Shown here piece after piece: positions 1 to 64,000 of a DNA stretch of 64,000 nt. The notes under the pieces are model-generated. The model saw only the letters and a program-made list of their open reading frames with translations. It ran no database searches and was not told the origin of the DNA. This DNA is from Torpedo marmorata (lineage: Eukaryota), in the NCBI GenBank assembly GCA_977017645.1, contig OZ360236.1, positions 20,460,001 through 20,524,000 on the forward strand, in the 5' to 3' direction. Within the stretch, counting starts at the first letter, position 1. Each line of letters begins with the position of its first letter. The position numbers and the translations under genes were made by a program.

Positions 1-12945: not shown

Positions 12946-14212
12946 TGAATTGCTGAGTATTTCCAGCATTTTCTTTCAGATTATCGACGTCCACAGAATT
13001 TTGCTTTTGTCCAACATTTCCAACACCAATTGAGAGAGAATTGGTCACATGTTTTGACCCACCTAAAATGCAACTTCTACTGGTCCGGCAGAATTAGCCT
13101 TTTTGGAGTTTGTTCCTTTTCAACTTGCCCTACTACTATCAATGATTTGTGCACATTTACCCCCAATTCCATCAGCTCCTGTGTCCATTTTGGAGCAGTT
13201 TGCTCTACTCTATCTGATTTCTCCTCATTTCTCCTATCAAAATGCTTTACCTTCCATTTCTACATTAATCTTCATCTGCCATACACGTTTCCATTCCACC
13301 AGCCATTTATATCCTTGGATCACCATCCTTTGTGCAGTGCACAATATTGCCATTGGTAAATTTAGAAACAGTGGCTTTTACCCTCAAGATTTTCTATATA
13401 TATATATATATATACACATCTGCCCTAACATTGATACAAAAAAAACTGTTGGAGGAAACGATGAGTCAGCCAGAGGCCGACTCGCTGATTTTCTCCAGCA
13501 GTGTTCAATTCTGATCTCTATTTTTTTATTTTTAGGAAGAATGTAAATGCATTAGACCGCATCCAGAAAAGAGTAACAAGAATAGTTCCCAGGAGAAGGG
13601 TCCATATTTACAAAGTTAACTAAAATAGTCTGATTCCTTGGTATGGGAGAGCCGAGGAAACAAAATGATGAGGGTGTAAAAAGAGCACGTGGTGGGATCT
13701 CCTCATGTTGGTGGAGGAGGGCTCAAGGACTATAGGTTGCAGGTATAAAATAAGGGGGAAGGAATTAAGAGCGACAGGCAAAAAAAAAACAAAAAAAAAA
13801 AAAAAACTTGTTTTACACAGCATGTGCTCAAATCTGGAATGCCTTGTCTGCTGATTTGGGAAGGAGGCTCTGTTAGGCCACAGACCCTATACGTTGACGG
13901 CTTCTCATTCCACAGATGCTGCTTGACCCGCGGAGTTTTTCCAGCAACTTGTTTTGTTTCAGATCTTCAGTATCTGCAGTTGTGTTTTTGATTTTTGGTA
14001 TTTGATGCAAATCAGACAGATTAGGTTTGCAAAACTCACAGAAGTCTTGACACTTTTGATCCACATGTCGAAATGTCATCAAACCCGAGAGACCTGTTGT
14101 GGAGCACCACCTTTCAAACCTCTGGGCACCAAAAACTAAAGGACTTTACTCTAATTCGAAGATGAACCATAGTTAAATTGATCTAGTCTTTGCCATTCTG
14201 GAGTGAGATTCA

Positions 14213-14462
14213 GGCGGCACAGTTAGTGTAATGCTATTACAGTGCCAACGACCTGGGTTCGAATGTGGCGCTGTCTGTAAGGAGTTTATAAGTTCTCCAC
14301 GTGTCTACGCGAGTTTCCTCCAGGTGCTCTGGTTTCCTCCCACCCTTCAAAATACACAGGGGTTGTAGGTTAATTGGTGTATTGGTGGGGGTGGGGGGTG
14401 CAGGGCACACAGGCTCTTGGGCTGGAAGTGCCTGTTACCATGCTATACATCTAAATTTTAAA
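14213..14462 (+). mobile_element. V-SINE (HE1-like)
   Basis: GGCGGCACAGTTAG...GGGTTCGAAT...GGTTTCCTCCCAC...CCTGTTACCATGCT..CTAAATTT. Confidence 0.85.
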
Positions 14463-15568
14463 ACTCTTACTGTTGTTTCTGCCATAATCCTGCTTCTTCA
14501 CTGGTCCAATGTAACCCCTCAGAGAAAGTCTATAACTTCATTTAATCCTCAAACGTGGCCAACATTTACATTCAAATCTCACTCTATGCGCTACTGAAAG
14601 CTAAGGACACAACTTTCATTGACATTTTGTGGTTCTTTCATGCATGTAGGATCAAACATCACATCACAGATACCACTGACTGTGAAAAGCAAACAAGTGC
14701 CAGAAATACACATACTGCAAATCAATGGTAGAAAGCTACCTTCATTGGCTGTGGTTAGCCAAAACAGTACAGCAATCAGTGCTCTCCTGAGGGGAGAGAG
14801 AACTACTAAATAAAAAGCTCTCTCCTTCCCTCCAGGGTCTCATGGGATACAAAGGGACCACCTGGAAAGGAGCTTAATCTGTGCTGATCAGGTTCTTGAT
14901 CTGCAAGAAAGAGGCAATCAGTATCCAAGTTCCACGTTTTAAGCAAACATGGCCACTTGGTTTATTATAGGAACATTGCCTCTCTGTACCACACAACAAA
15001 CAGCAGTTTAAACATTAAAGAGCCTATATATTTTAGGCTAGGTCTTTGCACAGGATCCAAAGAGCTTGACCCTCCCAATTTTACACCAGCTTGACCTCAC
15101 TCACCTCCCTGTGAAACAGCAGCAAAGTGCATTCAAAGGTATGCAGTCTGAAGAGGTGATAAATTGCCCATTACTCACATCCATGGTACATTATAAAACA
15201 ATTGTGCAATTATACACGACCCTTGACATTCTTTACCAGGAAACATTTTGTCAGCTACCAGGTGAGATGAGGAAAACCTCAAGCAAAGTTAAAGCAAGTT
15301 AACTGGCCTTGTTTAAACTAACGACAAGTTCCAGTGAGAACTACGGACCCACTGCGCTTTGGCTGCCTCGAGTATCTCTCCACCAATGGCTGAAAGTGCA
15401 CCTGGTTGCCAATTCTACAATCTGCTGTGTCAAATGATGGCGAGGTTACAGTGCTTCACATTCTAGGTACCAAGATTCTGGCTTGGCTGTGAGGTGAAAG
15501 TCTCTGACAAGGAAGTTGAGAACATCCTCCACAGGGAAGCTCAACCTGGGCCAAGATGGCACCAAATA

Positions 15569-15893
15569 CAGTAAAAGTCCAAAAATCCAGATGCCAGACC
15601 ACCCGAGAATCTGGACTTCTCAAAAACTCGTGGCTTTTGCTTGCGTGTGCAAGCGCCACAGATGCACAGCGGCAACAAGCGACCACACGGAAGTTGCGGA
15701 AATGTAAGAAAAAATTATTTGTTTTTTTGTGCTTTGTATTTTATATGAAAAAAAGTTTTGTTAATAAACTATCAAAATGTACCCGTTTATTCTCCTTAAA
15801 TTTGAATTTTAAAAATACTGCCCAAGAATCCAGAAAATTCAAAAATCAGGACCGACCAATCCCCGAGCTTTCCAGATTTTAGGACTTTTACTG
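15569..15893. mobile_element. Tc1/pogo-type MITE
   Basis: TIR CAGTAAAAGTCCAAAAATC / GATTTTAGGACTTTTACTG with TA flanks. Confidence 0.8.
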
Positions 15894-17111
15894 TAGAGCA
15901 ATTAGGATCCTGCTGATGGCTTCAGATAAATACTCAAGGTCCCGGTTTCAAATGGACCTGAAAGTGCACATTCAATGATCAAATGCCCTTGCTTTGTAAG
16001 CATATCTACAAGTAATTTATGTTAAGCTACAAGAATTTTTAAATACATACAAAATTTCTATAAACAAATTTAAAATTCAACCCTGGATGTCTAGGGAAGT
16101 TGCAGACATGCTGTGGACTGTGGCCCCACACTTGAACAATGGTAGCAAGCATGTGAGATCCACCAAGTTAAAATAACACACATTTCATCTTGATCAAACA
16201 ATGAGAAACTAGAGGGACTCAACAGGTGAGTCAGCATCAATGTTTCGGGTTGGGACCCTTTATTGACCAATCTCAATATAGGGTCCTGACAAACAATGCT
16301 GACTGTTCGTTTCTCTCCACGGATGCGGCCCAACCTGTTGCATCCCTCCAGCTTCTCATTGGTAAACACGAAAATCTGTAGACACCGTGGATGAAGTTCT
16401 TCAGCTTCTCATTGTCTGCTCCGATTCCAGCATCTGCAGTTCACTCATTTCAGTTTACTTCTTTTGAAAATGGAGCCATTTTCCGCACTGGAAAAAAGAT
16501 CATCAGTAATAACAAATAAAGCCAGTCAGTTGGACCAGGGGCTAATGGGAGGGGAAGATTCCAGATATTCAGACTTCTCAGGCTTATTGGACACCCACTC
16601 CATCAGAAGCTGTCTACATTAAAAATAAAACCACAGTATTCACTCAATCTGACTGGTCGAAAGCAGTTCAACTCCCATTTGGTCAAAAGCGGTTCAACTG
16701 CTATTTAGTTTAAGGACTACTGAGAGACTGGGCACAGGGTAGATGTTACAGAGGTTCAGTCATTGCAGAAAGTCGTACTGGCTGGGATAATTACAGGCAT
16801 TGCTGGTCAAAGGTTTCAGTTCAGATAATGATTGTGGAATGAGGTTAGATTTCCAACAAAACATTGAACCATGTGTGTTTCCATTCAATTTTAACTTCTG
16901 ATCTTAAAAAGAAGCCTGAAATTCTTCAAAAGATCAGTTATTTTTGAATTGTCACCAAATTCACCATAAATGTAGACATGCTGCAAATGGATCAAAATTT
17001 CCAGTTAATGTAATTGTAAGTTGGACATTGTTGCAAAATGAATCACTAAGTCAGGGATCCATCCTCCTCACTTATTGATGTTTGCAGCTCAACTTATGGA
17101 GCTGCCAGTTT

Positions 17112-17338
17112 CTAAATTTAGACATACAGCATGGTAACAGGCCCTTCCGGCCCACGCCACCCAATTTAGCTGCACCCACGGTATGTTTTTTTGAACAGTG
17201 GGAGGAAACCAGAGCCCCCGGGAAAACCCACACAGACACGGGGAGAATGTACAAACTTCTTAGACAGCGCGGGATACTAACCCAGATCGCTGGCGCTGTA
17301 ACAGCGTTGCTCTAACCGCTACGCCAACCATGCTGCCC
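17112..17338 (-). mobile_element. V-SINE (HE1-like)
   Basis: Same structure as the other copies. Confidence 0.85.
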
Positions 17339-17498
17339 ATGCCGGTTGTGAAGTCTGTTTCTGCCAGCTTTTCCATTTGGCATTTTTGGGTACTGCAGAG
17401 TGTCCAACTCTTGCCCAACCACACACTGGCATGAATGAGAAAGGTGGAACGGGATACAAATGGAGAGGGAGATGAGCAATGGCATCATGGTCAATGTA

Positions 17499-17713
17499 CA
17501 GTAAAATCCCCATTACCCGGAATTCAAGCAACCGGCAGCCTCAAGCAACTTGCAAAAAAATAGCAGAAAATAAATAGGTAAAAAAAAAAGTTTAAAATTG
17601 GCGCCCCTAATAATTAGTTCACCAATCACGCAACACAATCTCAAGCAACTGGAAAATTCACTTATCCGGGATCTACCAATCCCCGTAGGTGCCGGATACC
17701 AGGGGTTTTACTG
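17499..17713. mobile_element. pogo/Tigger-type MITE (~215 bp family)
   Basis: TIR CAGTAAAATCCCC / GGGGTTTTACTG, TA flanks; further copies at 42467-42684, 45917-46136 and 25695-26002. Confidence 0.85.
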
Positions 17714-19448
17714 TATTATGCTTGAGCAGATGTGTGAGGCAAGTTGCAATTGACACACTGCTAACTATGCCAAATGTGAAGCAGCTTGAAAAGGGCAGGG
17801 TGGATATTAGAATGACCAAGTCACCCTCAGGGCAGTTCCCATTCTGAAAGGGCATTTTCTCTTCAAACCACTTGCACAGATCTCATATAAACATGCCCGT
17901 GGCAAGAACAGTTGCCTGATCATTAAGTTGTCACTGAGAATAAACAAACAGACAAAAGCTTGTGTCAGCTTGTCTTTCAGCTGATTCTCTGGTCTTGTAT
18001 TCATAATCCTTCGGCCTTTTCCACCCAGAATGGTCCCATGGCAGTTCATTCATTTGAACTCGTTTTCCTCTTCAGCAAGCACAATGAAAGGCACGAGACA
18101 AAAGCAGTTGCAAAGAAACTCCTTGACACTGCAGAAAGCCCAGTGATAGGCTTCGAAAATGATTCAGATATTGGCTAGCCAGGTTCTCAGCTTGGGAAAA
18201 GCCGATAGCTTTATCATTTTGCTGGCGCACTCCTGCGCAAAATTAGAAAATGGTCACATCGGTACGACACAAATCCCAGCAAAAATCAGAGTTTGGCACA
18301 GCCCAAGAGCACAGGTGCTGGTGGTTCTGAGTTTCTAAGAAGTTTAGCATACAGTTGCGTGAGCCAAGTATTTGCCTAAACTTCAAACTGTGAACAATGC
18401 TCCAGATCAAGAATTGTCCATCGCAGGAGGATCGGCACTATGGCAGCCATGTTCAACCTGTCAAATGCACCAAACTGAAAGGTAACAAACAAAAGAGAAA
18501 CAGCACCATACTGCAGCACCCTGCATCTCAGGAGCATCATTACCACGACGCCTGGCTGTAACCTGGACATCTTGTCCTGAGCGACTGTGTGTAACGCACA
18601 AGCATCTCTCCAAAGGAAGGGAGGTTTCATTCTGAGAGTAGTCAGCCTCACAGGTCAAAGTTCATCAGGAGCGTTAAATCTTAAAAAGCTAACTGCTGAA
18701 AGGAGATAACGAGGATACAACACACAGCTTCAGTGTACCCGGATTGGACAGCACTGGATTGGCTTTTCATGAATGGAACAGAGACCCTGCACTCTCCAAG
18801 GAGGGCCTTCAAATAAAGCTTGCACAGATCAAAGGAGAAGCACCATGTCGTTAAAGTACTTCCTTTAGTGCTATTCTTTCAATGGGCTTTGAATACAAGC
18901 ATCTCTGCCGAACAATACACAGAGGTATTTAAAGAGTGGTTTAAATGCTTTGAGTTAGTAAACCAAGCCACATCAGAGTGCTACTGATCCAGTCTTGCAA
19001 CAGATGCTGAACATATAGATCAGCCTAATGGATCAACTTGTTTGTGAAGAGAGAGAATCTCTTGTTTTGGACCAATTGTTTTTCTCTATACCCTGCACTA
19101 TTTGACTTATAACACTATTCTCGACACTGTAGCCTTATTTATTTGTGATTGTTGCTCTACGAGTGGACTTGCCTGGCTAGCACGCAAAAACGGTGTCTCG
19201 GTACACATGCCAACGAAACAATTATTTCTGATTAAAGGCAAAAACTCAAAGTGCACTCTTCACAGCTACTGAAATACAAGGTGTTATTTCCATAAGTGAA
19301 AAGTTTTTTTTTTTTCTGGAAACCAAACAAAAACAGAGAATGCTGGAAATACTCAGCAGCACAAGCCACATCAGTGGGAAGAGAAAAGAATGTTTCACGT
19401 CGGAGAATCTATTCTACTTCCTACAGACGTGGCCTGACTTGCTGAGTA

Positions 19449-19854
19449 CTGTATATACTCGTGTAATAGTCGACCACCCCTTTTACGGCCAAAAAATACG
19501 CGTGTTTTCCATATGACCCTGATTATCTGTGTAAAAGTCAACCCCCCTATTTTTGGCCCCGACCGCCTGCACATCCGAGCTCCTGACACCCTGACCGTGG
19601 ATCCACCCACCAGAGCTCCTGACGCCCTAGCCACTGACTCTCTCCAAGGCCTTGGCCACCCACCCATCTGAGCTCCTGACGCCCTGAACGCAGACTTACC
19701 ACGCCGTCCCGGCCATCCGAGCTCCCGGCGCCTTGGAACGACACAGGTACTTACTGCGGTCAAAAGTATGACCCGTGTAAAAGTCGACCCCTCACACCAA
19801 ATTTGACCCGAAAAATTGGTCCAAAAAACTCAACTATTACACAAGTATATACGG
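19449..19854. mobile_element. Passer-related MITE
   Basis: Ends CTGTATATACTCGTGTAATAGTCGAC / ACTATTACACAAGTATATACGG resemble the TIR of 930-2692; internal GAGCTCCTGACGCCC repeats. Confidence 0.75.
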
Positions 19855-21814
19855 CATTTTCAGCATTTCCTATTTTAATATTATTTCTATCTCCATGGTT
19901 TTTAATTTTAAGATTTCCAATAAATACTTTTTTACCTTTTTATCTTCCAACAGAAATAGATTGAAATACAATCCTCCACATCTTGCAATCATCAAGCCCT
20001 CATTCCCTGTGGACGAGCTGCTGCACATTTAGACACATTTGCATCGGACCTTGTACATAGAAAAACCCTTTGCTGTGGGGTCACCAGACTAAGGTGGAAA
20101 CATAAAGGACGGGTAACCAAAAATTTATCAAAGTATTTAAAGAGGTGAAGGTTGGAGGAAGTAGAGCGACACAGGAAGTGAACTCCACAGCCAAGATCTC
20201 CATGATTCTGCTCACAAGGCTCATGGTTCAATTTTAATGTTATAAATCCCTGTGAAAATACACCGCGAATAAAATCATTCAATGAAATCAAAACATCTCT
20301 GCAAATGAAGAACAAAGAAACGTCAGATGATTTGACACGTCAACATTCGCTTCCTTCACCATTCTCTTTTATCAGACCAGTGAAGGTCAGTTAAACTCAA
20401 CTTGAAAGGATTTCCGACATTGGAATTCCTGATTATCTGTTGAAAACCAAAAATTTCCAAGCCCAAGGCAAGCTAACCACATCATGAGGATCTTCATGAA
20501 GGAAACGTAAACATTGAAATGGATAAACTTTGAAGATTGGAAAATAAACTTCACAAAATGAATAACTGTCTTGTCACTCTAGTTACTCATATGCTAGCAT
20601 ACATCAGCTCAAGCTCCTTACTATACAAGTTAAATTCATCACCTTTGATTTTGCACAGTATAATCAAAAACAAATTGAGGAAATGGAAAAAAAGGAAAAA
20701 AAAAAACACGTATCTATCTAGATGACCTCAGATATCACAAGGTGCCCTCACGGACAATTTAGGATCCAGGATTCAAACCCATCACTCAACATCTGGTCAA
20801 CTCTGGCACTGGATAATCACAAGCAAACAAAAGAAAACCACTGTAGGGTAAACCTCAAACACAGTGAACCGATGTATTTTTTATCTATTATTTTTGTTGA
20901 AACCAAATCATGTTCATTTGTTTATGGAAAATCCAAAGGAAATATTCAAGATGGGCAGGGAGTAGTCCCAGAGTTTAAGCCCAGGATTCACCTCTCAGTC
21001 ACAAAAAAAAACTTGATTTTTTTTTCACAACGTCTTGGGAAATTTGGTGGTGAATAACTGCTTAAGAAATTGATAAACTTTAACCATAATTATTTGGCAA
21101 AGAAATGCTATTGAGAAAATAAAGAGTTCCATTAACACAATTTGATGCATCCATCCTTTGTCTTGTCTCACTCAGAAGTGCAGATTGGGAGCTCGGAACT
21201 TCCCATGCAGAACATGAGTGAGAGTCCAGGAATAGGAAAACAAATATTGACTGCTGTTATGGGCAACAAGTTAAACAACCAGCTCTGGGGTCACAAAAGT
21301 GACCTCAAAATGTCCAAACTTGCCTCAGAGCCATTTGAACACACTTGAGGTCACCATTGTGAACCTTGGGTCAAGAGCTGGGCATCACAGCCCCAAACTG
21401 GAGTCAATATTTATATGTCACATATATATTCAATGTTTAAAGGGTTAATGATATCCTGAAGCATGCTTCAACAAGAGTGGACAATTAGTTAAACGATAAT
21501 TTTACAAGCACCTGATTGCAATGTGGTATTTGTTTGGAATAACTGTGCAATCATATAATCAATTAGGAACCTCGAAACATTTAATTTTGGTATCCTGGGG
21601 ACTTCAATCTGTTTCTTCCCCCTTCTCCAATAGGACTTGCACATTTTAATTTTCTTTCGCAAGGTTCATGGATCACTTGACAATATATTCCTTTCCCTTT
21701 TTTGCAGAAACAGGCCTTTCGGCCCACATGTCTGTACCAAATATGATGTCCCAATCAAACTAAAACTCTGCTGCTCGCACTTGATAAATATCAAAGGCAT
21801 GGAGGGATATCTAT

Positions 21815-22062
21815 GTGTGAAATACGAAAGTCTGCAGACGCTGTGACTGTTGTAATAACACACAGAAATGCTGGAGGAACTCAGCCGGTCTTGCAGCGTT
21901 CAAAGGAGGTAAAGATATATTACCGACGGTTCAGGCCTCAGCCCTTCTTCAAGACGACGAATACTTTGAAGGAGGGCTCAGGCCCGAAACGTCAGTAATA
22001 TATCTTTACCTCCTACGGACGCTGCGACACCAGCTGAGTTCCTCCAGCATTTCTGTGCGCTT
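21815..22062. repeat. Long palindrome formed by two inverted Penelope-type ends
   Basis: Arms of about 95 bp (AGAAATGCTGGAGGAACTCAGC...CCCTTCTTCAAG and its reverse complement) around a ~10-bp spacer. Confidence 0.8.
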
Positions 22063-22566
22063 TTGATATTCATGCGTCAATCTAGAAGCGTCTTAAATGC
22101 TACCATTGTATCTGCTTCCCCCACTTCTCCTGGCAGTCTGTTCCAGGCACCTACCACTCTCCCACACATCTCCCTCAAAATTCATCCCTTCATGTGGTAG
22201 AATTGTCAGAATTGAAAATTGAACTAATTATTTTTGCAGGTTTTCTAAGGAGATGCTGTTTCAAACAACTCCCCAGAACAGAATTTTCCTGATGGGTGGT
22301 AGAATCTTTAGAAAAGAAGCAAGGCACATTTATCCACTCAGCAGGCAAATCCAACAGGAGCTTTCCAACATTCAGTGGTTCTGCTGTCTAGTACAGCAGA
22401 GCTGCTTGTAGCCTGCCACAATCACTAACCAAGTCAGACAGACAAAATGAACTGGCTGGTCCTTCTCCACGGCATGGGCAGTGAAAATCTGTTAGACAGG
22501 CTGCAGTCCCTCAGGATCAGAGCATACAGATAACAATGTCCATACACCTTGACAATGCAACAAGGA

Positions 22567-23349
22567 TTCAAGATTCAATTTATAGTCATAGTAATAAAAC
22601 AGTGTTATAATCCATGAAATTTCTTTTTGCCTGCTGCAAGGCAGACAGATTCGCCACCGGCAGAAATTGCCTAAGCGCCTCTTACATTCCTTACAGTCAG
22701 AGAAAGAAGCAAAAGAGAGTCCCCCCAGAGTCACCGAGTGTCCGTAGATTCGCCTCCAGCGCTTCCGCAGCCACACAGAGTCCAGTCCAAACCATCGGCA
22801 ACCCGAGCTCCAGATCCGAACCTCCAACACGGTCAGGGCGCCCTCGGCACCCCGGTTCCAATACCTGGTACTCCTCCAGCCAGTTCGAGCCAGTCTCCAG
22901 CAGTCCACAGCCTGGCGTGAGTCCCCTGACAGCAGTCTCCAGCAGTCTACAGCCTCCGCGGGTTCCTCGCCTCGAGTCGCCAGCAGCCCGCCGCATGCAC
23001 TGGTCCTTCAGCCTCAGAGCCCCTCACTGGTCCACCGCCGCTGTGGTCACCGTCCTGTGGGCCGTCTCCTCCGCTTCTCCTTCTCAGACAGGGGGGGTGA
23101 TCTTCCCGTCCTCTGGTGCCCTGCTCCAGTCCTCCACTTCCCCGGAGTCTGCAGTCCCTCGTGGCTGCTGCTGGTTAAAAGGCGCTGCCATCTTGGGCGC
23201 AGACCCCGCGGTCGCAGGATCTTAAATAAAACCACCGTCGGCTCCCCCAAATCCCGTGTGGAAGCGACGGCAATCGACTGGGCGGCTGGACCCCGCGGGA
23301 GCGCTGTATGTCCGCTCCCCACGGGTCCACACCAGCGGCAGCATCTTCA
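22567..23349 (-). mobile_element. Non-coding GC-rich repeat with Rex1-type tail, longest copy (~780 bp)
   Basis: Begins GAAGATGCTGCCGC, ends CTATAAATTGAATCTTGAATC; no recognisable protein domain; several homologous copies in the window. Confidence 0.8.
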
Positions 23350-23599
23350 GGAAAGGGAGCAGAAATCAGAAAAAGACAAGAAAATATGGAACGGATTTTG
23401 AAAGGGAATAATAACCATTGGTCTCCCCCCCCCCCCCCAACAATTCAACTGAGCCTATTCTACTCATTGCATTCTTTCTATACCCCTTCTTCCCTCCAAA
23501 GGCACCATTTGCCCTTTGAATCCAGAGTACTGCTGAGTGAATAAGGTTTGCACAGTATAATTCTCCTATTGTTATTTCATTCACCGGTGCCCTCAATGC

Positions 23600-24300
23600 T
23601 TCACATTTGTCTGGTCGATTGAGAAAAGAGGTGCAACGAGATCAAGACCCCAGACTCATGGTCTACTGGCTGGACAGTAGCGATCCTTGTCCTCGTGCAT
23701 GCTTCGGAGACATTGACATCCTGCAGCAAGTGCCCAAGGCCCTGAAAAGTCACCACCAACATTGGCTGTGCAAAATCCTCCAAGTTCACTGGAAGGACAA
23801 GTAGTCCAACTCCAGAGTCCTCTCACCGACTAATACTTCCAGAATGGAGGCCTTGTTACATTCATTTGGCTCTGATGGACAGACCACATTACCACATGCT
23901 TGAGAACAGAAATAAACACTTTATTGCAAGCTCAGTCATAGGAACAGATTGCCAGGTGGACGGAGGATAAGATTCGAGCATCGGCTCAAAGGCTCTTTGT
24001 TTGGGGGGGGGGGGGGGGAATGCAACATTCCCACTGATTTCCAGAATCCCTGGCTGAAAATGGGAAAGTAGTATTTAGGAGGGTACAGGCAGAAGCCCTC
24101 TGTATGCAATAGAAAGAGTGTACCACCTCACAAACTGCACACCAACCAGCCAACCCATCAGGCGCCTACTATCCCAACTGCGAAGGTGTCCGCACTCCCC
24201 ACATTGGCCTCACCAGCCACCTCTGAGAACACAAACCAGACTGGAAGTCTTGCTCCATCCAGGTGGACTAAGACTATGTTACACATTCTGCTGCCACCCT
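23600..24300 (+). mobile_element. RTE-clade LINE 3' remnant (old)
   Basis: Degenerate LMVY...KALKSHHQHWLCKILQVHWKDK, typical of the RTE ORF C-terminus. Confidence 0.55.
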
Positions 24301-24865
24301 GATTATCGTAGGACTTGAGCACACATACATACACACTGTCCATCACGTGTTGAAGTCAGGGATTAGCACTTAGAGGTGAATAGTTAACGTTGAACAAGAG
24401 CTTGCAGTAATATCAGGCAATTCAACTGAATGCAAAAGATTTACCACTTCAGATTCTGGTCAGTAATGTGCATTCTACAATTAAAGTCACTGTTTCTTAT
24501 TACAGTGAATCCACCCTTGACAGAATTTTGGATTCACTTTTCATTCATTCAATAGGAGACATTATTGGCTAATAGAGATCAATTGAGAAGCATCTTAAAA
24601 CAGGAAACTTTAAGGGGAGGTCATTGGATTTTGGAACAAGTTAACGATACCCAGGGGACAATGCTGAATAGAATCAAGTTTATGTTCAATGAGAATCACC
24701 AGCAAAGGCTTCAAAGTTGTTGTTGCTTTTTCTGAACACATCAAAAATAAAGACCAAGTAAAATGCTGCAAATTCTGGAAATCCAGTCAAAAAACAAGGA
24801 CAAAACATTTACCTTTAATCTGAAAAACAACACTTCAAATTAACAAAGAGCAGAAAATATTTATA

Positions 24866-25692
24866 CAGTAAGTCCCCAGGTTAAGAACGTCTGACTTACG
24901 TACAACTCGTACTTACGAAAGGACTACGCACGGCTTCAGCGGTTCGTCGGCTCGCGGAAGGAGAACGCCGTCCGCCATTTTAAGTCGGATCATGTTGCCG
25001 TTAACACTGTGTTGAGTATGTAACTTTGTATTTGGCTTAAATTTTTCTTGGGATGAAGTGAAGCAGTCAAATATGAAAGGAGTGTGGAACAAATTGTGCC
25101 CCCAATTCGCGCATGCTTTTCAGGGGTTTACAGCTGACGATATCGCCGAAGCCAGGCAAGCTGTGGTTGATATTGGTAATCAACTGCAGTGAGACATCAG
25201 TGAAAATTATGTCGTAGAGTTACTCGACTCCCATGCCGAAGAACTGACCAATGAAGAACTTATGGAACTAGAGCAGCAGATGATAGCATTTGAAGACTGG
25301 GACCTAAACACTCCAGAACCAAAAAAGTTTTTGACGAAAGAGTTAGCTGAAGCCTTCGTCTCATTGAAGCAGGGATGGCAAAATAAGAGGAGCAAAATCC
25401 TAATACAGAGAGGTTCACCAAAGTTTACCGTACAGTTACCGAGGGCCTCAGCTGCTACAAGGCCATTTATGAGAAAAAGAAAAGCTCTGTACAAACCTCC
25501 CTTGATGCCTACTTCAGGAAATTGACTCCAGTAGTTTTATTTGCATAGAAAGGAAAAATATATACTATATACTAAGACAAACATTTGACTGACGCTAAAT
25601 AAGAACCGTATGTACCTGTTCCAACTTACCTACAAATTCGACTTAAAGACAGACTTAGGAACAGATCTCGTTTGTAACCCGGGGACTGCCTG
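24866..25692 (+). mobile_element. Tigger1/TIGD1-like deleted DNA transposon
   Basis: TIR CAGTAAGTCCCCAGGTTAAGAAC / GTTTGTAACCCGGGGACTGCCTG with TA flanks; remnant VVELLDSHAEELTNEELMELEQQ. Confidence 0.8.
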
Positions 25693-25694
25693 TA

Positions 25695-26002
25695 CAGTTA
25701 TCCAGAATTCAAGCAAGGTGAGAGTCTGCAGTTGTGGTGTTGGGAGCTCGGATGGGTGGGTGGCGAGGGTCCGCAGTCGGGGCGTCGGGAGCTCTGGTGG
25801 GCGCGCGGCTGGGGCCAAAAATAGGGGGGGTGTGGGGGGTCAACTTTTACATGGTATCGACTATTAAAAATATGGAAGTTTAAATTGGCATGCCTCACCG
25901 CTAGTTCACCAATCACGCAACACACAATCTCATGCAACTGGAAAATACACTTATCCGCCATCTACCAATCCCCATAGGTGCCGGATACCAGGGATTTTAC
26001 TC
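25695..26002. mobile_element. Chimeric pogo-type MITE
   Basis: Ends match the 17499 family; the middle (~25720-25865) matches the reverse of the Passer MITE at 19449. Confidence 0.65.
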
Positions 26003-26004
26003 TA

Positions 26005-26492
26005 CAGTATGTTTCCTCTTAACTGAAGTTCCGTTAATCGAAATGATCCATTAACCGAACTATTTTGCGGCGCCGACATGACATCACAAGTTAAAAAAAA
26101 TTTATCACCCGACTTGCCCATGTGGGGCTCTGACGCTCTGTTGGCGCCATTTTGATAACAATGGAGCTCTCGTGTTAATCTCATAGTTGCAAATGGCAAA
26201 AAGGTCTGCAGATAGCACTATGTATGTCAGTGAAAAGAAGAGGAAGTGTTTAGGTTTGTCTATAGAACAGAAAGTCAAGCTGTTGGCGAAACTGGACTAA
26301 GCAGAGATCAAGTTGTTTTTTGATACGTATTAAACATTTCATGCTCGTTGTTTTTTGTTGTTACTTAACCGCTGATACAAGTATTCTGCTGATGCTACTG
26401 AGCTGCTTAAAGCCATTGTTCCATTAACCGAAAAAAACCAATAACCGAAAACCGTCCGGTCCCAAGCTTTTCGGATATGGGGAAATGTACTG
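26005..26492 (+). mobile_element. Non-autonomous deletion derivative of the Tigger4-like element
   Basis: Carries the 5' region and first codons (ATGGCAAAAAGGTCTGCAGATAGC...) and the 3' region of 31227-33275; TA flanks. Confidence 0.85.
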
Positions 26493-26868
26493 TATTTCAT
26501 TTGCACAAGTATCATTTCACAGCATGATGAGGTGATTGTGAGGAAAGCAACATTTTGGTTCAAACAGCGAAAACCGTAGATAAGTTATTGATAAAGATAA
26601 ATAAATAAAAATAAAAAAGCAAATAGCCCAATAAAAGAGAAGAGACTTCCTGGCCTTGTTTTATTCAGCATCTTTCCCATCCTCGGAAATCTTAAAGTGC
26701 AACACAGAAAGAAAGCATTTGAAGTGTAATTTAGCCAAATTGAGCACCCAATTCATATCCAGGGCTGATGCATTTTATTGGTGCTGAGCGAAAATTGTCA
26801 TAATTCCTTTGTTCTTCCTAAAATTGTACTGTGGATCTTTTATATCAATAGCCTGAATACAACTGGGA

Positions 26869-27075
26869 TTGTCTAATCTTGAAACTAAGCAGGCACAGGA
26901 CTGGTCAGTACTTGGAGGGGAGACCGCCTAGGAACACCAGGTGCTGTAGGTTTCTGTGAGGGGCGCTGGACAAAGTAGCGACTCTGTCTGCCTTATAGTA
27001 GACAGAAATAAAAAAATTTCATGTATGTTACATTCTAAATATAGTATTACGTGACAATAATGGAACCTTTACCTT
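26869..27075 (+). mobile_element. 5S rRNA-derived SINE (SINE3-type)
   Basis: GTCTAATCTTGAAACTAAGCAGG..GGTCAGTACTTGGAGGGGAGACCGCCTAGGAACACCAGGTGCTGTAGGTTT matches the 5S A/IE/C-box region; followed by a LINE-like tail. Confidence 0.85.
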
Positions 27076-29051
27076 AGCATGCAAACGAGAATGCCACCTT
27101 GATTGGTTAGACTTTATATTTTATCCCCAAGGCAACATCTATTACACACCAGACCTCCCTCAGTCCTGCATTCAATTGTCAGCACTATCCATGTCCTTTT
27201 ATGTTCTTAAGGAAACGGTAGATAGATTCTTGAAAAGCAAATGGGTGAAAGGTTTCCACAGTAGGCAGGAATGCAGAGAGTTCTTGAGCAGAGAATAGGC
27301 CCTTCGGCCCATCTATGCCAACCAAGTCGACATTTGGTGCTTGTTCCATTTACCTGCCTATCTCCTAAAATTATTACTGAATGGTGGAGCAGGTTGAAGG
27401 GGTGGAGTGGCAGATTCCTGCTCCTAATTAGCATTTTCATGTGCGCATATCTATTAACTGCCTTTGGACATGCATGAAAGGACAGGCAGCCAAGAATTAA
27501 AAATATGCTATTTTTCCTCTTAAAAAGGCAATGGCATTTTAGATTTAGTGCTGATTGAATTCCAAACATTGATTTATAACTAAAGATCAGTTACTCAACA
27601 ATTCCAAATAAAACTTCCTGAAATACTGAGAATTCTGGTAACAACCAAATAATGTTTCACTTTCGATTAGCTTTCTGGTACGGTGCACTGAAACAAGACA
27701 AATCACTCACTGGACCGAAAAAGCAGGTCTTTTTAAATTGACCAGAGGCTCCAAATTTAACTTTCTAAATGGGTTACTTTGTTTGGCATTCAAGGAATGC
27801 GAGCAATGCATGCAGTAATTATACAAGGCTGCTTCAGCGCCAGACACCAGACACATTAAAAAGGTAAAGTGCAGTTATGTTCCTTAGCTTCCCTTCCATC
27901 AAAACAATCAACCCATACCTTCGACTGCTGCACAACATCCTGAGTCCTGGGACCTCACAGTCAGAGGCCGGACATTGTACAAAAGGAACACTGACCTCAA
28001 AGCTGCCTTTCACTCCTTGCAACACACATGTCAATTTGATGACATGAGCACAAAACATTTTTTTTTTTTTTTTTTTTTTTAAAAATAGTACTTTATGAGC
28101 AAATTAGACTGGAAAGAGCGACAGAATATCCTCTTCTGGATCTGGGACAATACAAAGATGATGGGAAGATGGGCTGCACTGAAGGGTTTAACATTCACAA
28201 AGCATTTGAATTTAGCAAACCCGGGCTGTCCTTGGGCAAATTAATATCATTCCTCTTTCATATCATCCAACCATTCCCAATGGAACACAATCAGGCAATA
28301 TTTTAAGTCTGTTGGCAAGTAGAGTGCATTCCACACTGAATCTGATAGTTTAACAGCTTAAGGTCTTTTTGATATGCTGGCGCTAAAGGATTTGCAGAGT
28401 TAATACTGTGGGCCATTTCACGCACAACCAAGTTGGCCAATGGTTTGTCCCTCAGGTATCAGCACTCGTTCTGTCAGGGGAAGGTTTACTTCTTTTACAA
28501 TGGTAAGCAAGCACCACATCTTAAATTTCTAGTGTAGTAGCTAGACAGGCCAGTTCAACCAGGACAGATCACAGCAAATCAAAGCACACATAGAACTGCA
28601 TGGATTTTGCATACAGTTTGGGTCTCCACAACCAACATGTGCTTGGAAGTGATGGCGCGAATGTCCACTGGATTTATTTTTGAGATCTTACCTTCTTTAA
28701 GAAACTGTGCACAATGCACTTGTACACACTGGAGTGCAGAAGAATGGAATCTGATCTAAAGGAAACAAGATTTTGAAAGGGCTTCACAGACAGCAACTGA
28801 AAGTCTGCTTCCACAAACTGTAGCTTAGAACCAGAGATCATTGCCCATGGATAAGGTAAGGCCATAAAGATAAGGAGAAATGTCTTCACCCAGGGGCTCA
28901 TAAATCTTTGGAATCCTGTTCCTCAGCATTGTGATAAATCAATCATAGAGTGTAACCATTGTTGAAATCAATAGGTGCTTTGACTCCAAAAGAATCTAGT
29001 GATGCGATCTGTCAGATTACTCTCGAGGACCTTAATAGCTGAAGCATGCAA

Positions 29052-29180
29052 CATCAGGGATGAAGGGCTCAGGCCTGAAACGTCGACCTACTATTGCTTT
29101 CCATGGATGCTGCATGATCTGCTGAGTTCCTCCAGCACTTTTGTATATTGTTCCAGTTCTCCATCATCTGCAGACCTCTT
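29052..29180 (+). mobile_element. Penelope-type terminal fragment with hammerhead-like core
   Basis: GATGAAGGGCTCAGGCCTGAAACGTCG...CTGCTGAGTTCCTCCAGCA. Confidence 0.6.
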
Positions 29181-29799
29181 GTTTAACAGCTGATATGTGC
29201 TTCTATTTAAGATATTTAAATAACTAATGCTCACTGTATGGCATTGACATTGATTCAATGTCACCATTTTTACGTGGTTAACTCCCCATCCCAGACATAC
29301 CCATCCAATCTTGTTCAATCCTCCATGTACCACCTCCATCCTGTGAACTATACACAATAAAAACACGACCAATACATTGCTTCACATTGTAAATGCTGTC
29401 AGTGCTACTTATGGACCTTGGGGACGCATCCTATTTGACCTGCAGGATGAAGTTTGTGTGATGAACCAGTGAACAGCAGAGTTTTGCCAACGCCAACAGA
29501 CCATCAGTCCAGCTCCATGGTACAAAGTAATCAGGAACTGATTGCTGAAAGATATGGATGTGCTCCACAATGTTTTGTCACATGTACCATACTGGTACAG
29601 TTGAAAATACAGCATCCACATTTTGATGGTCACCAGTTAATATGCTCCATTACACATTATAAAATGGGGCACCAAGAATTTAAAGTGCAGTCCCAAATAT
29701 GGTTTCTCATTTCAACATGAACACTGTAAACAATCGACTCTAGCCATTTAATGTAAAACTACATTTCCCTACCTGGCTGAAAGATCTAACAGCCTTATG

Positions 29800-30080
29800 C
29801 GACTCAAAGATACTGTTGCCTCCTGGGGGACAGGTAGGTGGATGCTCACCTGGTCAGCTTGGACTGGGAAGAGACCTTTGATGGGATATCACACACATAC
29901 ACATGGGTCATTCTCCTCAATGTGGACATTGGGGAAGGAACAGAGCAAACTGCTCCACATAGCCATCAGTGCTGCAGGCCAAATTGACAGGTGGGAAACA
30001 TCAGGTCCGGGGTTAGGCAAAGCTGCTGTGCATATCTGGTTTGTGAGTCGCATAAAATCAGTTCTTATGTCCATCAGGAA
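29800..30080 (+). mobile_element. Tx1/L1-group RT remnant (very decayed)
   Basis: One frame reads DAHLVSLDWEETFDGISHTY, resembling the SLDQEKAFDRISH motif. Confidence 0.4.
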
Positions 30081-30723
30081 AAAACATACTGGGCACAAGA
30101 GGTGTGGTGATAGCAGACAGTGGGGGGGGGGGGTGGGGGTGGAGGGAAGCACCAAGATCAAGCCACCCTCTACATAGACAACATCATCTTCTGCTCAGAT
30201 ACGGTCAGTACACAGATTGGTTAACATCTTCACACAAAACTAGATCCAACAAAAGCAGTTGGTATCAGCATGAGCCAGGTTTGAAATACTACTGACCAGA
30301 AGCAAAATGGCAAGAATTTGTTACTGGATGTGCAACATGTCCATGAGTTACCTCTGCTGATCAATGCAATAGGCAATTTTCTTACTTAATAAAGCACTTG
30401 CAGTGAATTGAGAAAAATACTAGTTTTATTCATCAGAACAAACCTATTCCTAACTGCTCTATTGGCATAGGATTCATAATTACCATCGTTACATTACAGA
30501 AGTCTCAAGATCTACAAACGTGTAAATTTGGCTTCAGTTTCAGAAAAAGAAATTAACCACAATGTTTCCACTTTCCTCAAGTTGAATTACAAGTACATCA
30601 CATTCAAGCTTGATCCACATCGTCTGACAGACAACTGTTGGAAGTCAGAAGCCTGACAACTGTCCAATCCAGGGTTGCAGAGGCCAATCCAGAGACCCCA
30701 ACTTAACTGAACACCGACTAGAA

Positions 30724-30886
30724 CAGTGGTTCTCAACCTTTTTCTTTCCACTCACAGACCAGCTTAAGTAATCCCTTACTAACCACAGAGCACCTATGAC
30801 ATCCTATGCCACAGGTGCTCTGTGGTTAGTAAGGGATTACTTAAGGGGGAATGTGAGTGGGGAAAAAAAAAGGTTGAGAACCACTG
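30724..30886. mobile_element. Palindromic hAT MITE
   Basis: CAGTGGTTCTCAACCTTTTT / AAAAAGGTTGAGAACCACTG; perfect 8-bp TSD GACTAGAA. Confidence 0.9.
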
Positions 30887-31003
30887 GACTAGAACAAATC
30901 CTGGACCCTTCCTGATCTGTCTGACCAAGTCAGCTATTGGCTTGGTCAAAGGTCTGAAGGAGATTTACAATAATACACATTTTGTTCAATCAGTGCAGCA
31001 TAC

Positions 31004-31153
31004 CTGGCCAAGGTCAAGTGTAACGTTGACTTCATTGTACTCCAGGCTACGAGAGAGAGGAGGGCTCTGCCACCAGCGCTCTGTCCCATCGATGGCATTG
31101 GTGCCTGGATGTGCTTTGTTGCTCCCTGCCTTGCATATATCACAATATTGACC
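31004..31153 (-). CDS. LAMA5: Laminin subunit alpha-5, coding exon 2 (LN domain)
   Basis: [50 protein letters not shown]; polypyrimidine-CAG acceptor (31154-31156), GTATG donor; 150 nt, phase 0/0. Confidence 0.95.
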
Positions 31154-31475
31154 CTGGTGAAAAGAAAAAAAACATGAATAATGTTGCATTAATCAACAAA
31201 ATCCATTAATTAAGTATATAAAAGTACAGGTGCAGTACCCTGTATCCGAAACGCTTGGGACCAGACGTTGTTTGTTTTTTTTGGTTTTCGGAACAGCACA
31301 GTAGCATCAGCAGAATACTTGCATCAGTGGTTAAACAACAAACAACGACATGACGCCACAAGTGGAAAATTCACATGAAATAATGTTTAGTACTTACCAA
31401 AAAATAACTTGATCTCTGCTTACAAAATAAGATAAATGAAGCACCAAACACTAGTAATTCTTCTCGATGGCTTTT

Positions 31476-33086
31476 TCAAATGTTTCCTCCAGTGTCATCT
31501 GACTCATTAACAATAGTTTTTGTCTTAGAAGTCTTTTTGATTTTATAAACTGACATGATTTCTTGTTCTGTTATGAATGCACGCCGCTCTTGTCCTTCAA
31601 TAAGTCCATCACACATTTTCACCATGTCGTCTATAGGCACTTTTTCTGCTTCACCGCGNNNNNNNNNNNNNNNNNNNNNNNNNNNNNNNNNNNNNNNNNN
31701 NNNNNNNNNNNNNNNNNNNNNNNNNNNNNNNNNNNNNNNNNNNNNNNNNNNNNNNNNNNNNNNNNNNNNNNNNNNNNNNNNNNNNNNNNNNNNNNNATAT
31801 GTAAGGAGGTCACACAACATTTTTTTCTCACCTAACATACGGAATCCTTCAAAATCACCATCTTGTTCATCATCATCACTGAACATAGTTGCAGGCCAGA
31901 GATTGTGCCAGGCATGTACAACTGTGTCTTTAGTCACTTTGTTCCAAGCGTTGGCAACAGCATAAATGGCATCCTTTATGGTAAACTCCTTTTGGAAACC
32001 CGCCACACCCAAGCCTCTGTTCACTGCTGACAGCATGTTGTTTAAGAAAGTGTTTTTATATTCACTCTTCAGTGATCTAAGGATACCTTGGTCACATGGC
32101 TGAATTAAGGAAGTCACATTTGGGGGAAAGATCATGACATGAACATTATCTTGGATGAGATTTTCAGCTGGAGGATGAGAACAGTTGTCGAAGAATAAAA
32201 AAAATCTTGCAGTCGTGATCCAGTCCAGCTTCCCTGCAGTGAGCACGACCCGCTGGCACAAAATGTTTGTTAAACCAATCAGAAAAGATATTCCTGGTGA
32301 CCCATGCCTTTTTGTTTGCATAATAATGGACTGGTAAGAAATTCACTCCTTTAAAACAACGAGGATGCAAGCTTTTGCCAATCACAGCCAGTTTACACTT
32401 ACGCGTGCCTGCTGCATTAACACATCCCAGCACAGTTATTCTGTCCTTAATTCCTGTAGGGGTTGTCTCATCAGCTGTAGCCAGTGTCTTTCTGGGGCAA
32501 TAATGCCAAAACAGTGATGTTTCATCAGCATTATAGACTTGTTCTGGCACCAGATTTTCATCAGCGATGATCTTGGCAAACTCATCAATGAATTTCTCCG
32601 CTGCTTTGTGATCAGCAGATGCTTTATCACCACTGATCTTTAACAATTCAATGCCGTTTCTTTTCTTAAATTTACTCAACCAGCCTGTTGATTATTCAAA
32701 GTTTCTTTCAATTTTCAGATCATGATAGAGCTTTGCTTGTTTCATGATCAGCAAACCATTAAGTGGCATGTGTTCACTGCGACTCTGTCAGATCCACTCC
32801 ATCAGTACACGATCGAAATCTTCACTTTTAGCTTTATGCAGTTTTTCTATCTTTCATTAACTTCTGTTCATCACTTTCAGAATAGAACTTCAACAGTTTA
32901 TCCTTCTGTTTCTTCAGGTCATAGATTGTGGCCGTTCCAACACCACACTCTGCTGTAAGACGTCTCACACTTACACCGCTGTCCAGTTTCCCCAACAGCT
33001 TGACTTTGTTCTATAGATAAACATAAATGCTTCCTCTTTTTCTTATCACTGTCATCCAAAGTGCTATCTGCAGGCCTTTTTGCCAT
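31476..33086 (-). pseudogene. Tigger/Jerky-type transposase (HTH, CENP-B HTH, DDE_1), frameshifted
   Basis: ATG 33086 MAKRPADS...KRKHLCLSI; YNADETSLFW, FDNCSHP and IQPCDQGI across ORFs 32164-32679 and 31476-32321. Confidence 0.88.
31659..31796. other. Assembly gap (138 N)
   Basis: Run of N bases inside the transposase. Confidence 0.99.
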
Positions 33087-33990
33087 TTTCAACTATATCT
33101 TTATACACAAGAGCTATGTTGTTATCAAAATGGCGCCAACAGAGCGTCAGAGCCCCACATGGGCAAGTCAGGTGGTGAATTTTTTTCAACTTGTAACGTC
33201 ATGTCGGCACTAAAAAAAGTTTGGTTTTTGGATCTTTTCGGTTTTCAGAACTTCGGATACGGGGTACTCGACCAGTATAATCAGCATTCCTTATTATCTT
33301 TGAAGTCAGTATTCACTTCGGAAAGTAGTCGAGTCACTGACTTTGCTAGAAGTCTGGAGTGATGTGTTTAACGGAAAGGTTCTTCCCTAGACTTAGGATG
33401 CTGTTTAACACATTTTTCATGGCAATTGTTGATTTTTTTAAAATTCCAGAGTTTAATGGATTTAAAGACACCAATTATCACAGTGGAACACATCTCTGGA
33501 TCAGTAGTCTCAGCCGTGAGGTAGTCAGAACAGGAATTTAGCCACTAAGTTTCCAAACTCCATCATTTGTAAACTTCAGTCCAAATTCTCAATCCTTTCT
33601 TTGAAAGGATTGACCTTATATTGTGTGCAGTTATGTTAGTTGCTGAACGATTTAGTATCATCTGTATTAGATATTGAAATGATTTAGCAAAACCTTATTG
33701 ATCAGTCTCCCACACCATTAGTTGTGGGAATATCTGGAGTGAGATGTATGATTTTGAAAGGCAATTGCCAAGATGCTACTGAATTTAGCTTGCTCAGTCA
33801 ATACGAGACCAACGCTTGGATATTCCCTGTGATAAAGTGCTTTAAGTTGGGGCACTCCTGTTCAACTAAGAGGGTAATGGCTGAAGCAGGTTTCAACACA
33901 TTTGTAGCTTCTCTTGGGGAGACACCTTGCCAAAGAGTCAGAGTTATAAATTGCAGAAACAGGCCCTTTAGCCTACTATATGCACACCCA

Positions 33991-34192
33991 CCACAGCTTA
34001 GTGGTTAGAGCACTGGTCTTGTAAACCAGGGGTTGCGAGTTCGTTCCTCGCTGGGGCCTCATTTCTGTGAGGGGCGCTGGACAAAGTGGCGACTCTCTGT
34101 CTTCCTTACGGTAGACAAAGTTAAAGAATTTCATGTATGTTATATTCTAAATGTAGTATTACGTGACAATAATGGAACCTTTACCTTTTACC
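33991..34192 (+). mobile_element. tRNA-Thr(TGT)-headed SINE or chimera
   Basis: CCACAGCTTAGTGGTTAGAGCACTGGTCTTGTAAACCAGGGGTTGCGAGTTCGTTCCTCGCTGGGGCCT (tRNA-Thr, first bases missing) joined to the same body and tail as the 5S SINE. Confidence 0.85.
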
Positions 34193-34703
34193 CTTTTGCC
34201 CATCTACACTAATTCTATTTGCCCACAATGGGACCATATCCTTCTTGTGCCTTGCATATTTAAGCACATGTCTAAATGTCTCTTAAAAGTTGCAATTACA
34301 CTGATCCACCAAAAGGCAGGGGGAGAAATGTGTGTATTGAACATTGATTCTACCATCTCCTCTGGTAGCGTGTTCCACATATCAAACACCGTGCAAAAAA
34401 AACCCAAAAAAACACCAAAACCCTCACACCTAGATCTCCTTTAAAACTCCCTCTTGACAACCCTATACCCTCTTGCTTTTCGGTGCTATCAGTTTTTCTT
34501 ATTTAAATCTATTTTCCCAACGTAGGGTATATCAAAAAGCAAAATAAATAATACTGTATAACCAATGTTTTGGGCCTGAGCCCTTCGTCAAGGTAGGAGC
34601 AAAAAGGCGGCAGCCGCCTGAATAAAAAGGTTGGGGGAGAAGGGAGGAAGGGCAGGGGGAGAAGCACAGAACAACAGGCAAGAAGATCACCCCCCCCCCC
34701 CAC

Positions 34704-35227
34704 CCCGTCTGAGAAGGAGAAGCGGAGGAGACGACCCACGGGACGGTGAGGGGCTCTGAGGCTGAAGGACCAGTGCATGCGGTGGGCTGCTGGCGACTTG
34801 AGGTGAGGAACCCACGGAGGCTGTGGGCTGCTGGAGACTGCTGTCGGGGGACTCACGCCGGGCTGCAGACTGCTGGAGGTTGGCTCGAACTGGCTGGAGG
34901 AGTACCAGGTATCGGAACCGGGATGTGAGGGGGTGCTGAGGGCGCCCTGACCGTGTTGGTGTTTCAGATCTATAGCTCGGAATGCCGATGGTTTGGACTG
35001 GACTCTATGGGGCTGCGGAGGCTGCGGAAGCACTGGAGGCGAATCTATGGACACTCGGTGACTCTGGGAGGACTCTCTTTTGCTTCTCTTTCTCTGACTG
35101 TAAGGAATGTTAGAGGCGCTTAGGCAATTTCTGCCGGTGGCGAATCTGTCTGCCTTGCAGCAGGCAAAAAGAAATTTCGTGGAATATGACACTGTCTTAT
35201 TACTATGACAATAAATTGAATCTTGAA
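34704..35227 (+). mobile_element. Non-coding GC-rich repeat with Rex1-type tail
   Basis: Close reverse complement of 22567-23095. Confidence 0.8.
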
Positions 35228-35341
35228 TAGGTGGACATGGGTGAGAAGGCACAAGAGAAAAAAGCTGAGAAGTGATTGAGGGAAGGGTATCTTTCTGAAT
35301 GGAGAGGGAAGGTGGGTGGGGAACTGGAGAAAAGGAAACAG

Positions 35342-35576
35342 AGGCGGCACAGTTAGTGCGATTACAGCGCCAGTGAACCGGGTTCGAATCCGGCGCTCTC
35401 TGTAAGGAGTTTGTACGTTCTCCCCATGTCTGCGTGGATTTCCTCCGGGCGTTCCGGTTTCCTCCCACCCTTCAAAACCTACTGGAGGTTGTAGGTTAAT
35501 TGATGTATTTGGGCGGCACAGGTTCATGGGCAGGAAGTGCCTGTTACCATGCTGTATGTCTAAATTTAAATTTAAA
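35342..35576 (+). mobile_element. V-SINE (HE1-like)
   Basis: Same head, core and tail as the other copies. Confidence 0.85.
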
Positions 35577-36367
35577 AGAGGGATAGGGAAAGAGAGAGAC
35601 AGGGGAGGGGACAAACCTAATATTCCAGCTGGGCACCCTCCAACCAGATGGCATTAATGTCAACTTCTCTGGTTTCCGTTAGGCCACTCCATTCCTTACT
35701 ATTCACAAAGGTGGACATTCAAACATTAGGTATAGAAACCATAGCTTGGGGCCTTGCCTAATCAGCAACCAGGGTAAGAACACACATTAGCAGCAGAGGA
35801 CAAGGTGCTTTTAATGGCCACTGACATTGGAAAAGTGAGCAAGTGCTTCCCATTTCTACTCTTGTAGCTCTTGAGTTGTCAGACCAAAGTCGCCCAATTA
35901 TACAGCATGGAACTTCACCGCCAGCTGTGCCACTTAACTGTACAAAATTAAAAAGTCCCAGATTGTTCATTAATTTGCACTGGGGAGGCATTGAAGAATT
36001 CTTAAGATAGGAAGAGAAAAAAAAAGTCCAGATTCCCATTTCCATAAAAAATAATCAATGATGCCATCTGGACAAACACACAGTTTCCCATTACCCATTG
36101 CTAATGGGAAAGCAAATTCAGAGCCAATGCATTCCCTGGAAATTCGTTACTTCCTGGCCCTGTTCATGCATGAAGAATAGGGACTTTGCAGCACTAGAGT
36201 GAACAAAACAACCAAAGGTATTTTCTGTGTTTTTATAGTGGCAACAGACAAGTTAGTCCCTTTCAACAGAACCAAACCGTGCTTCATCGGATTCTGAGCT
36301 AGGCTTCCAACTTTTAATTCCAAAGCAAAAATCATGCATTTATTTCCAACTTTGACAGAAACATTAA

Positions 36368-36602
36368 GGGTGGCACGGTTAGCGTGACACTGTAACAGCG
36401 CCAACGACGAGGGTTCAAATCTGGTGCTGTCTGTAAAGAGTTTGTCCGTTCTCCCTGTGTCTCCATGGGTTTCCTCCACGTGCCCTGGTTTCCTCCCACT
36501 GTTCAAAACGTTACCGGGGGTGTAGGTCAATTGGGTGTAATTGGGCAGCACAGTCTCGTGGGTCGAAAGGGCCTGTTGCCGTGCTGTATTTCTAAATTTA
36601 AA
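36368..36602 (+). mobile_element. V-SINE (HE1-like)
   Basis: Same head, core and tail as the other copies. Confidence 0.85.
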
Positions 36603-38650
36603 ATATTTTCTTTCTTACATCAACACTGTTCCAATATTGATGAAGATTCTTCTCCTGCCAAGGTTACAAATCCATTGCATCCATACTGTCAGACTACTTC
36701 TTGACATCTGATGCTAGCCTCGCTGAGGATCACTTACCCACCTAAATATTGAAGAACCCCAAAGATGTATGCACGCACACAGTACTAGTTTGAACGTACC
36801 CTCCAAAAGGTGATCAACTTTAACTTCCCTCACATAACCCTGCACACAAGTCACAAACTCCTTCCACCATATAACAGGAAAAGTTCTCAAGTATTCTGAC
36901 AAGCTTGTGGCAGTAAAGATATCAAAGGATGGAAAGAGAGCTGGCAATTTTGCAGCCCCTTTGCGTGAAGTCTCTAGCAGAAGATGACGTGGAAGTTGTG
37001 GCATTAGACTCTTTGGTTGAGAGGCAATTGCTGGGCTACCAAGCAAGGTCAATGTCATTGTGTTGAAAAATGGAGGCAGGGTTTTCAAAGGGTTTTGTCT
37101 GACCTCTAGAGTAGATACTGCAGTGCAGATGACAAACAGAGAATGGAAAATGTGTAACAGTCTCAGTAACTTTCATCATTTCTACATGGATGTTGTGCAA
37201 GGTTAGAAGCTTGATTGAAAAAAAAAATTCAGACATGGAATTCTAGTTGGGATGACAGCATGTCCAAACCATCAAAATTATCCTACTTCCCTCTTTGGAC
37301 AAGTCTAGTTATCATCTTATATCCCTTGGCCATATACAAGGGACCACTGAATTACCCATCACAGCCTTATGAGTAGCTCCCCATGTGTTTCATCTTCCTC
37401 TCTTGCTAACAACCCAGTCAGCAGGCCTGCTGGGAAGCAATCTTGCCAATATTACCCATCCATTCAACTCTGCCTTCCTGCAAATAGAAATATTTTGAAC
37501 AAACACCACAGCTGTACGATAAATGGCGTTTGACTAAAATTATTATTAAATTCCCCTCTTAGGAAGTGGTTGAAGAACCAAGTGATGTGAACATCACAAA
37601 GACGACCGGATAAAGTTTCCTTTTGAGGATGTGGTCACATGACCAGCAGGCAACAATGGCATCAGTATCTGCTTCTTTCCAAGAAGATTTTTCATTCTCA
37701 TTTTATATTCTACGCACTGTAAGAGCACCATTAGTGCTTGGTCTCCTGTTTCAAATTCACGTACTCAAAAACCACAGTAACATATCCCTGCTGCACTAGT
37801 TGACGGATGCGAGATATTGTTTGATGAATGAGCTAGATCACTAGCCCTGATACAGTTGCACTGGGCCAATCTTTCAAAGAGGCTTGGAAATATTATAGTT
37901 GTTAATACTTGCTGCATATTTTAACGCATCACTGAAACAGGAAGGTTTTATCCCTTGATATCTCCTTGCAGCAAATTTTCTGTTCAGTTACAGAGCAATG
38001 CGTTCCATATATGGAAAGAGTTAACGTCAGACCACTGCTACCAGGCAGTGCTGGTGGCAGGGGAAAAAAATCAATTTAGCTACATTTTTAAAACAATGCT
38101 TAGATCAAACTTATTTTGGGCAATCTTTTAAAGTCTGTAAATGGACAGAGTCACAAATGCATGCCATCACTGAACTATTCTGTTCAGCAACAATGAGCAA
38201 GACTGCATTTGATATAGAAGATTATTTGTTCTCCTTGGGCAAACGTTGAGAGATTTGATAGAAGGGCACAAGATTGTGGTTGGTTTAAGAGGCAAGATAA
38301 TCTCATTAACTGATGGTTTGTGAATCTCAGCCAAGGATACTGGGGTTGGGTGGGGAGGAGGGGTTGGGGTTGCAAGGAGAATCCCTTAATTTTCAATGAG
38401 TGGTTATGAATTCACAGTTTGTTAGAGAATTTAAAGGCCCCCTGACATAAATAAAGTACAGGGTTCAGAGAAATAATACTGATGGGATTGTTCTACATAG
38501 TCTGTATGTCCTCATTGAATTAAATGGTTTCCTCTTACACTGTGTGAAACACAGAGGTCTGCAACGCTGTGACTGTAGTAAAAAAACCCACAGAAATGCT
38601 GGAGGAACTCAGCCGGTCTCGCAGCGTCCAGAAGAGGTAAAGATGTATGA

Positions 38651-38682
38651 CCGACGTTTCGGGCCTGAGCCCTTCTTCAAGG
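38651..38682 (-). ncRNA. Putative minimal type I hammerhead ribozyme in a Penelope-type end (38540-38690)
   Basis: Reverse strand CC-UUGAAGA-A-GGGC-UCAG-GCCC-GAAAC-GUC-GG: core, stem II, palindromic ACGU stem III and GUC cleavage triplet. Confidence 0.55.
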
Positions 38683-39460
38683 AATAAGCAAAGAACAGGA
38701 ACAATTCTAAGTAAAATAAAACACCTTAGTTTAACTTTAACCCATACTGGATGTGACCAGTTACTGGACATTACCAATTATAATGTGCTTGAAATGAGAG
38801 TGCACGACAAAGCTGATAAAACCGTGACCACAGCAGCAAAGGGCTTAATTAAAGGCAAATTTCCATGGAGTACAAATAAATTTAGCAGCTGAGAGAGAAG
38901 CGAGCATGAGATTGCGTAAAAACCTGCACAAGCCTGGGCAATCAGTCGCTGCTTCAGTCGCCGAAACAGTGACGAATAAAGGCAGGAAAAAAGTTCCTGT
39001 AGTGACCAAATCTCCAGTGAAATCTAACACCAACCTTAATAACCGAAGTGGGCTGCGGAAGGGGGTGGGGGCGGAGAGAGCGAGGGAGGTAATCATATTC
39101 CCGATTAATGATCCGGGACGAAATCGAATACAAATGTTGGCAGTGGAAACGATCAGAGAAGTTAGTTGTTTGATGTCTGCGGATTACTAGCATCACCAGG
39201 ATGGACCGAACGGCACTCCAATTTTGTTTCCAGCCACTCAATAATTTTAAGACAGCAGCATTTTTTTTTAATTGAGTTATACTTGCGGTCATGTTTCTCT
39301 CGACGACCTGCAGGCAGCTTTTACTTTTCAGACAGATTACAATCAGCGTGGTCTGAACCAGCTCAGTAAAGCAGAGATTGACATCAAACCTCGTTGAGAG
39401 AACAAGCTTTACATTTTCTCCCGAGCTCAGATCAAGAGCAGCGAACAATTTAAGTGGGTG

Positions 39461-39619
39461 CAGTGGTTCTCAACCTTTTTTTCCCCCCACTCACATACCA
39501 CCATAAGTAATCCCTTACTATCCACAGAGCGCCTGTGGCATCCTGTGCCATAGGTACTGTGGTTAGTAAGGGATTACTTAAGGTGGTATGTGAGTGGGGG
39601 AAAAGGTTGAGAACCACTG
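39461..39619. mobile_element. Palindromic hAT MITE
   Basis: Same family as 30724-30886; TSD not clear. Confidence 0.85.
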
Positions 39620-39981
39620 GAAGGGTAAACAGAATTGAAACAACCCTGTTGTTTCAGAGACCGTTTGGGGTGCAGGTTACCCGGCTGCTGCAAGTGTGTA
39701 GGACCTTTTACTTCGACCAACCTGCACGAAAGCACTAGTTTCCTTCTCGCAGCCTACCTGCAGCAGAGCTCACTTGTTTAATCCCCAGCCCAACGTGGAT
39801 ATTGGCACTGCTGTTGTTTGTTTTTTTCAGATAAAACTATTAAACACCGTTCTGATGCAGTAACATCTGAACTTTTAGTAAACACAAGAAACAGCAGTTT
39901 ACAAACGCTCTGCCAATGTAGTCTGATTCAGAGGGAAACATCCCAGGCAGAAGTAGCAAGCGCGGGGCTACAGCACATTAC

Positions 39982-40242
39982 CTGAATGGTTTGGCTAGGG
40001 TCTCCGGACACCGGCCCGCCGACCAGCTTGCAGTACAGATCCTCAATCGGCCGCCCACTTCCATCCACTCCGCAAGTGGCCGTGGCTGTGATCAGGGTAC
40101 CCTCGGCCAGATTGAAGTACGGCGGGTGCAAACTGAAGCCATTGACTCCGTGGGCAGAGGTGAGAACCCCCTGCGCCGCAGCCAACCTCAGGGCGCAGCA
40201 GAGTTGGAGGAGCAGAGCGCTGACTCCCATGCCCCTCGCCAT
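39982..40242 (-). CDS. LAMA5: Laminin subunit alpha-5, coding exon 1 (signal peptide and start of LN domain)
   Basis: ACCATGG Kozak; [24 protein letters not shown] signal peptide; [14 protein letters not shown]...[12 protein letters not shown]...QTIQ; GTAATG donor; 261 nt, phase 0. Confidence 0.95.
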
Positions 40243-40400
40243 GGTCCGCCCCGAGCGCGCTCACTCAGCCCTGACCGCTCTCATCGCCCTTGCTGGAGGC
40301 AGTGAGTGAGTGAGCCGCGCTCGCAGCCCAGCGGCTCCGCTAGGGCAGGGCCACCTAATCAATTGATGATGCATCAATCACCCACCCTCCCCCTTGCTAC
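40243..40400 (-). promoter_or_regulatory. Probable LAMA5 5' UTR and proximal promoter
   Basis: CpG-rich non-repetitive sequence directly upstream of the ATG; TSS not determinable from sequence. Confidence 0.5.
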
Positions 40401-40575
40401 AGTCACTCACAATGAAGGTTTATACCTTGCCTCTTGGAGAGTGTAGCACGCTCTCCCACTGCTTTCTCTCTCACACATTGCTCATTATCCCCCCCCAGTT
40501 CACTTGGCAAAAAAAAAATTCCCCAACTTAGAGAAACACAGAGACGCACAGCACAGAAACAGGCTCTTCGGACCA

Positions 40576-41747
40576 TCAGATTTCAGATTTATTGTCAAAG
40601 TACATACATGACATCACATACAACCCTGAGATTCTTTTCCTGCGGGTGCGGCAGAATTACCACTAATTGGTAATGCAAAAAAAAACTGTATACATGTAAA
40701 CAAATAAAGAACTGTAAACAGATAACAAATGTAAACAAACTGACTGTGCAATACAGAGAGAATAAAAAAAGAAATCATTAAAGTGCACAAGTAAGAGTCC
40801 TTAAATGAGTCTCTGATTGAGTCTGATGGTGGAGGGGTAGTAGCTGTTCCTGAACCTGGTGGTGCGAGTCTTGTGGCACCTATACCTCTTTCCTGATGGC
40901 AGCAGCGAGAACAGAGCATGTGCTGGGTGGTGTGGGTCTTTGATGATTGCTGCTGCCCTCCGACGGCAGCGTTCCCTGTAGATGTACTCAATAGTGGGGA
41001 GGGTTTTGCCTGTGATGTCCTGGGCTGTGTCCACTACCTTTTGGAGGGCTTTATGCTCAGGGGTATTGGTGTTCCCATACCAGACCGTGATGCAGCCAGT
41101 CAGCACACTTTCCACCACACATCTGTAGAAATTTGCCAGGGTTTCTGGTGTCATACCAAACCTCTGCAAACTCCTGAGGAAGTAGAGGCGCTGACGTGCT
41201 TTATTCACGATGCCATTGGTGTATTGGGTCCAGGAAAGATCCTCCGAGATAGTGACTCCCAAGAACCTAAATTTGCTCACCCTCTCCACCTCTGATCCCC
41301 CAATGATCACTGGATTGTGTACCTCTGGCTTTCCTTTCCTGAAGTCAACAATCAGCTCCTTAGTTTTGGTGACATTGAGTGCAAGGTTGTTGTTGGTGCA
41401 CCATTCAGCCAAGTTTTCAATCTCCATCCTGTATGCTGACTCATCCCCTTCCTTTATACAACCCACTACCATGGTATCGTCGGCAAACTTTTAGATGGTG
41501 TTATTGTCGTATTGAGCCACACAGTCGTAGGTGTAAAGTGAGTAGAGCAGGGGGCTAAGAACACAGACCTGTGGTGCTCCGGTACTGATGGAGATTGTGG
41601 AAGAGATGTTCTTACCAATCTTCACTGATTGTGGTCTGGAGGTGAGGAAATCCATGGCCCAATTATACAGTGGGGTGTTAACTCCCAGGTCTTGGAGTTT
41701 GCTGGTCAGTTTTGAGGGGATGATGGTGTTAAATGCCGAATTGTAGT
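40576..41747 (-). mobile_element. Rex1/Babar-type LINE, 5' truncated
   Basis: [49 protein letters not shown]; (AAATCTG)n tail. Confidence 0.88.
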
Positions 41748-41844
41748 CATGTAGACCATCATGTCCATTCCCAATTTTTTTTACCATCGACACTGATCCC
41801 ATTTGCCTGCATTGGTCCATATCCTCTGCCTATTCAAGTGCCCG

Positions 41845-42046
41845 TGAGAGTGTGGAACGAGCTACCAGCTGAAGTGGTAAATGCGGGCTCAATCTTAACA
41901 TTTAAGAAAAATTTGGACAGGGTTCATAGATGGGAGGGGTATGGAGGGATATATGGACTGGGTGCAGGTCAGTGGGACTAGGCAGAGTGATAGTTCAGAA
42001 GGGTCGAAGGGTCTGTTTTCTGTGCTGTGATGTTCTACGGTTCTAG
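41845..42046 (+). mobile_element. CR1 3' fragment
   Basis: RVWNELPAEVVNAGSILTFKKNLD followed by CR1 tail. Confidence 0.7.
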
Positions 42047-42466
42047 GTCTAACTGTTTCTTAAACATCGCGATTGTATCTGATTCCACCACCTCCTCTGA
42101 CTGGGAGCTTCAGGTATCACCACTCTGGAGTAAACATCTTTCCCTCGAATCCCCTTACCTTCCTCTCACCTCTGCTCTCTTGTTTTTGGAGTTAAACAAG
42201 AAAGTCTGCAGATGCTGAGATCAAGTGCAATACTCAGCAGGTCACGCAGCATCTATAGGAAGTAAAGGGTGACCAACGTTTCTGTCCTGGGCCCAAGCCC
42301 AAAATGGTGGTTACCCTTTACTTCCTATGGATGCTGTGTGACCTGCTGAGTTTCTCCAGCATATTCATGCATTGCACTCTTGTTTTTGGTACCCCAGCAT
42401 GGGGAAAACTTTCAGGGAACTCAACTCCCCGTAGGTGAAAAACAAAATATTTATACCTGCTTTATA

Positions 42467-42684
42467 CAATAAAACCCCTGTTATCTGAAATTCAGGCAAT
42501 CGGCAGCCTCAAGCGACCGGCAAAAAAATTGTGGAAAATAAATAGGTAAAAAATACTGGTTTAAAATTGGCGCGCCTCACCGTTAATTCACCAATCACGC
42601 AACATGCAGTCTCAAGCAACCGGAATATTCATTTATCTGGCAGCTACCGATCCCCGTACGTGCCGGATACCAGGGGTTTTACTG
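42467..42684. mobile_element. pogo/Tigger-type MITE
   Basis: Same family as 17499-17713; TA flanks. Confidence 0.85.
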
Positions 42685-43129
42685 TACATCTTTACGTGCC
42701 ACTTTATAACTAAGGGAAACACAGGACATAAAATGTTAAAGGCAACAGGTGTGAACAGATGAACGACGTATGGAGCAGTGGTAAAGAAGGATCTGAACCA
42801 AATTATAATTTTTTTTTATATATGATGTATTACCAGCTGGAGAACAGAACATTTGACCAGGAGGTTGGAAAATTAAGAGTATGGAAAAATGCTGACGTTG
42901 ACAATGTTTAAGTGTTGGAAATTGCTGGACTTCCTAAAATTCTGAAAGCATTAAAATTCTTCCTGATAATTTTTCTCTTCCAATGATTAATGCCAAGGTA
43001 ATTGGTTTATAGCACTTATAATTTACAACTGCTCCCTGCCTGCCACTTTCTTCCATCATATCCATTGCTTGTTGAAAACTGGTGCTTCCAGGATTATGAC
43101 CACAAAATGTTATGTAGTTTCAAACAATA

Positions 43130-43680
43130 ACAAAGCAACTATAAAGTACCTTTAATGCACTGAAATGTCCCAAGGCATGTAATCAGATAATAATTGACAC
43201 TGAGCCAAAGGAAGGTTGGTTTAAGAGGCAGGCTTTAAGGAATTACATACTTAAAGAGGGAGAGGTTTAGGGAAGGGATTCCAGAGCTTAGGGCCGCGAC
43301 AGCTGAAGGCATGAACATCAAATGTACTGGTGATGCTCAAGGATTGGAGACAGAGGAATGCAAGGTGCCCAGAGGGTTGTATTGCTAGAGGAGGTTACAA
43401 AGGTAAGCAGGAGGGAAGCCATGGAGGGAACTGAGGAAATACTGTTGGCATAATTGTAGCATCGTGGGCTTGAGAGCCAGAGTAAGTCAATGAGGAAGCA
43501 TTGAAGAGGGCAGGGGATTGGATGTGTGTTAGAATATGAGAAGTAGAGGTTTTGGTCACTCTTCATGAGCAAGAGGTGGAAAAGGGTATCAGAAGCATGG
43601 ATGAAGGTTTCAGTAGCCAATTGGCTGAGGAAGAGGTGAAGAGGGATAATATTGGACTCGATCGAGACAGTTCCCAAGAT
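43130..43680 (-). mobile_element. L2-type LINE 3' remnant
   Basis: Degenerate LSQLATETFIHA...LIDLLWL and an L2-like tail. Confidence 0.5.
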
Positions 43681-43727
43681 TGTTATCCACTCAGGTTTCA
43701 GAACATTTCAGAGTTCTGTAAGTGTTA

Positions 43728-43980
43728 GGGTGGCACGGTTGGCGTAGCGGTTAGTGCAACGTCTTTACAGCGCCAGCGATCGGGACCAGAGTTTGAACCC
43801 CACGCTGTCTGTAGGGAGTTTGTACGTTCTCCCCGTGCCTGCGTGGGTTTTCCCTGGGGGCTCCAGTTTCCTCCCACCGTTTGAAATGTACCGGGGGTGT
43901 AGGTTAATTGGGTGTAAATTGGGCGGCATGGACTCGTGGGCCAAAATGGCCTGTTACCATGCTGTATGTCTAAATTTAAA
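43728..43980 (+). mobile_element. V-SINE (HE1-like)
   Basis: Complete copy with head, V core and tail. Confidence 0.88.
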
Positions 43981-44296
43981 GTATATTAAAATTTAAAGTA
44001 TTTAAAGCTAGAGACAAGTTGGAGGTCCTCAGCATCCAAAGAACTGCTCCCCAGGTCACAATGTATCTATCCAGAGCCATCATCTTCACTGTATGCCAAT
44101 GTAAAGGGAAATGCAGGAAGTAGCACTAAAGCACAGAATTATATCGCATCGAAACAGACCCTTCAGCCCATCGTCCATGCTGACCATTTACACTAATGAG
44201 ATGCCAATCTCATTTTATTCTCCCCTCATTCCCATCTACATTAACCTACAGGATTAATAGAAAAATGTCCAGGCTATGTTACTTTCATTCCAAATA

Positions 44297-44846
44297 AAAA
44301 TGGCAGCGCCGCCGGAGCTGCTGTAATGGGAGGCCATCCCCCGTTTGAGAAGGAGAAGCAGAGGAGACGACCCTATCGGACGGTGACCATGGCGGCGGAC
44401 CAGTGAGGGGCTCTGTGGCTGAAGAACACACAGGTGGCAGGCTGTTGGTGACTCGAGGCTAAGAACCCACGTAGGCTGTGGGCTGCTGGAGACTGGCTCG
44501 AGACTGGCTGAAGGGGTACTAGGTATCGGAACCAGGATGCGAGAGGGTGCCGAGGGCGCTGAAGGCTTCCTGATCGTGTCGGAGGTTTGTATCTGAAGCT
44601 CGGGATGCCGATGGTTTGGAATGAAGTCTGTGAGGCTGCAGAGGCTGCGGAAGCGCTGGAGCGAATCCACGGACACTCGGTGACTCTGAAGGAACTCTCT
44701 TTTGCTTCTCTTTCTCTAACTGTCAGTGGCGCCGGGTAATTTCTGCTGATGGCGAATCTTTGTCTGCCTTATGGCAGACTAAAGGCAATTTTGTGTAATA
44801 TTACATCTGTTTTATTCCATGACAATAAAATAATTTTGAATCTTGA
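44297..44846 (+). mobile_element. Non-coding GC-rich repeat with Rex1-type tail
   Basis: Starts AAAATGGCAGCGCC, ends ATGACAATAAAATAATTTTGAATCTTGA. Confidence 0.8.
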
Positions 44847-45469
44847 AAACTAAGGTCAACAACTCCACTAGTCTGGTTGCAGTGGACTGATGATGTCTGT
44901 ATTTTACCACATCTGGAGGTTAGGTTCCCAGTTGACTTTAACTAGTTTAGTGAAGCATACGCGAGGATAGGACTTACACTTGACATCCTCAAGACAAAGA
45001 TCCTCTACCAAACTCTCCCTGAGTGTACAACGTAGCCATCTGACAAAAGTTTACGGTGAAACTCTGGAAACATGGACCAGTTCCCAGCTCAGTGGAGGCA
45101 GATATCAATGATGAAATACACCATTACCTTCAGAGATCAGCACAGACATTGGCTGACTGGGGAAAAGACCTCATGTCGAGAAATGGTCACCGTGTTACTT
45201 GGCATCCCAACCCTCCAAAAATGTTTCGGCGACATGGAGAATCTACAACAGGTCTCTCAAGACAGCTATGAAAATCCTTCCAATTCACCTCTCTCAGGCC
45301 ACCATTTCCCATCAAAGAGGCCTTAGTTAGACTCAGTCAGCTCCATAGGGCAGTTCTTGTCACTTGCGTGCCTGACACCAGATTCCCAGAGCAGATCCTT
45401 TATTCTGAGCTCTATCCTGGGAAGAGATTCTAGCAAATACTCAAGGCTTCTTTAAAAAATGCAGGATTC

Positions 45470-45848
45470 AAGAGGGTGCTGAGGGCAAGAAGGCGCTGAA
45501 GGCCTCCTCATCGTATCACAGGTTTGGACCTGGAGCTCGGGTTGCCGATGGTTTGAACAGGAGTCCTCATCGTATCACAGGTTTGGACCTGGAGCTCGGG
45601 TTGCCGATGGTTTGAACAGGAGTCTGTGCGGCTCAGAGGCTTTGGTAGCACTGGAGGCGAATCCATGGACACTCAGTGACTCTGAAGGGACTCTCTTATG
45701 CTTCTCTTTCTCCTATTGTTGGGGAACTGGGCATTGCTTGTGGCAACTCTTTGTTTGCCTTATGGGATACAAAAGTTGAAGTATATCATGAATATTAGAT
45801 TTTTAATATATTATTATGCGACAATAAAAGGAACCTTTGAACCTTTGA
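45470..45848 (+). mobile_element. Non-coding GC-rich repeat, 5' truncated, with an internal 59-bp duplication
   Basis: Homologous to ~44540-44846; tail AATAAAAGGAACCTTTGAACCTTTG; inserted in an RTE remnant (~44980-46330). Confidence 0.75.
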
Positions 45849-45916
45849 AAAATGCAGCATTTGCCCTGACTCCTGAGAATCCCTGGCCTATGACTGCTCA
45901 AAGTAGAGAAAGATTA

Positions 45917-46136
45917 CAGTAAAACCCCCGTTATCTGGAATTTAAGCAACCGGCAGCCTCAAGCAGCTGGCAAAAAAATTATGGAAAATAAATAGGTAAA
46001 AAATATGGAAGTTTAAATTTGGCATGCCTCACAGTTAGGTCACCAATCAGCAACAGGCAATCTCAAGCAACCAGAAACTTCACTTATCCGGCATCTACCA
46101 ATCCCCACAGGTGCCGGATACCAGGGGTATTTACTG
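45917..46136. mobile_element. pogo/Tigger-type MITE
   Basis: Same family as 17499-17713. Confidence 0.85.
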
Positions 46137-46440
46137 TATTTGGGATTTTATTGAGAACATTGATAGCATGCGTTGGGTGCTCGTAGAAGCTCATCGTAAA
46201 TGGCCAAATGAGGGCACCGCCTCATACTATCCATTCACCAGCCTATCAGGCACCTCATTGGCCTCATCAATCTCCTCAGAATCCATAGAAACAAGGTGGA
46301 AGTGAGTCAAGCAGGATCCCGAGCAATATATTAACAAGAAGACTGACATGCTGGAAAGTATCTGGCCAGTCAACCTTACTCCATGATTGGCTGGAATGGA
46401 TATGCAAACTCTTATTTGTAAAAGTTCAGGGTAGGCAAGT

Positions 46441-47020
46441 GTGTGTGGCTCCGTCGGTCATGGTTGACCTTGGGTACTGCGCCTCTGGTAGTCTCTTCAG
46501 GGTGCAAGCCAGGGCAGAGTTGATGTGGAGATCCGTCTGTTGCCCATGCAGTGGGACCCCCCCTCTCCATGCTAATGACAGGTCCAAAGGAACGACGAAA
46601 GTTGATACAGTTTGGTGCCAGGAGTTGCCGTGCCGGTGCTGGGTACAGCAGTCAACCGCCTTCGGGACTCCGACTCCGGATTTTTCCTCGGGGTTACTCC
46701 CAAAGCCTTTCCCGAGAGCAGGTATAGCCACAAGGCAGCGGAGGTTTGAAATCGGAGTTTTCCCTCTCCTAGATGAGTTACCATCCGTGGTTAACGAGCC
46801 CCATCTACCCGGAGAAACTGGTTTCAAGGCGCCAGTGGCCCGTCTTTGCCCCTTCTCCTGTCAGTGAGAACAGCTCCACCGGGCATAAGAACTATGCCAC
46901 ACGTGAAGGCCAGGAGTTGGACTTGGTTGTCAGAGGCTGTTTGAGACGCACGCCATGAAGAGCATTTGTGTGGCAGTGGGAGCTTGTCCCCACTACCACC
47001 CTTCGGCTAGGACAACCTTT
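46441..47020 (-). mobile_element. Short non-autonomous RTE-type retroelement
   Basis: Perfect 13-bp TSD AGGGTAGGCAAGT (46428-46440, 47021-47033); GGAGAGGGAAAACTCCGATTTCAAACC motif typical of RTE 5' regions; (CA)n end. Confidence 0.7.
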
Positions 47021-48830
47021 AGGGTAGGCAAGTATTTAGAGTCAATTTACACCATTTTTTTTCTTTTAACATTTTAATTATTTCTGGGAATTTATGCTTC
47101 TAATTAAGTGTATTTTTAAAGTTTTTAAGACACATTTTTATAATAATTTGCTATGCTTTAGAATGGTTGATATACTGTATCATTAGCAGCACAAATATAA
47201 AGTGGAAACTGAAACAGAAATAGAAACTGAGTGAATCAATTTAAATGTCTCTATCAAGGATATTTGGAAACAGTTCAAAAGCTGTTTGACAATGGGAAGC
47301 TGTCAAACACTGTCAAGGAGAACAGACGACAGGGCCTCAGAATACGCCTCCTGAGGCTTTCTTACTGCTGGGGACTTCCCCGGCGCATGGATCAGGTATG
47401 GGGGAATCAGCTGGCCCCGATTTTCCCATCCCAAAAATATCCAGGTGGTTGGGCAAATCTGACAGAAAGTCTGGATAGTGGGCTGGATCCATCATAATCT
47501 GACTCATTAATGAAGTTGTATTGGATGGACTTTGTGGTGGAACAGTGTTAACTAGGACTAGATTGCACATGCGTGAAAGGTGACAGATTAAGTATCAACA
47601 ATTTTCCATTTCTCTTCATGCTCACTCACAGCTTTTCTTTCTGTTTCCTTTGCTTGTACTACTTTATATGTGTACTGCTCATGGTTGGGTAACATCACTG
47701 CAGTGCCACTACTTTGAACAACACAAATGTTGTGAACATCAACATTTCTAATGTTGAATGAAAATTGGAAATAAAGCCCTTGGTCTATAAGTACACCAAC
47801 CATACTAAAACATAGTGAATTATTATAAACACTTGTCAAAGTAACACTACTTCACTGCTTCTGCAGGGACCCAATATCACTAATAACTAAGTAGTTTAAT
47901 GGCTCTCATGGTTGCTTTGTAAAGCAGCTTCTGTTTCTTGTTCCCATTTTTCATCCTATGTACGGCTAGAGATGAAATTTTAAGAATTAAAATTCCTTGC
48001 CATTTGTTTAACTGGAAAACTGCAATGGCTCCAATGATAACAGATCATGGATTCATTCTGTGCTGTACCATTGTATGATCTTATCGTTCTCAAATTCCCC
48101 TTCACTTTGTTATTTGTAGATGATGTGGTTGGTCCTCTTATGGAAGTGGTTCCCAACCGGTGGGCCATGGCTAAAATGTATGTACATGTGGGTCACGGAG
48201 ACTTCCCATCCCACTGAGTTCAGGGTGGGTCTGAGGTAATGTCTCGGTCCTCCCGGGTGACCTTGGGTGGGGTGGTGAGCAATCTGCCACTGTGGTCAGT
48301 GAGGTCATCTGGCCGTCTCTGAACATAAGTGGCTTGGCGCTCAATACTTAGTCACAGTTCCTATCAGACCTCCACACAAGACAGATTCAGACTGATTCAG
48401 AAGTGTGTGTTTTCTGTCTTCTTACTGCTTGTTGTTCTTCACTTCAGTCAAGACTCAAGAGGCTCCTGTTTATAAGGTAAGACACATGATATATTTCTCC
48501 TCTAAAATTGAATATAAATTACTTTTGCAAAAATTTTCATTGAAGATTTACCCTGGACGAGATTGCGTGTCTGTAGGATATGTTACAAGTTTACTTGGCT
48601 ATTGCAAGCAAATGAATAACCTTTAATGTTCAAGGAAACATCCCGACACTATAGAAATAAATTAAACATAAACTAACAGACCTTGTATTTATATATGGTA
48701 ATTATTTGGAAGATGAACCCTTCATAAATTGCAATTAATTTTGTTTTTTATTTTTACAGTCTCTTCGAAAAAGACAAGGGTATGATGAACAATACATGAA
48801 GTGTTTGAACTACGAGAAGAGTTGCAGTTG

Positions 48831-50127
48831 ATGACTTCCGCCCTGTCGCACTCACATCTACTGTCATGAAGTGTTTCGAGAGACTCGTCATGAGGCACAT
48901 CAAGCTTCAGCTGCCCCCCTCACTGGACCCCCTGCAGTTCGCATATAGATCAAATCACTCCACGGATGATGCCATCATTACCACCCTCCACTTAGCCCTC
49001 ACCACCTGGAAAATAAGGACGCGTATGTTCGAATGCTGTTTATTGACTTCAGCTCGGCATTCAACACGATCATACCTCAGTACCTGATAGGGAAGTTGAG
49101 CGGGCTGGGCTTAAACTACACCCTCTGTAATTGGATCCCAGACTTCCTGACGGGAAGACCTCAGGCAGTCCAAATTGGAAACAGCACTTCTAAGGTCATT
49201 ACATTGAGCACGGGGGCTCCCCAGGGCTGTGTGCTTAGTCCACTGCTGTTCACCCTGCTGACTCATGACTGTGCAGCAAAACACAGCTCGAATCACATCA
49301 TAAAGTTCGCTGATGATACGACCGTGGTGGGCCTTATCAGTAAGAACGATGAGTCAGCATACAGAGATGAGGTGCAGTCGCTAATGGAATGGTGCGGAAA
49401 CAACAACCTGCATCTGAATGTAAACAAAACAAAAGAGTTGGTTGTCGACTTCAGAAGGGCCCGGGGGGATCATTCTCCATTGACCATGGACGGCTCTACC
49501 ATTGAGGTCGTAAAGAGTACCAAGTTTCTTGGAGTACACTTGGCGGAGAGTCTCAGCTGGTCCCAAAACACCAGTTCCATAGTCAAGAAAGCCCAGCAGC
49601 GTCTTTACTTCCTGCGAAGGCTGAGGAAAGTTCATCTCCCACCCCCTATCCTTACTACATTCTACAGGGGATGTATTGAGAGTATTCTGAGCAATTGCAT
49701 CACCGCTTGGTTTGGAAACTGTACCACCTCGGACCGAAAGACCCTGCAGAGGATAGAGGGATCAGCGGACAAAATTATTGGAGTCTCTCTCCCCATCATG
49801 ACGGACATCTACAACACACGATGCATGAGGAAGGCTAAAAACATTGTGAAGGACTTCTCACACCCCTTTGGTAAACTGTTTTCCCTTTTGCCATCTGGAA
49901 GGAGGTACCGAAGCACTCGGGCTCGTACGTCCAGACTGTGCAACAGTTTTTTTCCCCAAGCCATCAGGCTCTTCAATTCCTAGATATGTATGTGTATTAG
50001 CATGTTATAGTTTTTCTATTGTATTATGATATTTATGTACATCTGCCCATGGTCCTGGAGAAACGCTATCTCGTCTTACTGTGTATATGGTAATGAACAG
50101 CAAATAAAGGTGACTTGACTTGACTTG
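48831..50127 (+). mobile_element. Rex1/Babar-type LINE, 5' truncated
   Basis: ORF 49033-49983 with [21 protein letters not shown] and [10 protein letters not shown]; (ACTTG)n tail; TSD AGTTG. Confidence 0.92.
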
Positions 50128-50612
50128 AGTTGTTCTTGAAGATGCAAAAAAAGTATGAACTGGAAACTTGCTTTGATGAAAAGCTATGAGTATTTCTCCT
50201 TGCCTACCATGCGGATATCTTTGATCATTTGAACAAATTGAATCTCAGGCTGCAAGGCAAGGGCACAACTATCATCCAGATTGTTGATGCTCCCAATGCA
50301 TTTATACAAAAACTTGAAAACTGGAAACACAAGGCTGAGGGAGGGAACTTTGCCGTGTTTGAATCTCTTTCAGCAGTAGCTGTTAATGGAATGGATGCTG
50401 ATGTTGCAAAGGAAGTTCTCTCGCATCTCAGCTGCCTCCGAGAAGAATTCCTGCACTACTTCCCAGAAATCAGCCGAGAAGGACTGGCACTGGTGAGGAA
50501 CCCCTTTCTTGTTAAAGTCAACAAAGTCCCTGATGATCTGCAAGATGAACTCATTGACCTTCAAAATGATTCTGGATGCAGAGCTGTTTTTGAGACTTCG
50601 TCTGTCGCTGAG

Positions 50613-51760
50613 TATAAGAGCCAAAGGCTCGGTTTCTACTTTTATCGCGCCGTTCCGATGGTCCCAGCGGGTGTCGGAGGAATCACGGAGATTAGTAGGC
50701 CGTGCTAGGCCTATTGAGTACTCTGCACATGCGCGGGAGTGCCGACGGGCGCATGCGCGGTGGGGAAGTGGCTGGAGCATGCGCGGTGGAGCATGCGCGA
50801 ATCGGGGAAGAAGTTATTATAAAACATGGCGACTTAGAGGAGGGTGAGTGAGATCGTCATTATTATGGTGACGTCTATCCAACAATAGTCACCTGGAGGC
50901 TAAGTGAGATACTTGTCTTTGACGCGTTTCAATTAATTTACCAACAAAGTCCAATATGTTCAAAAACTTTATTTACACATGTGACTTGCAGCAATCTTCA
51001 ATGACTTTAATATAAACAGTTCTTGAAAACGATGTATGATGAGTTCCTTTAAATGATTCCTTAAACTGTATTTAGATGTTCAAATAAACGATTTTAAACC
51101 ACAAAATAACTAGTTTAAAAGTTCAATGAAACTATCTATGAAACGCTATGAAACGGTCAGTAAAGATATGGCGATCTCACTCACCCTCCTACGTCGCCAT
51201 CTTTTTCCTATTCCCTTTACGATTCGTGCATGCTCACATCGCTCCTATTCCATTGCGCACGCTCCACCGTGCACACTACATCTCCCATACTACACCGCGC
51301 ACAACGACGTCAATTTCAGACTGCACATTCGCCCGTCGGCACTCCAGCGCATGCGCAGAGCACCAAACAGGCCGAGGACAGCCCAAACGTCGCGACTTCT
51401 CCACAACCCGTCGAGGCATCGGAGCACCGCGACCACGGTAAGTTATTGAGCCTACGGCTCTTACAGTCATAGTTTTCATTGACCGTTAGAAAGGAACATT
51501 ATTAAGAATCGTTATTAAAGACGTTATAAAGAATCGTTTTAAAGGAACGTTATTAAGAATCGTTATTAAGCATGGTTATCAAGGATTGTTTATATTTCGT
51601 TAAAGAAAATATTTAAGTTATTGAAGATTGCTACAAGTCATCATGTGTTAATAAACATTTTGAACATATTGGACTTTGTTAGTAAATTAATTGAAACGCG
51701 TCAAGAACAAATGTCTCATCTAGCCTCCAAGTGATTATTTATTGGATTGAAGTCACTACA
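50613..51760 (+). repeat. 5' LTR (538 bp once the insertion is removed)
   Basis: TATAAGAGCC...GTCACTACA; matches 62298-62861 apart from the 50861-51465 insert and a 26-bp indel. Confidence 0.92.
50861..51465 (-). mobile_element. Solo LTR of a related BEL family, inverted
   Basis: Reverse strand starts TGTAAGAGCCGTAGGCTC and shares the TTTGAACATATTGGACTTTGTT..AATTAATTGAAACGCGTCAA block; TSD GTCAT (50856-50860, 51466-51470). Confidence 0.88.
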
Positions 51761-52216
51761 TTTTAGTCAATGAAAAACATTGTTTGGAACAGAAAATTGA
51801 AGGAAAGAAGATAGAATAAGCTCTCTGTGCTTTGGACTGATATTTAAAATAAAATGGTGGCCATCTTGGAGATGCCTCAAGTTAGGGGCAGTTTGTAATC
51901 CACATCCATCTGCCATGAGTAACAGCCAGAGAGGGATTCAGAGCTTCTAATCTTATAGTAAAGTGTCCTATAAATACGTTGGAGAAACCATTTCTTGAAA
52001 ATCAGCGATATTATTGACGGATGCTGCAGTGGAAACTCGTTTGTTAATAGCAACACATTACAGTCATCTGAAGTGGTAGGCATAGTCTGTGGACTCCTTC
52101 TGTGTATCTTTGGCAAGTTTGAACACAGTTTGGATTTGCTGCTGCTCGTCCATTGGGGACTGTTGATTTGGCTAGTGTTGTGTATGCTCGAAGGACGGTG
52201 CAACAAGACGAGTAAA

Positions 52217-55200
52217 ATGGCCGCAGCAGCCGCTGACGCAGCAGCCGCTGATGTTGCTGTTGAGGAACAACGTACTGAAGACATGAAGGTTGTTCATCTC
52301 AAAGAAGAATTGAAGCGACGGAAACTAGATACAAGTGGAAATAAAAGTATTCTCATTGCAAGACTGAAGCTGGCAAAGGTAGAAGAGGCGGCAGCTTCAG
52401 TTGATGGGAATGAAGACATTGAAAACTCATTGCAAAAGACAACGACTGAACATGAAGACAGCAATGTGGAAATGGCTGAAAATGTGTCACCAAATGGTGA
52501 TGAAGAAAATGAAAAGGATGAAGAAACCGAAGAGGTTAAAGATGCAAAGGATGTACAATTTGAATTGGACAAAGAGGTAAGGAAGAAGACAACATCTGAC
52601 CTGCAGGACGAAATACAAGCATGTGACAGTGTCTCAAATGTTGAAAGCAGGAGAAGCAAACAAAGTTCTTCTGGTTCAAGCTCCAGAGTTTCTCGTACTT
52701 CAAGTTCTGCATCATCACGTACAAAGATTGAAGCTGAAATGGCTGCTCTTCTTGTATGACAAAAATCGCTTAAGGATAAACATGTTTTGGAAGAATAGCA
52801 GGAGCAGCTAAGAGAACAGGAGGAGCAGCTAAAGCAGAAACAGGAGCAGCTAAGGCAGAGCCAGCAGCTAAGGCAGAAACAGGAGCAGCTTAGGCAAAGC
52901 CAGGAGCAGCTAAGAGAACAGGAGGAGCAGCTAAGGCAGAGCCAGGAGCAGCTAAGAGAACAGGAGGAGCAGCTAAGGCAGAGCCAGGAGCAGCTAAGGC
53001 AGAGCCAGCAGCTAAGGAGGAGTCAGGAGCAGCTTAGACAGTGAAAGGAGCAGCAGGAGATGGAAGTAAACATTGCTATTGCTAGGGCCAGAATGAAGGT
53101 ACTAGAAGGCTCAATGGTATCTTGTGCTCGGAGTAAATTATCTAAAGTGTGCGATGATAAGAAGTCATATTTTTAAAAAGAGCCACAGGAAAATAAATCA
53201 ACCAAAAGGGTAGATATTTTAGTACCACGGGTACAAGACATTCAAATACAAGGACAAAGCCTTGTTATTAAGTCACATGTACCAGTGGTAACATCCGAAG
53301 ACAAAGCTGTGGCTTGGGTTCGGTCGAACGATGCAGCTCCCTTGGGATTCGAGTCAAGCATCAGAAATACGGGAGAAACTACATCGGTGAGGTTTCCAGA
53401 TACATTACCTGTAACAAGAGGTGGTGAACAGAGCAATGTATTATCATCCATGGAAAGAAAAAATGAAATCGCTGCATCATTGATTCAGTTACAGTCTCTC
53501 TCTTCTTTGCCCAAGAAAGAGATTCAAACTTTTGATGGTGATCCACTTCAGTACCAAGCGTTCATGAGATCTTTTAGATGCAATATTGAAAATAAATGCC
53601 AAGACCCTGACGAATGTCTTTATTATTTGGAAATGTTCACAGAAGGACAGCCAAGAGAACTTGTAAAGAGTTGTCAACATATGTCCTCGGAAAGAGGATT
53701 AGACAGAGCTAAGTTTTTACTAGAACAGCATTTTGGCAACAAGCATCGAATTGCTTTCACTTATATGGATAAAGCTCTTAAATGGTCATCAATAAATCCA
53801 AATGATGTAAAAGCTCTACAAGCATACACTCTCTTTTTAAGAGGATGTTGTAATGCCATGGAAGATATCGATAATATTCGTGAGCTTGACGTGCCTGGTA
53901 ATATGCAAATCATCTTAGATAAATTACCTTACAAGATGTGGGAGAGATGGAGAAATTTGGCTTGTGATTTACAGGAAAAATATGATCAAAGAGCTACCTT
54001 AAAGGATTTGGTAGATTTTCTTGAATGACAGGTGTACATTGAAACAGATCCAATATATGGAAATACCAGAGACAATTCAATGGGGAACAAAGATGTAAAG
54101 AGGTCTAACTCACAGCCTAGTCTGAAATTGAAAAGGAGTACTTTTGATACTAATGTTTCAGTTATAAATAAAGAAAAAGATAAAGTAAATAAGGAAAAGG
54201 AACGTTTGCCTAATGAGAAGAGTTGTTTGTTCTGTAAAGGTGGACATGCATTGGAAATGTGTTTACGGTTGGAAAAGAAGGAACATAATGAGAAGATCGC
54301 TTTCTTAAAGGAAAATGGAATATGTTTTAGCTGTCTGTGTAAAGGGAACATCTGTAATAACTGCAAGAAGCGACTTAACTGTAACATATGCAATTTGAAG
54401 CATCCTAGAATGTTGCATATCCATCAAAGAAACAAGGAATTGAAAAATGAGCAAACAGAAACAAAGGAAACATCAGAAAACAATGTTATAACCTCAGTTC
54501 AGACAAGTGGTCTTATCGGGGCCGGTGTGGATAACTGCAAACTTTCAATAGTGCCTGTACAAGTCCAGATCAAGAACGGGGATGCAACAGTACATACATA
54601 TGCATTTCTCGACCCAGGCAGCACTGCATCTTTTTGCAACGTGGGACTAATGAACAAACTTAATATTCAAGGAAGAAGGTCAAGAATTATGTTGAAAACC
54701 ATGGGACAAGAAAAGGTCGTTGAAACCAGCATTGTTTCAGGCTTAGAGGTTGCTGGATTGCATGACAAAATTTTTTATGATCTTCCAAGTTTATACACTC
54801 AGAAGACTATGCCTGTGCATGAAGGAAACATTCCACATAATAATGATTTCCATCATTTGTCTTGTCTGTGGAAGGTTTATTTACCTGAAGTTAATTCTGA
54901 GATAGAAATGCTGATTGGTTCAGATGTACCAAAAGTTTTGGAACCACTAGAAGTAATACAGAGTAAGGGAAATGGACCTTACGCTGTTAGAACCAAGCTT
55001 GGTTGGACAATCAATGGACCATTGGAAAGAAATAATGATATTGCTCAGGAACAGTTAGCAATAAATGTTAACAGGATTTCGGTTGTGAAATTTGATGAGT
55101 TAAGGGAAGAGCAAAATACTGTAAATAAGAAAGTCACTTTTGAAGAAAAGAAAACAGATCAATGTGAAGATAAATCAAAGGTATTTAAAACAACATTGAA

Positions 55201-55255
55201 GGAATTATTTTCATCAGAAATGGATGAAAATGAAGTATTAGAAAATGTTGCAAAT
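52217..55255 (+). pseudogene. BEL Gag-protease polyprotein with N-terminal SAP domain
   Basis: One frame with point stops: SAP (MKVVHLKEELKRRKLDTSGNKSILIARL), DSVS motif, heptad repeat, DUF1759-like FDGDPLQY, three Cys/His knuckles, YAFLDPGS protease, RTKLGWTINGP. Confidence 0.88.
52799..53058 (+). repeat. Coding minisatellite (18/21-bp units, CAGGAGCAGCTAAGGCAGAGC-like)
   Basis: About 12 units reading QEQLREQ / EEQLRQS / QEQLRQS in the Gag frame. Confidence 0.9.
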
Positions 55256-58200
55256 CAATACAATTTTTTGCACCAGTTGTATCTCACACCGCAAAAATTG
55301 AATAAATTTAAATCAGAAATATCAAATAAATGTTTTCGATGCGGCAAATAAATAGGAAAGTTTTTACATTTAACCTGGTCATGCCCCAAAGTAAAACCTT
55401 TCTGGACGGACTTAGGGAAACTCTAAGAACAAATTACAGAAATTCAGTTCCCTCAACGCCCAGAATTATTCCTATTGGGCAATATCTACGGCATAAGACC
55501 TAAGATGAGGCTGTCAAAATTTCAAATAAAATTTGTGGAGATCGCATTGGCGCTGGCCAGGAAATATATAGCGGTCACATGGAAGTCTGATTCCCATCTA
55601 GGTATGACAAGATGGAATGAGGAAATGTATAGTTGTGTTCCCCTTGAGAAGATTACCTATAATCTTAGAAATAGATATGATATTTTTTTTAAAGATTTGG
55701 ACTCCATATTTACAACACATGGCTGTAAATATATAACCAGGCCCCCCCCTCCCCTCGCTTCCAGGACCTATGTCCATTTCCTCTTCAGAAATCCGAGTAT
55801 GCCAAGTAATTTAACCATATAACCATATAACAATTACAGCACGGAAACAGGCCATTAGGCCCTTCTAGTCCGCACCGAACCAAACACTCCTCTCTAGTCC
55901 CACCTACCTGCACCCTGCCCATAATCCTCCACTTCCTTCTCATCCATATACCTGTCCAACTTTTTCTTAAATAATAAAATTGACTCTGCCGCCACTACTT
56001 CTCCCGGAAGCTCATTCCACACCGCTACCACTCTCTGAGTAAAGAAGTTCCCCCTCATGTTACCTCTAAACCTCTGCCCCTTAACTCTTAACTCATGTCC
56101 TCTTGTTTCAATCTCTCCTACTCTTAATGGAAATAGTCTATCCACATTCACTCTGTCTATCCCTTTCATAATCTTAAATACCTCTATCAAATCCCCTCTC
56201 AACCTTCTACGCTCCAAAGAATAAAGACCTAATCTGCTCAATCTCTCCTTGTACTCTAGATGCTAAAACCCAGGTAACATTCTGGTAAATCTTCTCTGCA
56301 CTCTCTCCACTCTGTTGATATCCTTCCTATAATTTGGCGACCAGAACTGCACACAGAACTCTAAACTAGGCCGCACCAACGCCTTATATAATCTCAACAT
56401 CACTTCCCAACTCCTATATTCTATGCAATGATTGATAAAGGCCAGCATACTAAAAGCCTTCTTCACCACCCTATTCACATGAGTTTCTACCTTCAGGGAA
56501 CGATGCACCGTTATTCCTAAATCTTTCTGCTCTTCTGTATTCATCAATGCTCTCCCATTTACTACGTATGTCCTGTTCTGATTCTTCTTACCAAAATGAA
56601 GCACCTCACACTTATCAGCATTAAACTCCATTTGCCATTTTTCAGTCCACTTTTCTAAGCAGCCCAAATCCCTCTGCAATCCTTGAAAACCTTCTTCATT
56701 ATCCACTATTCCACCTATCTTAGTATCATCTGCATATTTAAAAATCCAGTTCACCACCCCATCATCTAGATCATTAATGTATATAACGAACAACAATGGG
56801 CCCAATACAGATCCCTGAGGCACACCGCTGGTCACCGGCCTCCAACCTGACAGACAATTATCCACTACCACTCTCTGGCCTCTCCCTTTCAGCCAATGTT
56901 CAATCCATTTGACTATCTCAAAATTTATACCTAAAGACTGCACCTTCCTAACTAACCTTCCATGTGGTACCTTATCGAAGGCCTTACTGAAGTCCATATA
57001 GACAACATCCACTGTGCTACCCTCATCCACATTCCTAGTCACCTCTTCAAAAAATTCAATCAGATTGGTCAAACAGGACCTTCCGCTCACAAATCCGTGT
57101 TGAGTGTTCCTGATCAGACCCTGTCTATCCAGATATTTATAAGTACTATCTCTAAGAACTTTCTCCATTAATTTTTACTACCACAGACGTCAAACTTACA
57201 GGCCGATAATTGCCAGGCTTCCTCCTTGAACCCTTTTTAAATAACGGAACCACATGCGCAATACGCCAATCCTCTGGCACTATCCCCATCTCTAATGACA
57301 TTTGGAAAATCACCGGCAGAGCCTCTGCTATATCCTCACTTACTTCTCTCAAGGTCCTGGGGAAGATCCCGTCGGGTCCCGGAGACTTATCCACCTTTAT
57401 ATGCCTCAAAAGCCCTAACACTACATCTTTCGTAATCACTATATTCTCCATATTTACCCAATTTGCTTTTTTTATTCTCGCATATCCCAATATCCTTCTC
57501 CTTGGTGAATACCGAAGAAAATAAACTGTTCAATATCTCCCCCATTTCTCTAGGCTCCACACACAGTTTTCCGCTCTGATTCTCTAAGGGACCAATTTTG
57601 TCCCTTGCTTTCCTTTTACCATTAACGTATTTGTAGAAACCTTTTGCTTGCTATAGTCTCCTCGTACCTTCTTTTAGCTTTCCTAATTCCTCTCTTAAGA
57701 TTCCTTTTACATTCAATGTATTTTTCAAACATCTCCTTAATTCCATGCTTCTTATACTTAATGTACGCCTCCCTTTTTTTCGAACCAAATTTCCAATATT
57801 CCTCGAAAACCACGGCTCTCTCAAACCTTTTGCCCCTCCTTTTAACCTAACAGGAACATAAAGTTTTTGCACTCTCAAAATCTGATCTTTAAAAGACTTC
57901 CATCTCTCTACTACATCCTGCCCATAAAACAAATTGTCCCAATGCACACCCTGTAAGTCCTTTCGCATCTCCTCAAATCTAGCTTTTCCCCAATCAAATA
58001 CCTCAACCCTTGGCCCTGACTTATCTCTTTCCATAATGACATTGAAGCTGATGGCATTATGATCACTGGACCTGAAGTGCTCGCCAACACAAACCTCCGT
58101 CACTTGACCTATCTCATTTGCCAACAGTAGATCTAACACTGCTCCTTCTCTGGTCGGTACCTCTACATATTGTTGTAAAAAACTATCCTGCACACATTTC

Positions 58201-59542
58201 ACAAACTCCAACCCATCCAGCCCTTTCACAGAATGTGTTTCCCAATCTATATGTGGAAAATTAAAATCTCCCATAATTACAACCCTGTGCTTATCACAAA
58301 TATCCACTATCTCCCTACAGATTTGCTCCTCTAGGTCTCGGTCCCCTCCGGGTGGTCTATAATACACCCCTACAAGTGTAACTTCTCCTTTCCCACTCCT
58401 CAGTTCCACCCAAATAGCCTCCGTGGACGAGCCCTCTAATCTATCCTGCCTAAGCACCGCTGTAATATTCTCCCTGACAAGCAATGCAACACCACCTCCT
58501 CTTGCCCCTCCGACTCTATCACACCTAAAGCAACGAAACCCAGGGATATTCAGCTGCCAATCACATCCCTCCTGCAACCATGTCTCACTAATCGCTACCA
58601 CATCATACTTCCAAGTATCAATCCACACCTTCAGCTCATCCACCTTTTTTACAATACTCCTGGCATTAAAATATATGAATTTCAGAGATTTCCCACTTCT
58701 TAATCTCTGTTTGCCCTCATCTTTAGTAACAACATTATTATTTACTTTTTCTGCCAAATGCCCTTCATCTTCATCCAGAGCATTTCCCTTCTCTATCACC
58801 TGCCCATCCATATTCAAACACTGACTACAAACTTTCTATGTTTGCATTCTAACCTACTCCTTACTGCTCTGTACTATTTTGCTCCCTCCCCCCAACCATT
58901 CTAGTTTAAAGGCTCTTGAGTAGCCCTAGCAAATACCCCTGCCAGGATCCTGGTCCCCCTGGGATTCAAGTGTAACCTGTCCTTACTGTACAGGTCACAT
59001 CTCCCCCAAAAAAGGTCCCAGTGATCCAGAATCTTGAAACCCTGCCCCTTACTCCACCCCTTCAGCCACGTGTTAATCCTCCACCTCATTCTATTCCTAC
59101 TCTCACTGTCACGTGGCACAGGGAGTAATCCGGAGATTACCCCCTTTGCGGTCCTTCTTTTTAACTCCCTACCTAACTGCCTGTACTCACTTTTTAGGAC
59201 CTCTTCTCTATTCCTCCCTATGTCATTGGTACCTACATGTACCACGACCTCTGGCTCCTGTCCCTCCCCCTTTAGGATATCCGGGACACGAGCAGCAATT
59301 TAAGCCTGTGGGGTGGCCGACGAGCCTCCAACGTCTTCTTTCCTTTTCTATTTCAACCTTTTCTTATTCTATTCCTCTCTTTTTTTTTTCTTTTAGGGGG
59401 GAATTGGGTGGGTTTTCCTTTGTTTGTAATTTTGTTGTAGTTTTTTAGTATAATAGTCAACAGACGAATATTATATTTGATGATGTATTATTTTTGTTAT
59501 TGATAATATGCTTTAAAAATACAAATAAAATATTTAAAAAAA
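55256..59542 (+). mobile_element. L1-clade LINE 3' fragment, split by CR1
   Basis: QYNFLHQLYLTP..CFRC..HLTWSCPKV..FW ORF2 C-terminus; AATAAA and A tail at 59524-59542; 16-bp TSD AGAAAATGTTGCAAAT (55240-55255, 59543-59558) at a TT/AGAAAA site. Confidence 0.9.
55815..59293 (-). mobile_element. CR1 LINE with partial ORF1 (SGNH esterase) and frameshifted ORF2 (APE + RT)
   Basis: VHVGTNDIG..DRLHL; YFNARSI, ISETWL, MGDFNFPHIDW, SSDH; QHGF, DFSKAFD, GVPQGSVLGP, YADD; (TTATATGG)n tail; possible TSD AG(T/C)AATTTAA. Confidence 0.93.
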
Positions 59543-59742
59543 AGAAAATGTTGCAAATACTACTGGTGATTATTCCTGTGTAATTGAATCAGAGGCAGGA
59601 ATAAAATAAATGACTGAGAACAAATTTGAAAGTAGATTTTGTAGCTCAGAGGTTACAGCAGACAAAGTTAATAAAGAAATGTTGCAACATGATGTAAAAC
59701 TGGAGAACACAGGAAATTGTGCTGATGGAATAAAGAAGCATG

Positions 59743-61340
59743 TCAGAATCAGAATCAGAATCAGAATTTATTGTCATGAACAAGTCATGAAATTCGGTGT
59801 TTTGCGGCAGCATCATAGTGCAATTAACATTCATATTACCATCTAACGACATTACTATAAAAAATTATAAACAATAGTGCACGAAAAGTAAGGTAGTGTC
59901 TTTGGTTCATTGATTATTCAGGAATCTGATGGCAGCGGGGAAGAAGCTGTCCTTGTGCCATTGAGGGCTCGTCTTTAGGCTCCTGTACCTTTTCCCCGAT
60001 GGAAGCAGAGTGAAGAGGGCATGGCCTGGGTGGTGGGGGTCCTTGAGGATAGAGGCTGCTTTTTTAAGACACCGCCTCATGTAGATGTCCTCGATGGAGT
60101 GAAGTTTGGTGCCTGTGATGTCACAGGCCGAGTTAACAACCTTCTGGAGTTTACTCTTGCCCTGGGAGTTGGCGCCACCATACCAGGCAGTGATGCAACC
60201 AGCCAGAATGCTCTCCACGGTACACCTGTAGAAGTTTACGAGAGTCTTTGGTGACATACCGAATCTCCGCAAACACCTCACAAAGTATAGCCGTTGACGA
60301 GCCTTCTTTGTGATTGCATCCACGTGGATGCTCCAGGACAGATCCTCGGAGATGTTGACACCCAGGAATTTGAAGTTCTTGACCCTCTCCACGACTGAGC
60401 CCTCGATGAGGACTGGGTCGTATTCCCCTGACTTCCTCCGGAAGTCCACAATCATCTCCTTGGTTTTGCTGACGTTGAGCTCAAGGTTGTTGTCATTACA
60501 CCATTCAACGAGCTGATCTATCTCCCTCCTGTACACATCCTCATTGCCGTTTGTGATTCTGCCGACAACTGTGGTGTCATCGGCAAACTTGTATATGGCA
60601 TTGGAATTGTGCCTGGCCACACAGTCATGAGTGTATAACGAGTAGAGCAGTGGACTAAGCATGCATCCTTGGGGTGCGCCTGTGTTGATAATCAGTGAGG
60701 AGGAGACGTTGTTTCCAATTCGTACTGACTGGTTTTCCGATGAGAAAGTCAAGGATCCAGTTGCAGAGGGGGGTACAGAGGCCTAGAGTTTGTAGCTTCT
60801 CGACCAGCACTGAGGGAATAATGGTATTGAAGGCCGAGCTGTAGTCGATGAAGAGCAACCGTATGTATGAATTGCTGTTTTCGAGGTGATCCAGAGCTGA
60901 GTGGAGAGCCAGCGATATTGCATCTGCTGTGGAGCGATTGTGGCGATAGGCGAATTGCAGTGGGTCCAGATCTTTGCTTAGGTATGTGTTAATTCTGGCC
61001 ATGACCAGCCTCTCAAAACATTTCATCACAGTAGAAGTTAGTGCTACTGGGCGGTAGTCGTTGAGGCAGCTCACACTACTCTTCTTGGGTACCGGGATGA
61101 TTGATGCCCTTTTGAAGCAGGTGGGAACCTCTGACTGCCGTAATGAGAGGTTGAAAATGTCCGTGAACACTCCGGCTAGTTGGTTGGCGCAGATTTTCAA
61201 TACCCTGCCAGGTACACCGTCAGGGCCTGACGCCTTGCGAGGGTTCACCCTCTTAAATGATGTTCTGACGTCGCCCTCAGAGACAGATATCACAGGGTCC
61301 TCAGCCTTTTCAGGGATTCTATTAGGCACTGTTTTGTTCT
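59743..61340 (-). mobile_element. Rex1/Babar-type LINE, 5' truncated
   Basis: [39 protein letters not shown]; (TTCTGA)n tail; one frameshift. Confidence 0.92.
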
Positions 61341-61344
61341 TCTT

Positions 61345-62142
61345 CTCAAGTGATTGATAATTTAATGCAATTGAATTGAGAGAACAAAATGTTGAAAAGG
61401 GAATTGGAAATATTGGATAATCATGAAAAAAGTAAACAGAAAGATTTAATTGTGAATAAAATTCACAGTCATAAAGTGGAAGAAAAGAATAACTGCTAAA
61501 GAAATAAATACAGTTATTGAGGAAAGAGATTCAGCATTATCAAGATGTAAAAGGTTGGAGGAAGAGATTAATATTTTGAAAGAGAACAAGTTATTCGTTA
61601 GTAACACAAAACAGCTGACTATAGAAAACAATCAAGAATGTAAATTGAAGGCTCAGCTACTAACAATGCAGAAAGAATGTGATATTGCATTGCAGCAATG
61701 TAACAAGCAAGATGAAGAAATTCAAATATTTCAAGTTTACCATAGCAGGGTTGACAATAGAAGTACCAATGTAACACATGATATTTTCACTTCAGATCAA
61801 GTTATTAATTTCTCGGAAGAAACTGAGACTGAATTGAAAGTTGCAAAATTGGATTTGGAATTGCAGGAAAAGGCAATAGAAACCAGAGTGGTTAAAGAGA
61901 CTCATTTATTAAAATCGAGAGGATCAGATAAATATTCAAAATCTGGTTATAAGAGTTTAGATTCTTCATATGAGAAGTAGAATAAAGGAATAAAGGAAGA
62001 AAGGAATAAAGCGAAACCACATGCTGAAGAAGTACCTTGTGTTAAATTCAAAAAGAAAGCTGTACCTATTTTGTCTGAGGAAGATTTGAGGTTTACTGGT
62101 CGACGATCTAACTCAAAGATTCTGGAGATAAAAGAACTTTGA
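61345..62142 (+). pseudogene. Coiled-coil C-terminal part of the BEL polyprotein, MIPOL1-like
   Basis: [28 protein letters not shown]...LTIENNQECKLKAQLLTMQ...EEIQIFQVYHS and KLDLELQEKAIE resemble recalled vertebrate MIPOL1 segments; no introns; lies inside the LTRs. Confidence 0.7.
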
Positions 62143-62297
62143 TAAGTACGAAATGACTGTATTTTGTTGTTTTTGTAGACAGAGTGATGGTAAACTCTGG
62201 TCTTATGAAGAAAGAAGAAGATTTGTATATTGTTTGAAAGTTATATGTTTATTATAATTTGTAATTGATTGTGTAATTATTATTTAAGACATTACGG

Positions 62298-62861
62298 TGT
62301 AAGAGCCAAAGGCTCAGTTCCTACCTTTATCGTGCCGTTCCGATGGTCCCAGCGGGTGTCGGAGGAGTCATGGAGATTAGTAGGCCGTGCTAGGCCTATT
62401 GAGTACTCTGTGCATGCGTGGGAGTGCCGACGGGCGCATACGCGGTGGGGAAGTGGCTGGAGCATGAGCAGTGGGGAATTGGCTGGAGCATGCGCGGTGG
62501 AGTTTGCGCGAATCGGGGAAGAAGTTATTATAAAACATGGCAACTTAGAGGAGGGTGAGTGAGATCGTCATAGTTTTCATTGACAGTTAGAAAGGAACGT
62601 TATTAAGAATCGTTATTAAAGACGTTATAAAGAATCATTTTAAAGGAACGTTATTAAGAATCGTTATTAAGCATGGTTATCAAGGATTGTTTATATTTCG
62701 TTAAAGAAGATATTTAAGTTATTGAAGATTGCTACAAGTCATCGTGTGTTAATAAACATTTTGAACATATTGGACTTTGTTAGTAAATTAATTGAAACGC
62801 GTCAAGAACAAATGTCTCACCTAGCCTCCAAGTGACTATTTATTGGATTGAAGTCACTACA
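62298..62861 (+). repeat. 3' LTR (564 bp)
   Basis: TGTAAGAGCC...GTCACTACA followed by TSD CTGAG. Confidence 0.93.
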
Positions 62862-63524
62862 CTGAGGTTTGGTCAAAAATGATAGATAGTTACCCCAACA
62901 TTGCAAAGGGGTAATCTTCAGAAGATCCTACCCTTCATGACCACTTATGTTTGTGAATCAGGCTTTTCGATGTTGCTGCAGTTGAAGACAAAGGCACAAA
63001 ACATCATTGAAGTGGAGGCAGATCTCAGGTGTGCATTATCTACCACAGAACCAAGGATGTGAAAACTGGTGAAGAACCTTCAGGAAGAGGAGTCTTATTA
63101 GAGTGGCTTGAGCTTTTATTTTGATTGGGAATTTTGATGTTCAGTGTATGCTTGCAGTGTTTTTTGTTCTTTAAAAATGTTAAATAAAATACTTTAAATT
63201 AGATAAAGATGTGTTTCTTACAGAGCCTCCTTTGACTTGAAAATGTTGCTCAGTCTTTGCCACTCGTGGGACCTGGCATGTTAGGCTGGAATCCAGGTGG
63301 GCGTTAGACCGAAAAAGGTCGAGAACCACTGCCTTATTGTATAAAAGGTCAACTACTCTGGATTGTTGTGTGATATTCTCTGTGAATCATGTTTGCTTTT
63401 ATGATATATAATTCCATAGTAATTTTGAATAGAAAGACCAATTGTCTTAAAAATGAGGGATTTTGTGATAACCGTACTTTGTTAAAGGAGGTAAGTTATT
63501 GTGAGCTCTTTATGTTTGTGTCTC

Positions 63525-63690
63525 TGATACCTGGTTCCCATGAGCTAGTATCCAGCAGCCCGCAGCCTGTGCGGGTCCCCCGACCGCAAGTCCCCTACAG
63601 CCTGTGTAGGAACTTTAGCCCCTGAGCCCCTCGCCGGTCTGCTGCCGTGGTCACCGACCTGTAGGGTCATCTCCCATTCTTCTCCTACTC
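63525..63690 (-). mobile_element. Fragment of the GC-rich non-coding repeat family
   Basis: Resembles ~22860-23085. Confidence 0.55.
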
Positions 63691-64000
63691 ATCCGAGTGG
63701 TGTTCTCCCCGTTTCTGGCGCCCTGCTTCATTTGAAGATTGATGGTAACAACTCGTCTGGAAGAATGGTGTGGTTGCTCTGTCCAATGTTTTTTTCCAAC
63801 TTTGTGCATGGATCTTCATGGTACACAAACCATCTAAAACTAAACACATAACTAAAAAAATATCCACAATTATCAGTTAATGCTTTGTGTTTTCAGCAGA
63901 TTTAAACACAATAATACATCATATGAACATTGTAAATCTTTTTTTGAATAGAATTCTCACTACAAATCAGTCATATTTACAGTTGAAACCAAATTATAAC

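What the first reader, a model, noticed from the sequence alone, without database searches (positions are those of the whole stretch)
50613..62861. BEL/Pao retroelement whose pol is replaced by a MIPOL1-like host coiled coil
Seen in sequence: with the L1/CR1 insertion (55256-59558) and Rex1 (59743-61340) removed, Gag-protease runs on past VNRISVVKFDEL. It continues in frame at 59559 and then into 61345-62142, about 380 codons with a few stops and at least one frameshift. I find no RT (YVDD), RNase H (DAS) or integrase motif, although both LTRs and the CTGAG TSD are present. From recall, 61449-61746 ([71 protein letters not shown]) aligns along its length with MIPOL1 (IVDRIYKTKECKMRITAEEMSALIEERDAALSKCKRLEQEL..LTAENNQERALKAKLLSMQ..EEIQTLRVYYS). 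Inference: a non-autonomous LTR family captured spliced host mRNA, fused it to Gag-PR and moved using a helper's Pol, analogous to transducing retroviruses.
Basis: partly seen in the sequence, partly recalled or inferred. Interest (0 to 1): 0.88.

Follow-up and report, generated by a model that had tools for sequence, protein, structure and literature searches.

The report
Retrotransposon carrying BRCA1, circular MIPOL1, Elongin
In this ray-like fish genome a very abundant jumping gene (an estimated tens of thousands of copies) has lost its copying enzymes and carries instead one reading frame stitched from spliced pieces of three host genes, BRCA1, MIPOL1 and Elongin A, with the MIPOL1 exons in the scrambled order expected of a circular RNA, and it likely moves with the enzymes of intact relatives.

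Summary
This is one copy of a non-autonomous BEL/Pao LTR family. After Gag-protease, pol is replaced by spliced pieces of three host genes: BRCA1, MIPOL1 and Elongin A. The MIPOL1 exons are permuted: the donor of a downstream exon abuts the acceptor of an upstream exon in 59 of 59 copies, as back-splicing would give. Six copies lay in 610 kb not picked for the element, roughly 60,000 genome-wide (22,000-133,000). Pol-bearing relatives with the same LTR start exist; ten have 2,018-2,134-residue frames. Gag-protease shows purifying selection. The cassette's residues drift neutrally, yet it gained no fixed stop (8 expected in this subfamily) and about 16 junctions or indels keep frame. Best reading: a translated spacer that lets Gag-protease RNA ride a helper's Pol; why the frame is kept is inferred. 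The cassette also moved to a new backbone. Closest known: maize Bs1 (1-5 copies) and mouse circRfwd2 pseudogenes (33). The host circular RNA and expression of the fusion were not shown.

The parts
50608..50612 (+). 5' target-site duplication CTGAG
   Evidence: flanks on both sides read as one interrupted DNA-transposase-like frame (hAT label recalled, no Pfam hit)
50613..51760 (+). 5' LTR, interrupted by a solo LTR
   Evidence: 3' part 97.6% over 295 nt to the 3' LTR; 5' part 85.7% over 272 columns with one gap
50861..51465 (-). Inverted solo LTR of helper type (starts TGTAAGAGCCGTAGG), own 5-bp TSD GTCAT
   Evidence: 80% over its length to LTRs of pol-bearing copies L133 and L136
52217..54500 (+). 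gag: SAP domain, Gln/Glu-rich repeat, DUF1759, Cys-His knuckles; broken by stops in this copy
54501..55113 (+). BEL/Pao aspartic protease, up to the end of homology with the helper frame (about helper codon 895)
55110..55255 (+). BRCA1 piece 1 (aa 233-286 of P0121), spliced over two host exons
55256..59558 (.). Later LINE insertion with 16-bp TSD, holding an endonuclease/RT LINE on the minus strand; private to this copy
59559..59742 (+). BRCA1 piece 2 (aa 282-348), host large exon, 85% DNA identity
59743..61344 (-). Later LINE insertion (RVT_1 plus ALKBH8_N); private to this copy
61345..61449 (+). BRCA1 piece 3 (aa 348-379)
61442..61745 (+). MIPOL1 exons h (3' part), i, j, spliced, ending at the donor of exon j
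61745..61746 (+). Permuted junction: exon j donor joined to exon d acceptor, about 206 kb upstream in the host gene
   Evidence: (window letters)
61746..61890 (+). MIPOL1 exons d (5' part) and e (part), with an in-frame deletion of 27 codons between them
61890..62120 (+). Elongin A pieces (aa about 420-477 and 513-533 of P0135), stopping before the BC-box-like motif
62121..62145 (+). Last codons and stop codons of helper-type pol, rejoined in frame
62298..62861 (+). 3' LTR; the purine-rich tract seen before it in other copies is missing here
62862..62866 (+). 3' target-site duplication CTGAG

Best explanation
This is a copy of a non-autonomous BEL/Pao LTR retrotransposon family in which pol is replaced by one in-frame cassette of spliced BRCA1, permuted MIPOL1 and Elongin A exons; the MIPOL1 part likely came from a back-spliced circular RNA, the element likely moves with Pol from intact relatives, and the cassette likely serves as a translated spacer rather than as a protein with a host-like function. 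Shown: the layout, the three host sources, the exact splice-site junction, the copy density, pol-bearing relatives, neutral residue change without fixed stops, and the move of the cassette to a second backbone. Inferred: host RNAs were co-packaged and picked up by template switches in several steps; the element supplies its own Gag and protease and borrows RT and integrase; selection keeps ribosomes running to about the old pol stop, most simply because an early stop would leave a 1-2 kb untranslated tail that destabilises the RNA or lowers its packaging in cis.
For: Sources: MIPOL1 E 2e-40, BRCA1 E 3e-70, Elongin A E 9e-70 and Pfam PF06881 above cut-off; all pieces are intronless across host exons. 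Uncaptured host parts match only the host gene. Junction: exact in 59 of 59 copies; exons d-j total 780 nt with no stop in the MIPOL1 frame; the captured MIPOL1 part lies wholly inside d-j. Host-type contigs in run X3 show the linear order c-d-e..h and i-j-k. Mobility: exact 5-bp TSD found in 7 of 18 B and 4 of 11 A LTR pairs; LTR identity medians 94% and 92.5%. Helpers: 10 of 20 fetched pol-bearing loci have 2,018-2,134-aa frames and LTR pairs 97-100% identical, starting TGTAAGAGCC. Selection: within B, shared versus private changes N/S 126:84 against 641:193 in gag-protease (p 2e-6) but 68:20 against 373:98 in the cassette (p 0.67). Fixed stops: 0 in 353 cassette columns with 133 fixed changes; 8.2 expected, 0 of 5,000 simulations gave none. 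Modal frame is kept at every internal junction. Short microhomologies lie at most junctions.
Against: No host-type record bridging the permuted junction was seen among the listed contigs (4,220 rows not shown), so the host circle is not observed. Exon j's end and exon d's start share AG(C) with the linear junctions, so a template switch could mimic back-splicing. The no-stop test is significant only in B (A: P 0.25, C: P 0.064). In A the join back to the helper's end is out of frame in 11 of 12 copies, and in B the last internal junction splits 18:15:2; both lie near the 3' end. Five of 38 B copies share a 2-nt deletion, though they are not a clade. Shared gag variants could have come in by recombination with helpers rather than by selection in the family. 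A and C copies were picked by likeness to host proteins, which favours open frames. Nothing here tests RNA decay or packaging. Expression is not shown: the runs are 'RNA?' guesses.
Confidence: 0.72

Rival explanations
1. The cassette protein does something for the element: in subfamily A it carries the Elongin A BC-box region, which could recruit Elongin B/C and a cullin ligase, as some viral proteins do (recalled), or it acts as a BRCA1 or MIPOL1 decoy.
For: The motif SLFEQCIRVL, with at most one or two changes, was picked up in 10 of 20 A copies by a strict pattern and matches human Elongin A of PDB 8oev. Shared cassette changes in A lean synonymous, 26:16 against 377:123 (p 0.065).
Against: B lost the motif (ends at aa 533) and is abundant. 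Cassette N/S between subfamilies is 2.8 and 2.7, as neutral simulation predicts. The BRCA1 piece holds neither RING nor BRCT. A copies were picked by protein likeness. The label BC-box is recalled, not from a call.
Confidence: 0.13
2. The cassette is a neutral passenger; the frame stayed open by chance, by in-frame microhomology and by how copies were picked.
For: Neutral N/S everywhere in the cassette. Microhomology at junctions. Tan et al. report in-frame capture as common in young LTR retrocopies (PMC5131818, passages).
Against: B was picked by DNA likeness only and has 0 fixed stops where 8 are expected; all shared internal indels found in a majority of copies are multiples of 3; about 16 junctions or indels keep frame, and B rejoined the helper's own stop in frame.
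Confidence: 0.1
3. The same element, but the permuted MIPOL1 order arose without a circular RNA: trans-splicing, an ancestral tandem exon duplication, or an RT jump on linear mRNA at the shared AG(C).
For: Only one permuted junction and less than one turn (about 590 of 780 nt) are present. Dong et al. note other routes to non-colinear junctions (PMC4897178, part 1 of 2 read).
Against: Both breakpoints fall exactly on splice sites. Each host exon is single-copy in the 330 kb read. Nothing from exons outside d-j was captured. A mouse circ-Mipol1 is reported, exons not given in the passages seen (PMC9888537).
Confidence: 0.17
4. The host pieces shield the element: silencing it by small RNAs would also hit BRCA1 or Elongin A mRNA, so capture was favoured at the RNA level (idea recalled from plant gene-capture work).
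For: Two of the three sources are core genome-maintenance or transcription genes; cassette copies seem to outnumber pol-bearing ones, 6 against 2 in 610 kb.
Against: B has drifted to about 85% identity with the host, which would erode such a shield; it does not explain the open frame; no small-RNA data were seen.
Confidence: 0.08

Closest known systems
Maize Bs1 (as described in PMC5131818 and PMC5408686, passages; original papers not read)
   Same: LTR retrotransposon holding exonic pieces of three unlinked host genes in a hybrid frame, with later re-transposition and shared switch points.
   Different: Bs1 has 1-5 copies, is copia-like, has one piece out of frame and is read as a constrained new gene. 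Here: a vertebrate BEL/Pao family, an estimated tens of thousands of copies, one piece permuted, residues neutral but frame kept, cassette moved between backbones.
circRNA-derived pseudogenes, mouse circRfwd2 (PMC4897178, part 1 of 2 read)
   Same: Non-colinear exon junction at splice sites, sequence confined to the circle's exons, no poly(A), LTR neighbourhood.
   Different: 33 high-confidence copies, LTRs only enriched in flanks, mechanism called mysterious. Here the junction sits inside a full LTR-gag-protease-LTR element with TSDs and identified pol-bearing relatives.
LTR-mediated retroposition in animals (PMC5131818, passages)
   Same: Template-switch capture with microsimilarity, multi-gene chimeras, one mosquito BEL case, captured elements acting as non-autonomous elements.
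   Different: A handful of copies per case in that work; no occurrence of 'circular' in its main text; no genome-scale amplification described in the passages seen.
Acutely transforming (transducing) retroviruses with gag-onc fusions (recalled)
   Same: Host exons fused in frame to gag in place of pol; need a helper.
   Different: Those are selected for the host protein's activity and are not germ-line families; here no amino-acid constraint is seen and there is no env.
VGP retrocopy survey (bioRxiv 10.64898/2026.06.26.734816; passages and section 6 read)
   Same: Lists MIPOL1 first among the most retrocopied genes of cartilaginous fishes.
   Different: Reads it as functional sculpting of retrocopies tied to non-LTR activity; no LTR carrier, circular origin, BRCA1 or Elongin A is given for it in the text seen. 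That its MIPOL1 copies are this family is my inference.

Membership tests
BEL/Pao LTR retrotransposon | LTR pair with 5-bp TSD | tested here: met
BEL/Pao LTR retrotransposon | Gag with DUF1759 and Cys-His knuckles, then aspartic protease | tested here: met
   (DUF1759 above cut-off; protease families below cut-off); colinear with a relative bearing PF05380 and PF18701
Autonomous BEL/Pao element | RT, RNase H and integrase after the protease | tested here: not met
   helper codons about 896-2006 (B) or 947-2006 (A) absent
Non-autonomous LTR family | Many dispersed copies with own TSDs and a pol-bearing relative with like LTR ends | tested here: met
Non-autonomous LTR family | Mobilisation in trans shown by experiment | not testable with these tools
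   inferred from layout and from the recombinant backbone
LTR-mediated retrocopy (Bs1 type) | Intronless host exons between LTR-element sequence, microsimilarity at switch points, no poly(A) | tested here: met
LTR-mediated retrocopy (Bs1 type) | Constraint on the captured protein (functional retrogene) | tested here: not met
   pN/pS 0.98, 0.81, 0.80; A shared variants p 0.065
circRNA-derived pseudogene | Downstream donor joined to upstream acceptor at exact exon ends | tested here: met
   59 of 59 copies
circRNA-derived pseudogene | No sequence from exons outside the circle | tested here: met
   19 of 20 A copies lack exon c and k matches in place, and none was listed for any
circRNA-derived pseudogene | The same circle exists in host RNA | tested here: inconclusive
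   one search lists only linear host-type records and element-type bridges; mouse circ-Mipol1 reported without exons
Elongin BC-recruiting viral-type adaptor | Intact BC-box-like motif in an expressed protein that binds Elongin B/C | tested here: inconclusive
   motif present in A, absent in B and this copy; expression and binding not tested

The most novel reading that the evidence does not exclude
A BEL/Pao parasite assembled a BRCA1 / circular-MIPOL1 / Elongin A cassette near the split of two electric-ray lineages, passed it between element backbones and came to outnumber its helpers because the translated cassette gives an advantage; in subfamily A that advantage includes a working Elongin BC-box, a host ubiquitin-ligase hook carried by a retrotransposon.
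Probability: 0.13. Interest if true: 0.95.

Novelty: new variant of a known kind. Interest (0 to 1): 0.84.

Why it matters
It gives a full structural record of how a circular RNA can be retrotransposed by an LTR element, a mechanism left open in the paper that described circRNA-derived pseudogenes. It shows host-gene capture at a scale far above the cases I found in print (1-5 and 33 copies): an estimated 60,000 copies, up to a few percent of a 6.2-Gb genome if many are near full length. It separates selection for an open frame from selection for protein sequence, which makes cis-translation or RNA-decay constraints on LTR elements testable with thousands of natural copies. It offers a simpler reading of MIPOL1's top rank among cartilaginous-fish retrocopies than functional filtering. 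It also puts very many BRCA1 and Elongin A fragments under LTR promoters, which matters for annotation and for possible small-RNA cross-talk.

Tried and rejected
Generic coiled-coil bias: rejected. Single-locus secondary insertion: rejected. Pfam did not identify MIPOL1 or BRCA1 pieces. One origin for all cassette backbones: rejected, p-AU 4e-6; groups named before the tree; L026 left out for a split protease. Capture long after the split from Narcine: not supported; the element has the older residue at 8 of 9 sites derived in this host and 23 of 25 derived in Narcine. Frameshifted sublineage: the five copies with a shared 2-nt deletion share no more minority codons than other pairs. Shared stops: 4 of 9 cases are at CpG codons, so likely recurrent; the other 5 are in 2-3 copies each. 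Two LTR pairs in A and one in C are other repeats and inflate the ranges. In one search two of the eight 'cassette' hits are the host exons, so I used the junction count. Literature: ten searches showed no description of this family; one search gave nothing useful on frame-keeping in LTR elements; subscription papers and repeat libraries (Repbase, Dfam) were not searchable, and no supplement was read; the preprint's tables 8-11 may name the species with MIPOL1 copies. Earlier scan notes: three look-ups, nothing. No fold or complex prediction was run.
Full report
Observation. The element runs from 50613 to 62861 between CTGAG duplications, with two LTRs. The 5' LTR holds an inverted solo LTR with its own GTCAT duplication. 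Gag and protease are present, broken by stops in this copy. Two LINE insertions interrupt the region after the protease and are absent from the 39 other copies fetched. No pol motif remains. The segment 61456-61977 hits MIPOL1 at E 2e-40, best in the electric ray Narcine bancroftii.

A family. A DNA search of the own genome (6.22 Gb) gave 3,082 first-look candidates; the 39 other scored hits are 94-95% identical. All 39 carry the same post-protease cassette; most also show gag, protease and LTRs within the 10 kb fetched. In 610 kb fetched for other reasons (three host-gene regions and ten arbitrary 10-kb stretches) there were 6 copies of the MIPOL1 junction and 2 pol-bearing elements. That scales to about 61,000 copies (Poisson range 22,000-133,000); 4 of the 6 lie in the MIPOL1 gene region, and without it the figure is about 44,000. 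Protein searches gave 57,437 (MIPOL1), 90,368 (Elongin A) and 6,618 (Pao family PF05380) first-look candidates; these are not copy numbers.

Three host genes. The stretch between protease and MIPOL1 is BRCA1 (E 3e-70, 14 hits among 903 candidates, 13 named BRCA1 homologues). The stretch after it is Elongin A. I mapped the host genes: MIPOL1 on C40, BRCA1 on C61, Elongin A on C41. Every captured piece is spliced across host introns. Three subfamilies appear. A (L097-L116 and others) is 91-98% identical to host exons and holds BRCA1 aa about 201-413, MIPOL1 and Elongin A aa 377-624. C has an extra Elongin A piece (aa 100-167) in front. B, which includes the window copy, is about 85% identical and shortened by deletions.

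The permuted junction. One search showed MIPOL1 residues 437-553 followed by 295-385. In the host gene exon j ends at residue 553 with a GT donor, and exon d begins at residue 295 after a tandem acceptor, about 206 kb upstream. In 59 of 59 copies the end of j abuts the start of d with no gap. Exons d-j total 780 nt with no stop in the MIPOL1 frame. The capture runs h(48-171), i, j, d, e and 17-18 nt of f, all inside that circle. Host-type contigs in run X3 show the normal order. This is the signature Dong et al. use for circRNA-derived pseudogenes (PMC4897178, part 1 of 2 read). The host circle itself was not seen.

Assembly in steps. Most junctions have short microhomology. Between MIPOL1 exon f and Elongin A lie about 17 nt matching the first bases of the A-type LTR, in 25 of 28 copies with that region. 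I infer that a sister element once inserted into the MIPOL1 piece, cutting it short, and that a later switch added Elongin A. At host sites that can be polarised, the element has the older residue at 8 of 9 sites derived in this genome and 23 of 25 derived in Narcine, so capture falls near that split. Contigs from two other coded organisms bridge the permuted junction with many other letters (X1 record 5, X2 record 11, X3 record 19), so the family is probably not confined to this genome; those runs are only guessed to be RNA.

Helpers. Of 20 pol-bearing loci fetched, 10 were chosen for long frames and have 2,018-2,134 residues, LTR pairs 97-100% identical and the LTR start TGTAAGAGCC; they are 77-87% identical to B over gag-protease. 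B keeps helper codons 1-895, A to 946, C to 935. In a protease tree of 44 natural copies, B is sister to ten pol-bearing copies (98/93), and holding A, B and C together is rejected (p-AU 4e-6). The cassette therefore moved onto a new backbone, which implies co-packaging with helpers (inferred).

Selection. Counting against each column's commonest codon: gag-protease dN/dS between groups is 0.27-0.74, and within B shared changes are more synonymous than private ones (p 2e-6). The cassette is neutral in residues: pN/pS against the host 0.98 (B), 0.81 (A), 0.80 (C), and no difference from private changes. Yet no column has a stop as commonest codon; for B 8.2 were expected and 0 of 5,000 simulations gave none; for A and C the test is weak (P 0.25, 0.064). 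By my count, about 16 non-splice junctions or shared indels keep frame, including B's return to the helper's own stop. The exceptions are near the 3' end: A rejoins the helper end out of frame (11 of 12) and reads a little past it, and B's last internal junction splits 18:15:2 in an A-run.

How it most likely works. The element makes its own Gag and protease, borrows RT and integrase, and keeps a translated filler where pol was. The simplest reason is that a stop right after the protease would leave a long untranslated tail that lowers RNA stability or packaging in cis; this step rests on general knowledge and was not tested. Rivals: a working BC-box in A (0.13), neutral passenger (0.10), non-circular permutation (0.17, which changes only the origin), RNA-level shield (0.08).

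Comparison and verdict. It works like maize Bs1 and like transducing retroviruses, and meets the sequence tests for a circRNA-derived retrocopy. It fails the test for a constrained retrogene and for an autonomous element. Ten literature searches found no description of the family; a 2026 preprint lists MIPOL1 first among retrocopied genes of cartilaginous fishes without this explanation. New variant of a known kind, at unusual scale; interest 0.84.

Noticed in passing
window 50861-51465: Helper-type solo LTR inserted, inverted, into the 5' LTR of this copy with its own 5-bp TSD; helper activity continued after this copy inserted.
   Followed up: yes
window 50190-50612 and 62867-63070: The element sits inside a decayed DNA-transposase-like frame (hAT-like by recall; no Pfam hit) that continues across the TSD.
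   Followed up: partly
window 52760-53054: Gag holds a 21-nt-period Gln/Glu-rich repeat of variable length among copies and helpers.
   Followed up: no
window 62275-62297: This copy lacks the roughly 25 nt, including the purine-rich tract, that precede the 3' LTR in other copies.
   Followed up: partly
L102:7081-7120 and other A/C copies: About 17 nt of LTR start lie between MIPOL1 exon f and Elongin A, a likely trace of an old nested insertion.
   Followed up: partly
G000:C40:64320001-64650000: The host MIPOL1 gene region holds four cassette copies and two pol-bearing elements between its exons.
   Followed up: partly
L117-L126: Pol-bearing BEL/Pao copies with 97-100% identical LTR pairs and frames over 2,000 residues point to recent activity in this genome.
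   Followed up: partly
P0121 residues 1-185: The Narcine BRCA1 model begins with a stretch unlike the RING start of other rays and looks retroelement gag-like (by eye); probably a gene-model artefact.
   Followed up: no
G000:C2005, C1027, C2476 (L155): Several near-identical Elongin A-bearing copies on small unplaced contigs; perhaps tandem or sex-linked expansions.
   Followed up: no
bioRxiv 10.64898/2026.06.26.734816, section 6: SUDS3, SDF2L1, SLU7 and ZNF276 follow MIPOL1 as top retrocopied genes in cartilaginous fishes and may be cargo of similar elements.
   Followed up: no
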